A stretch of 64,000 nt of DNA from an uncultured Acidimicrobiales bacterium (GTDB taxonomy: Bacteria; Actinomycetota; Acidimicrobiia; Acidimicrobiales; JANYDT01). Both the position numbers and the translations under genes were made by a program. The stretch covers positions 304,389 to 368,388 of the forward strand of contig CAVXQD010000002.1 in NCBI GenBank assembly GCA_963763885.1, written 5' to 3'. The notes below the pieces were generated by a model that saw only the letters and a program-made list of their open reading frames with translations, ran no database searches and was not told the origin of the DNA. Positions 1 through 64,000 of the stretch are shown here, piece by piece. Each line of letters begins with the position of its first letter. The first letter of the stretch is position 1.

Positions 1-278
1 ATGTCCAGCCACGTGGCTTTGAAGACCGCGTTGCGAATAACGGGGACGCCGTCATTGGTCTTGAACAGGAACGCCTTGGTGATGATGCGGTGCGGTGGCG
101 GCAGTACGAATCGTTTGTACGGCGCAAGCAGGAGCCGGCCGCCGTACCACATGGCCATTACGAGACCGAAGACCATCACCGGCCCGATGACCTTGATGGG
201 CCGGAATGGTTCTTTGGTTGCTTGCGGGACGTCGCGCTCGACGCGCGCGATCTCGGTGAGCAACTGCGTATCGGTCAT
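1..278 (-). CDS. NitT/TauT-family ABC transporter permease (partial, runs off window start)
   Basis: Manual translation from ATG at 278: MTDTQLLTEIARVERDVPQATKEPFRPIKVIGPVMVFGLVMAMWYGGRLLLAPYKRFVLPPPHRII...; TM segment plus 'LPPP' motif; ATGA overlap with the ATPase stop. Confidence 0.8.
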   Translation of the reverse strand, partial: MTDTQLLTEIARVERDVPQATKEPFRPIKVIGPVMVFGLVMAMWYGGRLLLAPYKRFVLPPPHRIITKAFLFKTNDGVPVIRNAVFKATWLD

Positions 279-1069
279 TTGGCGGCGACCTTGATTGTGC
301 TGGCGCCGGTGGTCGTTGGCGCCGATGCCCCAGTTACGTATGCCGAGTGCAACGCATCGTTGACAGCACCGGTGAGCCGAGCGAACTCTGGCGTGTACCG
401 GATGGAGTCAGTGCGGGGGTATTCGAAGGGCACGCTGAACTCTGCGATGAGACGGCCCGGGCGGGCTGACATCACCAGGACACGGGTGGACAAGTACACC
501 GCTTCAGAGATGGAGTGCGTGATGAACAAACCGGCGAACTGATTGCGCACGAACAACTGCATCAGTTCGGTGTTGAGACGGTCTCTGGTGATCTCGTCGA
601 TAGCGCCAAACGGTTCGTCGAACAGAAAGACCTTGGGGTTAAGCGTGAGCGACCGCGCCAACGACGCACGCATCTTCATTCCGCCGGAAAGCGATTTGGG
701 GAACTTCTTCTCGAAGCCCTTTAGACCAACAAGCTCGATGGCTTCAGCGGCGAGCCGTGCAGCTTCTGCTTTTGGCATTTTGTGCAGTTCTGCGAACAGT
801 TCGACGTTGCGTTGCACGGTCCGAAACGGCAGCAGCGTTGCGTCCTGAAACACGTAACCGATGGAGCTGCGATCCACCTCGATAGACCCGCCAGTGATGT
901 CCATGAGACCCGATGCCATCTTGAGCAACGTGGACTTACCGCAGCCCGACGGCCCAATGATGGACACGAACTCCCCCGAGGCTACGGAGAAAGTGACGTT
1001 GTCTACCGCGTGGGTTCCATCTGGAAAGACGCGGGAGACGTCGTTAAAGCTGATCTGCGGTACAGACAT
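275..1069 (-). CDS. NitT/TauT-family ABC transporter ATP-binding protein
   Basis: Walker A GPSGCGKST, signature LSGGMKMR, Walker B LFDEPF, H-loop ITHS. Confidence 0.93.
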   Translation of the reverse strand: MSVPQISFNDVSRVFPDGTHAVDNVTFSVASGEFVSIIGPSGCGKSTLLKMASGLMDITGGSIEVDRSSIGYVFQDATLLPFRTVQRNVELFAELHKMPKAEAARLAAEAIELVGLKGFEKKFPKSLSGGMKMRASLARSLTLNPKVFLFDEPFGAIDEITRDRLNTELMQLFVRNQFAGLFITHSISEAVYLSTRVLVMSARPGRLIAEFSVPFEYPRTDSIRYTPEFARLTGAVNDALHSAYVTGASAPTTTGASTIKVAAK

Positions 1070-1132
1070 CCGTGACACCTTACGCAATCGTGAACCCCCC
1101 TGCGGCTGGGCTCCCGCCTGTTCATACGCTTG

Positions 1133-2356
1133 TCACAAAACAGATTGACTGACCGTGGTCTGTGAGACGAGGCGGCCGGATTTCCATACTCGGCGGTGCT
1201 GGTCGCCTCGGGCGATCGCATCGGCCAGGTCCGAGCCCCGGAGCGAGACGAGATCTGCACGGTGGCCCACCGCCAGAAGGGGGGCGGGCCGACCCATTGC
1301 CTGGTGCGCCTTACCCGTGACCGCGTCCCATGCTTCGTGTGGGAGTAGGTGCCCGGCCATGACCATCAGTGCTGCGGTCTCGGTTGGATCGTGGCGGCCC
1401 ATGGAGTTAAAAGGATCGCGGACGTTGTCGGCACCGGCCGCGACGTTGACTCCGGCCTTGCGAAGCGTGTGGATCGCCGTGAGACCTCGAGGCGGGGCGA
1501 CCGAATGGTCTCGCGACTGGAGGAAGAGGTTGGTTTGTGGCAGGGCAATGACGGAGATGCCTGCTGCTGCGACCATCGCAGACGTGTCGGCTTGGCGAGC
1601 GACTTCCTGCACTCCCAGGCTGCAGCAATGGCTGGCCACCGCTCCGCCGGTGTAACCCGTTGCCATGATGCGTTCTGCAAGGTACCGAAGATCCTCGGAC
1701 CCGGGGTCCAGGTTTTCGTCGGTGTGAAGATCGATGTCCCTACCTTCGCGTCCTGCAAGGTCGAGCGCAAGGTCGGTTGCCTGGCTGGCGACGATGTCGA
1801 GGTGCGGACACCCGCCGACGATGACGGATGGGTCCATCATCACGCTTGCGCGAAGCAGCCTGCGGTTCGTCTCGTTGTCAGCGCTGACCCACCCGGTGAG
1901 TGAGACGACCTGTACATCGCACAACGAGGCCACGTCGGCGCGTACCTGGAGGAGCGCTTCCATCGCGGCGAGGTCGATGCCCTCGTGCACATTGACATGC
2001 GTTCTCACGGCGGTAATGCCCGAGGCCACCAGTTCGTGCACCGCCACCGTTGCGCGTCGCACCATGTCGGCGACCGTCAGCGACGGAAAGAAATCCGTCC
2101 ACCCCCGGACAGCCCCCAAGAGGTCGCCTTTCGGGTTAGCAACCAGTTGCGCAGTGAGGACCTTGTCAAGGTGGGCGTGAGGTTCCGCTGGGGCGACAAC
2201 AAGCAAGTCTCCGTCGAGGTCGACGGAGCCAGGTCGTGGGAACTGTCCAGGTGGTGGTTTCTCGACGTTGGTAATCAACCCGCTGAGCGGGTCAACCTCA
2301 ACGTTGATCGCGACGCCGTCGAGGTCCCGCGCGTTGGTGATCCAAAACAGAGCCAC
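1133..2356 (-). CDS. Metal-dependent amidohydrolase, cytosine/creatinine deaminase family
   Basis: HAHLDK metal motif, RTHV, DLHTDE, GADNVRDPF. Confidence 0.88.
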   Translation of the reverse strand: MALFWITNARDLDGVAINVEVDPLSGLITNVEKPPPGQFPRPGSVDLDGDLLVVAPAEPHAHLDKVLTAQLVANPKGDLLGAVRGWTDFFPSLTVADMVRRATVAVHELVASGITAVRTHVNVHEGIDLAAMEALLQVRADVASLCDVQVVSLTGWVSADNETNRRLLRASVMMDPSVIVGGCPHLDIVASQATDLALDLAGREGRDIDLHTDENLDPGSEDLRYLAERIMATGYTGGAVASHCCSLGVQEVARQADTSAMVAAAGISVIALPQTNLFLQSRDHSVAPPRGLTAIHTLRKAGVNVAAGADNVRDPFNSMGRHDPTETAALMVMAGHLLPHEAWDAVTGKAHQAMGRPAPLLAVGHRADLVSLRGSDLADAIARGDQHRRVWKSGRLVSQTTVSQSVL

Positions 2357-2369
2357 GGATTACTTCGGC

Positions 2370-3590
2370 TTACTGCGGCAACGTGAACGAAGGCGACTGG
2401 GATGGAGGTGTAAGTGGTGTGAGTGCGAGACCAGCACCCGGCAGCACTTCCTCTGCCCACATATGAATCTGTTCGGTCATCTGCTGGCGGGACAACCCGG
2501 GGAGATCGAGAAACAGGCAGAGGTGCTCTACGCCGAAGCGTTCGCGGTACATCGAAACAATGTCGATGCAATCTTGCACCGAGCCGATGGCTGCGACTTG
2601 CTGCTCAAAAGAATCTTCCAACGACGGCTGAACGCCGAATGCCAGTTTATTGCCGTCGGCACCCTTGTAATTGGTGAAGCGGCCGTACGGAGCCAAGAAG
2701 CGGGTGAACTCGTCGTGGCCGTTGCGGGCAGTTGACCACGCTGCTTCACGGGTCTTGCCCGCATGCGCGTTGAGTACCAGCACCTTGTTTTCGCCAGGGC
2801 GGAGCGAGGTGCCGTGCGCTTCGTTGTACGTGTCGGTGTAATGCTGCCAGCGCGGAGCCATGAGGTCTGGATGCATCAGCCAATACACGCCGCGGTGCCC
2901 GGCGCGAGGAACGTATTCCATGGTCTCACCGCTGGTGACAGGTTGGTAGATAGGTACCTGGCGGGTGACCTTTGGGACAAGCGTCAACTCGGTGACCGTT
3001 GCACCCCGGTCAGGGATGCCGGTCGGAGGGAACTGGTAATGCTTACCGGTGTAAGAGAAGCGTTCGTTGTACCAAGCAGTTTTGATGACCTCCATCGCCT
3101 CTTCGAACTGCTCTCGGTTGAACGCATCGTCCTTGGCACTCATGTCGTTGTCGCCACTGGCAACACGAGATCCGAGTGTCATTGCTTCGCGTGGCACGGT
3201 GCCTCGACCGACGCCGAACTCCATGCGGCCGCCGGTGAGGATGTCTGCCATCGCAAAGTCTTCGGCGAGTCGCAGTGGATGCCACTGCGGAACCACGTTG
3301 AACATCTGTCCCATTCGGATGCGCTGCGTGTGCTGGGCCATCGCCATGCCAAACAGCACCAGGTTGGGAGTGACTTCGTAACCCTCGTACTGGAAGTGGT
3401 GCTCTGTGAACCACATGCAGTTGAAGCCGGCCGAATCTGCCGCTTTGGCCCACGCTGCGAGATTCTCGTAACAGGCGATGTAGTCCTGTTGGAAGTATCT
3501 GCGATCCGTGGGGGCAGGCCCGACGTTGCCCGCGTCGGGCATCGGGACGGTGCCGAAGAAGTTGAGGTCGCAGCGAAAGGGGGCGGTCAT
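2370..3590 (-). CDS. LLM-class (luciferase-like) flavin-dependent oxidoreductase
   Basis: WFTEHHF, HPLRLAED, GRMEFGVGRG; TAACAT -10 box 6 nt before the ATG. Confidence 0.9.
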   Translation of the reverse strand: MTAPFRCDLNFFGTVPMPDAGNVGPAPTDRRYFQQDYIACYENLAAWAKAADSAGFNCMWFTEHHFQYEGYEVTPNLVLFGMAMAQHTQRIRMGQMFNVVPQWHPLRLAEDFAMADILTGGRMEFGVGRGTVPREAMTLGSRVASGDNDMSAKDDAFNREQFEEAMEVIKTAWYNERFSYTGKHYQFPPTGIPDRGATVTELTLVPKVTRQVPIYQPVTSGETMEYVPRAGHRGVYWLMHPDLMAPRWQHYTDTYNEAHGTSLRPGENKVLVLNAHAGKTREAAWSTARNGHDEFTRFLAPYGRFTNYKGADGNKLAFGVQPSLEDSFEQQVAAIGSVQDCIDIVSMYRERFGVEHLCLFLDLPGLSRQQMTEQIHMWAEEVLPGAGLALTPLTPPSQSPSFTLPQ

Positions 3591-3637
3591 ATCTCGATGT
3601 TAGGTAACTCCCATGACGAGGCGTGAATGAAGTTCTG

Positions 3638-3663
3638 TGAACGTTCTGCCAACTCTGTGCGTA
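3638..3663 (+). promoter_or_regulatory. Putative SigL-type ECF promoter TGAACG-N16-CGTA
   Basis: Matches the mycobacterial SigL consensus TGAACC-N16-CGT and lies upstream of an operon that encodes its own ECF sigma factor. Confidence 0.6.
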
Positions 3664-3711
3664 CCAGTAGTCGTCTCGGTCACTCGGCCGAAGAACACAT
3701 AGGAGAAAGCC

Positions 3712-4212
3712 ATGATTCGTTCACTCGCCGTCCGTCGGTTGGTTGCTGGAGCTGCGATCGTCGCGGCAACTGTCGGTGCTCTTGCAATGGGCGCGGGCCC
3801 AGCGGAAGCCCAAAGCACCAGCACCACCACTGCAGGGAAGACCCTGAAGTTGGGCGTCGCCTCCACAAAGTTGGGCGACATCATCGTGGACGGCAGCGGA
3901 ATGTCGCTCTACATGTTCGCCCCAGACCGCTACAACGTGTCCGTCTGTGAAGGTCAGTGCTTGGCAGCGTGGCCACCGGTGATGCTGCCAGCAGGTCGGA
4001 GTACGTCGGATGTGGAACTCAGCGGGGGGCTTCGCAAGTCGAAGCTGGGTGTGGCGATGCGCGAAGACGGTTCCCGTCAGCTCACCTACAACGGCTGGGC
4101 GCTGTATTACTGGTTCCGTGATGCAAAGGCAGGCGACGTCAACGGCCAGTGGGTTAATAACATCTGGTGGGTGCTCAACGACGAGGGTGTTCCAAACACC
4201 AAGCGCTTGTGA
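3712..4212 (+). CDS. Secreted COG4315/Lipoprotein_15-repeat protein
   Basis: Signal peptide; G-M-S-L-Y-M-F, CxxxCxxxWPP, QLTYNGWALYYW..D motifs; GGAG SD. Confidence 0.85.
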   Translation: MIRSLAVRRLVAGAAIVAATVGALAMGAGPAEAQSTSTTTAGKTLKLGVASTKLGDIIVDGSGMSLYMFAPDRYNVSVCEGQCLAAWPPVMLPAGRSTSDVELSGGLRKSKLGVAMREDGSRQLTYNGWALYYWFRDAKAGDVNGQWVNNIWWVLNDEGVPNTKRL

Positions 4213-4263
4213 TGGTTCAGTAGTTGTATCCGGTGTCCACGGTCCGTCTGAAGGTAGGAAAGG

Positions 4264-4851
4264 TTGACGATGTCGCGTAACCGCTCAATTCGTACGATTC
4301 CTGCTGTGACGGCCGCGGACGTCGACGATCTCCGGGTTCTCTACGACCTTCACGGAGCGGAAATTTTTCGATTCTGCTTTCGGTTGGTCGGCGATCGTGG
4401 GCTTGCCGAAGAAGCAGTGCAGGAGACGTTTTTGCGTGCTTGGCGTGCACACGAACGATGGGAAGCAAACCTCGGTTCCGTTCGCACCTGGCTGTATTCC
4501 ATCGCCCGCAACGTCTCCATCGACCTGTTGCGAGCCCGTTCGGTGCGGCCTCAACTGAACCGTTTTGTCGGCGCGTCTCACCGTCAGGGCGAAAAGACTG
4601 TGGACCTCACCGAACCGAGCGGTACAAGAGACGCATACGATGATCTCTTGGACGGTTGGATGCTTGAAGAAGGTCTGCGAAGACTCCGTGACGATCAACG
4701 CCATGCAATCGTCGAGACTTATGTCAAAGGACGTCCGTATGCGGACGTGGCACAAGAGCTTGGAGTTCCCGATGGAACAATCCGAACTCGGGTCTTCTAC
4801 GGACTAAAAGCGTTACGACTCGCGCTCGAAGAAATGGGTTGGCATGTCTGA
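4264..4851 (+). CDS. ECF RNA polymerase sigma-70 factor (SigL-like)
   Basis: AEEAVQETFLRAW, WLYSIARN, region 4 GTIRTRVFYGLKALR. Confidence 0.92.
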   Translation: MTMSRNRSIRTIPAVTAADVDDLRVLYDLHGAEIFRFCFRLVGDRGLAEEAVQETFLRAWRAHERWEANLGSVRTWLYSIARNVSIDLLRARSVRPQLNRFVGASHRQGEKTVDLTEPSGTRDAYDDLLDGWMLEEGLRRLRDDQRHAIVETYVKGRPYADVAQELGVPDGTIRTRVFYGLKALRLALEEMGWHV

Positions 4852-5591
4852 AATTCCGTGTTCACGCACAACCGATGTCGGCGCATATCTTCTCGGCGGG
4901 CTGCCGCAAGATGAAGCTGTCGCGCTTCGACACCACATTGATCAGTGCGCGTACTGTGCCGATGCGTTGCGTGACTTGCAACCTTTGGCGGACCACCTGA
5001 GCGCCACTGATCTCCGAGCCTTTGCAGGCATGACGGTGGAATCACCTTCGCCGGAATTGCGTGACCGAATTCTGCATCGCGCGTCGGCCGAACCGCTCGC
5101 GGACCTTCAGGATCAGGGTGCCTGGCGCGGCGCGGAACCAATGGAAGGTTGCTGCAGCGACGGTAGCAATCTTCGCTGCGGGAAGCGGTGTTGGGTGGAC
5201 GGCGCGCCTCGCTGCAGCGCCTTCCGCTCCGCCAACCACCCAGCGGACGTACTGGGGTGCCGGCACGGAATCGGCCCCTCAGAAAGTTAGTTTCGTGTCG
5301 ACCGGCGCGGTCGGGCCCAAGGCATGGGCGTCTGTCAGCAGCGGCCCGGCCGGTACGTACGCGGCGCTGTATACCAAGGGACTGAAGCCACACCACACGT
5401 ACAAGTGGTGGTTCGAAAAGGCCGACGGAACTCGCATCGGTCTGGGTTCATTCGTGTTTCCAGAGGGTCAGTCCGACTGGGTTGTGTGCCCGGGGGGCAC
5501 CTCGACTGAGAGGGTGGAACTGAAGGCGATCGGTGCCACCGACGACTATGGCGTCGATGTGCTCCGCGCCGAACTACCAACGCCAACCTGA
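4844..5591 (+). pseudogene. Zinc-binding anti-sigma factor, frameshifted near 5080-5130
   Basis: HxxxCxxC (HIDQCAYC) ZAS motif in frame 4844..5290; TM helix and extracellular domain in frame 5061..5591. Confidence 0.8.
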
Positions 5592-5596
5592 TTTTG

Positions 5597-5662
5597 GCGA
5601 GAGAGGTTGCCCCCAAGAATGGGGGTGATCCACCTCCGAGTTGCGTTACGAGGTGGATTGCC
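5597..5662 (+). repeat. 66-bp double-hairpin REP-like element, copy A
   Basis: 60/66 identical to the reverse complement of 50371-50436. Confidence 0.9.
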
Positions 5663-5688
5663 ACGTTCGTAGCGGCTATCACGGAGGG

Positions 5689-6633
5689 ATGACTGCTCCA
5701 GCCCCGCTTCGCACACGAGTCACCGAACTCCTCGGTGTCGACTATCCGATCATCCAAGCCCCGATGGGATGGATTGCCCGGTCTCAGCTTGCCTCGGCTG
5801 TTTCGAACGCAGGTGGACTTGGGATCATCGAGACGTCATCCGGTGAACTCGACAATGTGAAGCGCGAAATCGAAAAGATCCGCGACCTCACGGATAAACC
5901 GTTCGGGGTCAACATCGCTCAGGCCTTTGTCCGAGACCCCGGTATCGCGCAATTCGTTATCGACCAGGGTGTTCGGTTTGTGACCACTTCCGCTGGCGAT
6001 CCCACCAAGTACACCGGGGCCTTGAAAGCCGCTGGTCTCACGGTATTCCACGTGGTTCCTACGCTCGCCGGAGCTCTCAAAGCAATCGCAGCGGGCGTCG
6101 ACGGTTTGGTCGTCGAGGGCGGCGAAGGCGGAGGATTCAAAAACCCACGCGACGTGGCGCTGATGGTTCTTCTCCCGCTCATCGCGTCGCAGGTCTCTGT
6201 TCCAATCGTCGCTGCTGGCGGCATCACCGATGGTCGATCCATGGCGGCTGCGTTTGCCCTTGGCGCCGACGCGGTGCAGATGGGCACCCGGATGGTGAGT
6301 GCAGCAGAATCACCCGTGCACAGCAATTGGAAAGATGCGATCGTCGGGGCGGCCGAAACAGACACGGTCTTCTTAAACCGATTCTCAAAGCCAGGCTTGC
6401 GGGCATTGCGAACGGAACGCACCACAAAGTTGGAACACGAGGATCACGTCGGAATGGATCAGTTCGGCCGTTCGATGGACCTTTATTTTGGCGGCGACAT
6501 GGAGTCTGCAATTGCCTTATGTGGACAGGTTGCGGGGCGCATCGCCAGCGTGGAACCTGTCGCTGACATCCTGCATTCGACCATTTCGGAGTTCCGCGAG
6601 AACGTCGCCTCGCTCAGTTCCCGCTTCGGCTGA
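5689..6633 (+). CDS. Nitronate monooxygenase / FabK-like flavoprotein
   Basis: PIIQAPM, PFGVNI, EGGEGGG, AAGGITDG, VQMGTR. Confidence 0.9.
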   Translation: MTAPAPLRTRVTELLGVDYPIIQAPMGWIARSQLASAVSNAGGLGIIETSSGELDNVKREIEKIRDLTDKPFGVNIAQAFVRDPGIAQFVIDQGVRFVTTSAGDPTKYTGALKAAGLTVFHVVPTLAGALKAIAAGVDGLVVEGGEGGGFKNPRDVALMVLLPLIASQVSVPIVAAGGITDGRSMAAAFALGADAVQMGTRMVSAAESPVHSNWKDAIVGAAETDTVFLNRFSKPGLRALRTERTTKLEHEDHVGMDQFGRSMDLYFGGDMESAIALCGQVAGRIASVEPVADILHSTISEFRENVASLSSRFG

Positions 6634-6786
6634 GAGCCCAGTCGCCCGGGGGATGGCCTGCGGAATCACGTAGTGCACTTCGACCGTCACCCGCATTGAC
6701 GCCAGTTGGGGCAAATTGTCGCGGTGAACATCGGCACACGGTTTTTCGCCGGTCTCATCACAATCGTGGGCCACAATGCAGCTCTT

Positions 6787-8235
6787 ATGGAATTGCCACC
6801 ACTCACCACCCTCAAAACAATTTTTGACCGTCTCAAGGCGAACGACATCGCTTGGTTCAAAGAACAATGGACATCAGGCGGCTTCGGCTGGCTGAAGGAT
6901 CGTCTGCCTGCAGGCGAATACGACCAAATCGGGTCACGCGTTGACGCTGGTGACCTCAGCCCTCTCAAGGGCGCGTTGGGCAAGCTTGACCTGCCTGGCG
7001 TCGATCTCTTCAAGGGCCTCGCAGGCAACGTTGCAGGTGCCGCAGGAGCAGTAACGGGTGTCGCAGGGGCGGCAACCGGTGCAGCAGCTGCCAAGCTCGG
7101 TTCGTCCACGGCAAAGGTCGGCGGCGCAGCTGCTGCTGGCGTAGCCGGCGCAAAGGCTGTCGTTGATAGCGGCAACAAGAAGAAGGGTGGCCTCATGTGG
7201 GTCATTCCTGCGCTGATTGCCGCTGCATTGCTCGCATTCGGCCTCAGCCGTTGTGGCGGTTCGTCCTCAACGACAACCGACACCACCGTTGTCGCTGTCG
7301 AAGACACCGTTGCCGTGGAAGAGACCGTTGCAGCGGTTGAAGAGACCGTCGTCGCAGAGACCACTGTCGCAGCGGTTGAAACAACCGTTGCAGCGGCGAC
7401 TGAGACCACCGCCGCAGCTGCTGCTGCAGCTGCCACTGGTGACATCCTTGCAACGGCAGAAGGCGCTGGTTCGTTCAAGACCCTCGGCGCAGCAATCAAC
7501 GCTGCAGGCCTGGCCGACACCTTGAAGGGTGAAGGCCCGTTCACGGTGTTCGCTCCGACCGATGACGCATTCGCAAAGCTTCCTGCTGGCGTCGTCGACG
7601 CTCTTCTGAAGCCAGAGAACAAGGACGCGTTGACCAAGGTCCTCACGTACCACGTTGTTCCAGGAATGGTCATGGCTGCCGACGTCACGGCTGGCGAAGT
7701 CGCCAGTGTCGAAGGCTCGCCCCTCACCATCACCACCGATGGCGGCGTGAAGGTCAACGGCGTCAATGTCACCTCGACCGACATCGCAGCTACCAACGGT
7801 GTCATCCATGTCCTCGACGGCGTCCTCGTGCCGCCAACCGTCGACATCAACGCGCTGCTTGGCGCAGCTGCTCCGACCACTGTTGCTGCTGCTGCCGCTC
7901 CTGCTGCACCTGAGTCCCTCACCGTCTACTTCGCCAACGCGTCGTCAGCGCTTGACGCCGAAGCCACGGCAAAGATCGACGGTGCAGTGGCTAACCTCAC
8001 GAAGCTGCCTGCAGGTTCAAAGGTCAGCATCGTGGGTCACGCATCCAAGACCGGCAACTCCGAGGCCAACGACGCGTTGTCCATCGCCCGTGCGAACAAC
8101 GTGAAGGCCGCGTTGGAGAAGGGCCTTGGCGCTGCCGCTAGCGGAATCACCTTCAACGTCGAGGCTCGTGGCGACACGCAGCCTGACGATGACGAAGCCA
8201 AGAGCCGCAAGGTCACCATCGAAATCCAGCCCTGA
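6787..8235 (+). CDS. Membrane-anchored fasciclin (FAS1) + OmpA-like domain protein
   Basis: TM helix, ETTVAA low-complexity linker, [11 protein letters not shown] and [11 protein letters not shown] (FAS1), VGHAS..N..LS..RA..V and RKVTIEI (OmpA_C). Confidence 0.88.
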
Positions 8236-8294
8236 TTCGTTCCGGCCTCCGGCCGGAACATCCAGACCTAGCACCGCGCTGGGACAAGTGAACG

Positions 8295-8327
8295 GAAACA
8301 GCCCCCGACATCGCCGGGGGCTGTTTC
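8295..8327. terminator. Bidirectional hairpin terminator
   Basis: 13-bp perfect stem gaaacagcccccg/cgggggctgtttc between convergent genes. Confidence 0.8.
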
Positions 8328-8357
8328 ACATTCCAATCAAGTTCAGGCGAAGCGGGG

Positions 8358-8882
8358 TCAGTGACCTTCGAGCGCCGCTGCATTGAGCTCGCCGCTTGGC
8401 AGCAAGACCGGCGGCTTGTCGCTCCATGGAAAGTCGATCCAACGATCGGTCCGCTTCCACACATATTCGCACTTCACGATGGAATGCGGCTTTTCGTAGA
8501 TGACCGCAACACGAGTTTCGGCAACGTTGCCGACTACGAAATCGTGCACGGCCTTCAGCGTGTGCCCCGTGTCTGCCACATCGTCTACTACAAGGACTTT
8601 CTTGTCCTGCAGGTCCACCAGGTTGAGCTGCGGAGGCAACATCACGGGGAAATCGAGCGTCTCGCCGATACCCGTGTAGTACTCGACCGAGATCACAAAC
8701 ACGTTCTTGATGCTCAACGCGTAGCCCATGGCACCGGCGGGCAACAGCCCACCTCGTGCGATGGCGAGAATGATGTCTGGTCGGTAGCCGCTGGCTGCGA
8801 CCTGCTGGCTGAGCGTGACACCCGCCTCGCCGAAGGAATCCCAGGTCAGGATCTCGCGTTCACCGGGCGGAGGTACTGGCAT
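8358..8882 (-). CDS. Type I phosphoribosyltransferase (xanthine/guanine PRT-like)
   Basis: AIARGG, VLVVDDVADTGHT PRPP motif, WIDFPW. Confidence 0.9.
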   Translation of the reverse strand: MPVPPPGEREILTWDSFGEAGVTLSQQVAASGYRPDIILAIARGGLLPAGAMGYALSIKNVFVISVEYYTGIGETLDFPVMLPPQLNLVDLQDKKVLVVDDVADTGHTLKAVHDFVVGNVAETRVAVIYEKPHSIVKCEYVWKRTDRWIDFPWSDKPPVLLPSGELNAAALEGH

Positions 8883-8934
8883 GCACAAACAGTAATCCAC
8901 CGGCCCGCCCCGACCAGAAAACTCCCAGAAGCGG

Positions 8935-8998
8935 GAGAACACCTCGCAAACGCGCTTCGAGGTGTTCTGCCCCCAACCTTGGGGGCAGCCTCTCTCGC
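8935..8998 (-). repeat. Double-hairpin REP-like element, divergent copy B
   Basis: Reverse complement gcgagagaggctgcccccaaggttgggggcagaacacctc...gaggtgttc keeps both stems. Confidence 0.8.
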
Positions 8999-9005
8999 GG
9001 ACTAG

Positions 9006-9130
9006 TCGGACGCGCCGGTGTGTGATGGGTTGCTCACCTCGGGTTCACTTCGTTCACCGCTCGGACGCGCCGGTGTGTGATGGGTTGCTCACCTCGGGTT
9101 CACTTCGTTCACCGCTCGGACGCGCCGGTG
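9006..9130 (-). repeat. MIRU-like 55-bp tandem repeat (2.3 copies)
   Basis: 9006-9060 is identical to 9061-9115, followed by a 15-bp partial copy. Confidence 0.95.
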
Positions 9131-9423
9131 CCGAGCCGGACGGCTTTGCGCACTACGTCGCGTAGATCTGGTTCCGGGGTGCCTGTCGCGATGAGGTCTT
9201 GCACCCTTGCTTCCAGTTCGGCGGCGAGAGCTTGCTGTGCGCCACCTTGGTTTGCGGGGCGGTCCAGCGTGTTGGCCACGATCAGAATGAGCATGGCGAC
9301 GGCGCCGAACATGCCGAACGCCATAGCGCCGCCAATGGCGCCTTTGATGTTGGTGATGATCATCCCGGCCACGCTGGCGACGCAGCAAACGGCGACGATC
9401 TTGCGCAGCAGTCCGATGCTCAC
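9109..9423 (-). CDS. Small two-TM membrane protein
   Basis: Two hydrophobic helices followed by an amphipathic C-terminus; co-oriented with ettA. Confidence 0.75.
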   Translation of the reverse strand: MSIGLLRKIVAVCCVASVAGMIITNIKGAIGGAMAFGMFGAVAMLILIVANTLDRPANQGGAQQALAAELEARVQDLIATGTPEPDLRDVVRKAVRLGTGASER

Positions 9424-9456
9424 TTGGTGCTCACTTGGTGCTCACCCGTTGCTCAT
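9420..9456 (-). repeat. 11-bp tandem repeat encoding three coupled 4-codon ORFs
   Basis: Minus strand ATGAGCAACGG-GTGAGCACCAA-GTGAGCACCAA-GTGA. Confidence 0.85.
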
Positions 9457-11150
9457 CGGACGAGTGGCTTGTACTTCAGGCGATGCGGCTGGTCGGCCTC
9501 GGAGCCGAGTTCCTTCTTCCGGAACGCTTCGTAGTCGGCGAAGTTGCCCTCGAACCAGCGGACCTGGCTGTTGCCTTCGAACGCAAGCACATGGGTGCAG
9601 ATGCGGTCGAGGAACCAACGATCGTGGCTGATGACTACGGCACAACCGGGGAACGCAACAAGCGCTTCTTCCAATGCGCGGAGCGTGTCGACGTCGAGGT
9701 CGTTGGTTGGTTCGTCGAGGAGCAGTACGTTGCCGCCGGACTTGAGGAGCTTCGCGAGATGGACGCGGTTGCGTTCACCACCGGAAAGCTCACCGACCTT
9801 CTTCTGTTGATCGGAGCCCTTGAAGTTGAAAGAGGCGCAATACGCTCGGCCGTGAATGGTGCGTCCGTTGAACTTGAACTCGTCCAGCCCATCAGTGATT
9901 TCCTCGAACACGGTCTTGTCCGGTGACAAGTCGTCACGACTCTGGTCGACGTAAGCGGGCTTGACGGTGGTGCCCACGGTGAGCGTGCCGGAGTCTGCTG
10001 GCTCAAGTCCCATCATCATGCGGAACAGCGTGGTCTTACCGGCGCCGTTGGCACCGATGATGCCGACGATGCCTGCAGGCGGAAGCTTGAACGACAAGTT
10101 CTCGATGAGGAGACGGTCGCCGAAGCCCTTGTTGACACCGTCGGCCTCGATAACCACGTCGCCGAGGCGAGGAGGCGACGGGATGATGATTTCGAGTTTG
10201 GCCTGACGACCCTCGGCGTTCTGCGATTCGCTGAGTAGCTCTTCGTAAGCGGACAGACGAGCTTTGGACTTTGCCTGCCGTGCACGAGGCGACTGACGTA
10301 CCCAATCGAGCTCTTCAGCCAATGCGCGCTGACGGGCGGACTCTGTCTTTTCTTCAGCGGCGAGACGGGCACGCTTCTGTTCAAGCCAGCCGGAGTAGTT
10401 CCCCTCGTATGGGATGCCTGCGCCGCGGTCGAGTTCCAGGATCCAGCCAGCAACGTTGTCCAGGAAGTACCGATCGTGGGTGACCGCAACGACCGTGCCG
10501 GGGTAGTCCTGCAGGAAGCGTTCCAGCCAGCCGACCGACTCTGCGTCGAGATGGTTAGTGGGTTCGTCCAAGAGAAGGAGGTCTGGCTTGGACAGCAGCA
10601 GCTTGCACAGCGCGACCCGGCGCTTTTCACCACCCGACAAAGTGGACACGTCTGCATCGCCCGGTGGGCAGCGCAATGCATCCATTGCAATGTCGAGCTG
10701 GCGGTCCAGGTCCCACGCGTTGGTGGCGTCGATCTTGTCCTGCAGGTCGGCCTGCTCGGCGAGGAGCTTGTCGAAGTCTGCGTCGGGGTCACCCATGGCT
10801 TCACAGACTGCGTTGTAACGGTCAACCAAACCGGCGATCTCTTTAACGCCGTCGCGTACGTTGCCGAGGACGTCTTTGGTCTCGTCGAGCGTTGGTTCTT
10901 GGGACAGGTACCCGACCGAGAAACCTGGCGTGAGGCGCGCCTCGCCGACGAAACCGTCGTCCACGCCAGCCATGATCTTCAGCAGCGACGACTTACCGGA
11001 GCCATTGGAGCCCAACACGCCGATCTTGGCGCCGGGCCACATGGAGATGTTGATGCCCCTGAGGACTTCCCGGTCTGGCGGGTAGAACCTGCGCAGATCG
11101 CGCATTGTGTAGATGTACCGGCTCTTGTCCATACCCTCATGTGCTGCCAT
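9453..11150 (-). CDS. ettA: Energy-dependent translational throttle protein EttA (ABC-F)
   Basis: [16 protein letters not shown], two ABC domains, [17 protein letters not shown] linker, C-terminal PHRLKYKPL. Confidence 0.95.
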
Positions 11151-11160
11151 GCCCTTGAGG

Positions 11161-12030
11161 TTACGAGACGCGGGACCCGTCCTCCGACGTTCGGGTTCCG
11201 TCCGGTGCAGCCGGCGCAGGGAGCGGAATCCACCCCTCTAGCGCGACGGTTTCGGGGTCAGCGCTCATCGAAGTCTGTAACGGCGTGACACCCAGGGCAG
11301 CTGCGGCGGCGATGGTCTGCGCGCAGATCAACGCGTCAAACGCGTCTTCTGACGCTGCCCCCAGCGCACTTAAGGCGAGCGGGATGCCACTGAAGGAGGC
11401 CTCCAGGTAGGCCGTTCGGCGCTGAGCATCTGACTTTACGACGGGACCGGTGAACAGCCTGGGGTACATCTCAAACACGGTGACCGGCCCGGGCGGGTCG
11501 AACGGCCAAATGCTGCACCCGTGTTCGCGCAATTGGGGAAGCAGTGCCATCCCGCGAACGGATCCGGTGCCAACGCTGCCCGCACCACCAATCTGAAACG
11601 TGGACTTCGGTCGGATTCCGCCGACCGGCAACAACGCTTGCTCGCAGAGTCTGAACTGCTGGAGATCTGCTGGACGTGGTCGGCCCGGCCGCCCCCAAAA
11701 CGGTGCTTCACACCCCTCCAGCCATCGATTGCCATCGGACGCTGCGAGCTCCCAAAGTTGGCCCACGTTCCGGCACCCCTGGTCTCGCACCCACCAAGCC
11801 GGAAACGAAAAGGAGAAATCGAGTCCGATCAGCACCGGGTCTTCTGCCGTCGCGGTGGCCGCAATTCGGCAGAGTTCGTCGATCACCTGGGCACGGGTTC
11901 GCCCTGCCTCAAGTCGAACCACAGCGCTACCGGGATGCTGAAATGTGGGCTGCCCCTGGAGCTCGGCTTCGGCCAGCCAGATACTCGTTCGCTCGCCAAC
12001 GAGTCGCCCCGACCAATCGACTGCGATCAC
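11161..12030 (-). CDS. DUF429-like protein (predicted RNase H-like fold)
   Basis: [26 protein letters not shown] motifs. Confidence 0.65.
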
Positions 12031-12053
12031 CCGCCGGGGCGGCCGAAACACAG

Positions 12054-13556
12054 TCAGCCGGTGCAGACGATGCCTGCGGGCGGCAGCACCAGGTTGACGA
12101 GGAAGTCAACTGCGTAGGGGTCGACGCAGGTTCCGCGCCCCACCTGGCCGTGATCCGATCCAACTCGGGTGAGCAGCGTGCCGCCAGTTGTGGCGACCAT
12201 GGACTGCTGCCATTCGATTGGAGTGATGAGGTCAAGCGTTGCTCCGACCAACAGCACCGGAGCGATGCCGTTGGGCTGGATAACTGGTTGTGGTCGAGTC
12301 TTCACGGGCCAATACCCGCAGATCTTGTACAACTCGGCGGTACCCCGGGCGTTCACAGCAAAGTGTGGTGCTGCAGCAGGCAGCCGCGTTGCCAGCGTTG
12401 CGAGTTCGGCCTGGTTCTGCGTGACGAGTCCGTCGTGACACTGGTACGCAAAGATGGACTCGAGCACTTCGTAGTCCGGCCGCGGGACGAAGCTACGGAG
12501 ATCGAACGACGTGTACGGGTCGCCAGGAGAGCTGGCTGCTGCGTTCAGTCCGTCTGCCAGGATCTTCCAACCACCGATTGCCTGAGACCCAAGCAGCCGT
12601 TCGACGGTGCCTTCAAACCGACTGCGGGCAGCCTCGCGGCTCCGCGATCCGCCGAAGTACGTGAGGATCTGGTCGTATCTCGCGAGGAGGTCCGTGCCGT
12701 TGTTGAACGCGCAGGGTGTGTACGAGCCGTCTTGACACTGTCGAAGGAACGCGAGGAGCGCGCGTTCGTTGGCTGCGTATCCACCTTCAAGCAGGCCAGT
12801 GCCGAACAGGGTGTGATCCAGGCCGGAATCAAGGACCACTGACCGCAGCGTGGTGGGGAACAAGGTGGCGTACAAGGCCCCCAGGTAACCGCCGTAGGAG
12901 AATCCAAGGAAGTTGATTTTCTCTTCACCCAGCGCCCGGCGAACCCAGTCGTGGTCCCTGACGGAGCTCTCACTATCGATGTACTTGAGCAGTTGACCGG
13001 ATCGTTTGCCACAAGCGGTGGCAACCGCCTTCAGATACTGATTGTCTGTCCTGATGGTGTCGAGGTCCAGGGGATCTATTCCGCAGCTGACCTGCGCAGA
13101 GTTGGTGGTGCCGCGAGGATCGAGGCCGATGATGTCGAAACGGGCCACCACCTCGGCTGGAAAGATGCGATTGGCGCCGCGGATGAGCCCATTGGCGCTT
13201 GCTCCCGGGCCACCAGGATTGACGAACAACGCACCGATTCGGCGTGCTGGATCGGTTGCCCGGTGGCGGACAACGGAAAGTTCCAGTGCCGGCGAGAAGG
13301 GGTCCGAGTAGTTCATCGGCGCCTCGACGATGGCGCACTCAAGAACTTCGAAACAGCCGCGAAAGGCTATAGGCGTAGGCTCTTTCCAGCGGGTAGTTCT
13401 CTTTGGGAACTGGTAAACACCGTTCACGTCCTGGGCAACAACGCGAGACCGTGTTGCCTTTTTCTTTGTCGTGGCGGCTGATGCCGGGAGCACCGCACTG
13501 CCGAGGACGGCCGTGATGGTGAGAGCGGTTAGCAGCAGCGATGGGCGCCGAATCAT
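12054..13556 (-). CDS. Secreted alpha/beta hydrolase (TAP-like peptidase)
   Basis: Signal peptide, NPGGPG, DPRG, GFSYG nucleophile, D..TP, C-terminal DHG. Confidence 0.9.
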   Translation of the reverse strand: MIRRPSLLLTALTITAVLGSAVLPASAATTKKKATRSRVVAQDVNGVYQFPKRTTRWKEPTPIAFRGCFEVLECAIVEAPMNYSDPFSPALELSVVRHRATDPARRIGALFVNPGGPGASANGLIRGANRIFPAEVVARFDIIGLDPRGTTNSAQVSCGIDPLDLDTIRTDNQYLKAVATACGKRSGQLLKYIDSESSVRDHDWVRRALGEEKINFLGFSYGGYLGALYATLFPTTLRSVVLDSGLDHTLFGTGLLEGGYAANERALLAFLRQCQDGSYTPCAFNNGTDLLARYDQILTYFGGSRSREAARSRFEGTVERLLGSQAIGGWKILADGLNAAASSPGDPYTSFDLRSFVPRPDYEVLESIFAYQCHDGLVTQNQAELATLATRLPAAAPHFAVNARGTAELYKICGYWPVKTRPQPVIQPNGIAPVLLVGATLDLITPIEWQQSMVATTGGTLLTRVGSDHGQVGRGTCVDPYAVDFLVNLVLPPAGIVCTG

Positions 13557-13737
13557 TTGGCGACCTTATCGGCGGGGCATATTCAAGCGATACACCAGAC
13601 ATGACGATGTAGGAATACTGAAATTCGAAATGCGGCGCGCGTTTCCCTAGGTTGTGGCCCTTTGGTCACCGTGGCTCCGTCCGAGAACCGGACGGCTTGC
13701 GCTGACGTCAAAACCGCTCAGGAGTAGGCTGAATCCC

Positions 13738-16700
13738 GTGACCTCGATCCTTCCCGACGACCCGACGCTCGGGCCCAATTCGTGGCTCGTTGACGAGATG
13801 CGAGAGCAGTACAACGACAACCCTTCGTCTGTGTCAGAAAGTTGGCGCGCTTACTTCACCGGCCATGCGGGCGCGGTGACAAGTTCGACTTCAAGTTCGA
13901 GCTCAAGTTCGAACGCAGCCAACGGTTCAGCGTTCGCACCTATAGCCACGCAGAGTGCTGCCGTCGCGCATGTTCCCATGAACGGATCAGCGACCAGACC
14001 AGCGCCGACGCCGAAGGCTGCTCCAGCGCCACCCATTGCGGCGGGCGGCGAAACCAGTCCTCTTCGCGGCGTCGCGTCCAAGATTGTGCAGAACATGGAG
14101 GCGTCGCTCGACGTCCCAACCGCCACCAGCGTTCGTGACATCCCTGCGAAGCTTCTCGAGGTCCAGCGCAGCATCATCAACAACCACCTCAAACGCACCC
14201 GCGGTGGCAAAGTCAGCTTCACGCACCTCATTGCGTATGCAATCGTGCGCGGGCTCGATGCGGTTCCATCGATGCGGAACACGTTCACCCGTGACGCTGA
14301 TGGCAACCCGCTTCTGGTGCGCAATGCAACGGTTGGTTTGGGTATCGCAGTCGACCTTGCAAAAGCCGACGGGTCCCGTGCACTGGTTGTGCCGTGCATC
14401 AAGAACGCAAACCAGCTCACGTTCCGCCAGTTCTACGACGCGTACGAGACGCTCATTGCAAAGGCTCGCACCAACAAGTTGGGTGTCGACGATTTTGCAG
14501 GCGTCACCGTCTCCATCACCAACCCTGGCGGCATCGGCACCCGGCACTCTGTTCCGCGCCTGATGCCAGGGCAGGCGGCCATCATCGGGTTGGGAACCAT
14601 CGATTACCCGGCAGCGTTCATGGCAGCAGATCCTGCCAAGCTCGCCGAGATCGGTATCTCCAAGACGGTCACGCTCACCTCGACCTACGACCACCGCATC
14701 ATCCAGGGTGCCGAGTCGGGAATGTTCCTCGACAAGATCCAGCACCTGCTCACCGATGACGAAGCGTTCTGGGAGTCCGTCTTTGACTCCATGGATATCC
14801 CGTACGAGCCAGCGCGTTGGCACCGCGATACCAACCCGTCAGACGCGGTCCGCTCGGCCGTTGCTAAGGCTGCTGCTGCGCAAGAACTTGTCAACGCATA
14901 TCGGTCCCGCGGCCACCTGATTGCCAACCTCGACCCGTTGGGCATCATGCATCGCGCCATGTCCGACGAGCTGGACCCAATCACCTACGACCTGTCCATC
15001 TGGGACCTCGACCGCGACGTGTTTACGGACAACCTTGCAGGGTCCGATCACCACACCGTTGGTGAACTGCTCAGCATTCTTCGAGACGCGTATTGCCGCA
15101 CCATTGGCATTGAGTACATGCACATCATGAACCCTGCCGAAAAGGCGTGGCTGCAAGCTCGCGTCGAGGGCGTTGACACCAAGGTGACAGCAGTTGAGCA
15201 GCGTCGCATTCTTGATCGCCTCAATACCGCAGAAGCGTTTGAGAAGTTCCTCGCCAAGCGTTATCCGGGCACCAAGCGCTTCGGCCTCGAAGGCGGCGAA
15301 TCCGCCATGGTCGTTATCGACGCGGCGTTGGATGCTGCTGCGCGTTCCGGGGTGAAAGGGGCTGTCATCGGCATGCCGCACCGCGGTCGCCTCAACACGT
15401 TGGTCAACGTTGTTGGCAAGCCTGTTGCGCAGGTCTTCAAGGAGTTCGAAGACGTCATCGAGGGAACCGTCTATGGCTCCGGCGACGTCAAGTACCACCT
15501 GGGTGCACAGGGCACCTACACCGGTCTCAGCGGTATTCCAATCGGCATCAACCTTGCGCCAAATCCATCGCACCTCGAAGCGGTGTACCCGGTTGTCGAG
15601 GGCATGGTCCGGGCGCAACTGGACGAGATCGGCGAGCTTGGCGGCAACTCGGTGTTGCCGGTCATCATGCACGGCGACGCCGCCTTCATCGGCCAGGGCG
15701 TGGTGCAGGAGACGCTCAACCTCAGTCAGCTCGCTGGCTACAAGACAGGTGGCACCATCCACCTGATTGTCAACAACCAGGTGGGCTTCACCACCAACCC
15801 AGATGCAGCTCGGTCTTCGGTGTATTGCACCGATGTGGCCAAGATGGTTCAGGCCCCAATCTTCCACGTCAACGGCGACGACCCAGAAGCTTGTTACCGC
15901 GTCGGTCGCCTGGCTGCTGACTTCCGCGATGCGTTCAAGAAAGACGTCGTCATTGACCTCGTCTGTTATCGCCGCATGGGCCACAACGAAGGCGACGAGC
16001 CCAGGTACACGCAGCCGCTCATGTACGAGCGCATCGACAATCATCCCTCCACTCGCGAGATCTACGCGGCTTCGTTAGTAGGTCGCAAGGACATCACGCA
16101 GGAAGAGGCCGACGCGGCGTTCTCGTCGTATCAGTCGCTCATGCAGACAGCCCTCGACGCCACCCGCACGCTCACCTCTACCGGCAACATGTTGCCGCCA
16201 AACCTTGACGACATCGGTTCGCCCTTCGATCCCATTCCTACCGGTGTCAGCCGGTCAATGTTGGATCTCATCTCTGAGGCGGTTCATACGTGGCCAGAGG
16301 GTTTCAACATTCACCCCAAGCTTGCTCGACAACTGGAAACCCGTAAGGCCACTTACGAAGTGTCTGGCGAGATCGACTGGGCCCTCGGAGAGGCGATGGC
16401 GTTCGGTTCGCTTGCCCTTGAGGGTGTGCCAGTGCGCGTCAGCGGCGAGGACTCTCGTCGCGGCACCTTCAGCCACCGCCAAGCCGTCTTCATCGACACC
16501 CAAACCGGCGGCGAGTGGTATCCGTTGGCCAACCTTGACCCCGGCCAAGGCCGTTTCAACGTCTTCGACTCTTCACTGTCGGAGTACGCCGTACTTGGTT
16601 TCGACTACGGCTACACCATCCAAAACCCCGACGCATTTGTTGTGTGGGAGGCGCAGTTCGGTGACTTCGTCAACGGCGCTCAGATCATCATCGATCAGTT

Positions 16701-17406
16701 CATCGCCTCTGGTGAGACCAAATGGGAGCAGACCTCGTCGCTCACCATGTTGTTGCCGCACGGGTACGAAGGCCAAGGCCCAGAACACTCCTCTGCTCGC
16801 CTTGAACGTTTCCTCCAGCTGTGTGCGCACGAGAACATGCGGGTGGTCAACGTCACTTCTGCAGCGCAGCTATTCCACCTGTTGCGCCGCCAGATGCACT
16901 CACCCAACCGCAAGCCGCTCATTGTGATGGCACCCAAGAGTGGCTTGCGTTCCAAAGAGTCCCGCAGCAACGTGGACGAGTTCACTACCGGCGCATTTGC
17001 CGAGGTCTTGGACGACCCCACCATCACCGATCCCACCGCGGTTCGTAAGGTCATCCTGTCAACCGGCAAAGTGACCTGGGACGCAGACAAGGCTCGCCAA
17101 AAGGCAGGCGTGGCTTCTCAGATCGCTTTGGTCAAGGTGGAACAGATCTACCCGTGGCCAGAGGCGCAGATCGAAGCAATCGTCACCCGGTATCCAAACG
17201 CCGAGGTGTTCTGGATGCAGGAAGAGCCGGCCAACTTCGGTGCCTGGAACTTTGTCGAGGGTCGAGTTCAGGCAATCTGTGCCCGGCAGAACCGCCGTCT
17301 CGGGCTTATCGCCCGGCCGAAGTCGGGGTCGCCTGCGACGGGTTCGCATCACGAGCACGACCACGAACTCGAAGCACTGCAAGCCGCAGTCGTCAGCGGA
17401 CTGTAA
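13738..17406 (+). CDS. kgd: Multifunctional 2-oxoglutarate decarboxylase/dehydrogenase (E2-E1 fusion)
   Basis: N-terminal NSWLVDEM, acyltransferase TSTYDHRIIQGAESG, TPP motif HGDAAF, WEAQFGDF, GPEHSSAR; TAGGCT -10 box 7 nt before the GTG. Confidence 0.97.
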   Translation: MTSILPDDPTLGPNSWLVDEMREQYNDNPSSVSESWRAYFTGHAGAVTSSTSSSSSSSNAANGSAFAPIATQSAAVAHVPMNGSATRPAPTPKAAPAPPIAAGGETSPLRGVASKIVQNMEASLDVPTATSVRDIPAKLLEVQRSIINNHLKRTRGGKVSFTHLIAYAIVRGLDAVPSMRNTFTRDADGNPLLVRNATVGLGIAVDLAKADGSRALVVPCIKNANQLTFRQFYDAYETLIAKARTNKLGVDDFAGVTVSITNPGGIGTRHSVPRLMPGQAAIIGLGTIDYPAAFMAADPAKLAEIGISKTVTLTSTYDHRIIQGAESGMFLDKIQHLLTDDEAFWESVFDSMDIPYEPARWHRDTNPSDAVRSAVAKAAAAQELVNAYRSRGHLIANLDPLGIMHRAMSDELDPITYDLSIWDLDRDVFTDNLAGSDHHTVGELLSILRDAYCRTIGIEYMHIMNPAEKAWLQARVEGVDTKVTAVEQRRILDRLNTAEAFEKFLAKRYPGTKRFGLEGGESAMVVIDAALDAAARSGVKGAVIGMPHRGRLNTLVNVVGKPVAQVFKEFEDVIEGTVYGSGDVKYHLGAQGTYTGLSGIPIGINLAPNPSHLEAVYPVVEGMVRAQLDEIGELGGNSVLPVIMHGDAAFIGQGVVQETLNLSQLAGYKTGGTIHLIVNNQVGFTTNPDAARSSVYCTDVAKMVQAPIFHVNGDDPEACYRVGRLAADFRDAFKKDVVIDLVCYRRMGHNEGDEPRYTQPLMYERIDNHPSTREIYAASLVGRKDITQEEADAAFSSYQSLMQTALDATRTLTSTGNMLPPNLDDIGSPFDPIPTGVSRSMLDLISEAVHTWPEGFNIHPKLARQLETRKATYEVSGEIDWALGEAMAFGSLALEGVPVRVSGEDSRRGTFSHRQAVFIDTQTGGEWYPLANLDPGQGRFNVFDSSLSEYAVLGFDYGYTIQNPDAFVVWEAQFGDFVNGAQIIIDQFIASGETKWEQTSSLTMLLPHGYEGQGPEHSSARLERFLQLCAHENMRVVNVTSAAQLFHLLRRQMHSPNRKPLIVMAPKSGLRSKESRSNVDEFTTGAFAEVLDDPTITDPTAVRKVILSTGKVTWDADKARQKAGVASQIALVKVEQIYPWPEAQIEAIVTRYPNAEVFWMQEEPANFGAWNFVEGRVQAICARQNRRLGLIARPKSGSPATGSHHEHDHELEALQAAVVSGL

Positions 17407-17436
17407 AGCCCACCGGTCCGAGCTGAAAGGTACGTC

Positions 17437-18456
17437 GTGCGAGTACTCGTAACCGGTGGGGCCGGATACATCGGAAGCCATACCGTTGTCGAGCTCCTCG
17501 GCAAAGGGTATGAGGTTGCCATCGTCGACAACCTCGACAACGCAAAGGCCGAGTCAGTTCGTCGGGTCATCGCGATCGCCGGCCGGGAGGCCAGCTTGCA
17601 CGTCGTGGACATTGCAGACCACGACGCGTTGTCGGCAGTGTTTCAGTCCTTTCGGCCCGAAGCCGTTGTTCACTTTGCCGGCCTGAAGGCTGTCGGGGAG
17701 AGCAGCACCATTCCGCTGCGTTACTACTCCAACAACATCACCGGCACGCTTGTGCTGTTGCAGGTGATGGAGGCGCACGGCTGCAACACGCTCGTGTTCT
17801 CCTCCAGTGCAACGGTTTACCGAGCAGACAACCCTGTGCCGTTTGTGGAGTCTGCTTCGTTGGGCGCCTCCAACCCGTACGGGCGTACCAAGTGGTTCTT
17901 GGAAGAGATCCTCCGCGACGTTGCAGCTGCAGATTCCAAGTGGCGTTTTGGCTTGCTGCGCTACTTCAATCCGGTGGGTGCACATCCCAGTGGAATGATC
18001 GGCGAAGACCCCAACGGCATCCCCAACAACTTGCTGCCCTTCGTGGCGCAAGTTGCTGTTGGACGACGTGACCAGGTGCGAGTTTTCGGCAATGACTACG
18101 CCACCTCAGACGGCACCGGTGTGCGTGATTACATCCACGTGGTCGATTTGGCTCGCGGCCACCTGCGTTGTCTCGAGAAGCTCGAGGCACTCGGCCACGA
18201 GGCGGGTTGTCGAGTGTGGAACTTGGGTACGGGAAAAGGGACAAGCGTTTTGGAGATCATCCGGTCCTTCGAGCGGGCATCCGGCGTTGACATCCCTTAC
18301 GAAGTGGTGGGTCGTCGTGCAGGCGATGCTGCTGTCTCTTATGGCGACCCCACCAAGGCTCGCGAGGAGCTTGGTTGGTCTGCTGAGTACACCGTTGACT
18401 CTATGTGCACAGACGCGTGGAACTGGCAGCGATCCAACCCCAACGGTTATCCGTAG
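17437..18456 (+). CDS. galE: UDP-glucose 4-epimerase
   Basis: GGAGYIGSH, HFAGLKAVGES, YGRTK, LRYFNPVGAHPSG. Confidence 0.96.
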   Translation: MRVLVTGGAGYIGSHTVVELLGKGYEVAIVDNLDNAKAESVRRVIAIAGREASLHVVDIADHDALSAVFQSFRPEAVVHFAGLKAVGESSTIPLRYYSNNITGTLVLLQVMEAHGCNTLVFSSSATVYRADNPVPFVESASLGASNPYGRTKWFLEEILRDVAAADSKWRFGLLRYFNPVGAHPSGMIGEDPNGIPNNLLPFVAQVAVGRRDQVRVFGNDYATSDGTGVRDYIHVVDLARGHLRCLEKLEALGHEAGCRVWNLGTGKGTSVLEIIRSFERASGVDIPYEVVGRRAGDAAVSYGDPTKAREELGWSAEYTVDSMCTDAWNWQRSNPNGYP

Positions 18457-21116
18457 CCGCCCGTCAGCTGCTTGCCTGGTTGCTCTCGCGGGAGGAGCGG
18501 GCTGAGCACGGCCCACATCTCTCGATAGAGGGCGCTTCGTTCGCTGGTTGCGCCATCGGCTAACAGATGCGCTATGCCGTCTTCGGTGAGGTGTTTCGAC
18601 GCTTGATCCAAGATCACGGCGCGTTGGTCACGTGAGAACCCGGACCGTGACGCGGCAACGCATGCGCCAACAGCCCGGACCGCGAGCGGGTGGTTTCCCT
18701 CGCACTGCACAAGGCGAGCCAAAACGAGACCGATTCGGTTGAAGTCGCCCTGGAGCACGGGGTCGAGGTATTGGATTGCTGCGAGACGGTCGGCGATGGG
18801 AAGCCCTGCTTGAACGGCAGCTTCGGAGTACATGCTGACCAGTCCACTGGACATGATGGAAAGCATCGGCAGCGTGCCGAGGTGCTTCAAGATTGGTTTG
18901 GTGGTGCGCACCGCTCGTTCGGTGTTGTCCGTGCCAAGGGAACCAAGGCTGATCATGGATCCCGCTGGGATGAGGAGCCGGGTCAGGCCGGCCTTGGTCA
19001 CCGTTGCCAGCACCGTGTCAACTAGCCGGTCGGCTTCTTCGTGGCCACCGATATAGGAGTATCCGAGTAACGCAGCGGTCTTGAGGCGGGCCCGTTCTGC
19101 AGGGTCTTGCACGGTGTCGGCGCGAGCCGACAGTTGACCCATGTACTCGCCGAACCTTCCGCGCGCCAACGCGTTGGCAATCAGCAGGACCACGATCTGC
19201 ATCGAGCCCGGGTCGTCCAGCTGCAGATCTGCCGCAAGCTCAGCCGCAAGTTCTGCTCGGCCTTCGGTTCCGTCAGAAGTTGAGCGACGCACTAGTTCGA
19301 TGGCCAGGAGGCGGCGTCGTTGAGGATGACGCACTACCGCGTCGGCCTCCATGAGGGGAAGCACCAGCTCGGCGAGGATGCTTGCCACGTAACTGAAATC
19401 TTCGAAATGCAGGACCAGGTCGCCGGCCCGCTCAAACTCGCCTTCGCTCAGCAGTGTGGTGATGGCTTGGCGGAAATTGCCGTTTTCTTCGATGAGCTGC
19501 GCGATGCACCCTGCTTCGGCAGGTCCGACAGCGCGTTCTGAAAGGTCTTCGGCGATCTGGAAGCACCAGGCAGTATGGGCGCTCTGCGCCGCGTCAAGCT
19601 CGTGGTGGAGTTCCAGCTGTTCATATGCGTACTGGCGGATTGATTCGAGGAGAACAAACCGACTGTGCCCGGCTCGGGACTGGACGGAAAGCAGTGACCG
19701 GTCAACGAGCGCTTCAAGCAACCGGTTGTGTAGTTGGTCCAGGCCCGCCGCCATTGCTGCTGCGCCGCTGTTCGGGAAGCCGTCCTGAAATACTCCGACG
19801 CGTCGGAAGAAGGTCTGCTCTATGGGCGACAACGACTCGTACGACCAATCGATGGTGGCGCGCAAACTGTGGTGCCGATCAGGCTTGCGGGACCTGCCGG
19901 GTGCGGTGAGCACGTCAAGACGATGGTCGAGGTTGGACAGCAGCTCAGACAGACCCATGGTGCGCGTTGCCGCAGCTGCCAGCTCGATAGCGAGCGGGAT
20001 GCTGTCCAGCTGCTTGCAGATGCGGTCGACGATCTGGGACTGTCCCCGCGGGACCACCACACCGACCTGCATGGCGCGTTGTTCGAACAACGCGCGGGCG
20101 TCGTCGGCGGCGTCCAGCGGCCCGATGCGTGCTTGGAACTCACCGGGCACGCCAAGCGCTTCACGGCTTGTCGCGAGGATGCGCAGATGTTTGGTGCGGG
20201 ACAACAAAACCTCGGCCAACTCCGCAGCAAGCTCGACGATGTGTTCGCAGTTGTCGAGCACGAGGAGAAGGTGGTGTCCGCGGATCTGATCGGCCAGCGC
20301 TGCAGGGGACGCTGATGTGGGAAGGCGAAGCGCGTCTGCCACGGCCGAAAGAACCATGGTCATGTCTCGTGTGGCGGCCAGCTCCACGAACCAAACGCCA
20401 TCAGGGAAGTGCGTCTCGTGATGCTCGCCGACTGCTATCGAAAGCCTGGTTTTGCCTACTCCTCCCATGCCGACCATCGTCACGAGACGTGCTCTCGCGA
20501 TCAGCGAAGCGATCTCATCAAGCTCGGAAGCGCGTCCGATGAGATCGTTGACCTGAACCGGGACGTTGCCGGTGGCGCTTTCCAAGGTTCTGAGTGGGGG
20601 GTAGCGGCCTGCCCCGTACTGGAACAGTTTGACGATCGAGCTGACTCCCTTGAGCCGATGCATGCCGCACGACACCACGTCCGATGCAGGCGTGCTCACT
20701 TCCTCAGTGAAGAGGATCTGCCCGCCGTGCCCGGCATCACAGACGCGGGCGCACAAGTTGACAGCTGGACCGAAAACGTTGTCGCCTCTTTGCTCTACAG
20801 CCCCGCGGTGCAAACCTATGCGTACTGAGATTTGCGGTCCGCCCAACCAGTCCGCCTGGGCGAGGGCACTCTGAATTCTGCGGGCAGCGGTGATGGCCCC
20901 TGCGTCTGAGTCAAAAGCGGCACAGAATGCGTCTCCCGGATTTCCAAAAACGATGCCGCCAGCGGCCTCGATGCTGGACCGCATGACATCGTCATGGACT
21001 TTGAGACTGCTGGACATTCCCGTGGCATCGGCTTCCCACAGCGCGGTAGAGCCGACGATGTCGGTGAACAGAAGCGTTTGGATTTGCGAACTCTCGCTGG
21101 GTTCTGTGGTGCCCAC
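18447..21116 (-). CDS. Class III nucleotide cyclase + STAND ATPase + helical/TPR-like domain protein
   Basis: LLFTDIVGST, GDAF, VNLCARV (cyclase); GMGGVGKT, LVLDNCEH, ATSRE, LDSIPLAIELAAA, TIDWSY (STAND); start estimated at GTG 21116. Confidence 0.88.
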   Translation of the reverse strand: MGTTEPSESSQIQTLLFTDIVGSTALWEADATGMSSSLKVHDDVMRSSIEAAGGIVFGNPGDAFCAAFDSDAGAITAARRIQSALAQADWLGGPQISVRIGLHRGAVEQRGDNVFGPAVNLCARVCDAGHGGQILFTEEVSTPASDVVSCGMHRLKGVSSIVKLFQYGAGRYPPLRTLESATGNVPVQVNDLIGRASELDEIASLIARARLVTMVGMGGVGKTRLSIAVGEHHETHFPDGVWFVELAATRDMTMVLSAVADALRLPTSASPAALADQIRGHHLLLVLDNCEHIVELAAELAEVLLSRTKHLRILATSREALGVPGEFQARIGPLDAADDARALFEQRAMQVGVVVPRGQSQIVDRICKQLDSIPLAIELAAAATRTMGLSELLSNLDHRLDVLTAPGRSRKPDRHHSLRATIDWSYESLSPIEQTFFRRVGVFQDGFPNSGAAAMAAGLDQLHNRLLEALVDRSLLSVQSRAGHSRFVLLESIRQYAYEQLELHHELDAAQSAHTAWCFQIAEDLSERAVGPAEAGCIAQLIEENGNFRQAITTLLSEGEFERAGDLVLHFEDFSYVASILAELVLPLMEADAVVRHPQRRRLLAIELVRRSTSDGTEGRAELAAELAADLQLDDPGSMQIVVLLIANALARGRFGEYMGQLSARADTVQDPAERARLKTAALLGYSYIGGHEEADRLVDTVLATVTKAGLTRLLIPAGSMISLGSLGTDNTERAVRTTKPILKHLGTLPMLSIMSSGLVSMYSEAAVQAGLPIADRLAAIQYLDPVLQGDFNRIGLVLARLVQCEGNHPLAVRAVGACVAASRSGFSRDQRAVILDQASKHLTEDGIAHLLADGATSERSALYREMWAVLSPLLPREQPGKQLTGGYG

Positions 21117-21233
21117 GAACGGAAGGGTACCGCGTCCGACTTCTGCGAAGTCGAGTGTGATGTTCTGCGGTGCTGTCTTCAGTGTTGTCGGTGTGTCGCT
21201 TGTGCGGTCAACTGTTCCCACGTACCGTTGCTT

Positions 21234-22904
21234 ATGGACACGACTCTTGAATCGGTGATCGACCTTCGGGAGCGGTTGGCTCGTGAGCTTCAGTCCACGC
21301 CGGAACGGTTTGCAAATGATCGCGCATTGGCTGTTGCCCGAACTCGATATGAGTGGCAGCACATCCCCGGGCTTCCTCCATTTGCCAAACAAAACCCAGA
21401 TGCCCCAGAACTCCAGCAAAAGGGAAGGCTGGGTTATGACTACGCGATGAGCATCCTCAATGGTGCTCTCAGTGGGTTCGGTTGGGGGCGAGACAAAGGG
21501 GCCCGTAGCCATCGTTTGGAGCACTATTCCCACTTCTATCTTTGGCGAGACATGCCAAAGGTTGCGGCTCGATGGAAGACCGACGCGGAGTTTGCGCGGC
21601 AGCGTCTCAACGGCGTCAACCCGCTCCTCATCAAACGGATAGCCGCGATCCCCGAGAATTTCGCAGTTGACGATGAGCGTCTCCGCGGGGTGCTTCCAGC
21701 GGGCTTTTCGCTGACCCGGCTCCTTGGCGAAGGTCGCCTCTTCTTGTGTGACTGGGCAGCGCTCGACGAATGTCCCGTTGCATTTGGACGGTTCTTGTCG
21801 GCCCCGTTGGCACTGTTCTGGGTCAACGAAGACCGTGTGTTGATGCCGCTCGCTATTCAGCTCGCGCAGTCCATCACCACGGCCAAGGTGGTGTTTACGC
21901 CGGCGGATGAACCGTGGCTGTGGCTCACCGCTCGCACCCACGTGCAAGCGGCCGACGCAGCTCTCCACGAGATTGTGGAACACCTCGCAAAGACCCACCT
22001 GGTGATGGAAACGGTCTTTGTTGCGATGAGCCGCACGCTTCCGCCGCAGCATCCGGTGCACCAATTTTTAGCGCCTCATTTTGAAGGGACGCTGTTCATC
22101 AACCGTGGTGCACGCGACACCATGATTGCTCCCGAGGGTCCCATCGACCGATCCATCGCAGTTGGTACCGACGGGGCCTATTGGCTCATTGGGCAAGCCT
22201 GGTCGAAGTTTTCTTTCGCAGACCTGCACCTTCCAGAGGATCTGGCGTTGCGCGACGTCGCGGACCAAGACGGTCTGCCGGGTTACTACTACAGAGACGA
22301 CGCGCAGTTGTTGTGGCGGGCAATGGCTGCGTATACCGAAGAGGTTCTTCGCCACTTCTACGCCGACGACGCTTCAGTCGCGACGGACGAACAGCTGGCC
22401 GCATGGTGGCATGAACTGACTGCTGCCGATGCGGGCGGGATGGCAGGCCTCCCCGGCTCCGATGGACGGTTCCGAACGTTCGCAGAATTGCACAGGATGA
22501 TTACGGTCACGATGTTCACCGCAACGGTTCAACATTCCGCCGTCAACAACGGCCAGTACGACATCTTCGGCTTCATCCCAAACTCGCCCGGTGCGATGTT
22601 TTTGCCGCCGCCCACCACTCTCGACGTCAGCTCAGAAGGTCTGTTCACGTACGGTCTGCCGACGTTCACAGCGTCCGCAATCCAACTGAAGCTTGTGCAC
22701 CTCTTGTCAGCACCACCAATGTCTCGGCTGGGGGAGTACCGGCCAGAGTTCCTTCGGGAGCACCGTGAGGTCCGCGCTGCTGTTGACCGGTTTCTCGTTG
22801 CACTCGACGAAGTCGCGTTCCGCATAGACGAGCGCAATTCGCAGGTTGCCGTGCCGTACACGTACCTGCAGCCTGCCAACATCGCTAACTCGATCAGCGT
22901 GTAG
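21234..22904 (+). CDS. Lipoxygenase
   Basis: W..DAEFARQRLNGVNP, LMPLAIQL, WLTARTHV, HEIVEHLAKTHL, HPV..FL.PHF, YYYRDDA, QHSAVN, C-terminal YTYLQP..IANSISV. Confidence 0.96.
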   Translation: MDTTLESVIDLRERLARELQSTPERFANDRALAVARTRYEWQHIPGLPPFAKQNPDAPELQQKGRLGYDYAMSILNGALSGFGWGRDKGARSHRLEHYSHFYLWRDMPKVAARWKTDAEFARQRLNGVNPLLIKRIAAIPENFAVDDERLRGVLPAGFSLTRLLGEGRLFLCDWAALDECPVAFGRFLSAPLALFWVNEDRVLMPLAIQLAQSITTAKVVFTPADEPWLWLTARTHVQAADAALHEIVEHLAKTHLVMETVFVAMSRTLPPQHPVHQFLAPHFEGTLFINRGARDTMIAPEGPIDRSIAVGTDGAYWLIGQAWSKFSFADLHLPEDLALRDVADQDGLPGYYYRDDAQLLWRAMAAYTEEVLRHFYADDASVATDEQLAAWWHELTAADAGGMAGLPGSDGRFRTFAELHRMITVTMFTATVQHSAVNNGQYDIFGFIPNSPGAMFLPPPTTLDVSSEGLFTYGLPTFTASAIQLKLVHLLSAPPMSRLGEYRPEFLREHREVRAAVDRFLVALDEVAFRIDERNSQVAVPYTYLQPANIANSISV

Positions 22905-24171
22905 TGGACGCCGTCTGTATATCCCGCATATCACGGCCGCGCCCGTGTCTGATGGGTTGCTCCACCTCGGACTCAACTCCGATCCCTCCGTTCGCCACTC
23001 GGCCGCGCCCGCTTGGGATGGGTTGCTCCACCTCGGACTCAACTCCGATCCCTCCGTTCGCCACTCGGCCGCGCCCGGGTGGGATCGGCATCGGCGGAAT
23101 CGGATCCCAATCAGGTGCGTATCGAGAGTCTGGAAACTTGGCTGGCATGCCACGAAGCCTGTAGGAGAGCAGTCGTGCCTGTGCGGCGCGTCGTGTTGCC
23201 AACCGAAGGTTGTTGACCGAATGGGGGTCGTCGATGGAAACGCCGGTGGGCACCGGAAGCGATGGTGGGTGGTTTCCGATGTCGTACCAGGTGAGCATTG
23301 ATTCCTCGTAGTCCAGCGCTTCGGTGAGGGTCACTTCGGCCACGTCGTGCCATGGGGTGACGGTCTCGTCCCACTCGTACTGCGCGGTTACCCACGTGGG
23401 GTCTGGTCCCGGCGGCTTGCGCCGTGTCTGGATCTGGAAGCGGTACTGAATGGTGCCGTCGCCTTCCAGCCGAGCGCGTAGTTCGTCTTTCAGGTAGTTG
23501 CGTGTGCGTTGCTCGTCTGGCAGCGGGTTCTGGAACCAGTTGTGGTCTTTCCACCACTGTGGAAGCTCGCCTGAATCTGTCCCATCCCAACCTTCAGCTG
23601 GAATGAGACGGTACCGGCAGTAGTAGTACGTGCCCATGCGATCGACGAAACCGAAGCAGGTCTGGCTGTTGTAGCTGAGCTTCGAGAACGATTCAGGGTT
23701 TCGCCGGCTGCTGTCTCCGCCACCGAATACGGCTTGTGGGTTGGTCCTGAGGTAGTGGACGAACATCTTTCCGCGTTCGTTGGTCTTGCGAAATTGCCAA
23801 GTAGTGCGAGCGCTCCAGAACAGCCCGACGCGGCCGGTGTTCATCAGAACGTCGAAGGGTGAGGCGAAGCGCTCGTCTGAGAGTTTGAGCGCTGCCGACC
23901 GAACGCACATCTTGGCGTCATCTCGAAAGAGAACTGATCCGTGTCTGAGTCTGCAGGGAAACTCGCGGCCCGGCTGAAAGAAGTCGTGCTCTGGGAAGGT
24001 TGGATTGTCCACCACCCGAAACCTTCCCCGCGTGAGGGCGCCGTTCTCATGTGACATTCGTTTGCGTTGAACGAACGCGCTGATGGTGATGCCCACCGTC
24101 ATGACGGCGACGATTGCCTGTAGCTGCAGTCGGAGCAAACTGGCCCAGAGGTTGTCGAACATTGTGTTCAC
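22894..24171 (-). CDS. Catalase-related hemoprotein, allene oxide synthase/hydroperoxide lyase-like
   Basis: RMSH, FPEHDFFQPGREFPCRLRH, DD...RS..LK, MNTG, RR.P..F..L.Y.SQ, YCRYR, YRFQIQ, WDETVTPW closely parallel the coral AOS domain as recalled. Confidence 0.85.
   Translation of the reverse strand: MNTMFDNLWASLLRLQLQAIVAVMTVGITISAFVQRKRMSHENGALTRGRFRVVDNPTFPEHDFFQPGREFPCRLRHGSVLFRDDAKMCVRSAALKLSDERFASPFDVLMNTGRVGLFWSARTTWQFRKTNERGKMFVHYLRTNPQAVFGGGDSSRRNPESFSKLSYNSQTCFGFVDRMGTYYYCRYRLIPAEGWDGTDSGELPQWWKDHNWFQNPLPDEQRTRNYLKDELRARLEGDGTIQYRFQIQTRRKPPGPDPTWVTAQYEWDETVTPWHDVAEVTLTEALDYEESMLTWYDIGNHPPSLPVPTGVSIDDPHSVNNLRLATRRAAQARLLSYRLRGMPAKFPDSRYAPDWDPIPPMPIPPGRGRVANGGIGVESEVEQPIPSGRGRVANGGIGVESEVEQPIRHGRGRDMRDIQTASTTR
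22934..23077 (-). repeat. MIRU-like 66-bp tandem repeat (2.2 copies) read in frame within the AOS-like C-terminus
   Basis: cggccgcgcccg at 22934, 23000 and 23066; peptide GRGRVANGGIGVESEVEQPI occurs twice. Confidence 0.92.
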
Positions 24172-24520
24172 CCAAATTCGTCGGTGTTGCGTCCGACGGT
24201 ACTCCTGCCTGGCGAGCGTTGCTCAGCCATATGAGGGCGCCTCTTCCTGGCGTCCGCTCCGCCAGGAAGAGACGACGGTTTCCGCCGACCACAACCCGGC
24301 TGAGATCGTTCGAACGTCTCGCCGATACCCGCTCGTTTTGCGATGCCGAGTCGTGGTTCCTCTTGGAACCAAATGTAAAGACTTACGACTCTCAGGACAC
24401 CGTAAGCGTGCGGGATATGGCGGCTGGTGCGAGGCTCAGTGCCGTGAGCGAGTAGCCGGTTGTGAAATGTCGTTCAGGTGAGCGACGCTCAGCGGAGTAT
24501 CACCGGTGACTCACGGTGTT

Positions 24521-24542
24521 GGCGCAGATGGCGAGATCTGCG
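24521..24542 (-). terminator. Hairpin downstream of the P450 gene
   Basis: gcgcagat-ggcgag-atctgcgc. Confidence 0.5.
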
Positions 24543-24559
24543 CTGGGCGCCGGGACGAA

Positions 24560-25783
24560 TCAGGTAGGGAACTTCACCGGGATGTTGCGAGGGCCTCGGA
24601 CCTGTCCACCGGCCCACGTGACAGCGGCATCATCACGGAGTTCGAACTCCGGAATCAGCGCCAGCCACTCGTCGACCGCCACCGTGAGTTCCATACGCGC
24701 AAGGTTTGAACCGGCGCATCGATGAATACCAGCACCGAAGGCCACGTGGCGGTTGATCTCTCGGTCGAGGATCACTTTGTCTGCATCTGGGAACTGTTGT
24801 GGATCTCGGTTTGCCGCGGGGAAGTTGAGGATGACTCTGTCTCCTGCGTGCATCGGGCACCCCTGCACCTCGATGTCCTCGGTGACGATTCGGGCCATGG
24901 TGACTGGCGAGTACGCCCGCAGCAGTTCTTCAATGGCGAACGGGCGGATCTCCGGTTCATTCACCATCCTGGCCCGGTCTTCGGGGTGCGTTGCGAGGTG
25001 CCACAGGGAAGAACCGATGGCCGACCAGGTGGTGTCAACCCCTGCGATGAGTGTGAGTGCGACGGTACCGAGGATGTGGGGGTCTGGGACTGGTGCGCCG
25101 TCAACCTCCGCGCGCAGCAACGCGCTGATGAGGTCTTCGCCATCGCCGCCACGGCGCTCGTCCATGCAGGCCATGAAATAGGCGGCAACCTCTTTCGTTG
25201 CCTGCTGGCGGCGAGGCCCATCGTTGGCAAACTCCAGAATGTCCCGGACCCAGCCGGTGAACGTGTCTGAATCTGACTCTGGGACTCCGAGGACCTTGCC
25301 GATGATGCGCACCGGAATCTGCTGGGCGTAGTCGGCTGCCGCGTCGGCCTGGCCCTTTTCAATAAACCCGCGGAGCAATTGGCGACACAGGTCACGGGTG
25401 TAGGTCTCGTAGAAGTCGACCTGCTTCGGTGAGAACCATGGCAAGAGAAGCCGGCGGGACCATCCGTGAACGGGAGGGTCTGCGGAGATCGGAGGAACAC
25501 CGGCCGAGAGGATGCCGCCCTGCCCTTGGTTCAACGGGGGAGGTGGGATCACGGCAACACTTCGTGAGCTGAAGTGCTCGACGTCGCGTGCGATGGCTGT
25601 GACGGATTCGTAGGTAGTTGGCAGCCAGGAACCGTCGTAGCGGTCAGAGTGGGCAATGGGGCAGTCTCCGCGCAACTCATCCCAGATGGGAAACGGATTA
25701 CCGATGTAACGCGGGTCGAACACGTCGTAGTCAGTCGCCCAGTCGTGGGCGCCGGTTGGCGCTACCTCGTTGTTTGCGTTCAT
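24560..25783 (-). CDS. Cytochrome P450
   Basis: AGVDTT I-helix, EELLR, heme motif FGAGIHRCAG; ATGA overlap with the upstream TauD-family gene. Confidence 0.95.
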   Translation of the reverse strand: MNANNEVAPTGAHDWATDYDVFDPRYIGNPFPIWDELRGDCPIAHSDRYDGSWLPTTYESVTAIARDVEHFSSRSVAVIPPPPLNQGQGGILSAGVPPISADPPVHGWSRRLLLPWFSPKQVDFYETYTRDLCRQLLRGFIEKGQADAAADYAQQIPVRIIGKVLGVPESDSDTFTGWVRDILEFANDGPRRQQATKEVAAYFMACMDERRGGDGEDLISALLRAEVDGAPVPDPHILGTVALTLIAGVDTTWSAIGSSLWHLATHPEDRARMVNEPEIRPFAIEELLRAYSPVTMARIVTEDIEVQGCPMHAGDRVILNFPAANRDPQQFPDADKVILDREINRHVAFGAGIHRCAGSNLARMELTVAVDEWLALIPEFELRDDAAVTWAGGQVRGPRNIPVKFPT

Positions 25784-26613
25784 CGTGCGTTGCTCCCTGC
25801 GTAGAAGGGCTGTTCGCCCTGCGTGGTGACCCGCCACCCCGAACGGGTCTCTGGGAAATAGTCCCAGCTGGCGTGGTGTTGCACGCACCTGTTGTCCCAC
25901 AGCGTGATGGTGTTGGGCTCCCACCGTATGCGGCACTGGAACTCGACTCCCAATGCAATGTGGTCAAACAGCATCTTGAGCAGCGCTGAGCTTTCTTCCT
26001 TCGTAACTCCTTTGATGCGGTCCGTGAACCCTGCGTTGACGTAAAGCGCGGTTCGGCCCGTATGGGGGTGGGTGCGCGCAACGGGGTGAACGTTGTTGGG
26101 GTAGTCGATTTCCGCCTTGCTCTTGTACTGGCCGCGCCACGGAAGGTCGCCGGCGTGGACGGCCTCACGTTCTGCAAGGAATGCGCGCATAGGGGCCGAT
26201 AGCGCTTCCCAAGCCTGATACATCGATGCAAACGCTGTGTCTCCGCCGCACGACGGCGTGGTTTCGATTCGCAACATGGAGATGGCTGGCGGCTGGAGGT
26301 CGCACGACACATCCGTGTGCCACCCTTCACCTGCGGTGTAGCGGGAGTTGGCATCGGTGTGGATTCGCAATGCTTCGGGGTGCTCTGCATCTGCGTAAGC
26401 CGGATGAACGTGAAGGGGGCCGAAGCGGCGTCCCAGCTCGATTTGTTCATCGAGGGTCATGTGCTGGTCTCGCACCGCCACGGCGCCGCGCTCGGCTACG
26501 AGGAGCTTGATCTCATCGATTCCGTCCTGGTTGAGCGACCGCAAGTCGACGCCGGTAAGCACCGTGCCTACGTATCGGTTGAGATCTTGTCGGGTTGCGG
26601 TCAACGAACTCAT
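25780..26613 (-). CDS. TauD/TfdA-family Fe(II)/2-oxoglutarate dioxygenase
   Basis: WHTDVS, GGDT, HPVARTHP, WDNRCVQH. Confidence 0.93.
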   Translation of the reverse strand: MSSLTATRQDLNRYVGTVLTGVDLRSLNQDGIDEIKLLVAERGAVAVRDQHMTLDEQIELGRRFGPLHVHPAYADAEHPEALRIHTDANSRYTAGEGWHTDVSCDLQPPAISMLRIETTPSCGGDTAFASMYQAWEALSAPMRAFLAEREAVHAGDLPWRGQYKSKAEIDYPNNVHPVARTHPHTGRTALYVNAGFTDRIKGVTKEESSALLKMLFDHIALGVEFQCRIRWEPNTITLWDNRCVQHHASWDYFPETRSGWRVTTQGEQPFYAGSNAR

Positions 26614-26643
26614 GATGTCCCTCGGTTCCGGCGAAAGTTGCAA

Positions 26644-26687
26644 GTGGCACTCGACAGTGCCACCGTTGGCACTCTAGAGTGCCAACG
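26644..26687. promoter_or_regulatory. Tandem TetR operators overlapping a divergent promoter
   Basis: gtggcact-cgac-agtgccac (26644-26663) and perfect 24-bp palindrome cgttggcactctagagtgccaacg (26664-26687) containing the -10 box TAGAGT. Confidence 0.85.
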
Positions 26688-27409
26688 TGAACTTGTCGAG
26701 CCCCGATACCGTGCTCACCCCTGGGCGGGTTGGTTTCGTTGCGCTGGTAGAACCTGCTGCCGACGATGCCCGAACGGTGGTCCGTCGGCGAATCCTGCGT
26801 GCGGCTCGCCATGTGCTTGCCACACAAGGTCTCGGCGTCTCAATGGAAGAGGTTGCGGTCGCGGCCGGCATGGGGCGTCGCACGCTCTTTCGATACTTCG
26901 ACACCCACGAGCGCCTCATCGCTGAAGCGCTGAATTCCTCGTTGGACTGGTACGACGTGCAGGTCTCGCAGGCCACCACTGCAGATCAACCGCTACACGA
27001 ATGGTTGATTGGGCTTACCTCGCGGGTGCATGCAATCCATCAGTCCGCAGGTCTCGCGTTGTGGCAGCTGGCTGCGTCGGACGATGCCGACCTCGCGGAC
27101 GCCTTTGCGGCGGTCAATCAGCGTCGGCGTCTGGCCCGGCGGACCGCAACCGAGGCGATTGCCTCAGCCGCGTGGATTCGCGCTGAAGGATCGGGGCCCT
27201 GTCCGGAGGCCGTGGTGGATGTATGTGCACTCACTATCTCTTCATTCGCAAGCCACTCGATGATTGAAGATTTCGGCAGAGACCCGGTGGTCGTTGCGCG
27301 TTCATCTGCCGCCATCCTTGAGGCGTTTCTTCTTGCCCAAGTGGCAGAAGCGTCACGTAACAAGCCGTCGAGCGTTGTTGCGTCGACGCCGCGAAAGAAG
27401 CGCTCATGA
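26687..27409 (+). CDS. TetR/AcrR-family transcriptional regulator
   Basis: RILRAA..., SMEEVAVAAGMGRRTLFRYF HTH. Confidence 0.92.
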   Translation: MNLSSPDTVLTPGRVGFVALVEPAADDARTVVRRRILRAARHVLATQGLGVSMEEVAVAAGMGRRTLFRYFDTHERLIAEALNSSLDWYDVQVSQATTADQPLHEWLIGLTSRVHAIHQSAGLALWQLAASDDADLADAFAAVNQRRRLARRTATEAIASAAWIRAEGSGPCPEAVVDVCALTISSFASHSMIEDFGRDPVVVARSSAAILEAFLLAQVAEASRNKPSSVVASTPRKKRS

Positions 27410-28395
27410 GCGAAGCCGAAGCAGTTGTGATGTACCAGCACGGTGGGCCCAATGTTCTGTCGATGGAACAACTGCAGGTGCCCCATCCCGGGACAGGTGA
27501 GGTCACCGTTGCCCACAGTGCTGTTGGCTTGAACTTCGCTGACACCTATTTCCGTTCGGGGTTGTATCCGGTGAAATTGCCGAGCGGAATAGGAGTCGAA
27601 GCAGCAGGCACCATTGTCGAAGTTGGCCCCAATGCCTCTGGATTCCAAGTGGGCGACCGAGTCACGTACACGGGCAGCCCTCTGGGGGCGTACAGCACCG
27701 TGCGAACCATGCCGGTCGGCTCGCTCATCGCACTGCCCGATGCCATTGGATTCGACACCGCAGCAGCGATGACGATGCGCGGCCTCACCTCGGCCTACCT
27801 GCTCCGGCGAATCTGGCCGCTTGCATCTGGCGACACGGTTCTGTTCCACGCAGCTGCCGGCGGAGTAGGTCTGATCTTTTGTCAGTGGGCCGCGCTCCTT
27901 GGCATACGCGTCATCGGGACAGTGTCAAACGCAGAGAAAGCTGGCATCGCTCGTGCGCACGGTTGCGCCGAGGTGATCGACACTTCGGCTGACGATGTTG
28001 TGGGGCGTGTCAAAGACCTCACTGATGGAGCGGGAGTGCGTGTTGTGTACGACGGGGTTGGTCGCGACACGTTCGACACGTCCATGAAGTGCCTCGGTCG
28101 CAGGGCCTTGTTGGTTTGTCTTGGCACCGCGTCTGGGCCGACGCCGCCCATTGAGACCCCTGATCTCGTGCGACGACGATCTGCATATGTCACGCGCCCA
28201 GCGTTGGCCGACTACATCGCAGACCCAGCGGAACGTGCAGCCCTGGTGGAAGAGCTGTTCGACCATGTTTCGGCTAGCCGTATCCGGGTGGAGATCAACC
28301 AGCGTTACCGTTTGGCAGATGCCGTACGCGCACATACAGACCTTGAATCCCGGGTCACAACCGGTTCGTCCATCTTCGACTTGTCCCTGGCCTGA
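27406..28395 (+). CDS. qor: NADPH:quinone oxidoreductase (zeta-crystallin/MDR family)
   Basis: GLNFADTYFRSGLY, HAAAGGVG, VVYDGVG, TTGS. Confidence 0.9.
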   Translation: MSEAEAVVMYQHGGPNVLSMEQLQVPHPGTGEVTVAHSAVGLNFADTYFRSGLYPVKLPSGIGVEAAGTIVEVGPNASGFQVGDRVTYTGSPLGAYSTVRTMPVGSLIALPDAIGFDTAAAMTMRGLTSAYLLRRIWPLASGDTVLFHAAAGGVGLIFCQWAALLGIRVIGTVSNAEKAGIARAHGCAEVIDTSADDVVGRVKDLTDGAGVRVVYDGVGRDTFDTSMKCLGRRALLVCLGTASGPTPPIETPDLVRRRSAYVTRPALADYIADPAERAALVEELFDHVSASRIRVEINQRYRLADAVRAHTDLESRVTTGSSIFDLSLA

Positions 28396-28425
28396 ACAGC
28401 CTGATTAGACCGCAGGAGTTACACC

Positions 28426-29298
28426 ATGACAACCTCCCCCACACGGCGCATGTTGAATGTGGATCAACTAGTGCCAGCCATCGGCGCTGAGGTCAGCAAC
28501 ATCGATCTGGCCGAGGCGGGTCGAAACGACGACTTGTTTGGTGAGATTCGGCAACTGCTGTTGAAACACAAGGTGCTGTTCTTCCGTGATCAGGCGTTGC
28601 CTCCCGGGGATCAGGTTGCGTTCGCAGAGAAGTTCGGTGCCTTGGAGGCGCACCCCATTGCGCCCTCGCACCCAGACTTCCCTACGTTGTTGTTGATTCA
28701 TCGCCAAGCCGAGCGCAGCACCTATGAGAACGTTTGGCACAGCGACGCGTCGTTCCGGTCAGAACCTCCCATGGGAGCGGTGCTTAAGTGCGACGAGTGC
28801 CCATCGGTTGGTGGAGACACCATGTGGGCCAACATGGCACTCGCCTATGACCGGCTTCCGGATCGAATCAAGGAGCGCATCGGTGATCTCCTTGCCCAGC
28901 ACAGCCTTGAGCAGTCGTTTGGAGGTGCAATGTCGCCAGAGAAGCGGGCCGCGCTGGTCGCAGAGAACCCGCCGTCCAACCACCCGGTAGTGCGAACGCA
29001 TCCGGAAACTGGCGAGAAGATCCTCTATGTGAACCAAGGGTTCGCCACCCACTTTGTGAACTTCCAACGGTTCGACCGTATTCGGGTGGGTCAAGACTTC
29101 ACGATGGAATCCAACCACCTCATGAACTACTTGCTCAGTCAGGCCGCCATCCCCGAATACCAAGTGCGCATACGTTGGCGTCCGGGCACGGTGGCAGTTT
29201 GGGACAACCGGGTGTGCCAGCACTACGCGGTGCACGACTATTACCCCAGTCCCCGCAAAATGGCCCGGGCCACCATCACGGGCACCCGCCCGGAGTAG
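28426..29298 (+). CDS. TauD/TfdA-family Fe(II)/2-oxoglutarate dioxygenase (second)
   Basis: WHSDAS, GGDT, HPVVRTHPETG, WDNRVCQHYA. Confidence 0.93.
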   Translation: MTTSPTRRMLNVDQLVPAIGAEVSNIDLAEAGRNDDLFGEIRQLLLKHKVLFFRDQALPPGDQVAFAEKFGALEAHPIAPSHPDFPTLLLIHRQAERSTYENVWHSDASFRSEPPMGAVLKCDECPSVGGDTMWANMALAYDRLPDRIKERIGDLLAQHSLEQSFGGAMSPEKRAALVAENPPSNHPVVRTHPETGEKILYVNQGFATHFVNFQRFDRIRVGQDFTMESNHLMNYLLSQAAIPEYQVRIRWRPGTVAVWDNRVCQHYAVHDYYPSPRKMARATITGTRPE

Positions 29299-29447
29299 GC
29301 CTGCCTGCCTTCCTTTCATGTGTGGTCGGCCCTGCTGCTCAGTCCGAGAAAGGTCCCCGTGAGAGCGAGGTAACGGAACTCGACAGATTTTTCATGGTGT
29401 CCTTCTCGGTCCCAATGAAGCCTGATGGAGAGATCGACGGGCGACGT

Positions 29448-30413
29448 TCATTGAGGTGTCGGTCCCACTGCGAGATCGAATGTGGCGTCGCCCTGCGACT
29501 CTGAGGCGGTGACGAGGGTGCGTCCGTTGGCACTTATGCACAGCGCCTCGCCTTGGGGCATCTCCGGCAGAGTGAACCGACGCGGCGCCACGTGGAGAGC
29601 ATCGCCGAGGCTGCCTCCGCGCGGTGCGGCGAGTAGGTAACCGAACTGGAACGTGCGTAGGAGCAGGGTGCCGCCAACAGCGTCTGCCGCTGAGATGAGG
29701 TTGGCTTTGTAGCCGGCCTCGCCAGCGATAGTGACTGTGCCGACGTGGGCGAGTTTCTGTGTGGTCGTCCTCGTGAGGTCTACTCGAAAGACAGCGGCGA
29801 TTCCTGAGGGGTCCTTGGTGAAGATGTACGCGGCTTTGGCATCGGCGCTGACGGCGAGGGCTTCCGCGTTATGCGGCCCGTCGGGATACTGCAGATCGAA
29901 TCGAGTCGCTTCTGCCGATTTTGCACCGGGGCGGGGCTCAGCGAAGCGGTACAGCTGCACCGATGTCCGGGCAACCGCGTTGTCGCCGACGTCGGCCAGG
30001 ATGAGGTCACCGTCGGTGGTTATCGCAATGTCTTCTGGGTCGACTACGTCAACCCCTTTCAAGGTCACGGGTCGTCCCACGGCACCGGACCTGATGTCGA
30101 CTGGCAGGACAATCGCTCCGTCACCAGCATCGTTATGCAGCCAGACCCGATTTGGGTCCAGTCGACTGACCGCGCACCCGGACACCTCCTTGAGTCCGGA
30201 GGACGTCACGCGGAGAACGTGCCAAGAGCGGCTGGTCGCGGAGATTGCGGTGGTGCGCGCACTTGCGACGGTTGTCTTCGAGGCGATTGGTGTCTTCGCC
30301 TTTGTCGCCTTTGTCGTCTTTGGCGTCTTTCCCGAAGAAATATTGGGGTTGAGAACACTGGCCCACAGGAAACTGAATGCGCCAAGAAGAGCAGCGCTCA
30401 GCCGCGAAGCCAT
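29448..30413 (-). CDS. Secreted beta-propeller-like hypothetical protein
   Basis: Signal peptide; E.SG, HNDAG, DPEDI, ADVGDN, YPDGPHNAEAL, QGEA motifs. Confidence 0.7.
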   Translation of the reverse strand: MASRLSAALLGAFSFLWASVLNPNISSGKTPKTTKATKAKTPIASKTTVASARTTAISATSRSWHVLRVTSSGLKEVSGCAVSRLDPNRVWLHNDAGDGAIVLPVDIRSGAVGRPVTLKGVDVVDPEDIAITTDGDLILADVGDNAVARTSVQLYRFAEPRPGAKSAEATRFDLQYPDGPHNAEALAVSADAKAAYIFTKDPSGIAAVFRVDLTRTTTQKLAHVGTVTIAGEAGYKANLISAADAVGGTLLLRTFQFGYLLAAPRGGSLGDALHVAPRRFTLPEMPQGEALCISANGRTLVTASESQGDATFDLAVGPTPQ

Positions 30414-30599
30414 CAGCCGGACCCTCGGCCGGTCGCGACCGAGTTCTCGCCTTTGGGCGCATTGGCGTTCGACGTCACACACCGCACGATACGAACGGTT
30501 GTTGAGAATCCGGTGAGACCTTTAGCCAAGCGTGGTGAGAGCAAGCTCGAGCAGGGCCTACTCCGCTGTCTTTCGGCAGCGAAAAGGTTGGGGTTGGGA

Positions 30600-31463
30600 T
30601 TACTTGGTTGCGGTGACCAGCCAGGTGGATCCGTTCACCAGGGCTCCTTCTTCGGTCCACATTTCGCGCATCACACCTTCGGCGATGGTCCGCGCTTGGG
30701 CAACCAGGTCATCTGAGGCACCAATGAGCAGGCGACCTGCGCCACCGAGACGGATGGAACCCTCGACAGCTGTATCGAAGTCCGACGTGCCGAACAGTTG
30801 CATGGTTCGCACGCATGGGGTGGCGTCGACATCGCCCCAGCCGCTTGCGGTGAGGATCGAGCAAACACGCTCTGGGTCGGCAAAGGCGAATGGTCCCGGC
30901 GCGGTGGGGTCCATCGGAGGTTGGTCAGGGAAGAGCGATGCAAGCTCTCTTCCCAGCCCGGACATCCACGAATTGGTTTTGGGTGTCTGCCAGCAAACAA
31001 ACGCCATGCGACCATCCGGTTGCAGAAGCGTGCCGATATTGGTGAACGCAGCCGTGGGGTCGGCGAAGAACATCACGCCGAACCTGCTGACGATTGCATC
31101 AACCGCTCCGCCGATGTCTTGCGTCGCAGCGACCTGAGCATCGGCGAGCACGAACGTGGCGTTGTCAGCTTCCGACGCGGCGGCGCGCTCGACACCACGT
31201 GCGAGCATCGGCTGGCTGATGTCCAACCCGATCGACTTGCCCGATGCGCCAACGAGGTCTGCGATTTGCAGCGTGGTGTGGCCGCAGCCGCATCCGACAT
31301 CCAATACCCGTTCACCTGTCTGCGGATTGGCAGCCTCAATGGCGGCATCGCCGAACGGCGCAAGCTGCGTATCCATGCGCTGTTGCCACGCAGTCCAAGT
31401 AGTGCCGCCAGGTTCATTCCAGTACTGCTGTTGGGCTTGGTTTTCTGGCGCGATCCGACTCAT
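30600..31463 (-). CDS. Class I SAM-dependent methyltransferase
   Basis: VLDVGCGCG, SRFGVMFF, PGPFAFAD. Confidence 0.92.
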   Translation of the reverse strand: MSRIAPENQAQQQYWNEPGGTTWTAWQQRMDTQLAPFGDAAIEAANPQTGERVLDVGCGCGHTTLQIADLVGASGKSIGLDISQPMLARGVERAAASEADNATFVLADAQVAATQDIGGAVDAIVSRFGVMFFADPTAAFTNIGTLLQPDGRMAFVCWQTPKTNSWMSGLGRELASLFPDQPPMDPTAPGPFAFADPERVCSILTASGWGDVDATPCVRTMQLFGTSDFDTAVEGSIRLGGAGRLLIGASDDLVAQARTIAEGVMREMWTEEGALVNGSTWLVTATK

Positions 31464-31570
31464 TGGCACACCCTATTGGTAGGAGGCATCGTTGTCGCAC
31501 GTTGCAGCTGGTACAACAAAGCGATGCAGCTGCAACCTCCCCTAAGTCACGAGATCCTTGGGTCTTGCCC

Positions 31571-32431
31571 GTGTTAGCGATTCGTACGGCGCTCTACGTT
31601 CCTGGCGACCGAGGGGACCGTATTGGCAAGGCCTTTGTCAGCGCTGCTGACTGCGTGATTGTTGACCTTGAAGATGCTGTCGCCGTGTCGCAGAAACAGC
31701 ACGCGAGAGAGATCGCTGTCGGTGCACTTTCGGAGATACCGGGCGATGGCCGCGCCGCGATTCGGGTCAACGCTCTGGCGACTGGTCTCCTGCAGGATGA
31801 CTTGCTGTCGCTTGCGCCCGTGTGGAATCGGATCTCGTTGATCGTGCTGCCGATGGTCCCTGACGCTGAAACGGTTTGTGAGGTAGCGAACCTCGCAGCG
31901 CAACTGGACCGGCAGTGTGGCGTTTCCGATGGGCAAGGACCGCGGTTGGTTCCGTTGGTGGAGTCCGCTCGAGGGGTGCTGCACGCGCCGGCGATTGCCG
32001 CATCGCATGCGCGTGTGTTCACGCTCGCCTTGGGTCCGGCCGACCTGTCCGGCGAGTTGGGCATCACGCCCAGTCCAGACGGAATGGAGCTGTTGTACGT
32101 CCGGTCGCAATTGGTGCTGGCCGCTGCGGCAGCGGGGCTGGCGAGACCGCTTGATGGGCCATGGCTCAACGTGACTGATGCTGACGGGTTGCGGCGCTCT
32201 GCCGAGGCCGGTCGACAGCTGGGGTTTGGCGGCAAGCAGGTTATTCATCCAGCGCAGATCGAAGTAGTGGTGAACACGTATGCACTAACGGAAAACCAAC
32301 TCCTATGGGCACGTACGGTTGATGCGGCGTTCGCCGAGGCTGAAGCACGAGGCGTTTCATCCATCACGTTGGCAGACGGCACTTTTGTGGACTACCCGAT
32401 CGCGCGACAGGCTCGTGCAATGCTCGCTTGA
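31571..32431 (+). CDS. CitE-like HpcH/HpaI aldolase/citrate lyase family protein
   Basis: LYVPG, DLEDAV, IRVN, LGPADL, GKQVIHPAQ. Confidence 0.9.
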   Translation: MLAIRTALYVPGDRGDRIGKAFVSAADCVIVDLEDAVAVSQKQHAREIAVGALSEIPGDGRAAIRVNALATGLLQDDLLSLAPVWNRISLIVLPMVPDAETVCEVANLAAQLDRQCGVSDGQGPRLVPLVESARGVLHAPAIAASHARVFTLALGPADLSGELGITPSPDGMELLYVRSQLVLAAAAAGLARPLDGPWLNVTDADGLRRSAEAGRQLGFGGKQVIHPAQIEVVVNTYALTENQLLWARTVDAAFAEAEARGVSSITLADGTFVDYPIARQARAMLA

Positions 32432-32513
32432 TATCGATGCCCGGTAGCTCGGCGGGAACCCGTCAGGACTTTTGGCACTTGCGCAAGGTTCTGTGTCGGA
32501 TCAGTGTGAGGTC

Positions 32514-32906
32514 ATGACTTCGTCACCGACGCCGCGTTCTGTCGACCCAAGCGCATCAACGGTTGGAGCTGACGCCATTCGATCTACGTTGGATGCGGAG
32601 GAAGCGCGCCTGCGAGCGTTGATCGCAACCATGGAGACCGGCGGTGTGATTTCGCATACGGGCACGGACGAACACCTCGTCCCGCTGGAAGACCGCACCA
32701 ACGACGGCGGCACCGAGCTCGCGGAACGCACTCTGCAACTGGGTCTGCTGGACTCGTTGGAATCTCAGATCGCCGAAGTCGGTGCAGCACGCCAACGGGT
32801 ACAGCTTGGGACCTACGGGATTTGCGAGCACTGCGGGCAGGCAATCAACCCCGAACGACTCAGCGTCCAGCCGCTCAGTCGTACGTGTACAGAGCACGCC
32901 GCGTAA
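32514..32906 (+). CDS. TraR/DksA zinc-finger protein
   Basis: GTYGICEHCG..I..ERL...P....CTEH. Confidence 0.85.
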   Translation: MTSSPTPRSVDPSASTVGADAIRSTLDAEEARLRALIATMETGGVISHTGTDEHLVPLEDRTNDGGTELAERTLQLGLLDSLESQIAEVGAARQRVQLGTYGICEHCGQAINPERLSVQPLSRTCTEHAA

Positions 32907-32993
32907 AGAACGCAATCTGCCAGCAATGCTGAACCGAACTCGGTTGATCGGTCCTGGTTGGTTGCGAGCACTGGTCGCAGGACGCTGTCTCTG

Positions 32994-34139
32994 CTAGCTG
33001 TGGGAGTCGATTGGGGTGGCGGCTTCTGGGTAGAGGCCGGGCAGCAGGATTGCTAATGCTTCGACGGGGAATCGAAACTCGACGGGGCTTCGGTGATTGG
33101 AGGCGTGCAGTAGTCCGTGGTGGATGGCTGCGCTAATCGCGGCGCGGGCAGTGCGTTCTTCTAGCCCGGTCAGGGTCAGGACGTCACGTCGGGTTGTTCG
33201 TCCGGCAACAAAGACGTGGTGGAGCGGTAGAGCGAGTTCGGCTCGGATGCCGGGCTTGGTGTGCGACCAGATGCCGACGAGCGCGTCGATCCGTGCCCGG
33301 ATTGTGTGGAGCCGCAACAGGTCTGTCATGAAGGTGACTTCATCATTGGCGCGGTCGATGAACCAGTTGCACCATTCCACGAGGCCTGAAGCGGACCTCG
33401 ACCCTCGCCCATCCAGGTCTCCTCGTCGGGGGTCGTCGGCTCGGTCGAGTAGCAGGTAGTAGTGGTCTCGCGAACGGGCCAATGCTCGGGTGACCGACCA
33501 CAGACCACGAGTGATCGGATGCAGCGCCAACGACGTTTGCATGCGTATAGCGCGACCGTTGCCGTCTTCGAATGGGTGGACCCACAGAAGGCGGTGATGG
33601 GCCGCGGCAACTGCGACGAGAAACTCTGCTGCTGGTCGCTTAGTGGCGTAGATCGATTCGCAACGAACAAGGCAGTCCGAAACAATTGAAGCCGACGGTG
33701 GAACATGGCGTCCAACAACGACGTCAGATTGGCGGATACCGGTCGGCGCGGACTGATCGTGAGCGAACAGGTTGGTGTGAATCTCGAGCAAAGCTGAAGT
33801 TGTCAGCGCCTGAGATCCTTGAATCGACGTGACGAGTTTGGCCTCAGCGTCAATGTGTTTGCGAGCAAGGTGTTGAAGGCGAGCGGTCTCGGGTTCGGTG
33901 GAATAGTCCGAACGGAGCGCCCGTTCGACGTTGAGCGGATGGGTGCCCTGGCCCTCGATGCGATTGGAGTAGTAGGAGTTCATTGACCTGGTGAGGTAAG
34001 CGATCGCTGCCACGGTTTCTGTGGCGCCCCACCCGGCTAACGCGTCGGCGCGTGCAACAACCTGCTCGGCTTTGCCGACAAGACGGGCCCATTCTGCCCC
34101 TGTGGGCAAGAGCGGCTCCATGAGCCGAGGAGACTCCAT
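32994..34139 (-). CDS. Fic-family protein
   Basis: HPFEDGNGRAIR catalytic motif; SNRIEG inhibitory motif. Confidence 0.92.
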   Translation of the reverse strand: MESPRLMEPLLPTGAEWARLVGKAEQVVARADALAGWGATETVAAIAYLTRSMNSYYSNRIEGQGTHPLNVERALRSDYSTEPETARLQHLARKHIDAEAKLVTSIQGSQALTTSALLEIHTNLFAHDQSAPTGIRQSDVVVGRHVPPSASIVSDCLVRCESIYATKRPAAEFLVAVAAAHHRLLWVHPFEDGNGRAIRMQTSLALHPITRGLWSVTRALARSRDHYYLLLDRADDPRRGDLDGRGSRSASGLVEWCNWFIDRANDEVTFMTDLLRLHTIRARIDALVGIWSHTKPGIRAELALPLHHVFVAGRTTRRDVLTLTGLEERTARAAISAAIHHGLLHASNHRSPVEFRFPVEALAILLPGLYPEAATPIDSHS

Positions 34140-34291
34140 CCTCGCAACGTATCATTTGCCGGTTCCTGGAAATGTCAAAATCCCTATATTTTCGGGACTT
34201 AAGCTGTAACTCAAGGGTTCGGTTTGCCGGTTCGTCCGCCGGTTCGTCCGCCTGTCGAAAACGCAGGTTGGGGTTCGCCGCGAAACGGGCC

Positions 34292-34942
34292 TCAAGGCTC
34301 CTTGGCGGCGAGAGCGGCCCAAAGCGCGGTTAGGGCGGCGTCGGGGTCTGTGACCTTGATCGTATGCATACCCATGGCTGCGGCGGGCTTCAAGTTGATG
34401 CCGAGGTCGTCGAGGAACACGCATTCGTGCGGCTGTACATCGAGCGCCTCGCAGGCTGCGATGTAGAACTGCGGCTCGGGCTTTCGATAACCGACGACAG
34501 CGGACTCAATCACGTGATCGAAGATCGAGATGACTTCGGCCCGCCCGTCTGCATGGCCTGGAACCGTGCCGACCCTCTGGTTCCCTACCACCACGTTGTT
34601 GGTTAACAGCGCCAGCAAATAGCCATCAGCTTTCAACTTGTGGAGCGCCGCCACCATCTGCGGCCGCAAGTCGCCGTGGAGCAGTCCCATGATCGCCCGA
34701 GCGTCAACTTTGTGACCGCGTTCCGATGCTTCGGCCTCGAATAATGGGCAGAATCCGTCGATATCCACCTCGGAGCGCTCGAACTTCGCCCACGCGTTGG
34801 TGTTGGGGTTGGTGGCGTTGATGGACCTGATGAGGTCCTTCGGGAGCCCGTTGGCTGCCTCGTAGCGGGCAAAAGCCTCGAACGGGCTGGTCAGAATGAC
34901 CCCGCCAAAATCCCACAATACGGCCCTAATTCCACGTTTCAC
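34292..34942 (-). CDS. HAD-family phosphatase
   Basis: WDFGGV, LTNN, KP, FLDD. Confidence 0.9.
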   Translation of the reverse strand: MKRGIRAVLWDFGGVILTSPFEAFARYEAANGLPKDLIRSINATNPNTNAWAKFERSEVDIDGFCPLFEAEASERGHKVDARAIMGLLHGDLRPQMVAALHKLKADGYLLALLTNNVVVGNQRVGTVPGHADGRAEVISIFDHVIESAVVGYRKPEPQFYIAACEALDVQPHECVFLDDLGINLKPAAAMGMHTIKVTDPDAALTALWAALAAKEP

Positions 34943-35147
34943 CCCCAGAGGATCGCAGAATGCTCGGCAACCCTCCAAACCCCTGCTTGACTGGAGGAGT
35001 CGTTCAAGGTGCGGCGTCGATGTGCCGATAGGTACAACACGTCGGCTTCGGGATCAGTCCAGGCCATGTTGGCCGGGCCTCCTCAGACGCCCAGGCGACG
35101 TTTTTACACTTCCCAATTCCAACCCCACATAAGCAGGTCCAGACCAC

Positions 35148-36977
35148 ATGACCACCTACAAGGTCGTAGTCGACGGATCGAACATCGCCACCGAGGGTCG
35201 CTCCCTTCCAAGCCTGAACCAGCTCGATGAAGCGGTTCAGTGCTTTATCGAAGAGCACCCTGGCGCAGATGTTCTGGTCATTGTCGATACGTCATTCGCA
35301 CACCGGATTGATCCAACCGAATCCGAGATCTTCGAAGCCGCGTACAACGCGGGCGAGATCATTACCCCGCCAGCCGGCACCATCGGCCGTGGCGACAGTT
35401 TCATCCTCAAGGTCGCTGACAAGTTGGGGGCCACTGTGTTCTCCAACGACTCCTTCCAAGAGTTCCACGGCACCTACGACTGGCTGTTCGACCGTGGCCG
35501 TCTCCTGGGCGGCAAGCCAATTCCTGGCCTCGGTTGGGTCTTCACAGACCGCACCCCAGTCCGTGGGCCGCGTAGCCGTGAGGCCGTGCGGGACGCCAAG
35601 CGTTCACAGGTTCGCCTGGGCTCCAAAGAAGCCAGCCGGCCAATGCCGGTGCCGAAGGCTCCTCCTTCATTCATGACAGCCAAGGAAGAAGAAGCTGAGG
35701 CCGAGGCCAAAGCGTCACGTGGACGCGGCCGAGGCCGTGACCGTGATCGCGCCGAACGCGCGCCAGAACGGACTTCCGACCGCACTTCCGAACGCAGCGA
35801 TCGTGGCAGGAAGCGCAGCGCCGAAGTTGTCACCGAGGAAGCTCCTGTGGCTGCCCGCGCCCCAAAGGCATCGCGCCAGCGTGGCGCCGAGCCGGTTGCC
35901 ACTCGCCCAGCTCCGTCTGGTGACACCTCGTTTGTCAACGACAGCCTGCCGTTCGTCAGCTTTGTGTCCGAGCATTTGCCCGGCACCGAGGTCAACGGTT
36001 TGGTGGAGTCCTACGCCAGCCACGGTTTCTACGTCACCATCGGCGAAGCCCGCGGCTATGTGCCGTTGCGTGGTGCCGCAGACCCCATGCCTCGCTCGGC
36101 TCGTGATGTCGCCCGCAAGGGCGAGGAGTACACGTTCATCGTTCGTGCCTTCGATGCAGAACGTCGTGGGATCGAGCTGGCAATGCCAGGTTCGCCTTCG
36201 GCAGAAACGATCGGATCCGATTCTCCGGCCGACGTGTCTTCCGGATCCGGATCGCGTGAGTCCAGCCGAGATCGGGATCGAGACTCAGGTCGCGAGAGCC
36301 GTGAGAGTCGTGACGGAGGTTCTCGCAGAGGTCGTCGTCGCCGTGGACGCGGGCGGGGCGAAAACCTGTCCGGTCAGTCATCGGCATCAACCGATTCCGA
36401 TACAGATTCGGGGTCTTTGTCGGTTTCGTCGTCGGCGCCTCGTCGCAACGGTGCCCGCAAGGCAACCGCAGCTGAACAAGTAGCAGCGCCGAAGACTGCG
36501 CCTGCTAAGGCTCCGTCCAAGGCAACCGCAAAGGCAGCTGCCAAGAAGGCTCCGGCCAAAGCTGCTGCTCCTGCAAAGGCTGCTGCTCCTGCCAAGAAGA
36601 CTGCAGCCAAAGCTGCAGCACCTGCGGCCAAGGTCGCGGCTCCTGCCAAGGCTGCTGCCAAGAAGGCAGCTGCTGGAAAGGCCGTTGCTCCAGCCAAGAA
36701 GGCTGTTGCAAAGGCTGCTGCTCCTGTAAAGGCGCCGGCCAAAGCTGCTGCAAAGGCCGCGGCTCCTGCTGCAAAGGCTGCTGCAAAGGTTGTTGCCCCC
36801 AAGGCAGCAAGCCCGGCGAAGAAGGCTGCTGTCAAGGCAGCCTCACCGGCCAAGAAGGCTGTTGCCAGGGCCACCGCTCCTGCCAAGAAAGCCGCTGCAG
36901 CAACCAAGGCAGTCGCAAAGAAGGTTGTGGCGAAGAAAGCCGCCTCAAAAGCCACAGCAAAGAAAGCGGCGAAGTAG
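35148..36977 (+). CDS. NYN/PIN (Zc3h12a-like) RNase + S1 domain + histone H1-like tail fusion
   Basis: VVDGSNIA, IVD, GDSFIL, FSNDSF; S1-like G.VESYASHGFYV..GYV..F.VRAFD..RRGIEL; C-terminal ~165 aa of PAKKA repeats. Confidence 0.85.
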   Translation: MTTYKVVVDGSNIATEGRSLPSLNQLDEAVQCFIEEHPGADVLVIVDTSFAHRIDPTESEIFEAAYNAGEIITPPAGTIGRGDSFILKVADKLGATVFSNDSFQEFHGTYDWLFDRGRLLGGKPIPGLGWVFTDRTPVRGPRSREAVRDAKRSQVRLGSKEASRPMPVPKAPPSFMTAKEEEAEAEAKASRGRGRGRDRDRAERAPERTSDRTSERSDRGRKRSAEVVTEEAPVAARAPKASRQRGAEPVATRPAPSGDTSFVNDSLPFVSFVSEHLPGTEVNGLVESYASHGFYVTIGEARGYVPLRGAADPMPRSARDVARKGEEYTFIVRAFDAERRGIELAMPGSPSAETIGSDSPADVSSGSGSRESSRDRDRDSGRESRESRDGGSRRGRRRRGRGRGENLSGQSSASTDSDTDSGSLSVSSSAPRRNGARKATAAEQVAAPKTAPAKAPSKATAKAAAKKAPAKAAAPAKAAAPAKKTAAKAAAPAAKVAAPAKAAAKKAAAGKAVAPAKKAVAKAAAPVKAPAKAAAKAAAPAAKAAAKVVAPKAASPAKKAAVKAASPAKKAVARATAPAKKAAAATKAVAKKVVAKKAASKATAKKAAK

Positions 36978-36989
36978 CTGCTGCGCTCA

Positions 36990-37016
36990 CCGGGAGCCCA
37001 CGTGCAGGGCTCCCGG
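36990..37016 (+). terminator. Hairpin terminator
   Basis: 10-bp stem ccgggagccc/gggctcccgg 13 nt after the stop. Confidence 0.75.
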
Positions 37017-37149
37017 ATGCATTTGTCTGGCCCATGCCATCCGCGTCGGCCAGGCCAGCCCAGCCTGGTGATGGGCGCGTGATCGGTGCGGGATAGCCGA
37101 CGTGGGTTGGCCTTCGAGACTGTCTCGCTCGGGCCCGTAAGGTAGACGG

Positions 37150-37974
37150 GTGCGTATTGCAACCTGGAACGTCAACTCTCTCAAGGCCCGCATGCCGCGG
37201 GTTGAAGAGTGGCTCGCTGAAGTCCAGCCCGACGTGCTGTGCCTCCAAGAGACCAAGCTCTCCGATGCAGCCTTTCCCGCCCTGAGTTTTCAGGCATTGG
37301 GCTACGAAACCGTGCACCACGGCCAAGGCCAGTGGAACGGAGTTGCAATCCTCTCCAAGGTCGGCCTCACTGAGGTCACCCACGGGTTTCTGCCAAACCT
37401 GGCGCAATCGGAAGACGACATCGACGAGTACCGCGCTGGCGTGTTGAACGAAGCTCGCCTTGTGACGGCTCGCTGCGGCGGGGTGTTGGTCTCCAGCGTC
37501 TACGTGCCCAATGGTCGCAACCTCGACGACCCCCATTGGCACGCCAAGTTGGTGTGGCTCACACACCTGCGCCGTCATCTCGACGCGTTGAGCAACCCCG
37601 CAGACAACGTGATGGTGTTAGGCGACTTCAACATCGCCCCAGATGACCGAGACGTGTGGGACCCCAAGAAGTTCGTCAACTCCACGCACGTCACCCCGCA
37701 AGAACGTGAGCGCCTTGACTACTTGGAATCATGGGGCTTCACTGACCTGTTCCGGGCGCTGTACCCGCAGGATCGTCTGTACACATACTGGGACTACCGT
37801 GCCGGAGATTTTCATATGCACCGCGGCATGCGCATCGACCTTGCACTTGGCACGGCGCCTGTTGTCAACGCATTGCAGTGGTCCCTGGTTGACCGCAACG
37901 CGCGCAAGGGCAAGCTGCCATCTGACCACGCTCCGCTGCTGGTGCAGCTCGACACGGATCGGTTAGCGGCATGA
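37150..37974 (+). CDS. xth: Exodeoxyribonuclease III
   Basis: ATWNVNS, LQETK, YVPNG, GDFN, RID, SDHAP. Confidence 0.95.
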   Translation: MRIATWNVNSLKARMPRVEEWLAEVQPDVLCLQETKLSDAAFPALSFQALGYETVHHGQGQWNGVAILSKVGLTEVTHGFLPNLAQSEDDIDEYRAGVLNEARLVTARCGGVLVSSVYVPNGRNLDDPHWHAKLVWLTHLRRHLDALSNPADNVMVLGDFNIAPDDRDVWDPKKFVNSTHVTPQERERLDYLESWGFTDLFRALYPQDRLYTYWDYRAGDFHMHRGMRIDLALGTAPVVNALQWSLVDRNARKGKLPSDHAPLLVQLDTDRLAA

Positions 37975-38636
37975 ACGATCATCTCCGTAACGGGCATGCC
38001 ACCGGGCGCGCGCCAATCGAAGGCCCAGAGCGCACCGCAATGCATTCGCTTGCCGTTGCCATTCGTGGTCTCGCCTCTGCAATGGTCGACCGAGACCTTC
38101 CACCAGACGTCGCCAACCACGCAGCATCGGTAATAGGTGTGCTTACCGAACACGTGTCCTCCGCTCCCAAGCGTGACTTCGAAACGGACCGCTATCACTC
38201 CACCGGATTTGTTGACTTCTCGCCTGTCAGCGGGCTGGCCAACCCGGTCAGCCCGCCGCTCAACATGTGGCAAGAAGCAGACGGCAGCGTGTCCGCTACC
38301 ACGGTCTTCTCAGGCGCGTTTGAAGGACCACCAGCGCATGTGCACGGTGGAGTATTAGCCGCAGCGTTCGACGAGGTTCTCGGGCTTGCACAGCTTGCTT
38401 GCGGTCTCGCAGGCATGACCGGACGGCTCACCATCCACTATCGGCGTCCAACGCCAATCGGAGTCGAAGTGCGCTTCGCTGCGCGCATCACATCCGTTAG
38501 CGGTCGCAAGGTTGTTGTCACCGGCGAGAGCCGCGTGTTGTTCCAAGGCGAGTGGGTTGTCTCCGCCGAGTCCGATGGCCTATTCATCTCAATGCCTAAT
38601 GGGTTCAGAACCCTTGCAGGCGAAGAACGGTTCTGA
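37971..38636 (+). CDS. PaaI-family (hotdog) thioesterase
   Basis: EGPPAHVHGG...FDE, YRRPTP. Confidence 0.88.
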   Translation: MNDHLRNGHATGRAPIEGPERTAMHSLAVAIRGLASAMVDRDLPPDVANHAASVIGVLTEHVSSAPKRDFETDRYHSTGFVDFSPVSGLANPVSPPLNMWQEADGSVSATTVFSGAFEGPPAHVHGGVLAAAFDEVLGLAQLACGLAGMTGRLTIHYRRPTPIGVEVRFAARITSVSGRKVVVTGESRVLFQGEWVVSAESDGLFISMPNGFRTLAGEERF

Positions 38637-38638
38637 TT

Positions 38639-40510
38639 ATGGGTGTACTTATCGATGCTGCTGGCGTCACCGTGAAGCGACCTGATCGAGCGTTATTCGA
38701 CAACCTTTCCGTCACCATTTCCGGTGGAGAGCGCTGGGGGGTCGTCGGCATCAACGGAACCGGCAAAACAACACTGCTGCGCGTTCTTGCCGGGACACAG
38801 GAACCTGATTCCGGTGTGGTGCGCAGGGCTCGTGGCATTCGGGTCGGCGTGCTGGATCAGAACCCTGACCTCGGCAGCGGAACGGTCCTCGACGCCCTTG
38901 GCGATTCATGGGAAGCGGCTTCGGTTTTGGAGCGTCTTGGCATCGGTTCCTTGGGCGACGCCCCGGTCAACCGGCTGTCCGGCGGACAAGCAAAGCGAGC
39001 GGCCTTGGCGCGCAGCCTGGTGCTGGTCCCGGGCGACCACGACGACGACCTACTGATTCTGGACGAACCCACCAACCATTTGGACCTCGATGGCATTGAG
39101 TGGCTTGAGCAGCGCCTGTCCATGCAGAAGGGAGCGGTTGTGCTGGTAAGCCACGACCGTCACCTGTTGGACCGTGTTTGCGGCCGCATGCTGGAACTGG
39201 ACCGCGGCACTGGGTTTGTGCACACCGGCGGCTACCAGTCCTTCCTCGATGGGCGTGCGGCACGAGAAGAGCGCGGCGCCGCGGAGGAATCAACCCGGCG
39301 CAACCTCGCTCGTCGAGAGTTGGAATGGTTGAGGCGCGGCGCTCCTGCCAGAACCAGCAAGTCAAAAGCGCGCATAGCTTCTGCAACCGCGCTTATTGAA
39401 ACGCGTCCGCAAGATGCGGCTCGCTCGGCAACCATCGGATTTGGCGCCGCTACCGGCAGGTCTGGCGAGGGCCAAGGTCCGTCGGCCGGATCAGTGCAGG
39501 GCAGTTATCGCAATGCATACGACGCAACCCTTGCTCCACGACTTGGGAACAAGGTGGTGGAGCTGCACAACGTGGGGCACCGCTACACGGCTGATGGTCC
39601 TTGGTTGTTTCGCAACTCCAGTCTCATCCTGGAGCCCGGAGCGCGGTATGGCATCGCAGGCGCCAACGGGTCCGGCAAGACCACTCTTCTCGACGTCATC
39701 GCCGGTCGGCTGAAGCCAGCCGAAGGGTCCGTTGAAGTAGGCCCAACCGTGCGAATTGGCTATTACAGCCAGTTGGGCCAAGAGCTTGATCCCAAGCAGC
39801 GTGTGCGGGACGCAGTTGCGGGGAAAGCACGTCCCGTCGGGTCCCCCGAGGACAAGAAGCTGATGGAGCAGTTCTGGTTTGCCAGTGACGCCCAGTTTGC
39901 GCCCATCGGCCTGCTCTCCGGCGGCGAGCGTCGCCGTCTTCAGTTGCTGCTGGTGCTTGCGGAGCGGCCAAACGTGCTGTTGCTCGACGAACCCACCAAC
40001 GACCTCGACCTCGACACGTTGCGCGCTATCGAAGATTTCCTCGAAGACTGGCCGGGCACCGTGGTGGCAATCAGCCACGACCGTGCCTTCCTTGACCGGG
40101 TGGTTGAGGAAGTGATGCTTGTTGAAGATGAGCAGGCGGCCTTGGTGCCAGGCGGGTATGGCGGGTGGAGAGCTAGTCGCAACAAGAGCGGCTCTGGAGC
40201 CAACCGGATTGCCAAAGCGGTGGCCGTCAAAGCCACGCCGCTGCCAGCTGCAGAGAGCTCGTCCACGCCCGACGGTGCGGACGCCGAGGCACCGAAGCGC
40301 AAATCCAAGTCAACGTCTGGGTTCAAACTCCGAGAACTCGAAAAAGAGATGGCCAAACTCGACCGTCGTCGTGCATCGCTTGAAGCCAACCTCGTAGCGG
40401 CCGGCAGTGACCACGTGAAGCTTTCCGCCATCGGCGCAGACCTGGGTGTTGTCACCACCGCAATTGCCGCCTGCGAAGAGCAGTGGCTGGAGCTCGCCGC
40501 CGACGACTAA
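38639..40510 (+). CDS. ABC-F ATPase (Uup-like)
   Basis: Two ABC domains, ELEWLRRGAPAR linker, C-terminal coiled coil ending EEQWLEL. Confidence 0.92.
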   Translation: MGVLIDAAGVTVKRPDRALFDNLSVTISGGERWGVVGINGTGKTTLLRVLAGTQEPDSGVVRRARGIRVGVLDQNPDLGSGTVLDALGDSWEAASVLERLGIGSLGDAPVNRLSGGQAKRAALARSLVLVPGDHDDDLLILDEPTNHLDLDGIEWLEQRLSMQKGAVVLVSHDRHLLDRVCGRMLELDRGTGFVHTGGYQSFLDGRAAREERGAAEESTRRNLARRELEWLRRGAPARTSKSKARIASATALIETRPQDAARSATIGFGAATGRSGEGQGPSAGSVQGSYRNAYDATLAPRLGNKVVELHNVGHRYTADGPWLFRNSSLILEPGARYGIAGANGSGKTTLLDVIAGRLKPAEGSVEVGPTVRIGYYSQLGQELDPKQRVRDAVAGKARPVGSPEDKKLMEQFWFASDAQFAPIGLLSGGERRRLQLLLVLAERPNVLLLDEPTNDLDLDTLRAIEDFLEDWPGTVVAISHDRAFLDRVVEEVMLVEDEQAALVPGGYGGWRASRNKSGSGANRIAKAVAVKATPLPAAESSSTPDGADAEAPKRKSKSTSGFKLRELEKEMAKLDRRRASLEANLVAAGSDHVKLSAIGADLGVVTTAIAACEEQWLELAADD

Positions 40511-40590
40511 CGATCGACGGCTCCTGTCAGTCGACCACCGATCGAGGAATTACAAGGAATTACGGGCAAGTACGAGAATTACCCGGAGCG

Positions 40591-41711
40591 TTACTGCATC
40601 CATTCCCCAAGGGCATCGGCCATTGCTTCCAACTCGCCCGGAACGTCACCAACTGGCTGAAATGCGATCTCAGTAATACCCGCCGCTGATAGCTCGCGTG
40701 CTTTTGTCTGCAGTTGTTGGGCCGTGCCGGTGAGGGGAGACAGCGCCGCGGCCGCCGCTGGGGTCAATACTTGGCGGTCGATGGGGTTCATTGTGGTGAG
40801 GTGGCCGCGGTGCAATTCGAGATGACGGATCGGTTCAGGAATTGCTTCCACCAGCGCAACGAATTGGCCCGCACGTGTTCGGTAACGTCTCAAGACGGTC
40901 GTCGTGCTGCTCCAAGAAGGCGTGATAGGCAACGGCGGCTGGGGCTCCTGCGGCTTCGAAAACTCGACGCGACTCGATCGTTTCGCCGGGCCGGATCACT
41001 GTTCCGAATCCAAGCAAAGTCGCTGTTGGTATGTTCACGTAGGAAGCGTCGCCTCGTGGTCGGCTGGTGAAGATGCCCAGCCCCATATCGGCCGCTGTTC
41101 CGATGCCCCGGCGCTCAGGTCGCGCTGAACCTGGTGGGCGAAAGTTGTGACGGTCTCAACTCGTACGAACCGAATCGGTCTGACCAGAGGAGGTGGTTGG
41201 ACTAATGGAAAGGAGCTTAGCGGAAATGAAAGTAAGGACCGTTCACTCCGAGCACCCACCGAACCTCGATGGGCCTGTGAGGAGCTTGTCCGGCACCGTG
41301 CAGCATCTCCACCATTTTGTCCATCGACCAGGACTGTTTCGCCGCGAAGAAGCGCCTGAACCGTCTCGACGTTCGTTGGAATGTCGGCCCAACGAAGTGG
41401 CTTCTGGCCCATTGCTCGACGGCCGGTAAAGCCGGTGCCTATCCGACGACCACTCGCTCTACTCCGACGAGGCTCACAAGATGTGCAATCGCCGACGCGG
41501 TCACCATGGGGTGCCGGAGCGACGGGATGAGGACGCCAGGTCCGATGATGATGCGATGCGTCTGCGTTGCTGCCAGTGCAAGCGTCATCCACACATCGAG
41601 TTGGAGCGCCGGAGTGTCGTAGACCCATGCGGTGTGATAACCGAGCTGTTCGGCCAACTTGATGTGTGCGGGTGTTTCGGGGACAGGTGGGAAAGCGCAG
41701 GAGACTCGCAT
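40591..41711 (-). pseudogene. LLM-class oxidoreductase pseudogene
   Basis: Fragments WVYDTP/IGPGV..P..RHP, GTGFTGRR, WVLGVNGP, FGTV...GE, H.GH, AGITEIAFQP spread over several frames; at least 3 frameshifts and an ~200-bp insertion. Confidence 0.88.
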
Positions 41712-41748
41712 GGGCCGGTTTTAGTCGACCGGCGAAGCAGTTGCTCTG

Positions 41749-42588
41749 TCAGCCCTCTGGGATGAGGCCGCGCTGCACGTCGGGCGGAATGTACGCGTCG
41801 AGCATCAGGCCGTAGTTCGGTCCTCCCCGAAGATGGTGGCCGCCGTCCACGCTGATGTTCTGGCCGGTGATCCACGTTGAGTCCGGACCCAATAAGAAGC
41901 AGGCCAACCCGGCGGTGTCCTGCACGGTTCCCACTCGCCCCAAGGGCATCTTCTCTTCGTAGTCGGCAAGCAGCGGCCCGCCCTTGGTGATGCTTCCGAC
42001 AAGGTCGGTGTCCACCAAGCCTGGTCGGATGGAATTGACGCGGATCTGCGATGCCCCAAGTTCATCTGCAGACACCTGTACCAACATGTCGATTCCAGCC
42101 TTGGCCACGCAATAGGCCGCCATCAAACGGTGTGTCTTGATACCTGCGATTGAAGACACCGCCACAATCGAACCGCCGCCGTTGCGTGCCATGACGGGCG
42201 CCACGTGCTTGATGGTCAACAGAGTGCTGACCAGGTTCATATCGATTGTTGCTCTGAAGACTGCAAGGTCCATGGTCACGACCGGCCCGAGGCCGGCGGA
42301 GCCGCCTGCTGATGCCAACACACCATCGATGCGTCCGTTGGCAGCGCATGCTGCTTGCACGACTCGCCGCACGTCTTCTTCGACGGTCATGTCTGCCGCA
42401 GCGACACTGACTGACGTACCGGTGGCTGCCACGGCGAGGATCTCTTGCGCTGCGGATTTCAGGCGGTCCTCGCTACGGCCACATATCGTGACGTGCGCTC
42501 CGTCGGCCGCCAACCGTTTCGCTGCACCGAGGCCGATGCCACTGCCGCCTCCGGTGATCAACACGGACATTCCAGCAAGAGTGGTCAT
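41749..42588 (-). CDS. Short-chain dehydrogenase/reductase
   Basis: TGGGSGIG, YCVAK, VDGG. Confidence 0.93.
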   Translation of the reverse strand: MTTLAGMSVLITGGGSGIGLGAAKRLAADGAHVTICGRSEDRLKSAAQEILAVAATGTSVSVAAADMTVEEDVRRVVQAACAANGRIDGVLASAGGSAGLGPVVTMDLAVFRATIDMNLVSTLLTIKHVAPVMARNGGGSIVAVSSIAGIKTHRLMAAYCVAKAGIDMLVQVSADELGASQIRVNSIRPGLVDTDLVGSITKGGPLLADYEEKMPLGRVGTVQDTAGLACFLLGPDSTWITGQNISVDGGHHLRGGPNYGLMLDAYIPPDVQRGLIPEG

Positions 42589-42631
42589 CCGAAGTGCCTA
42601 TCGGCTGACAGGGGCCCGATGCCAATGCGAA

Positions 42632-44026
42632 TCAGAAGATCAACTGCGCGTTGGTGCTCTCATCGATGTTGATGTTGAACGCAGTTTGCTGGTTCGAGAT
42701 CGTTGCGGCGATGAATCGGGATGTTGTGTTCCATCCACTCATCTGTACGTCGAATCGCAACTCCCCGTTCGGGAGGTAGACCGTTCCTTGGAGCGACGAC
42801 CCAGGGTTGACGCGCAAGCCCATCTGTCCAATTGCGGACCGGTCGTAATAGAACAGTACGTTTGCATACGGTCCGGTCCGTTGCGCGCGAAGATTCACGA
42901 TGCCCCCGTTGCGCACCATGAGCTTCTCGCCGCCGCCCATGAAGAAGAGCGTGACGCCGTCTGTTGCCGTAGCGGATGGGTGCATGAGCAGGCTGCCGCC
43001 GATGTTGAACGGCTGACCATCGTTGATGAACGTGTAGTTGCCCGGCATCAGGTAGATCGTCGCTCCGTTGCCGATTGTGTTGTACGGGCCGGAGTACGTG
43101 CCAGGGGTGAGGGTCTGACACGCGCAGTTCTGCAGAAACGTGTCGAACGACGCAGCGATTCCTGGTGCGGGTGGGTTGGGGAGATGGCGCAGCGGATCGT
43201 TCACCCAGGCGGAGTTTGGTTGCGCCGAGCCGTTGACATGGGGCGGCGGGCAGACAAATCCGACCGTGGCTGTGCACGATACGGTGCCAACTGCCCGCAC
43301 GGCTGGGGTGGTGATCTGCGAGGGGTTCTGAATCAACGTGTTGCCGTTGCTGTGAGCACATCCGCTGACGCTCCAGGTCCCGATGCCGTTGAGGTCGAAC
43401 GTGGCTGCACCTTGACCTGTTCGATTGGAGGCTGCGAGCGCGTAAATGCCGCACGAAGACTGTGGGGCTGGGCCCATGGTTATGGCCAGTTTTGCGGACC
43501 CGTTTGCTCGGAGCGGCGACGCCGTGAATGTTTGGCTGAACGTTCCTTTGACCAGCCGCGGAACCCAGACGCGAAACTCGGGCCGCTCTGGATCTCTGTC
43601 GTTGACGGCCACGCAACCGGGCGCGTGTGGAGACACCGCCGTGTACAAGCGTTGTCCGGCTGGCAGCGCCTGGTCGGCCTGGATCACCGGATCAATGCAC
43701 GCCGCGTATTGCGCGGCAGTCATATGTGAGTTGACCAGGAGGTAGCGGTGTGCGGTAGTGAACGCACTCGAACGGGCAGCGTCTCGGCGTGTCGGGTCGC
43801 TCACCGCTAGTTGCGACAGAGCTGCCCACGCCGAGCGGTAACCGGAAACCGCGGCGAATGTGCCGGCGTCCGCTGCGTTCTCGGTCAGCGCCCGCTGCTG
43901 GAAGGAGTTGGACAGATCCACCGCGAACGCGCCGAACACCAGCAGCACCGACATCACAAGGGCCAAGAGCAACGCAATTGCGCCCTGCTCACGCTCCGCG
44001 GGATCGTGACGCTCGTCTGACCTCAT
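42632..44026 (-). CDS. TadG-like Flp/Tad minor pilin with a large C-terminal domain
   Basis: QG/AIALLLAL prepilin-type TM, AVDLS, NAADA; PG.Y and GTVYLP motifs. Confidence 0.82.
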   Translation of the reverse strand: MRSDERHDPAEREQGAIALLLALVMSVLLVFGAFAVDLSNSFQQRALTENAADAGTFAAVSGYRSAWAALSQLAVSDPTRRDAARSSAFTTAHRYLLVNSHMTAAQYAACIDPVIQADQALPAGQRLYTAVSPHAPGCVAVNDRDPERPEFRVWVPRLVKGTFSQTFTASPLRANGSAKLAITMGPAPQSSCGIYALAASNRTGQGAATFDLNGIGTWSVSGCAHSNGNTLIQNPSQITTPAVRAVGTVSCTATVGFVCPPPHVNGSAQPNSAWVNDPLRHLPNPPAPGIAASFDTFLQNCACQTLTPGTYSGPYNTIGNGATIYLMPGNYTFINDGQPFNIGGSLLMHPSATATDGVTLFFMGGGEKLMVRNGGIVNLRAQRTGPYANVLFYYDRSAIGQMGLRVNPGSSLQGTVYLPNGELRFDVQMSGWNTTSRFIAATISNQQTAFNINIDESTNAQLIF

Positions 44027-44027
44027 G

Positions 44028-44625
44028 TCAGATGGTTCCATTTGCCTGTTCGCACGAGGTCCAATCAACGGTTGGCCCGTAACTGCCTTGATAGATGGTC
44101 GATGATGTGATCGGTGTGGAGGAGTCTGCGGGGATGACCATGCGGGCACGGAGGAGCCGTTGGTCATACATGCCACCCAAAAAGCCCGCTGCGGCTTGAG
44201 GTGCGGTACGCAACACACACGACGATCGCTTCCGTGTGTTGAGGACCAGTGAGCGGGCTGATCTGGAGCCCGTTGGCGCCCACCTGCCCGGTGCGCACCT
44301 GTACCGAAAGCCTGGTGGTATTGAGTTGAAGTCCCCGCCCGAGGGCCACAACTCGACACACCGCCCACTGTGATCGGGCCACGTTACCCATTGCCCCAGT
44401 GGTAGCTCCGCAAACGGTGCTTGCGGTGGCCGGAACCCGCGCCGGCGAGTCCGTCGCGATCATCCGAATGCTCTCGCGCACCAATTGGCGCGTGCGATTG
44501 GCGTCGTCCATCACGAAGCTTGTGTCGATGAGGCCCAACACCAACGAAACAAGCATCGACGCGATGAGCGAAAACTCGACTGCGGCGGCCCCACGTTCGT
44601 CCTTGCGCGAGGCGAAGCAACCCAT
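44028..44625 (-). pseudogene. TadE-family minor pilin, frameshifted near 44185
   Basis: ERG/AAAVEF; continues in frame 44028..44351 (FLGGMYDQRLLRARM), which aligns with the paralogue's SGLLAPLL...ARM. Confidence 0.8.
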
Positions 44626-44692
44626 ATCGGTGATCCATCGGCGATATTGAGCGGTCCCTAAAGTAATAATCCCCGTCGGTCGAAACACCTAT

Positions 44693-45307
44693 GTGGTCAG
44701 ACGACAGCACCTTCGCTCCGGAGAGCGGGAAGGTGGGGCCGCCTCGGTCGAGTTCGCGCTCGTCGCGATGATCTTTTTCACGCTTGTGGTCGGGCTGATG
44801 GATCTGACGATGGCGTTGTTTTCCATGAATTCGGTCTCCACTGCGAGTCGCGACGGTGCGCGCGCTGCGGCAGCGTGGAAGGGAACCGACTTGAGCGCGA
44901 CCAGTTCGTGTTCTCAGGCTTCGTCGATGTCGTTCGGTGCGGACGGGAATGCGGCCGAGGCACGGCGAATTCTCTGCTTCGCCGGTTCCCGGGTGTATCT
45001 CATCGGAGAGGATCGTGTTCGGGTGCGGGTTCAGTTCGAAGACGCCGATGGGCTCCCGCTCGCGAAGGGTGTCTTGCAGCCTGCCCCCCAATCGACGTTC
45101 GTTGTTGTCTGTACGCAAGTCCGCTATCGATCGATCAGCGGTCTCTTGGCACCGTTGCTGAACAGTCGAATCCAGGCGTCCAGCGCGCGGATGCGCCTGG
45201 AGGAGAGTCCCGCAGAACGTGATGCTTCCGGTGCCGTTGTGAACGCTCGGACCTTTGACATCGCGTCCGGCGGCCACCAGATGTTCGATTCAACGCGACC
45301 CTGCTGA
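44693..45307 (+). CDS. TadE-family minor pilin
   Basis: EGG/AASVEFALV, SRDGAR. Confidence 0.88.
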   Translation: MVRRQHLRSGEREGGAASVEFALVAMIFFTLVVGLMDLTMALFSMNSVSTASRDGARAAAAWKGTDLSATSSCSQASSMSFGADGNAAEARRILCFAGSRVYLIGEDRVRVRVQFEDADGLPLAKGVLQPAPQSTFVVVCTQVRYRSISGLLAPLLNSRIQASSARMRLEESPAERDASGAVVNARTFDIASGGHQMFDSTRPC

Positions 45308-45324
45308 ACGTCTTGAATCCGGAC

Positions 45325-45353
45325 TAGACGAACGAACACCTGTTCGTTACAGT
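45325..45353 (+). promoter_or_regulatory. LexA SOS box inside the dinB promoter
   Basis: TAGACG-N17-TACAGT with palindrome aaCGAAC-acct-GTTCGtt (45331-45348) in the spacer. Confidence 0.9.
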
Positions 45354-45359
45354 GGGGCC

Positions 45360-46562
45360 GTGACGACGATGGCCGAACCCCCAGTGCGTACAATCATGCA
45401 TGCAGACCTTGACGCCTTCTATGCGTCGGTTGAGCAGCGAGACAACCCTGCGCTGCGCGGGAAACCTGTGTTGGTGGGCATGGGTGTCGTCACCGCGGCA
45501 AGCTACGAAGCTAAGCGCGCAGGGGTTCGGTGCCCCACCAGTGTCCGCGAGGCGAAGCGTCTCTGTCCCGATGCCATCGTGGTGCAAGCTCGTATGCACG
45601 CATATAGCGAGGCAAGCAAGGAGGTGTTCCGCATCTTTCGTGAGACGTCGCCCGAGGTGGAAGGGGTTTCTATTGACGAGGCCTTCATCGACGTCACCGG
45701 GCTTCGTCGCTTGGTGGGGGACGGGCCCAGCATTGCGAGAACCTTGCGTGCACGTGTTGCCGCTGAAGTGGGGCTCCCGCTCAGTGTTGGGGTGGCAAGC
45801 ACCAAGCATCTGGCCAAGGTTGCAAGTGCAGCCGCCAAGCCAGATGGGCTAATCGTTGTTGAGCCCGGCGGCGAAGCTGCGTTCCTCCATCCGCTTCCGG
45901 TGGAAGTGCTGTGGGGTGTAGGCCCGGTGACGTCGGCCAAACTTCACGCCCGCGGGTTACATCGTGTGGCAGACCTCGCTGCGCTTGACGAGACGTTTCT
46001 GGTTGATGCGGTCGGCCGCGCTGCGGGTCATCACCTGTTTGCGCTTGCGAACAACCGTGACCCTCGTCGTGTGGACACGGGTCGCCGCCGCAGGTCTATT
46101 GGTTCGCAGAGCTCGTTTCCGCGAGGCGGACTCAATCGCGATGAATGCGATGCACTTCTGCTCAACGTGGTGGACCGTGTCTGCGCTCGAATGCGCAAGG
46201 CCGACCGGGTGGGTCGCACCGTTGTGCTGCGCCTGCGGTTTGGCGACTTCACCAACGCCACCCGCTCGCACACACTGGACGAAGCAACCAACACCACCGC
46301 TGCCATACTTGCCCCTGCTCAGTCGTTGTTCACGGGGATTTGGCCAGACGCTCGCACGAGGGGTCTGACGAGAATTGGTCTCTCCGTCACGGGCCTCAGT
46401 TCTGACGGTACGGTCCAACTTGCGTTGCCCTTCAAGGACGGAGAGTCTCTGGCGCTGGACTCAACGCTTGACGCAATCCAAGACCGGTTTGGGAAGTCGT
46501 CGGTAACGCGCGCATCCAACCTTGGCCGTCGTTTTCTTGAAGTGCCGATGTTGCCGGACTGA
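45360..46562 (+). CDS. dinB: DNA polymerase IV
   Basis: HADLDAFYASVE, ASYEA, SIDEAF, AKPDG; SOS box upstream. Confidence 0.96.
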   Translation: MTTMAEPPVRTIMHADLDAFYASVEQRDNPALRGKPVLVGMGVVTAASYEAKRAGVRCPTSVREAKRLCPDAIVVQARMHAYSEASKEVFRIFRETSPEVEGVSIDEAFIDVTGLRRLVGDGPSIARTLRARVAAEVGLPLSVGVASTKHLAKVASAAAKPDGLIVVEPGGEAAFLHPLPVEVLWGVGPVTSAKLHARGLHRVADLAALDETFLVDAVGRAAGHHLFALANNRDPRRVDTGRRRRSIGSQSSFPRGGLNRDECDALLLNVVDRVCARMRKADRVGRTVVLRLRFGDFTNATRSHTLDEATNTTAAILAPAQSLFTGIWPDARTRGLTRIGLSVTGLSSDGTVQLALPFKDGESLALDSTLDAIQDRFGKSSVTRASNLGRRFLEVPMLPD

Positions 46563-46582
46563 GTGAGTGTCCAAGTGAGCGT

Positions 46583-48073
46583 CTAACTCCCGCTGAGGTC
46601 TGACTCGGCGACGCAACGAAGCGCCTGGGCCGCGATGGTCAGCGCAGGGTTCATGGCTGCCGACGAGGGGAAGAATCCAGCGTCCACTATCCACAGGTTT
46701 TCGATGTCGTGAGATCGACACCACGAGTCCACCACGCTGGTGGAACCTGAGGTGCCGGCCACCGTGGTGCCACACATGTGGCTGTTCATTGAAATGTCGA
46801 ACCGTTGCGTAAACACGTGTTGGTAACCGGCGGTACGGAGCAATCGCTTGGCCTTGGCAAGCAATCGAGCATGGTTCGCCGTGCCAAGCGCCTTACGAGT
46901 TATGACGATCCTTCCCGACGAATCGAGCGTCACGCGGTTATCCGGATGCGCAAAATCCTCCGCCATCACGAGCCATTCCACGCTGTGTTTGGCGATTCCA
47001 TCGAGCAGCGTCAGCGGGACACGAGTGGCCCAACTCTTCATCATCACGCCCTGCACTTTGCCGATCAGTTGCAGCACTCCGAAAGGCTGTCCGTCGCCTT
47101 GATCGTGGTACCAGTCATTCACCGACAACGTCTTCTGGAACATTGCGTTGTTGGCTCGCTTGAGGTCGACCGCGGCAATATGGGCGTTGTTGTGCATCAT
47201 GAAGTTACGTCCAACAAGGTCCGACGAGTTGGCCAGCGAGGAACGCAGCAGCAACGCAGCGGAGTTTGCTGATCCGGCGCTGAGCACAAACCGCTTGCCC
47301 GTTACGGTGACGGGGCCATCTTCGGTCTCCACCACCAGGTGATCCACGCGGCCGTTCACCTCGTGAATGCGTTGGACGATTGCGCCTTCCAGCAGCCGTA
47401 CCTTGCCGGTGGCCAGAGCTGGGTTGAGCGCGCAAGTCTCGGCATCGCTCTTCGCACCCACCCGACACGGAAAGCCATCACACGTGGCGCATCGTATGCA
47501 TGTTGATGGTTGCGGCTGCGAGTTGAGGTCGACTCCCATTGCATTGGCTGCCGGATTCACCCCTGCTACCCGCAACCGGTCAGCCATCGCCGCGATGTAC
47601 GGCTCGTGGGTCAACGCTGGATGCGGGTACGGCCCACTTCGCCACGGCTCCGTTGGATCCTGGCCTGTGGTTCCATGCACGTTGTAGATGCGCTCGGCCT
47701 CCGCATAATACGGCTCCAAGTCCGCATAGCTGAAAGGCCAAGCTGGAGAAAATCCCTCAACGTGCTCGGTGGCGTCGAAGTCCCGCTCACGAAAACGAGG
47801 GAGGCTGGCGCCGTAGACCTTGGTGTTGCCGCCAACCACGTAGTGGACGCCAGGATGAAATGGTTTGCCGTGCCGATCCGTCCACGTGTCGGCCGGTTTG
47901 TAGCGACGGTCGACGAAGACGGCGTGCGGTGACCAGTTCTCTGGTTCGCTCGGTAGGCGGTGGCCGCGCTCGATAACCAAAACATCGACGCCGCGTCGGG
48001 CTAAGGCAAGCGCAGTGGTGGACCCACCCATGCCTGAACCGATGATGACGACCTCGGCTGAATGCGCGTGCAC
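46583..48073 (-). CDS. GMC-family oxidoreductase
   Basis: IGSGMGG, VGGNTKVYG, CIRCATCDGFPC, HMCGT, NPALT. Confidence 0.92.
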   Translation of the reverse strand: MHAHSAEVVIIGSGMGGSTTALALARRGVDVLVIERGHRLPSEPENWSPHAVFVDRRYKPADTWTDRHGKPFHPGVHYVVGGNTKVYGASLPRFRERDFDATEHVEGFSPAWPFSYADLEPYYAEAERIYNVHGTTGQDPTEPWRSGPYPHPALTHEPYIAAMADRLRVAGVNPAANAMGVDLNSQPQPSTCIRCATCDGFPCRVGAKSDAETCALNPALATGKVRLLEGAIVQRIHEVNGRVDHLVVETEDGPVTVTGKRFVLSAGSANSAALLLRSSLANSSDLVGRNFMMHNNAHIAAVDLKRANNAMFQKTLSVNDWYHDQGDGQPFGVLQLIGKVQGVMMKSWATRVPLTLLDGIAKHSVEWLVMAEDFAHPDNRVTLDSSGRIVITRKALGTANHARLLAKAKRLLRTAGYQHVFTQRFDISMNSHMCGTTVAGTSGSTSVVDSWCRSHDIENLWIVDAGFFPSSAAMNPALTIAAQALRCVAESDLSGS

Positions 48074-48103
48074 GACTATGTTCTTGGGGTTCAGTGAACG
48101 CGG

Positions 48104-49372
48104 CTAGATGACGCCGTCAGCGCGCAAGGTAGCTAGAGCAGCAGCATGTAGGCCGAGTCGCTCCTTCAACACTTCGTCAGTGTGCTGGCCATGTGATGGG
48201 CCGGGCCAACGCACAGCAGTCGGTGTTCCTTTGAAGCGTGGGAATACGTTGTGCATCGGGAAGTCGCCTCGTTCGGTTGGCACGGAAACAATGGACTCAC
48301 GGGCGGCAAAGTGTCGATCGCCAAGCATGTCAACCGCGCGGAAAATGTCCCCGCACACCACATCGTTGCGACGCAGCAGCTCAAGCAGTTCATCGGCTGG
48401 GATGGTGACGGACCACTGGGCAATGCGGTGGTCCAGCTCATCTTGGTTGACGCCGCGGGCTGCGTGTGTGGCATAACGCGGGTCCGATGACAGTTCAGGT
48501 GTTCCCATCGCAAGGCACAGCCGGGAGAAGAGCGTGTCTTGGTTGGCAGCGATGATGACCATGCGCCCGTCCGCCGTTGGGTAGACGTTAGATGGCGCGA
48601 TGCCGGTGAGCTTTGCCCCGCTGCGTTCTCTGGTGTGGCCTGCAACGACGAAATCGGGGATCAGCGATTCCATGATGGCCAGCACCGACTCGTAGATCGA
48701 TGCATCAACAACCTGGCCTCGGCCAGTTGTACGTGCACTGATGATTCCAGCCAGTCCACCCATGCAGGCAAACATCGCGGCTAGTGAGTCGCCCAGCGAG
48801 ATCCCGGCTCGAGACGGCGGTGACCCAGGGTCGCCCATGAGATACCTGATGCCCCCCATTGCCTCGCCGACGCTGGCATACCCAGGCCGCTCGCAATACG
48901 GACCGTCCTGGCCGTAACCAGAGACTCGGATGATCACCAACCGCGGGTTGATCTTCCACAACTCTTCCGGGGCCATTCCCCATCGCTCCAAGGTGCCCGG
49001 ACGGAAGTTCTCCAGCAGCGCATCGGCACCCGCAACGAGATCTCGAATGAGCTGTTGGCCGCGTGCATCGCGGAGGTTTGCTGTGATGCAGCGCTTGTTG
49101 CGGGCGAGGATCGGCCACCAAAGTGGCTGCGCAGTTGGGTCGCCGGGCTCAAACTTGTCCAAGCCCCATTCCCGGATGGGGTCGCCCCGGCCAGGGTCCT
49201 CCACCTTGATCACGTCCGCGCCGTAGTCGGCCATCAACTGACCGCAGAACGGCCCCGCGATGAGCTGACCCATTTCGATCAGGGTCACACCCGCCAACGG
49301 CCCGGATCTGGTCGGAGTTGCAGTGGGTGTCGGGTTTGGTGTGGGTGGTGTCGGGGTTGAATTCGCTGTCAC
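48104..49372 (-). CDS. CaiB/BaiF class III CoA-transferase
   Basis: AGPF, GADVIKVE, RNKR, ENFRPG, LGD. Confidence 0.93.
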   Translation of the reverse strand: MTANSTPTPPTPNPTPTATPTRSGPLAGVTLIEMGQLIAGPFCGQLMADYGADVIKVEDPGRGDPIREWGLDKFEPGDPTAQPLWWPILARNKRCITANLRDARGQQLIRDLVAGADALLENFRPGTLERWGMAPEELWKINPRLVIIRVSGYGQDGPYCERPGYASVGEAMGGIRYLMGDPGSPPSRAGISLGDSLAAMFACMGGLAGIISARTTGRGQVVDASIYESVLAIMESLIPDFVVAGHTRERSGAKLTGIAPSNVYPTADGRMVIIAANQDTLFSRLCLAMGTPELSSDPRYATHAARGVNQDELDHRIAQWSVTIPADELLELLRRNDVVCGDIFRAVDMLGDRHFAARESIVSVPTERGDFPMHNVFPRFKGTPTAVRWPGPSHGQHTDEVLKERLGLHAAALATLRADGVI

Positions 49373-50331
49373 TTTGCCCCACCGGGCCTACCCGTACTTA
49401 ATGGCCCCGGAACCGGTCCAGCTGCGGAATACCCAGAGGGCAACGTGCGGCCAAGTTGCTCACCTAGCCACAACGTGGTGGCTCGGAGAGCAGCGAGGTC
49501 CAGGCCGGTGCTGACGCCAGAACGTTCCAGGGCAAACACCACATCTTCGGTTGCCACGTTGCCGGTGGCATTGGGCGCAAACGGGCAGCCGCCAATTCCA
49601 CCGATGGAGGCTTCCAGCATGCAGACGCCGGCAGTGACCGCTGCCCAGGCGTTAGCTACTCCGGTGTTGCGAGTGTCGTGAAAATGGCAGCCAAGTGGAA
49701 CGCCGGCCGCATCAGTAAGCGTGCGTACGGCACTGATTCGTTCGATGACCATCCCAGGCGCCGCCGCCCCGATGGTGTCCGCCAGCACCAAACGAACTGG
49801 CTTGCAGTCAGCGTCGGCGGCCGCCTGCAGGGCACGGTCGACAATCTCGATGAGGCGAGCGACAGGTATGTCTCCATCGAACGGGCATCCGAACGCTGCG
49901 CTGATGATGACCGATGCAGGCATCTCGTTGGCTACCGCAGCAGCAGCGATGCGACCCCACACCGCAACGGTTTCCAATGCGTCGACGCCTTGGTTGCGCA
50001 GCGAGAAGGAATCTGAGGTGACCGCGACGCAGTTCGCCTCGTGCACGCCTGCGGCCACCGCACGGTCGAGTCCCTTTTCGTTCAACACCAACCCGACGTA
50101 GGTGACGCCGTCGGGGCGAGGCAGCGCAGCCATGAGTTCGGCTGCATCAGCCATTGCGGGCACTCGTGCAGGGTTAACGAATGAAGTGACTTCAATTCGA
50201 CGCAACCCGCTGGCGATGAGACGTTGGACCAGCTCCACTTTGGTGGCCGTTGGCACGATCACCGGGTCGTTCTGCAAGCCGTCCCGAGGCCCAACGTCGA
50301 CGATTTCCACCGGTGGAGGCGTTGTGGTCAT
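49369..50331 (-). CDS. Hydroxymethylglutaryl-CoA lyase family protein
   Basis: PRDGLQN, LADTIG, HFHDT, GGCPFAP.ATGN.ATED. Confidence 0.93.
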   Translation of the reverse strand: MTTTPPPVEIVDVGPRDGLQNDPVIVPTATKVELVQRLIASGLRRIEVTSFVNPARVPAMADAAELMAALPRPDGVTYVGLVLNEKGLDRAVAAGVHEANCVAVTSDSFSLRNQGVDALETVAVWGRIAAAAVANEMPASVIISAAFGCPFDGDIPVARLIEIVDRALQAAADADCKPVRLVLADTIGAAAPGMVIERISAVRTLTDAAGVPLGCHFHDTRNTGVANAWAAVTAGVCMLEASIGGIGGCPFAPNATGNVATEDVVFALERSGVSTGLDLAALRATTLWLGEQLGRTLPSGYSAAGPVPGPLSTGRPGGAK

Positions 50332-50370
50332 ATGGCAAAGCTAGCGAGTGCCGTGGATCTCTTTCGCTGC

Positions 50371-50436
50371 GGCAATCCACCTCGCAGCGCAACTCGGAGG
50401 TGGATCACCCCCTGCATTGGGGGCAACCTCTCTCGC
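50371..50436 (-). repeat. 66-bp double-hairpin REP-like element, copy C
   Basis: Reverse complement matches 5597-5662 at 60/66 positions. Confidence 0.9.
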
Positions 50437-50443
50437 GAGCGCC

Positions 50444-50941
50444 TTACCGGCGGTAGGAGCTGTAGATCGCTGGCTCTTGGGCTAGGCGTTCGCGGAGTCC
50501 GCTGATGATGGCGCGTTCCACCTGACCGTTGACGAACGGGATGGGCGAGGAGACCTTGAGGTCACCGGAAATGAGCCTGGTGGTGGAAACACCATCTGCG
50601 TGTTCTTGCAGTTCCCATGCACCGCCGCACCGAAAATAGTTCTGGTAGTGGACCGGGATCATCTTGAACGTGGCCGTATGGGCTTTGGTGTCGATCTCGG
50701 TGAACTCGTCCCAGCTGAGCTTCTCGGGGTCGATGACTTTCAACGCGAGCGATGGCAGCTTGCCGGTGAACGTGGTGCGGACCTGTTGACTGACGGTTCC
50801 CTTGACCCGTTTCTGACCGACCAGTTCCGGGGTGCCCAGGTCAGCCAGCTTGCCCATGTGGCGTAGGTAGTCCGCGTTGGTCAGCGCGTTGCAGAGTTCG
50901 GCCGCCGGCCCCTCGAACACCTGATGGATGGTGAACTTCAC
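50444..50941 (-). CDS. DUF2505-like (SRPBCC-type) protein
   Basis: Size and pattern G.L.V..PIPFV.G..E..I. Confidence 0.7.
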   Translation of the reverse strand: MKFTIHQVFEGPAAELCNALTNADYLRHMGKLADLGTPELVGQKRVKGTVSQQVRTTFTGKLPSLALKVIDPEKLSWDEFTEIDTKAHTATFKMIPVHYQNYFRCGGAWELQEHADGVSTTRLISGDLKVSSPIPFVNGQVERAIISGLRERLAQEPAIYSSYRR

Positions 50942-50993
50942 TCTCGTTGCCCCCAACGGTGCCCCGCGGTGGCCGAGGCGACGCGAAGACGGA

Positions 50994-53363
50994 CTAGGCC
51001 GGCCGCCGTTTTGCGGCGGAGCCGACAGGTAACGCCGTAGCTTCGCGCACCACGCCGAGCAATGCTGGCCCGTAGCGGGCAACTTTCACAGGCCCTACTC
51101 CGGGAACCGCCAACAATCCGTCGTTGGTGACCGGACGAGCTTCGGCGATGGCGGCGAGGGAGGTGTCGTGGAGGATTGCGAACGCTGCAATGCCTGACAT
51201 GCGTGACTCTGCGGTGCGCCATGCCTTGAGACGCTGGTACAAAACGGGGTCTGCGTTGGAGCCCAGGTCGATGGCGGCCTTCTTGGTGCCTGCGACACCG
51301 GGGAGGCCGGCGGCGCGTGCTGCTGCAACCCGTTCCTTCATTTCCCGGAGAATTGTCTGCCAGTCTGCAGTGTTGCCCGGTGCCATGGAACGGATGGCGG
51401 CTTCCACGTTTTCCAGCCAGTACGAAGGGGAGCGGCCGGTGGTGCGAGAGCCGAATGTCCGTGACTTGGCCCACGAGCAGGCGAGCACGGACTCTGCGCG
51501 GGTGACTGCGACGTAGAGCAGTCGCTGTTCCTCTGCGCGGGCCTGCGGAGTGTCTGCACTGCCCATGGGGACGTAGCCCCGCTCGAGGCCGGCAACGAAC
51601 ACCACCGGCCACTCCAGACCCTTGGCGCGGTGGAACGTGGACAGCTCGACCACGTCTGCTTGGCGTTGCGGCTCGTCGTTGGAAGAAGTGATTGCCCCGT
51701 GCAGCCACGTGAGGAACCCCGCGACGGTTCCTTGTGCTTCGATGCCGAGGTATTCGTGCGCCATGCGGATGACGCCCTCGATTTGGGCGATGCGATCGTC
51801 TGCCCCGTTTGCCCCGTCCGGCGAGGGCGAGTCTGGGCTGAGTGCATCGTCTCGCAGTTCGGCGACCAGTTCTTCAAGGTCGTTCAGACGTGATGCGAGC
51901 GGGATTCTTGCGGGGCCGTCATTGAGCATGGACAGCGTGCGCAGAACTTCTGGTTGCTGGAGAAAGGCCTGCCCGCCACGAACACGGTGGGGAATGCCAA
52001 CAGCGCGGAACGCCTCTTCGAACAACAGGAGCTGCGCGTTGGTGCGGGTGAGCACAGCCATGTGCTTCCAGGGCACACGAGCGTTGTGGTGGTCACGCGC
52101 TAACCGGGCGATGCTGCGCGCCTCTTCAATGTCGGACGGGTATGCGGTAACCGTGGGAACTGGGCCGTCGGTCTTGTTGGGCCGCAATGCTCGGCTTTGG
52201 CGGGATCCGAGGCCAAGCACCGCATCGGCCACGGTGAGGACCTGCGGCGAGGACCGATAGTTGTCTTCGAGACGAACAAATCCACCGTTGGGGAACCGAC
52301 GACGGAATGCTCCGAGAAAACGCGGGTCTGCGCCGTTCCACCCGTAGATGGCCTGGTTGGGGTCTCCGACAACACAGAGGTCGACCGTGTCTGGCACAGC
52401 CCACCGTGCGACGGGAGCCATGACGGCACGGTCAGCGTCGAGGTCATTGTTGTAGGGGTCGTAATCGTTATAGGTGTCGTACCCGTCGTCGTCACCGAAA
52501 TCGCCAGAACGATCGACGAAGGAAGTGTCGAACGAAAGCGGTTTGGCACTTTCTGCGTCGGATACTGGCGTTCGGGACGAGGGCGACGAAACGCCATCGA
52601 GATCGTCGAGGTCTACGGGGTGGTCCAGCAGGCCCAACCAACCGTCCAGGAGACGTGCCTGTGCCGGGTTGACATCTTGAAACTCGTCCACGAACAGGTG
52701 GCGGAAACGCCAACGCTGGCGGGCGGCGAACTCTCGGTCTGCCTCCATGGCCTGCACCGTGAGCACCAGGAGATCGTCGAAGTCCACCAGGCCACGGCGG
52801 CGCTTGTCTGCTTCGTACCGGGCAAACAGCTCTGCCATGGCTTCGGCGCCGAGGGGCGGTTTGCGGCCGGCGCAATTGACCGCGGCGACGTAGTTCTGCG
52901 GCGTGATGAGCCGGGCCTTGGCCCATTCGATCTCGGAAGCCAGGTCACCGGGTTGGGCTGACGCACCTGGGCCGGAAAGGAGCTTCTGGGAAACCAGTGG
53001 CATGAGGATGCGGAGCTTGGACTGAGTGAGTGTTGGGGCCGTGATGCCGTGCTCTGCCCAGTACTGGCGGAGTTGGTTGAACGCAACCGAGTGAAACGTG
53101 CCTGTGGCGACCCGGTCCCGGACGCCAAGTGCCGAAAGCCGCTTGGTGAGTTCGCCAGCTGCTTTGCGGGTGAACGTGATAGCGAGCGTGTGCTGCGGCT
53201 CTGCTGTGCCCTGCGCGATGCGGTAGGCGATGCGGCGGGTAAGCACCCGTGTCTTGCCTGATCCGGCACCCGCCAGGATGCACAAGGGCGCGTGGGTGGC
53301 AACCACTGCACGCTCTTGCGCCTGGTTGAGCCCCTCGAGGAGGGGCCGGGTGTCCGATGCCAT
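50994..53363 (-). CDS. uvrD2: UvrD2-type ATP-dependent DNA helicase with HRDC domain
   Basis: AGAGSGKT, DEFQD, GDPNQAIY, NYRS, HRAKGLEW, RLLYVAVTRA, C-terminal HRDC. Confidence 0.92.
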   Translation of the reverse strand: MASDTRPLLEGLNQAQERAVVATHAPLCILAGAGSGKTRVLTRRIAYRIAQGTAEPQHTLAITFTRKAAGELTKRLSALGVRDRVATGTFHSVAFNQLRQYWAEHGITAPTLTQSKLRILMPLVSQKLLSGPGASAQPGDLASEIEWAKARLITPQNYVAAVNCAGRKPPLGAEAMAELFARYEADKRRRGLVDFDDLLVLTVQAMEADREFAARQRWRFRHLFVDEFQDVNPAQARLLDGWLGLLDHPVDLDDLDGVSSPSSRTPVSDAESAKPLSFDTSFVDRSGDFGDDDGYDTYNDYDPYNNDLDADRAVMAPVARWAVPDTVDLCVVGDPNQAIYGWNGADPRFLGAFRRRFPNGGFVRLEDNYRSSPQVLTVADAVLGLGSRQSRALRPNKTDGPVPTVTAYPSDIEEARSIARLARDHHNARVPWKHMAVLTRTNAQLLLFEEAFRAVGIPHRVRGGQAFLQQPEVLRTLSMLNDGPARIPLASRLNDLEELVAELRDDALSPDSPSPDGANGADDRIAQIEGVIRMAHEYLGIEAQGTVAGFLTWLHGAITSSNDEPQRQADVVELSTFHRAKGLEWPVVFVAGLERGYVPMGSADTPQARAEEQRLLYVAVTRAESVLACSWAKSRTFGSRTTGRSPSYWLENVEAAIRSMAPGNTADWQTILREMKERVAAARAAGLPGVAGTKKAAIDLGSNADPVLYQRLKAWRTAESRMSGIAAFAILHDTSLAAIAEARPVTNDGLLAVPGVGPVKVARYGPALLGVVREATALPVGSAAKRRPA

Positions 53364-53457
53364 GCACACACCCTACGGGAGGGGGTATGACAGAACGACA
53401 CGCGTGTGATTCAGAAATCCAGAACTTCTGGCTCCTGCAAGCTGGACTCCCTTTCCC

Positions 53458-53501
53458 ACGTTACGTACGTACGGTGTGCCGGGAATCGTACGTGTTATCC
53501 T
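53458..53501 (+). promoter_or_regulatory. TA operon promoter/operator
   Basis: Palindromic tacgtacgta, a second cgtacg, and TATCCT -10 box 7 nt before the ATG. Confidence 0.55.
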
Positions 53502-53508
53502 TCCAGCC

Positions 53509-53733
53509 ATGTTGCTCACTGCTTCGAAACTTCGGGAGAACATCTATCGACTGCTTGACCATGCCCTCGAGACCGGTGAAGTCATCGAGATCGAGCGCAA
53601 CGGACGACGGTTGCGAATCGTTCCCGACGTGCCTCGAAACCGTCTCGACCATCTGGTGCTTCGCTCAGAATCGGTTGTGGGCGACTCTGAAGACTTTGTG
53701 CACGTCGACTGGTCTGGTGAATGGAAGCCGTAG
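53509..53733 (+). CDS. Phd/YefM-type antitoxin
   Basis: TASKLRENIYRLLD...TGE.IEIERNG; overlaps the PIN toxin gene. Confidence 0.88.
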   Translation: MLLTASKLRENIYRLLDHALETGEVIEIERNGRRLRIVPDVPRNRLDHLVLRSESVVGDSEDFVHVDWSGEWKP

Positions 53734-54104
53734 TCCGCCTTGATACGCACATCGTGGTGTGGCTCTTCGCTGGCACCGCGGAACGGCTGAGCAAACCGGC
53801 GGCTGATGCAATCAACAACAACGACATCGTGATCTCGCCGATGGTCGAACTTGAACTGACATCCCTATACGAGATCGGTCGCCTCACGGTTTCGGGGCCA
53901 GCGATAGTTGCTGACCTCCGCGACCGAATCGGGCTGTCTCAATCTGAGGTTTCGATGGCAGCAGTTGTCGCGAACGCAGGAAAGCTGTCGTGGACCCGCG
54001 ATCCGTTCGACCGGGTCATCGTTGCCGACGCCATTGCAGCCAACACCCGACTTGTCACCAAGGACCAGCTCATCCGGGACAACTCGCCGCTTGCCATCTG
54101 GTGA
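53721..54104 (+). CDS. vapC: VapC PIN-domain toxin
   Basis: LDTH, E, DPFDR, LVTKD. Confidence 0.92.
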   Translation: MEAVVRLDTHIVVWLFAGTAERLSKPAADAINNNDIVISPMVELELTSLYEIGRLTVSGPAIVADLRDRIGLSQSEVSMAAVVANAGKLSWTRDPFDRVIVADAIAANTRLVTKDQLIRDNSPLAIW

Positions 54105-54156
54105 TCGCTGTCAACCGGCTCGTCGCGTCTGGTGAGGGGCCCGTTAGGCTCCAGCC

Positions 54157-54789
54157 ATGGCTGCACAACCTCGGTTCCTGCATGACGGTGAAGAACTTGT
54201 CCTCGTCAGGCGTCCACACATCAAGGCACTCTTCGGCGTCGCCGCGCTGGTGGCCGTCTGCTTGGCAGCAGCGGTTGCCGCTGCGCAACTGCTCAATCCG
54301 GGAAAAGGGAACCAGAACGGCTGGATCACGTGGGCAGCGTTCATCATCCCGGCCCTCGCCATCCTGAACGCTGTGCGCAAGTGGTTGGTGTGGCGGTCCA
54401 ACTCCTTGGTGCTCACCTCACAACGGCTCATCAGCCGTAAGGGTTTCATTGCCAAGAACTCCATGGAGATCCCCCTTGACCGCATCAACAACATCTCCTG
54501 CGCGCAGAGTGTTGGCGAGCGGATGACCGGTAGCGGCGACCTTGTTGTGGAATCCGGTGGAGAAGACGGCCGGGCAGTGTTCTCGGACATGAGCCGTCCT
54601 GCCGAGATACAACGCGAGGTCTACCGGCAGATCGAGCGCAACCAGGCACGAGACATGGACCGTATGGCCGGCACTCGTCCGCTCAGCGTCCCCGAGCAGA
54701 TTGAGAAGCTGGACGATCTGCGTCAACGCGGTGTGGTCAGCCAAGCTGAGTTCGACGCAAAGAAACAGCAACTCCTCGACCAGATGTGA
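54157..54789 (+). CDS. Membrane protein with bacterial PH domain and SHOCT
   Basis: Two TMs, LTSQRLI..KG, EIPLDRI, C-terminal L.DL...G.VS.AEF...K..LL. Confidence 0.88.
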   Translation: MAAQPRFLHDGEELVLVRRPHIKALFGVAALVAVCLAAAVAAAQLLNPGKGNQNGWITWAAFIIPALAILNAVRKWLVWRSNSLVLTSQRLISRKGFIAKNSMEIPLDRINNISCAQSVGERMTGSGDLVVESGGEDGRAVFSDMSRPAEIQREVYRQIERNQARDMDRMAGTRPLSVPEQIEKLDDLRQRGVVSQAEFDAKKQQLLDQM

Positions 54790-55502
54790 TGACGCCACGT
54801 GTTGTCAGCTTGGTGCCGTCGGCTACCGAAACACTGATCGAATGGGGAGTCACACCGGTCGCAGTGAGCCGGTTCTGTGAACGACCAGAACTGCCACACG
54901 TCGGCGGAACCAAGAACCCTGATGTCGAAGCAGTCGCGGCCCTGAAGCCCGACCTCGTTGTTCTGTGTGACCAAGAGAATCGCATCGAAGACCACAGCGC
55001 TTTGGTCGACGCGGGGGTACCCGTGTTCGTGTTTTCCATCACGGCGCTTGTTCACGTTGCGCCAGAGCTTGTTCGGCTACGAAACACGCTCGGTTTGCCC
55101 GGGGCCGCTGAATACTCCGGACAAACGGACGCTGCGGAAGCTATTGACACCGACAATGCGCCAGCGAGGCTGGTTTCGGCGTGGGTTCCAATTTGGCGTC
55201 GACCGTGGATGACCATCAACGGCGACACCTACGCATCGACGCTCCTTGAAGCCGCTGGCATCACAAACGTCTGCGCACATATGGATGTTCGGTATCCCGA
55301 GATCGAACTCGATGCAGTGCGTGCCCTCGCACCGGACCTGGTTCTTGCGCCTACAGAGCCGTACCACTTCACCGAACGTCACGAAGAAGAGCTCAGCGCT
55401 GTTGCACCCGTTGTGTACGTGGACGGGAAAGACTTGTTCTGGTGGGGAGTGCGAACCCCGGCCGCCATCCAGCGGTTACGCCGAGAGATGCGCGCCCGCT
55501 GA
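54786..55502 (+). CDS. BtuF-like helical-backbone metal receptor
   Basis: RVVSLVPS.TE, GGTKNP, KPDLV. Confidence 0.85.
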   Translation: MMTPRVVSLVPSATETLIEWGVTPVAVSRFCERPELPHVGGTKNPDVEAVAALKPDLVVLCDQENRIEDHSALVDAGVPVFVFSITALVHVAPELVRLRNTLGLPGAAEYSGQTDAAEAIDTDNAPARLVSAWVPIWRRPWMTINGDTYASTLLEAAGITNVCAHMDVRYPEIELDAVRALAPDLVLAPTEPYHFTERHEEELSAVAPVVYVDGKDLFWWGVRTPAAIQRLRREMRAR

Positions 55503-56492
55503 GGGGCGAACCAACCAGCCTTCGTTCAGCGTGCCGCTATGTGCGAGTGCAACCACACAGCCGCCCCAACCGCCGCCGGTCATACGTGCAGCGATCACGC
55601 CTGGAATAGCCATCAACCGTTCGATGCAAGCGTCCACAACGGGTGTTGAATTCTCGAAGTCCTCGCGGAGGCTGCGTTGCCCGTCTGCCATCAGTGACGC
55701 CAAGCGATCATGCAGTGAAGTGCCTGTAAGCGTGCGCAGGGCCTCGACGAATTGCCGCACACGTTCATTCTCTGTCACAACGTGGCGCGCACGTCGCAGG
55801 GCGACTGGGTTTTCGATTGCGTTCAACTGCTCAACGGAGGTAATGAGCCGCAGCGGACCGACCACTGCCTCTGCCTCGCGAAGTTCCATCACTCGCTCCG
55901 TGTAGGCAGATGCAGCAAGCGTGCGGGCTTGGCCGGAGTGAACCACAACGACGTCAAGTTCGGGTGGAAGCGTAACTGGCAAAACCGTGAGATGGTGGCA
56001 ATCGATGAGGAGTGCGCCGCCCTCCACTCCTGCGGCTGAGGCGAGCTGATCCATGATGCCGGTAGGAACGCCAGTGGCCTCATTCTCTGCGCGCTGACAA
56101 AGTTGGGCTAGCTCCAACGGTGATCCGTCTGCGCCCAACGCAAGAGCAAGCGCAACTTCGAATGCCGCGGAGGAAGAGAGGCCTGCCCCAATCGGCACGG
56201 TCGTTGAAACTGCTCCAACGAATCCCTCAGCGGGTTGCAGGGCCTTCACCACACCGGCCACGTATCGAGCCCACATCGGCTCGCAAGCCGTGGGGTCCGT
56301 CACGTCGACCGGCACGATGGCTGGTTCGTCTTCGTCCGCTGAGGTGAGCCGAACCTCGTTGCCGCCACGAGTGCCCGTGATGGTGGTTGCGAGGTGGATG
56401 GCCATCGGAAGGACAAGCCCGCCGGTGTAGTCGGTGTGGTCGCCGATGATGTTGACGCGGCCAGGCGCAACAGCGGTGATGGTCTCAGGCAT
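55476..56492 (-). CDS. galK: Galactokinase
   Basis: APGRVNIIGDHTDY, PIGAGLSSSAA, GIMDQ, RMTGGGWGG. Confidence 0.93.
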   Translation of the reverse strand: MPETITAVAPGRVNIIGDHTDYTGGLVLPMAIHLATTITGTRGGNEVRLTSADEDEPAIVPVDVTDPTACEPMWARYVAGVVKALQPAEGFVGAVSTTVPIGAGLSSSAAFEVALALALGADGSPLELAQLCQRAENEATGVPTGIMDQLASAAGVEGGALLIDCHHLTVLPVTLPPELDVVVVHSGQARTLAASAYTERVMELREAEAVVGPLRLITSVEQLNAIENPVALRRARHVVTENERVRQFVEALRTLTGTSLHDRLASLMADGQRSLREDFENSTPVVDACIERLMAIPGVIAARMTGGGWGGCVVALAHSGTLNEGWLVRPSAGAHLSA

Positions 56493-56535
56493 AGTCGTCA
56501 AATGTAGGGCCGCACGGCAGACCGTGAGTGCGGTC

Positions 56536-56632
56536 CTTGACGGCCATCAAGATTTCCCCTTGACGGCCATGCACACGGCCATCCTGAAGGCCACTGCAGA
56601 CGGCCATCCTGAGGGCCACGGCAGACGGCCAC
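56536..56632. repeat. Degenerate GGCCA-core tandem repeat
   Basis: Seven GGCCA cores mostly 12-13 bp apart, including a duplicated 25-bp unit. Confidence 0.75.
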
Positions 56633-56640
56633 CGGTTTCG

Positions 56641-58284
56641 CTATTGCGACGCCAGTATCTCGCCAGAGCTGATCTGCGTGGTGTACTCGCTAGGCCCTGG
56701 TCCGACTGAAAATGGTCCTGCTGTGATGCGACGCTGGCCGGTGACGGCATCGTCAACCTGGACCCGCCCGTCCGCGGCTGGGCTGAGGTCCAGCAGGTAT
56801 GCGGCGAGCGCCTTGCCGAGGTCGTCGGTGAGCGGAACGCCAGTAAGCGCGGCGCAACCTCCACCAGCGAGCGTCATGTCGAGGATGCCACGACGTTCTT
56901 CAGGAAACTGTGCGCGCAGATCAATTGCGGCCGGGCCTGCACTCCACAACCGCCTATGCCCAAGCGCATGGTGGACCCAGGACGAGCGTCCGAGTTCGCC
57001 AGTGACAACACGGTCGACGATGCCTGCGGCCTGCCCGGGCGGGACGCCATCCGCGATGAGAATGGCGTCGTCACCAGCACCCTCGCGGATTGCACCCAAC
57101 GCGACCCGCAACGCTTCGGCGCGCGTCGCGATGGAACTCCCGAGGCGGTGGCCAGGAACTGCTCCGGACCAGACATCCTCCAAGTAAAAGACGTCCCAAC
57201 CTGCTGCTCGACGTGCGGCAAATGCAGCGGTGAGCGCTTCCAAGACGGACTCGTCGGTGAGGTCGGCAACCGGGTAGCCGTGGACGAACCGGACCTTGCC
57301 CGGCGCTTGCTCCACACTGTGCGCCACGAAAGATGAGTCGCTTTCGATTGCGAACGGGCGACACCGCAGACCCGGACGAAGACCGCGTTGACGAATGCGT
57401 GCGGCAAGCGGGTCAAGCACGGCCCGGGCAGTCGCGCTGCGGTAGGCGCTGGATGCGCCGCCACCGCCGCGAACCATGTCGTCGATGACCGGCGCGCCGG
57501 AACCCAGCACAACATGCGACAGCCCGAAGTCAGCTGCGGCGTCGACCGAGACAGCAAGCAGCCCAACGTCGCCGTGCACCTCTGGGCCGGTCCACCAGCC
57601 GATGCCAGTGCGAACAGCAGCCCGTCCGGCAGCGAGGCTTTCCAATGCCCACAGGTCGTGGAATTCTGCGAGGAGCGCGGATGGGTCTCCGGCTGCGACC
57701 CATAACGGGTCCAACGTGATCTGTTCGCCCGCATGCAGTTCGATGCCGTCGAGGAGTGCGATCGCAGCGGTGCCTACGCCGCTGGTCCGAGGAGCAGGGC
57801 CTTCGATGATGCCGAAGTGGACCGCTCCGTGGAGGAAGCCAAGCACGCCGGCGTCGTGGCCCATCACCTGATGTGCAGCGACGGACTGATTCGCCCGCGC
57901 AAGGTCTGCGTGGTCCTGCTGGCGGCGCTGCGCAGACGTTTCGTTGGCGGGTACTACATGATCCGGGGCGCACCGCCGGACTGTGGAGGAGGTGGTCCAG
58001 CCGGGAGCAAGTACCCGGTGCGGACGAAGTTCAGGGAACCGGATGCGAGCCTCGGCGAGGACCACTGTTTCGCGGCCCTGGTTGTGCAGGGTCCAATCGA
58101 TCCGGATACCAGAACCGCTCTCGGTCAGGGCGATCGAAACAAACAGCCCGCCGACGCGTCGCGTTCCAACAATGAGGGGTGCTTCTCCGGACGCGCCGCC
58201 AGCTTTGATCTCAATTGCTGCGGGGAGTGAGGCTGAATCGCCTGTGCGGTCGCCCTGAGCGGCGTCCGTTGACTGCCAAGACAT
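56641..58284 (-). CDS. GH36 alpha-galactosidase-like protein, catalytically degenerate
   Basis: GFL..., TGIGWW, I...G.RPG....PF, DLT...V, TRAEALR..L.AIRE.AG.DA, G.P...AAG.VD; sits upstream of galK. Confidence 0.6.
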   Translation of the reverse strand: MSWQSTDAAQGDRTGDSASLPAAIEIKAGGASGEAPLIVGTRRVGGLFVSIALTESGSGIRIDWTLHNQGRETVVLAEARIRFPELRPHRVLAPGWTTSSTVRRCAPDHVVPANETSAQRRQQDHADLARANQSVAAHQVMGHDAGVLGFLHGAVHFGIIEGPAPRTSGVGTAAIALLDGIELHAGEQITLDPLWVAAGDPSALLAEFHDLWALESLAAGRAAVRTGIGWWTGPEVHGDVGLLAVSVDAAADFGLSHVVLGSGAPVIDDMVRGGGGASSAYRSATARAVLDPLAARIRQRGLRPGLRCRPFAIESDSSFVAHSVEQAPGKVRFVHGYPVADLTDESVLEALTAAFAARRAAGWDVFYLEDVWSGAVPGHRLGSSIATRAEALRVALGAIREGAGDDAILIADGVPPGQAAGIVDRVVTGELGRSSWVHHALGHRRLWSAGPAAIDLRAQFPEERRGILDMTLAGGGCAALTGVPLTDDLGKALAAYLLDLSPAADGRVQVDDAVTGQRRITAGPFSVGPGPSEYTTQISSGEILASQ

Positions 58285-58319
58285 CCCCACAGCCTGGCAG
58301 CTTCTTGACCCATTTCATT

Positions 58320-58363
58320 GGATCTTCGCCGGATTCCCGCCGGATCTTCGACGGATCTTCGCC
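58320..58363. repeat. Four 11-bp direct repeats GGATCTTCGCC
   Basis: ggatcttcgcc ggattcccgcc ggatcttcgac ggatcttcgcc. Confidence 0.8.
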
Positions 58364-58416
58364 GATCTTGCGTCGCCGATTTGTCGGCGAGCACCATCGG
58401 CCAACAACATGGCGCC

Positions 58417-59565
58417 ATGAGTGGACCACTTTCAGGCTTGACCATTGTTGAACTCGCAGGCATCGGACCCGGTCCGTTTGCCGGAATGCTGTTCGCCGAT
58501 ATGGGCGCTGACGTGATCCGTGTGGAGCGCGCACAGGCTGTTCCTGCTGAGCCAAGCGGTCGCCCCAACCTGTCCATTTCCGAGCGCGGCCGCCGTTCTA
58601 TTGGCGTCGACCTGAAGACCGCTGGCGGTCGCGAAGTAGTGATGCGGTTGGTAGACAAGGCCGACGGCATGTTCGAAGGCTTCCGACCAGGGGTCACGGA
58701 GCGCCTTGGCCTCGGACCTGACGATTGCATCGCACGCAATCCCCGCCTGGTCTACGGACGTATGACCGGTTGGGGGCAGGAAGGCCCTTACGCAATGGCT
58801 GCCGGTCACGACATCAACTACATCGCCCTCGCAGGAGCGCTTGAACCGATTGGCCGTGCGGGTGCCAAGCCGGTGCCCCCGCTCAATTTGGTGGGCGATT
58901 TTGGCGGCGGCGGTATGTTCCTTGCGTTTGGCATGGTCTGCGGCCTGCTGGAAGCAGCACGTTCCGGCAAAGGGCAGGTTGTGGACGCAGCGATGGTCGA
59001 CGGTGCAGCGGTCCTCATGACCATGTTTCATTCGATGAGCGCCATGGGGGTGCACAAGCCAGCTCGTGGCACCAACATGCTTGATACCGGAGCGCCGTTC
59101 TACGACGTGTACGAATGCAGCGATGGGAAGTACATCTCCATTGGGTCCATCGAGCCGCAGTTCTACGCCGAACTTCGCCGGTTGGGCGGGCTGGAGGACG
59201 ACGCCACCTGGGGCAAGCAGTTGGACCAGGCGCGTTGGCCTGAGCTGAAGCGGAAGATGGCAGAGGTGTTCATGCAGCGCACACGTGCCGAGTGGTGCGA
59301 AGCAATGGAACACACCGATGTCTGTTTCGCTCCAGTGCTATCACTCGCCGAAGCCCCACAGCATCCACACAACGTCGCCCGCTCGACGTTCATCACACGT
59401 GACGGGCTCACTCAGCCTGCCCCTGCACCGCGCTTCTCACGTACCCAGACTGAGTTGCCACACCCGTCGCCTGCAGTTGGTGCCGACACCGATTCGGTTC
59501 TCGCCTGGGCCGGGTACAGCGCCGAGGACATCGGCGCCCTGAGAACCGAGGGCTCCGTCCGCTGA
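58417..59565 (+). CDS. mcr: Alpha-methylacyl-CoA racemase (CaiB/BaiF)
   Basis: ELAGIGPGPF, GHDINY, NLVGDFGGG, PFYDVY, PAPAPRFSRT. Confidence 0.9.
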   Translation: MSGPLSGLTIVELAGIGPGPFAGMLFADMGADVIRVERAQAVPAEPSGRPNLSISERGRRSIGVDLKTAGGREVVMRLVDKADGMFEGFRPGVTERLGLGPDDCIARNPRLVYGRMTGWGQEGPYAMAAGHDINYIALAGALEPIGRAGAKPVPPLNLVGDFGGGGMFLAFGMVCGLLEAARSGKGQVVDAAMVDGAAVLMTMFHSMSAMGVHKPARGTNMLDTGAPFYDVYECSDGKYISIGSIEPQFYAELRRLGGLEDDATWGKQLDQARWPELKRKMAEVFMQRTRAEWCEAMEHTDVCFAPVLSLAEAPQHPHNVARSTFITRDGLTQPAPAPRFSRTQTELPHPSPAVGADTDSVLAWAGYSAEDIGALRTEGSVR

Positions 59566-59667
59566 GGTAGGGGCCACCCACAGCAGCGTGGCAGCTGCGG
59601 ATTACTGAACGTTTTGCCTTGCCGAAGCTCACCGAGCGGTCGCGACGGTGCTCGTAGGATGTCTTTC

Positions 59668-61116
59668 ATGGCTACCGGCTTCTCATGGGAACCGATCGAA
59701 GACCTTCCCGTCGGCTGGACTCACCTTGCCTGTACCGAGGTTGAAACGCTGCGGCAAATATGGTCGGAGGTGAAGACTGACCTCGATGACCGTTCGTTGC
59801 AAACGTTCAATCGAAAGCTCGCGAATGAGTGGGCAATCGAGACAGGAATCATCGAAGGTTTGTATGCCATCGACCGAGGAACTACAAACACACTTATTGA
59901 GGTTGGGCTGGAAGCGGCATCGCTGCCACACGCAGAAGGTCCAATTGACGCGAATACCTTCTCGCTGCTCAGGGACCAGCTTGGAGCGCTCGACTTGGTC
60001 TTCGATGTCGTCTCCGACGGTCGTGATTTGACTCTCGGTTTCATCAAAGAACTGCACGCGTTGCTAACGCGTCATCAGAAAACGACCACGGCAGTCGACC
60101 AATTCGGGAACTATCGCGAAGTCGAACTTCGATGCGGAGATTGGAAGGCTCAGTCAAACAACCCCGAACGGCGGGACGGTCTGATGCATGAATATTGTCC
60201 TGTTGAGCAGGTGCAACCACAGATGGAACGGCTCGTCGAGCTGCATCGTGAACACGTTGCAGCACTGGTGCCGCCCGAAATTGAGGCGGCGTGGCTCCAT
60301 CATCGGTTTACTCAGATTCATCCGTTCCAGGATGGAAATGGACGAGTCGCTCGTTGTCTGGCAAGTCTCGTTCTCATCAAGGGCGGCTTGTTTCCGCTCG
60401 TCGTGGACCGTGATTCTCGCTCGGGCTACATCGACGCTTTGGAGCAGGCTGACAGCGGAAATCTGGCAGCGCTGGTGGACACGATTTCGGCGCTTGAGCG
60501 CGCCCGTTTGCGACGGGCGATTGCAATCGCCGATGGTGTTTACCGTGAAACGACCCGACTCGACGAAATCATTGATGCTTTCGGCAACCTCTCATCGCCA
60601 CCAAACACTGCGTTTCAGCGCGCATTCGAACTTGCAGACCGAATTCATGAGCGTTTAGACAGCATTTTGGCGTCGATTAGAACTCAATTGGTTGAAGTCG
60701 GCGGACCTGAAATTCAAGTTGTCGCGGATTCGTCGCTGGGTCAACCCGACAAGCGGTGGATGAACCTTTATCAAAAGATTCAGGTCGCACGAAACCTGGA
60801 GTTCTCGGCGGAGTTCCGTCGGCACGATGAGTGGTCGTCGCTGCGCCTCACGCGAGAGTCAAGGAAATTCGAAGTTCTCACGATGATTTCGGCTGTGGGC
60901 CCAACGTTCAAGGGTATTTGTGCCGTTGGAATTGCGGTCTACGAGACGGTGTCGGACGGTGACGGTGAGACGCGCTTTTTTGATCTAGCGGTGACGGGAA
61001 GTGAACCGTTTCTCGTCAATTACTTGGATGACGATTCCGCTGTCGCACATTTTGAAACCTGGGCACAATCGCAGTTGGCGACAGCGCTCGCCATGGTTCG
61101 GCGGCGGATCGGCTGA
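59668..61116 (+). CDS. Fic-family protein with extended C-terminal domain
   Basis: HPFQDGNGRVAR; TGIIEG inhibitory motif. Confidence 0.92.
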   Translation: MATGFSWEPIEDLPVGWTHLACTEVETLRQIWSEVKTDLDDRSLQTFNRKLANEWAIETGIIEGLYAIDRGTTNTLIEVGLEAASLPHAEGPIDANTFSLLRDQLGALDLVFDVVSDGRDLTLGFIKELHALLTRHQKTTTAVDQFGNYREVELRCGDWKAQSNNPERRDGLMHEYCPVEQVQPQMERLVELHREHVAALVPPEIEAAWLHHRFTQIHPFQDGNGRVARCLASLVLIKGGLFPLVVDRDSRSGYIDALEQADSGNLAALVDTISALERARLRRAIAIADGVYRETTRLDEIIDAFGNLSSPPNTAFQRAFELADRIHERLDSILASIRTQLVEVGGPEIQVVADSSLGQPDKRWMNLYQKIQVARNLEFSAEFRRHDEWSSLRLTRESRKFEVLTMISAVGPTFKGICAVGIAVYETVSDGDGETRFFDLAVTGSEPFLVNYLDDDSAVAHFETWAQSQLATALAMVRRRIG

Positions 61117-61182
61117 GGGTGGGGCCGGCGTGGCTCTCGTCGGCAGGGGGCCGTGCCCCGAACCTCGACCATCCGTTGTTCG

Positions 61183-61431
61183 TCACCGCAGCGCATCGCG
61201 CACGGTTCCGGTTCCGGCGGCGGCGACTGCTGCTTCGAACCGTCGCTCCCCGCCTGTTCGGTTGGCATTTGTCTCGGTCAGCATCTGACCAATCCTTCGG
61301 CGGCGCTCACGACGCAGAAACCGGTCGATCAGCTCCCGCATGGTGATGCCCTCACTGTTCGCCAATTCCTCGAGCTGCTCATGTTGCTCCGTCGTCACGG
61401 AGATTGTGTTGAGTCTCGGCATGACATCCAT
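61183..61431 (-). CDS. Small ribbon-helix-helix/CopG-like antitoxin-type protein
   Basis: TISV......QLEELA..EG.TM.ELIDRFL pattern. Confidence 0.6.
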   Translation of the reverse strand: MDVMPRLNTISVTTEQHEQLEELANSEGITMRELIDRFLRRERRRRIGQMLTETNANRTGGERRFEAAVAAAGTGTVRDALR

Positions 61432-61513
61432 GATGCCAATCTCACGATAGGCAGTGTCGGCCTGCCCTGCAGGACACGGTTCTTGATTGGTGGCCAAGTT
61501 GATGGTCAGCGGG

Positions 61514-62137
61514 TCAGCGGCTGGTGAGGAGGCGGATGACGTCGGGGGCAAGGTCGAATCCTGCGATCACCAGCGGGCCAAGGGTGGCAGCGTGGACTTC
61601 GACAACTGGTTCGTCGGGGGCTGGGACCGAAACGGGTGATGTGCCGAAGAACGCGTCAGCTGTGGTTGGCAGCGTGGGTCGTACAAGACCTTCAGCCCAG
61701 GTTGGCCGCGCTTCGGATCTGGCGAGCGTTGGCGGAACCTGATCGTCGTTGACGTGGACTTCGATTGTGCGGCCCGGACGCTTGGTGGGTCGCAGCCCGA
61801 TGAACACGGTGAGCATCTCGGCGTCGTCGTCCAGTTGCTCACCAAGCACCAGCGCAACAGCCACCGCGTGTTTGCACGGGTTGGCCCAATCGGGGCACGT
61901 GCACGTAAACGTCACCGACGCGTCCCTATCCGGCAATGCACCCTGGGCCGGGGTCCGCATCTCTACGGCATAGGGAGCACTGCGGCTTCCACGCACCTGA
62001 CCGGAACAACGTCCAGCTTCGACGCGCAACAACGTGACCATGCCACGCTCGGCGAGTTCTGCGCCGCGCATGAATCGAATGGGGTCGGAGCGAGCGGCGA
62101 GTGCCCCGAAGGCTGCGGTAGCAGGGCCACTAGTCAT
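61514..62137 (-). CDS. SWIM zinc-finger protein
   Basis: V.GSR..PY, CTCPD..NPCKHAVA; ATGA overlap with the SNF2 gene. Confidence 0.9.
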   Translation of the reverse strand: MTSGPATAAFGALAARSDPIRFMRGAELAERGMVTLLRVEAGRCSGQVRGSRSAPYAVEMRTPAQGALPDRDASVTFTCTCPDWANPCKHAVAVALVLGEQLDDDAEMLTVFIGLRPTKRPGRTIEVHVNDDQVPPTLARSEARPTWAEGLVRPTLPTTADAFFGTSPVSVPAPDEPVVEVHAATLGPLVIAGFDLAPDVIRLLTSR

Positions 62138-64000
62138 GTTCGCTCCAAGGAAATCAATCGTCGGAGTTCTTCGGTGGATAACTCGGTGATCCAGCCTTCT
62201 CCGCCACCTGTTGGCACTCCACCATCGGAGAGCACTCGGTCCGCCAGATCGCGCTTCTCGGTGATGATCGTGTCGATGCGCTCCTCGATTGTGCCGCGGG
62301 TGGCAAGACGATGCACCAGCACCGTGGCGGTCTGGCCGATGCGCCATGCCCGATCACTTGCCTGGTCTTCCACCGCGGGGTTCCACCAACGGTCGATATG
62401 AATCACGCGTGTCGCAGCGGTGAGGTTGAGCCCACTGCCGCCTGCCTTCAAGCTGATCAACATGAGCGGTGACGAACCTGCTTGAAAGTCGGACACCAAA
62501 CGATCCCGACGCGTACGAGCAAGGCCGCCGTGCAAGAACGGTGTGGACAGTGACAACCGCTCTGTCAGATGGCGCTGCACAAGTTTGCCCATCTCCACGT
62601 ACTGCGTAAACGCAATCACCTGCTCGTCTGCATCAAACGCATCGTCAATCAGTTCATCGAACCGCGCCAATTTGCCGCTACGCCCGTCAAGTCGGCCGTT
62701 GTCGCCAAGTAAGTGCACTGGGTGATTGCAGATCTGTTTGAGCTTGGTGATTGCTGCGACGATTGCGCCTCGACGCTCGAACCGCCCGAGGGTGTCCAGC
62801 CGTTCCAGTAGTGAGTCCGTGACAGCCCGGTACAGGGTGGCCTGTTCGTGTGTGAGCGTTGCCCACGCTGTTGATTCGATCTTTGGCGGCAGCTCCGGAA
62901 CCAGCGATTTGTCAGACTTGGAGCGTCGGAGCAGGAAGGGGCTGATCACGGTTCGGAGGTGCCGAGTGGCCTGCTCGTCGTGGTGTCGTTCGATTGGGAC
63001 GGCCACCTTGCGCCGGAACGAGTCTGCGCTGCCAAGCACCCCCGGGTTCACGAGGTCCATCACAGCCCACAGGTCTGACAATCGGTTCTCGACAGGCGTT
63101 CCGGTGAGCGCAACGCGTTGCCCGGCGCCGATGGTGCGAATCGCCTTGGCGGCTTGGGTGTGGCGGTTCTTGAGGTGTTGCGCCTCGTCGATGACCACGC
63201 GTGACCAGCGCACTCCGGCGAGCATCTCCGCGTCTCGTGCCGCCGTTGCGAACGTAGTGATGGTGAGGTGGTGGCGTTGCTGCCACGCCGTGAAGTCTTC
63301 CGTAGCGCGCTTTTGGCCGTGGTGCACTCCGACGATGAGCCCCGGCACGAACCGTGCAGCTTCAGTCTCCCAGTTCCGTACCACCGTAAGTGGACATATT
63401 ACAAGGGTTGGATGTGAAGTCGTTGGCCCGCTGTGTGCGATGAGGGCGAGTACCTGCGCGGTTTTGCCAAGGCCCATGTCATCGGCCAACACACCACCAA
63501 GCCCAAGTCGGTCCAAGAACGCAAGCCATCCAACACCGCGCTGTTGATAGGGGCGCAGGGTACCCACAAACCCATCGGGTTGTTCGACGGGGGTGACTCG
63601 ATCCTCTGGCAGCCCGGACAACAGATCATGTGCCCATCCCTCCGCATCGACCTCGAATGTTGTGGTGGCTTCCAACTGGGCCTCGGCGGCCAAACTGAGC
63701 AAGGACAATGCGTCGACTGCTGGCCGGTCTCGTTGAACCCTCGATAGCGCTGTCAGCGCTTCGGCAACGGCTGTGCGATCGATCACCGACCAGCGCCCCG
63801 CCAGATGAACGAGGTCGTGCTTGGCGGCAGCAAGGCGGGCAAGATCCGCTTCGTCCAACCGTTGATCGCCGAGCGCGACGCTCCAGTTGACAGAGACGAT
63901 GTTCTTTGCGGTTAGACCTGCGGCGTTCACGGCCTTGTCAGACGGCGTTGCCCGCCCAACAACCTTCACCTTTGGTGGGTGCGCAAACCAGCCCGGCAAC
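62134..64000 (-). CDS. SNF2-family helicase (5' part outside window)
   Basis: LRPYQ, LADDMGLGKT, DEAQ, TGTPVEN, SLKAGG.GLNL, WWNPAVEDQASDR. Confidence 0.95.
   Translation of the reverse strand, partial: LPGWFAHPPKVKVVGRATPSDKAVNAAGLTAKNIVSVNWSVALGDQRLDEADLARLAAAKHDLVHLAGRWSVIDRTAVAEALTALSRVQRDRPAVDALSLLSLAAEAQLEATTTFEVDAEGWAHDLLSGLPEDRVTPVEQPDGFVGTLRPYQQRGVGWLAFLDRLGLGGVLADDMGLGKTAQVLALIAHSGPTTSHPTLVICPLTVVRNWETEAARFVPGLIVGVHHGQKRATEDFTAWQQRHHLTITTFATAARDAEMLAGVRWSRVVIDEAQHLKNRHTQAAKAIRTIGAGQRVALTGTPVENRLSDLWAVMDLVNPGVLGSADSFRRKVAVPIERHHDEQATRHLRTVISPFLLRRSKSDKSLVPELPPKIESTAWATLTHEQATLYRAVTDSLLERLDTLGRFERRGAIVAAITKLKQICNHPVHLLGDNGRLDGRSGKLARFDELIDDAFDADEQVIAFTQYVEMGKLVQRHLTERLSLSTPFLHGGLARTRRDRLVSDFQAGSSPLMLISLKAGGSGLNLTAATRVIHIDRWWNPAVEDQASDRAWRIGQTATVLVHRLATRGTIEERIDTIITEKRDLADRVLSDGGVPTGGGEGWITELSTEELRRLISLERT

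What the first reader, a model, noticed from the sequence alone, without database searches (positions are those of the whole stretch)
21234..24171. Unfused lipoxygenase + catalase-related allene oxide synthase pair: candidate oxylipin pathway in an actinobacterium
Seen: a complete lipoxygenase (H-x4-H, HSAVN, terminal SISV) and a short catalase-fold protein, convergent and overlapping by 11 bp. Known: catalase-related AOS/HPL enzymes that convert LOX hydroperoxides are characterised mainly as LOX fusions in corals (Plexaura homomalla AOS-8R-LOX) and cyanobacteria (Anabaena, Acaryochloris). By eye this protein follows the coral AOS domain motif for motif. Inference: a two-gene, independently transcribed oxylipin system making allene oxides, ketols or aldehydes, probably from algal or host PUFAs, in a lineage where I know of no such pathway.
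Basis: partly seen in the sequence, partly recalled or inferred. Interest (0 to 1): 0.92.

Follow-up and report, generated by a model that had tools for sequence, protein, structure and literature searches.

The report
Lipoxygenase paired with tyrosine-less catalase-fold protein
An Acidimicrobiia bacterium carries a lipoxygenase next to a relative of the coral allene oxide synthase that lacks the usual haem-binding tyrosine, and this pair, usually joined by a large signalling gene, recurs in many bacterial phyla and so looks like an undescribed bacterial lipid-signal module.

Summary
The two genes are real. The first is a 556-aa mini-lipoxygenase (LOX, 21234..22904, +) with all iron ligands. 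The second is a catalase-fold protein (CAT-like, 24171..22894, -). The two ORFs converge and overlap by 11 bp.

The closest solved relative of the CAT-like protein is the coral allene oxide synthase domain (cAOS), far ahead of any catalase. It matches no Pfam or NCBIfam model.

The genes are tightly linked:
- a LOX lies beside the CAT-like gene in 70 of 80 loci from many phyla;
- fused CAT-LOX proteins exist;
- among 401 Acidimicrobiia genomes sampled, the 3 with the CAT-like gene are the 3 with a close, adjacent LOX.

- The protein is not cAOS "motif for motif". The distal Thr-His is Ser-His, and the proximal tyrosine haem ligand is a small residue in 99 of 101 family members. Allene oxide synthase activity cannot be assumed.
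- 70 of 80 loci also carry a STAND NTPase signalling gene, 67 of them with a nucleotide cyclase domain. Here it is the divergent gene 21116..18447.

The 3' extension of the CAT-like ORF is an in-frame insertion of a dispersed 66-bp repeat.

My best reading is a conserved, laterally spread oxylipin module tied to signalling, with an unknown product. I rate it a new variant of a known kind, interest about 0.72.

The parts
21234..22904 (+). Mini-lipoxygenase (LOX), 556 aa with no PLAT domain. Iron ligands are H245 (21966-21968), H250 (21981-21983), H434 (22533-22535), N438 (22545-22547) and the C-terminal V556 (22899-22901).
   Evidence: Pfam PF00305 at E 5.1e-62. PDB best hit is ALOX15B at E 7.7e-81; the Cyanothece mini-LOX 5med aligns over residues 28-556. 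The ligand columns are invariant in 19 homologues. Coordinates were checked. Start 21234 is supported by L001 and L002, which begin at the same residues.
22894..24171 (-). cAOS-related catalase-fold protein (CAT-like), ORF of 425 aa. The homologue-supported start is probably ATG 24162. Key residues: R38, S40-H41 (24049-24054), R76, N111 (23839-23841), R323 (23203-23205), T326 in place of the proximal Tyr (23194-23196), R333 (23173-23175).
23092..24171 (-). Folded catalase-core domain of the CAT-like protein (residues 1-360), including an N-terminal hydrophobic helix (residues ~13-34).
   Evidence: pLDDT is at least 84 in all 10-residue blocks up to residue 360 except 131-140 (70) and 251-260 (73). 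Foldseek versus 1u5u gives E 1.7e-31. Kyte-Doolittle 19-residue maximum is 1.82.
22934..23085 (.). 2.3 tandem copies of a 66-bp dispersed repeat, inserted in frame into the 3' tail of the CAT-like ORF.
   Evidence: Tandem Repeats Finder score 269. The insertion is absent from L001 and L002 at the same site. The unit occurs at 94 places in the genome. Two other proteins of the own genome match only this part (P0099, P0102).
22894..22904 (.). 11-bp overlap of the 3' ends of the two convergent ORFs.
18447..21116 (-). Signalling gene (REG) transcribed divergently from the LOX. It is a class III nucleotide cyclase - NB-ARC/AAA STAND NTPase - long C-terminal region, 889 aa from GTG 21116.
   Evidence: Pfam Guanylate_cyc 1.7e-9 and NB-ARC 1e-9. 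It is conserved at the same place in L001 (84%), L002 (80%) and L075 (66%). The start codon is a choice among candidates listed.
21117..21233 (.). 117-bp divergent intergenic region between the signalling gene and the LOX; presumed promoters.
   Evidence: Geometry only. The consensus scan found no sigma-70-like site.

Best explanation
The window holds a conserved bacterial oxylipin module. It consists of a mini-lipoxygenase, a catalase-fold protein of a distinct tyrosine-less sister family of the coral allene oxide synthase, and a neighbouring STAND NTPase/nucleotide-cyclase signalling gene.

Shown:
- The LOX has a full iron site.
- The CAT-like protein has the cAOS fold. It keeps the distal His and Asn and the three arginines that hold the haem propionates in cAOS.
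- It has Ser instead of Thr before the His and a small residue instead of the proximal Tyr.
- The two genes are inherited together, occur fused in some bacteria, and are nearly always beside a STAND/cyclase gene.

Inferred:
- The LOX turns a polyunsaturated fatty acid into a hydroperoxide.
- The CAT-like protein binds or transforms that hydroperoxide into a secondary oxylipin of unknown structure.
- The product, or the enzymes themselves, are wired to the STAND/cyclase protein, so that lipid oxidation is coupled to cAMP/cGMP or transcriptional output.

My odds for the separate steps:
- functional coupling of LOX and CAT-like protein: about 0.9;
- the CAT-like protein acts on the LOX hydroperoxide: about 0.6;
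- a signalling link to the STAND/cyclase gene: about 0.45;
- the product is an allene oxide: about 0.15.
For: LOX
- Pfam PF00305 at E 5.1e-62.
- Ligands H245, H250, H434 and N438 are invariant in 19 homologues; the C-terminal residue is I or V in the 17 of 19 rows that reach the end.

CAT-like protein
- phmmer versus cAOS 1u5u gives E 4.8e-49; the family profile gives 3.8e-89 versus 1.5e-7 or weaker for catalases.
- Foldseek top hit is 1u5u at E 1.7e-31, rmsd 1.8 A, against about 1e-15 for catalases.
- R38, H41, R76, N111 and R333 correspond to cAOS R64, H67, R102, N137 and R360. That residue list comes from passages of PMC5617202.
- These columns are conserved in 98 of 98, 98 of 98, 98 of 98, 99 of 100 and 101 of 101 sequences with a residue there.

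Linkage of LOX and CAT-like gene
- Of 80 genome loci found with the CAT-like family, 70 hold a LOX.
- Of the 10 without a LOX, 9 are cut by a contig end within 6 kb on at least one side. Only L066 has 6 kb or more on both sides.
- Fused CAT-LOX proteins exist: P0103-P0105 (894-942 aa) and a single 982-aa ORF in L036.
- In 401 sampled genomes of the class, the CAT-like gene is in 3. The only close LOX matches are in the same 3 and are adjacent.
- Pairwise distances of CAT-like and LOX proteins correlate at r 0.90 (n 24 and n 41; 0 of 2000 permutations reach it). Kinship alone also produces such a correlation.

Signalling partner
- A STAND and/or cyclase gene lies in 70 of 80 loci, and 67 have a cyclase domain.
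- Architectures seen by Pfam: Pkinase-AAA_16-GAF-cyclase; (SAM-)cyclase-AAA_16-TPR; cyclase-NB-ARC here; BTAD-NB-ARC in L004.

Complex prediction (LOX + CAT-like 1-365 + haem)
- Verdict was weak support: score 0.58 (runs 0.58, 0.45, 0.61) against a best control of 0.00.
- The mark was reached by 58 of 80 solved complexes and 2 of 110 mismatched pairs. At 0.60 or under, only 7 of those 80 and both mismatches reached it.
- The runs agree in at least 0% of contacts; partner pLDDT is at least 87.
- The coral fusion 3dy5 is solved, so the pass may come from memory.
Against: - The proximal Tyr ligand is absent. The aligned column is S 50, G 32, A 11, T 6, Y 1 and gap 1 of 101. One residue is also deleted after R323. 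So haem binding and cAOS-type chemistry are uncertain, and I found no conserved alternative ligand.
- No enzyme activity, haem content or product is known for any member.
- The substrate is unknown. The genome has 6 desaturase-family genes, but none reaches a curated equivalog cut-off, and there is no PfaD-type PUFA synthase over the cut-off.
- The signalling link rests on gene neighbourhood only. L003 has the LOX and CAT-like genes and 7 kb on both sides but no STAND/cyclase gene, and L066 has the CAT-like gene alone.
- The giant kinase-GAF-cyclase form is not in this genome.
- The partner here is one of a gene type that I recall to be common in Actinobacteria. Its conservation in L001, L002 and L075 could partly reflect close kinship.
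Confidence: 0.6

Rival explanations
1. The second protein is a true haem allene oxide synthase or hydroperoxide lyase that works like the coral cAOS/cHPL, so the pair makes allene oxides, ketols or aldehydes.
For: - cAOS is by far the closest solved relative in sequence and fold.
- The distal His and Asn and the propionate arginines are conserved.
- It is linked and sometimes fused to a LOX in the same N-to-C order as the coral enzyme.
Against: - The proximal Tyr353 equivalent is T326 here and a small residue in 99 of 101 members. Only P0101 and P0097 have a Tyr at or next to the site.
- Thr66 is Ser.
- A one-residue deletion shifts R323 relative to the ligand site.
- cAOS chemistry, as I recall it, depends on a Tyr-ligated haem.
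Confidence: 0.14
2. The catalase-fold protein has lost haem catalysis. It serves as a lipid- or hydroperoxide-binding subunit: a sensor, chaperone or regulator of the LOX, or the adaptor that hands a lipid signal to the STAND protein.
For: - There is no proximal ligand in 99 of 101 members.
- It matches no catalase family model.
- It is constantly co-located with a STAND/TPR sensor protein.
- It has a hydrophobic N-terminal helix; the Kyte-Doolittle 19-residue score is at least 1.6 in 62 of 93 members.
Against: The distal His, the Asn and all three propionate-binding arginines are essentially invariant across about 37-93% identity. That is hard to explain without a bound haem or a comparable anionic ligand. 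The arginines could, however, hold a fatty-acid carboxylate instead.
Confidence: 0.16
3. The three genes form a conflict or stress system rather than a signal pathway. A STAND NTPase senses an invader or damage, and the LOX and CAT-like proteins are effectors that peroxidise or detoxify lipids. This would include detoxifying algal PUFAs or hydroperoxides.
For: - I recall that STAND NTPases are common sensors in defence systems.
- The kinase and cyclase domains of the giant partner hit PADLOC models PD-T4-6 and PycC.
- The distribution is patchy and looks laterally spread: 3 of 401 genomes in the class, but many phyla.
Against: - There is no PADLOC hit for the LOX, the CAT-like protein or this window's STAND/cyclase gene.
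- The PADLOC hits of the giant protein are generic domain similarities.
- As far as I recall, bacterial membranes rarely hold LOX substrates.
- No mobile-element or defence-island genes appeared in the annotated ORFs around the pair. Base composition is even, at GC 0.59-0.65.
Confidence: 0.08
4. The adjacency is chance, and the second gene is an ordinary small catalase or SrpA-type protein that removes peroxide.
For: A few family members carry a precomputed PF00199 hit (P0029, P0081, P0101), and JGI names some of them 'catalase'.
Against: - There is no PF00199 hit for this protein even at E 10.
- The family profile strongly prefers cAOS.
- LOX linkage holds in 70 of 80 loci, and fusions exist.
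- Co-occurrence is perfect in the class sample.
Confidence: 0.02

Closest known systems
cAOS domain of the Plexaura homomalla allene oxide synthase-8R-lipoxygenase fusion (PDB 1u5u, 3dy5)
   Same: - Same catalase-core fold: rmsd 1.8 A, 31% identity.
- Distal His and Asn and the arginines R64, R102 and R360 are conserved.
- Partnered with a LOX, and N-terminal to it in the fused bacterial forms.
   Different: - Ser instead of Thr66.
- Small residue instead of the Tyr353 ligand, and a one-residue deletion after R349.
- Unfused and convergent in this window.
- A conserved C-terminal motif (FPDSR..PDW..PPM) in the family consensus lies beyond the last residue aligned to the solved cAOS chain.
- A more hydrophobic N-terminal helix.
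- Activity unknown.
Cyanobacterial catalase-LOX fusion proteins (Acaryochloris marina; Anabaena recalled)
   Same: Bacterial catalase-related domain coupled to a mini-LOX. Passages in PMC11719350 and PMC3523812 and titles in PMC13319228 support this.
   Different: The characterised ones are fusions and are described as haem AOS-type enzymes. I could not fetch their sequences, so whether they keep Thr-His and Tyr was not tested here. I recall that they do.
Fusarium graminearum catalase next to a 13S-LOX gene (Teder et al. 2017, BBA)
   Same: An unfused catalase-type haemoprotein encoded beside a LOX and acting on its hydroperoxide. I saw only one sentence and the reference title in PMC6085349.
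   Different: It is eukaryotic and described as a catalase. The paper is not held, so no residue comparison was possible.
33-kDa catalase-related protein of Mycobacterium avium subsp. paratuberculosis (PDB 3e4w)
   Same: A small actinobacterial catalase-fold protein.
   Different: It is a far weaker match: profile E 7e-9 over residues 35-252 only and Foldseek E 1.9e-14. It is not the family of this protein.
Cyanothece sp. mini-lipoxygenase CspLOX2 (PDB 5med) and animal ALOX15B (7laf)
   Same: A LOX catalytic domain without the PLAT domain. Full-length alignment to 5med covers residues 28-556 (E 1.9e-65). The best score is to ALOX15B (E 7.7e-81).
   Different: The C-terminal residue is Val instead of Ile. 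It forms its own clade that always sits beside the CAT-like gene in the class sample.
Cyclase-ATPase-TPR multidomain proteins of Actinobacteria (Rv0386 type; recalled, not tested)
   Same: The domain order is class III cyclase, then STAND ATPase, then a long helical C-terminal part.
   Different: No LuxR-type HTH was found by Pfam. It is conserved beside the LOX and CAT-like genes in the three closest relatives (L001, L002, L075). L032 has a weaker 33% match, upstream of the CAT-like gene.

Membership tests
Iron lipoxygenase (Pfam PF00305) | Match to the family model above the curated cut-off | tested here: met
   210.8 bits against a cut-off of 23.6, E 5.1e-62.
Iron lipoxygenase (Pfam PF00305) | Iron ligands: two His in H-x4-H, His and Asn in H-x3-N, and the C-terminal carboxylate (Ile/Val) | tested here: met
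   H245, H250, H434, N438 and V556 align with the ALOX15B ligand motifs. The four side-chain ligand columns are invariant in 19 homologues; the C-terminal residue is I or V in the 17 of 19 rows that reach the end. Which ALOX15B residues are the ligands is recalled.
Iron lipoxygenase (Pfam PF00305) | Dioxygenation of a 1,4-pentadiene fatty acid | not testable with these tools
   This needs an enzyme assay. Ala293 at the Coffa-Brash position would suggest S stereochemistry, but both the rule and the position are recalled (for the residue).
Catalase-related allene oxide synthase (cAOS) | Catalase-core fold closest to cAOS | tested here: met
Catalase-related allene oxide synthase (cAOS) | Distal His67 and Asn137 | tested here: met
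   H41 is present in 98 of 98 sequences and N111 in 99 of 100. The residue list is from PMC5617202.
Catalase-related allene oxide synthase (cAOS) | Thr66 directly before the distal His (Thr-His pair) | tested here: not met
   It is Ser40 here. The column is S in 97 and T in 1 of 98 sequences. This is a conservative change.
Catalase-related allene oxide synthase (cAOS) | Proximal haem ligand Tyr353 | tested here: not met
   The profile alignment puts Y353 on T326; the pairwise alignment puts it on R327. Family column 326 is S 50, G 32, A 11, T 6, Y 1 and gap 1 of 101. Column 327 is variable, and P0097 is the only sequence flagged with Y there.
Catalase-related allene oxide synthase (cAOS) | Haem-propionate arginines R64, R102 and R360 | tested here: met
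   R38, R76 and R333 are invariant where a residue is present.
Catalase-related allene oxide synthase (cAOS) | Bound haem and conversion of a LOX hydroperoxide to an allene oxide | not testable with these tools
   No coordinates of the model, and no haem geometry, are given by the tools. This needs spectroscopy and LC-MS.
Catalase-related allene oxide synthase (cAOS) | Coupling to a lipoxygenase (fusion or neighbour) | tested here: met
   70 of 80 loci; fusions; 3 of 3 genomes in the class sample.
Monofunctional haem catalase (Pfam PF00199) / SrpA-type | Match to the catalase family model | tested here: not met
   No Pfam family at E up to 10 and no NCBIfam family at E up to 0.01. Profile E to solved catalases is 1.5e-7 or weaker. 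SrpA itself was not compared.
STAND NTPase / class III cyclase signalling proteins (the neighbour) | Cyclase catalytic domain plus NB-ARC/AAA_16 NTPase domain | tested here: met
   Guanylate_cyc at 38.0 bits (cut-off 21.9) and NB-ARC at 38.5 bits (cut-off 23.5).

The most novel reading that the evidence does not exclude
Bacteria from many phyla carry a self-contained lipid-mediator signalling pathway. A LOX and a haem protein of a new tyrosine-less cAOS-like family convert a polyunsaturated fatty acid, probably one released by algae or a host, into an oxylipin. The co-encoded STAND-TPR/GAF protein senses that oxylipin and answers with cAMP or cGMP, or through its kinase or transcription-activator domain. 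This would be a prokaryotic counterpart of eicosanoid or jasmonate signalling, or a detector of eukaryotic neighbours. It would also give the catalase fold a new kind of haem site without a protein-derived proximal ligand.
Probability: 0.3. Interest if true: 0.9.

Novelty: new variant of a known kind. Interest (0 to 1): 0.72.

Why it matters
- Enzymes. Catalase-related enzymes that act on fatty acid hydroperoxides are known from corals, a few cyanobacteria and a fungus. Bacterial lipoxygenases still have no agreed physiological role.
- A new family. The LOX partner here has no family model. It spans at least seven phyla and has dropped the tyrosine that defines haem binding in catalases and cAOS, yet it keeps the rest of the site under strong conservation. 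It should show either a new way to hold or use haem in the catalase fold, or a new non-haem use of that fold.
- A testable link to signalling. The near-constant third gene, a STAND NTPase with cyclase, kinase/GAF or transcription-activator modules, makes it possible to test whether bacteria use LOX-derived oxylipins as signals. One cultured carrier, Limnovirga soli (locus L034), is available for experiments.

Tried and rejected
- P450 as a fourth member. The P450 upstream of the CAT-like gene (24560..25936, Pfam E 2e-25) is found in 0 of 80 related loci. I rejected it as part of the module.
- Giant kinase-GAF-cyclase gene in this genome. Only weak partial matches appeared, so this clade uses the shorter cyclase-STAND form.
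- Defence-system models. PADLOC gives nothing for the LOX, the CAT-like protein or this window's STAND/cyclase gene. The giant partner gives generic kinase and cyclase hits only.
- Promoter and terminator scan of 20900..24700. It found 0 promoter-like sites and 3 terminator-like sites against 3.4 expected. This is uninformative.
- Expression. No RNA holder was listed among 11 runs.
- Endogenous substrate. There are six desaturase-family genes, but none reaches a curated cut-off, and there is no PfaD over the cut-off. The question stays open.
- ESM Atlas. The nearest cluster is a 101-member 'hypothetical protein' set without a Pfam family (score 0.97). Catalase-named clusters score 0.93. This adds nothing decisive.
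- Complex prediction. The verdict was weak support only, and a like complex is solved. I do not rely on it.
- Y337 as a displaced ligand. Y337 (Y in 92 of 101) is 11 residues beyond the ligand site on the same helix (helix 318-340). R333 already fills the R360 position. I consider this unlikely, but it cannot be excluded without coordinates.
- Literature. Searches found no description of this family, of an unfused bacterial cAOS-like/LOX pair, or of the LOX-STAND/cyclase cluster.
  - The 2026 review PMC13319228 has 0 occurrences of 'catalase', 'Actinobacteria' or 'gene cluster'.
  - The preprint 10.1101/2022.06.21.497025 has 0 occurrences of 'catalase', 'Actinobacteria', 'allene oxide' or 'cyclase'.
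  - The library lacks most subscription papers, and the key Brash-laboratory papers were not held.
Supplemental Fig. 2 of PMC3523812, on relatives of the catalase-LOX fusions, may bear on prior knowledge.

Full report
**What is in the window**

ORF listing shows two convergent ORFs.
- On the + strand, an ORF ends at 22904.
- On the - strand, an ORF runs from 24171 to 22894.
- They share 11 bp (22894..22904).

The + strand ORF read from ATG 21234 gives 556 aa.
- It matches Pfam Lipoxygenase at E 5.1e-62.
- Among solved structures it is closest to human ALOX15B (E 7.7e-81).
- It aligns over nearly its whole length (28-556) with the Cyanothece mini-LOX 5med. It is therefore a LOX catalytic domain without a PLAT domain.
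- H245 and H250 (HEIVEH) and H434 and N438 (HSAVN) align with the metal-ligand motifs of ALOX15B and are invariant in 19 homologues. The C-terminal V556 aligns with the terminal Ile of ALOX15B, and that position is I or V in the 17 of 19 rows that reach the end.
- Coordinates were checked.
- Start 21234 is preferred over the earlier ATG 20994. The 81-85% identical homologues in L001 and L002 begin with the same residues, and an earlier start would overlap the divergent gene.

**The second protein (CAT-like)**

- The 425-aa product has no Pfam family even at E 10 and no NCBIfam family at E up to 0.01.
- phmmer against PDB sequences finds the Plexaura homomalla cAOS domain at E 4.8e-49.
- A profile of 26 family members finds cAOS at E 3.8e-89. 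The M. avium catalase-related protein scores 7e-9, and true catalases score 1.5e-7 or weaker.
- An AlphaFold2 model built on the 26-row alignment has mean pLDDT 83.6.
- That model superposes on 1u5u at rmsd 1.8 A, TM 0.83 and 31% identity. Foldseek gives E 1.7e-31, against about 1e-15 for catalases.
- Homologues begin at the fourth codon, so the true start is probably ATG 24162.

**Where it departs from cAOS**

Passages of PMC5617202 list the cAOS haem residues:
- R64, R102 and R360 hold the haem;
- T66, H67 and N137 are distal;
- Y353 is the proximal ligand.

In an alignment of 101 family members:
- R38, H41, R76 and R333 are invariant wherever a residue is present, and N111 is present in 99 of 100;
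- the residue before the His is Ser in 97 of 98 sequences and Thr in one, where cAOS has Thr;
- the profile alignment to cAOS places Y353 on position 326, W355 on position 328 (Trp in 65 of 101) and R360 on R333, with one residue deleted after R323;
- position 326 is S 50, G 32, A 11, T 6, Y 1 and gap 1;
- the ungapped pairwise alignment instead puts Y353 on R327, a variable column. P0097 is the only sequence the script flagged with a Tyr there.

So 99 of 101 members, including this one (T326, R327), have no tyrosine at the ligand site.

The helix is modelled with pLDDT 94-95. A tyrosine 11 residues further on (Y337, 92 of 101) lies beyond the position of the propionate arginine. I think it unlikely to be the ligand, but I could not inspect coordinates.

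The claim "motif for motif" is therefore wrong in the one residue that defines haem ligation in this fold.

**The 3' extension**

- Typical homologues are 365-385 aa.
- Tandem Repeats Finder reports 2.3 copies of a 66-bp unit at 22934..23085.
- Compared with L001 and L002, the window has about 49 extra codons inserted in frame after PIPPG. The stop codon, inside the last LOX codons, is the same as in L001.
- The unit occurs at 94 places in the 4.98-Mb genome, and other ORFs of this genome run through it (P0099, P0102).
- The tail is modelled as disordered.
- The 11-bp overlap is thus ancestral in this clade, and the long tail is a repeat insertion.

**Linkage to LOX**

- A scan of one genome per GTDB species found 108 relatives, of which 80 loci were kept.
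- They come from Acidimicrobiia, Alpha-, Beta- and Gammaproteobacteria, Bacteroidota, Verrucomicrobiota, Ignavibacteria, Acidobacteriota, Methylomirabilota and Planctomycetota.
- Nearly all are metagenome-assembled. The only record not labelled as a metagenome-assembled genome is Limnovirga soli KCS-6 (L034).
- tblastn over these loci finds a LOX in 70 of 80. There are two forms.
  - 26 loci have a mini-LOX like ours. In 25 it is convergent with the CAT-like gene, either directly (gaps of 65-253 bp) or with 1.4-5.5 kb between them. In most of the widely spaced loci one giant gene fills the gap. In L036 the two are fused in a single ORF.
  - 44 loci have a divergent LOX of about 720 aa (Pfam E 5.8e-9). 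It sits 33-332 bp upstream on the same strand.
- The 10 loci without a LOX are L009, L011, L012, L013, L016, L018, L020, L029, L066 and L069. All but L066 have less than 6 kb on at least one side.
- The two LOX forms go with two clades of the CAT-like protein (at least 47% identity versus about 37-43% identity to ours).
- Within each form, the pairwise distances of the two proteins correlate at r 0.90. Shared descent alone would also give this.
- Fusions exist: three clusters of 894-942 aa and a single 982-aa ORF in L036. The CAT-like part is N-terminal, as in the coral enzyme, and these too have MSHENG and no Tyr.
- In 401 sampled genomes of the class, the CAT-like gene is in 3. The only close LOX matches are in the same 3 and adjacent. 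Three other genomes have only a 25-31% identical LOX-like gene.
- The other sampled genome of the same family has neither gene. The module is rare and patchy, which fits lateral spread.

**A third partner**

- The gene between the LOX and the CAT-like gene in many loci encodes 1500-1800 aa: Ser/Thr kinase, AAA_16 STAND NTPase, GAF and class III cyclase (Pfam).
- In the second clade the same kind of gene lies directly upstream of the LOX on the same strand.
- Other loci have a shorter (SAM-)cyclase-AAA_16-TPR gene divergent from, or convergent with, the pair.
- L004 has BTAD-NB-ARC instead.
- In this window the gene divergent from the LOX (21116..18447, 889 aa) is cyclase-NB-ARC plus a long C-terminal part. 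It is conserved at the same place in L001 (84%), L002 (80%) and L075 (66%).

Over all 80 loci:
- 70 have a STAND and/or cyclase match, and 67 have a cyclase match;
- 65 have both a LOX and such a gene;
- 5 have only the LOX (L003, L040, L046, L055, L061);
- 5 have only the signalling gene;
- 5 have neither.

Only L003 and L066 have 6 kb or more on both sides and still lack a part.

The giant form is not in this genome. PADLOC gives no defence-system hit for the LOX, the CAT-like protein or our signalling gene.

**How it most likely works**

Shown:
- an intact LOX iron site;
- a cAOS-fold partner with conserved distal His/Asn and propionate arginines but no proximal Tyr;
- strict co-inheritance and occasional fusion;
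- a nearly constant STAND/cyclase neighbour.

Inferred:
- The LOX makes a fatty acid hydroperoxide.
- The partner binds or rearranges it. Its product cannot be named, because the haem ligand that drives cAOS chemistry is missing.
- The process is coupled to the STAND protein, either as a ligand source for its TPR/GAF sensor parts or as its regulated target.

Substrate origin is open.
- The genome has six desaturase-family genes of unclear specificity.
- It has no PfaD-type PUFA synthase over the cut-off.
- An exogenous PUFA is therefore plausible but untested.

A complex prediction of LOX with the CAT-like domain and haem gave weak support only.
- The score was 0.58 against a best control of 0.00.
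- Such scores at or below 0.60 were reached by 7 of the 80 solved complexes in the tool's calibration and by both of the passing mismatches.
- The runs agree in at least 0% of contacts, and partner pLDDT is at least 87.
- The coral fusion is a solved look-alike, so I give this little weight.

**Comparison with what is known, and novelty**

- It works like the coral and cyanobacterial catalase-LOX fusions (passages in PMC3523812, PMC11719350 and PMC10813956).
- It also resembles the unfused fungal catalase next to a LOX gene. I saw only a sentence and the reference title for that in PMC6085349.
- It is not a member of the cAOS enzyme family in the strict sense, because the Tyr ligand and the Thr-His pair were tested and not met.
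- Seven literature searches and two targeted look-ups found no description of this family or of the three-gene cluster.
- The held library is incomplete, three key papers were not held, and supplements were closed.
- I rate it a new variant of a known kind.

**Verdict**

The specific AOS claim is not supported. The more interesting result is a widespread, uncharacterised, tyrosine-less cAOS-like family locked to LOX and to STAND/cyclase signalling genes. Interest is 0.72.

Noticed in passing
window 22934-23085, and 94 places in G000: A 66-bp repeat unit is dispersed through the genome in arrays of up to 389 bp. Several ORFs read through it in frame, including the tail of the CAT-like gene and proteins P0099 and P0102. 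It is probably a REP- or MITE-like element of this lineage.
   Followed up: partly
L036 4004-6952 (+): An Ectothiorhodospiraceae MAG encodes the CAT-like and LOX parts as a single 982-aa ORF. It is convergent with a SAM-cyclase-AAA_16-TPR gene. This is a genome-resolved bacterial fusion of the tyrosine-less family.
   Followed up: partly
L004 8274-11120 (+); L003 3699-6050 (-): In one Acidimicrobiales locus the STAND neighbour carries a BTAD (SARP-type activator) domain instead of a cyclase. In L003, which has no STAND gene, a 784-aa GDSL lipase lies about 1 kb upstream of the CAT-like gene. It could be a source of free fatty acid.
   Followed up: no
window 24070-24135 (CAT-like residues ~13-34): A hydrophobic N-terminal helix directly precedes the distal His motif. 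The Kyte-Doolittle 19-residue score is 1.82 here and at least 1.6 in 62 of 93 family members. This may indicate membrane association, but it aligns with a helix of the soluble coral domain.
   Followed up: partly
window 24560-25936 (-) and 25780-26643 (-): A cytochrome P450 (Pfam E 2e-25) lies 388 bp upstream of the CAT-like gene on the same strand. A further ORF overlaps the longest reading of its 5' end. I take that ORF for a TauD-type dioxygenase by eye only; it was not scanned. The P450 is not found in any of the 80 related loci.
   Followed up: partly
L081 1270-2703 (G000 contig C1): One of the six desaturase-family genes of this genome is fused to a C-terminal Rieske-type 2Fe-2S ferredoxin domain (MocE-family match at E 1e-27). 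This would be a desaturase carrying its own electron donor.
   Followed up: no
G298 C34:4773-5882 (= L010): The CAT-like gene of this genome of the same order (genus g7) has one in-frame TAG. It may be a pseudogene, a sequencing error or a recoding event.
   Followed up: no
L045 1734-6895: In a Flammeovirgaceae MAG the giant signalling gene runs to about 6518. Only a short LOX-like stretch (6560-6895, 37% identity over query residues 88-201) lies before the CAT-like gene. The LOX may be truncated or rearranged there.
   Followed up: no

Follow-up and report, generated by a model that had tools for sequence, protein, structure and literature searches.

Genes and features of the locus

The DNA analyzed here, hereafter the window, is a 64,000-nt stretch from an uncultured Acidimicrobiales bacterium. 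Three adjacent genes, all within the window, encode a catalase-related protein that resembles coral allene oxide synthase (cAOS), a lipoxygenase, and a STAND ATPase with a class III nucleotide cyclase domain (Table 1). The likely start of the cAOS-like gene is the ATG at 24162, which gives the N terminus MFDNLW and matches the orthologues, and the gene is single-copy in the 4.98-Mb, 93.6%-complete genome. The lipoxygenase of the window is conserved up to its last residue. Beside these genes lie a cytochrome P450 (FGAGIHRCAG), two TauD-family dioxygenases, a TetR regulator and a zinc alcohol dehydrogenase (24560-26643 on the minus strand and 26687-29298 on the plus strand). The P450 and the adjacent TauD gene were not found near the cAOS-like gene in 80 related loci and therefore look like a separate cluster. 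Other genes further out in the window are housekeeping genes.

Table 1. Coordinates of the genes, motifs and repeat discussed in the text (positions in the window; residue numbers of the cAOS-like protein, with coral cAOS equivalents in brackets)
Feature	Position	Strand	Remarks
STAND ATPase: class III nucleotide cyclase + NB-ARC protein	18447..~21150	-	Divergent from lipoxygenase gene
Lipoxygenase, about 556 aa	21234..22904	+	Convergent with cAOS-like gene; start chosen by alignment with relatives
cAOS-like (catalase-related) gene	22894..24171	-	425 aa as ORF; conserved domain is residues 1-366
66-bp repeat unit, 2.3 copies	22934..23085		Interspersed repeat of the source genome
Proximal helix, residues 318-340	23152..23220	-	R323 (R349), T326/R327 at the place of the Tyr, R333 (R360), Y337
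T326-R327, site of the missing axial Tyr	23191..23196	-	From the 97-row family alignment and the profile-profile alignment
N111, distal Asn (N137)	23839..23841	-	97/97 family members
R76, haem-propionate Arg (R102)	23944..23946	-	97/97 family members
Distal motif R38-M39-S40-H41 (R64-A65-T66-H67)	24049..24060	-	Met-Ser-His marks the Tyr-less clade

In the cAOS-like gene, the repeat in Table 1 has taken the place of the ~10 terminal native codons and adds about 59 aa to the ORF, which now reaches into the lipoxygenase gene at its 3′ end and overlaps the stop codon of that gene by 11 nt. Same-genus orthologues of the cAOS-like gene end normally. The 66-bp unit has 64 matching places in the genome (itself included), often as tandem arrays, and reaches 100-600x summed contig depth in metagenome runs. 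The peptide that it encodes also occurs in two other ORFs of the same genome (P0100 and P0103).

Fold of the cAOS-like protein

A phmmer search of the PDB matched the protein to the allene oxide synthase of the coral Plexaura homomalla (1u5u, E 4.8e-49), and the cAOS-lipoxygenase fusion 3dy5 was matched at E 5.7e-48. An AlphaFold2 (AF2) model built on 97 relatives had a mean pLDDT of 95.7 and a pTM of 0.93. Compared by Foldseek, this model aligned with 1u5u_A over 326 columns (E 4.9e-33, TM 0.83, rmsd 1.7 Å, 32% identity), so the structure prediction that had been proposed on the basis of the letters alone returned the coral cAOS fold. The next matches, at ~1e-15 (TMq 0.57-0.63), were true catalases and the 33-kDa catalase-related protein of M. 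avium subsp. paratuberculosis (3e4w), with which the predicted model shares the core beta-barrel/helical catalase fold. A Pfam search, however, returned no family even at E 10, and the threshold of the Catalase model (PF00199) was not reached. Unlike monofunctional haem catalases, the window protein is also much shorter, lacks the Tyr ligand and carries a distal Ser-His pair; the distal pair of catalases is Val-His.

The proximal helix lacks the axial tyrosine

Catalase-type haem chemistry is defined by an axial tyrosinate, a ligand believed to govern how both catalases and coral allene oxide synthase react. In coral cAOS the proximal ligand is Y353, and R349, Y353 and R360 are spaced +4/+11, according to PMC5617202. 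Residues 320-333 of the window protein read NNLRLATRRAAQAR. The phmmer alignment pairs coral R349 with R323 and coral Y353 with R327, and the profile-profile alignment with Tyr-bearing relatives puts a one-residue gap directly after R323, with the Tyr opposite T326. In both the pairwise and the profile-profile alignment, the axial Tyr is absent from the window protein.

R323 and R333 are 10 residues apart compared to 11 in the coral enzyme, and the Tyr-bearing relatives carry an extra residue in the helix, often as Tyr-Pro; the window helix is therefore one residue shorter. An earlier, sequence-only reading of this DNA had drawn attention to both features, the loss of the Tyr from the R-x3-Y helix and a helix shorter by one residue, and both stand. 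It had placed them at 23173-23208, which covers residues 322-333 and is right to within 6 nt.

We looked for a substitute ligand in the 97-row family alignment. Position 326 is Ser, Gly, Ala or Thr in 96 of the 97 rows, position 327 is variable (Ile in 26, Lys in 21, Glu in 13, Arg in 9, Asp in 5, and others), and position 328 is Trp in 63. No universally conserved replacement ligand was found on the proximal helix in this alignment. H325, Y/H321 and H317 were considered and rejected as universal ligands because each is confined to sub-clades.

The sequence-only reading had also named the Tyr of the LLSY motif, Y337, as a residue that might occupy the axial site, and its retention in 88 of the 97 family members is in favor of such a takeover. 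We nevertheless regard this as very improbable. Y337 lies 14 residues after R323 and four after R333 in one continuous predicted helix (318-340), whereas the coral ligand comes seven residues before the propionate Arg (PMC5617202). Neither sequence alignment places Y337 at the axial site. Moreover, Tyr is the commonest residue at this position in the Tyr-bearing relatives too (47%), suggesting that Y337 is an older structural residue.

The helix is neither an assembly error nor a sign of decay

Two public runs, one of them possibly the source sample, yielded contigs over 23058-23222 and 23033-23217 that match the window without any difference or gap; the 3-bp deletion error that a read check might have exposed is not seen at the helix. 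Outside the repeat the contigs are of low depth, and none of the listed pieces extends over the entire cAOS-like gene. Orthologues were present in 3 of the 40 related genomes searched, two from the same genus (92-93% identity) and one from another genus of the family (85%). All three carry LRLATRRAAQAR or LRLATKRAAQAR, the same helix save for one Arg/Lys change. Against the two same-genus orthologues, dN/dS was 0.035 and 0.041, at a dS of ~1.18 that is near saturation.

Because the contigs match exactly, the orthologues share the helix and dN/dS is ~0.04, the Tyr-less helix is not an assembly artefact. The rewriting of the 3′ end of the ORF by the repeat insertion would be in keeping with a decaying pseudogene, but the overwritten part is confined to the final ~10 codons, which follow PIPPG and are not conserved. 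With independent contigs and orthologues agreeing on the helix, and with the Tyr absent from 124 of the 125 members of the clade described below, we consider a sequencing or assembly error or a decaying pseudogene exceedingly improbable.

Loss of the tyrosine is a clade-wide trait

Relatives were pooled from a word-index search (102 matches) and from the best 150 of the 447 matches returned, at E 0.001 or better, by an exhaustive search of 1.84 billion representatives. The motif and Tyr counts are based on the 215 pooled relatives whose distal strand and helix were both alignable. Tyr at R+4 is absent from 124/125 relatives with a distal Met-Ser-His motif and present in 46/59 of those with x-Thr-His, some of the other 13 being alignment offsets. 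In the family alignment, R-x3-Y occurs in only 2 of the 97 rows (P0098 and the distant P0102), so the comparison of homologues suggested by the sequence-only reading finds the Tyr loss conserved.

A quick maximum-likelihood tree (LG+G4, no mixture model) was computed from 118 of the 198 rows covering the helix, plus the query, with every third Met-Ser-His row kept. In this tree, the Met-Ser-His sequences group together as a single clade (SH-aLRT 99) that sits within Tyr-bearing lines. Given this topology, the simplest reading is that the Tyr was lost once, in the ancestor of the Met-Ser-His clade, probably by a one-residue deletion in the helix. P0098, which has a Tyr at R+4 inside the Tyr-less clade, represents either a regain or a retention. 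Two sequences of the Met-Ser-His type, L088 and L096, have the helix RQFAVYSIHARR, with a Tyr at R+5 instead of R+4.

The Met-Ser-His family is found in at least six phyla. According to record titles, the best 80 of 152 loci from species-representative genomes belong to Actinomycetota, Pseudomonadota, Bacteroidota, Methylomirabilota, Verrucomicrobiales, Planctomycetaceae and others. The nearest sequence neighbors outside the clade are Tyr-bearing x-Thr-His relatives, bacterial and other (e.g., P0136, P0125 and P0141; catalase-lipoxygenase fusions included), which hhalign matches at probability 100, E 5.5e-92 and 36% identity. Unlike the Met-Ser-His clade, these relatives retain R-x3-Y-x6-R.

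The rest of the haem pocket is conserved

Thr beside the distal His is a hallmark of cAOS-type enzymes. The window protein has Ser40-His41 instead of the Thr-His pair (Ser in 96/97 family rows), which retains the hydroxyl, and Met in place of coral Ala65. For coral cAOS, PMC5617202 gives R64, R102 and R360 as haem-coordinating and H67, T66 and N137 as distal residues. The three haem-coordinating arginines are all present in the window protein, as R38, R76 and R333, and the Arg partner of the Tyr (coral R349) is kept as R323 despite the loss of the Tyr itself. R38, H41, R76, N111 and R333 are each kept in 97/97 family rows, and M39, S40 and R323 in 96/97. That the distal His and Asn are kept, with Ser for Thr66, had been recognized from the sequence alone, and the phmmer alignment with 1u5u agrees (H41, N111 and S40).

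We extended the comparison to the 33 positions with at least 85% conservation across 31 Tyr-bearing relatives and examined the same positions in 124 Tyr-less ones. At 29 of the 33, the Tyr-less proteins are equally conserved and have the same residue. The four exceptions are the Tyr and the Thr-to-Ser change, which are expected since the groups were defined by those residues, and two positions that are still 74-75% kept. The clade has gains of its own as well: Met39, Asn43, Asn225, Lys228 and a conserved C-terminal tail (FPDSRxxPDWxxxPPMxxPP) that is longer than that of coral cAOS. Met39 occupies the position of cHPL Pro65, which PMC5617202 places 'in the haem region'.

We infer that this conservation of the pocket is the pattern to be expected if a haem-like ligand is still bound; short of being proof, it would be hard to square with simple loss of the cofactor. 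The sequence-only reading had listed three options, namely alternative ligation, a haem-free isomerase and an oxylipin-binding pseudoenzyme. They remain the right set, except that 'pseudoenzyme' in the sense of decay does not fit a dN/dS of 0.035-0.041 and the 29 shared positions.

Association with lipoxygenase and STAND signalling genes

We examined gene neighborhoods in the best 80 of 152 loci. A lipoxygenase, counted with six seed queries, lies within 5 kb in 57/80 loci, and a large STAND/signalling protein (with Ser/Thr kinase, AAA_16/NB-ARC, GAF and cyclase domains) in 67/80; both are present in 48/80. No lipoxygenase was found within 5 kb in the other 23/80, where a large signalling gene often occupies the flank. 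Contig ends truncate many of the 80 loci, or a 1600-aa signalling gene takes up the flank.

As in the coral enzyme, the lipoxygenase is in many cases part of the same protein: many members of the Met-Ser-His clade are fused to a lipoxygenase in the same N-to-C order as in 3dy5. At least 14 of the loci are single cAOS-like-lipoxygenase ORFs, and fused Met-Ser-His cAOS-like-lipoxygenase proteins are also among the protein-search matches. One Tyr-bearing relative, the 1255-aa P0148, has an N-terminal acyl-CoA-binding (ACBP) domain followed by cAOS-like and lipoxygenase domains.

Two further differences from coral cAOS are the bacterial origin of the window protein and its link to a STAND signalling gene. 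Among metagenome loci sampled independently, a signalling gene stands beside 7/10 Met-Ser-His loci compared to 0/19 Tyr-bearing loci, in which no STAND, cyclase or kinase neighbor was seen; this contrast is weak because 14 of the 19 Tyr-bearing loci resemble intron-split eukaryotic genes and come from a few samples. The 4-row alignment used to obtain a Tyr-bearing control gave 30 loci, mostly probably eukaryotic. No PADLOC model matches the three module proteins of the window, and the signalling proteins of the relatives match generic kinase and cyclase models only.

We also co-folded the cAOS-like protein with the neighboring lipoxygenase. The median score was 0.48 (runs 0.43, 0.58 and 0.48), compared to 0.00 for the best control. 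The mark applied is reached by 116/157 solved complexes and by 2/215 mismatches; both of these mismatches, and only 18 of the 157 solved complexes, scored 0.60 or below. Contact agreement between the runs is at least 0%, and the partner has a pLDDT of at least 88. Co-folding thus weakly suggests a complex between the two proteins; since 3dy5 is a solved complex of the same kind, the pass may reflect memorization.

Candidate roles of the Tyr-less protein

We give an even chance to the reading that the window protein is a working enzyme of the Met-Ser-His clade that would hold haem without the canonical ligand, act on lipoxygenase hydroperoxides and feed STAND signalling. The hydrophobic pocket, together with the three arginines that contact the propionates, would keep haem in place. 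As its fifth ligand the iron would have a non-canonical one, perhaps water or hydroxide held by the conserved R323 in the cavity left by the Tyr; alternatively, M39 or H41 of the changed distal strand could serve, or a ligand from outside the cAOS-like protein. The hydroperoxide made by the neighboring lipoxygenase would be taken and rearranged at this haem with its unorthodox ligand. The product, or the state of the enzyme, might then be sensed by the cyclase/kinase-bearing STAND ATPase and passed on as cyclic nucleotide or phosphorylation, in which case the lipoxygenase, cAOS-like and STAND genes would make up a three-gene oxylipin signalling module.

The main rival reading is a haem-free protein whose pocket binds a fatty-acid hydroperoxide or oxylipin directly, acting either as a cofactor-less isomerase or as a ligand-binding sensor subunit through which the STAND ATPase would detect lipoxygenase products. 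Throughout the clade the haem-ligating residue is missing and the position it should occupy varies, PF00199 is unmatched at E 10, and the conserved arginines could bind another anionic ligand, e.g., a fatty-acid carboxylate. The tie to STAND, cyclase and kinase proteins (67/80 loci, and 7/10 compared to 0/19 in the metagenome sample, a poor comparison) is also in keeping with a sensor, and some members of a second Tyr-less clade lack the distal His or Asn as well. Set against this, conservation of the three propionate arginines, of the distal His and Asn and of R323, the Arg that partners the Tyr, equals or exceeds that in the Tyr-bearing relatives, which is hard to explain without a haem-like ligand and counts against a haem-free protein. 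We therefore regard the haem-free reading as possible but somewhat unlikely.

A further variant of haem binding, which we would call a long shot, is a natural 'cavity' haem enzyme. Haem would be bound without any protein-derived axial ligand, and Arg323 and the small residue at 326 would line the pocket. The fifth ligand would be supplied in trans, by a small anionic metabolite or by a side chain of the lipoxygenase or STAND protein. Its arrival might switch hydroperoxide conversion, to be read out as cyclic-nucleotide or kinase signalling.

A large, conserved bacterial family that keeps the pocket and not the ligand is a natural experiment on the role of that ligand. If haem is bound, the family would represent a new ligation state for the catalase fold, and we know of no catalase-fold haem enzyme without the Tyr that could serve as a precedent. 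If haem is not bound, a haem pocket would have been re-used for lipid binding. To our knowledge, the role of most bacterial lipoxygenases is an open question; the family forms the enzymatic core of a widespread bacterial module of lipoxygenase, cAOS-like protein and STAND cyclase/kinase, whose three genes give direct experimental access to bacterial oxylipin signalling. Neither a Tyr-less cAOS-like family nor a lipoxygenase/STAND module turned up in the full-text literature searched, subscription journals lying outside its coverage.

A second Tyr-less lineage

The tree contains a second, separate and almost Tyr-less clade of 28 rows that branches elsewhere (P0160, P0183, P0205, P0172 and others). 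Here the cAOS-like domain is C-terminal in proteins of 600-1100 aa, Glu often stands in for the Arg that partners the Tyr, and some members have lost the distal His or Asn as well. P0160 consists of two cNMP-binding domains, a patatin phospholipase and a cAOS-like domain, an architecture that would link cyclic nucleotides, lipid release and the cAOS-like fold in one chain.
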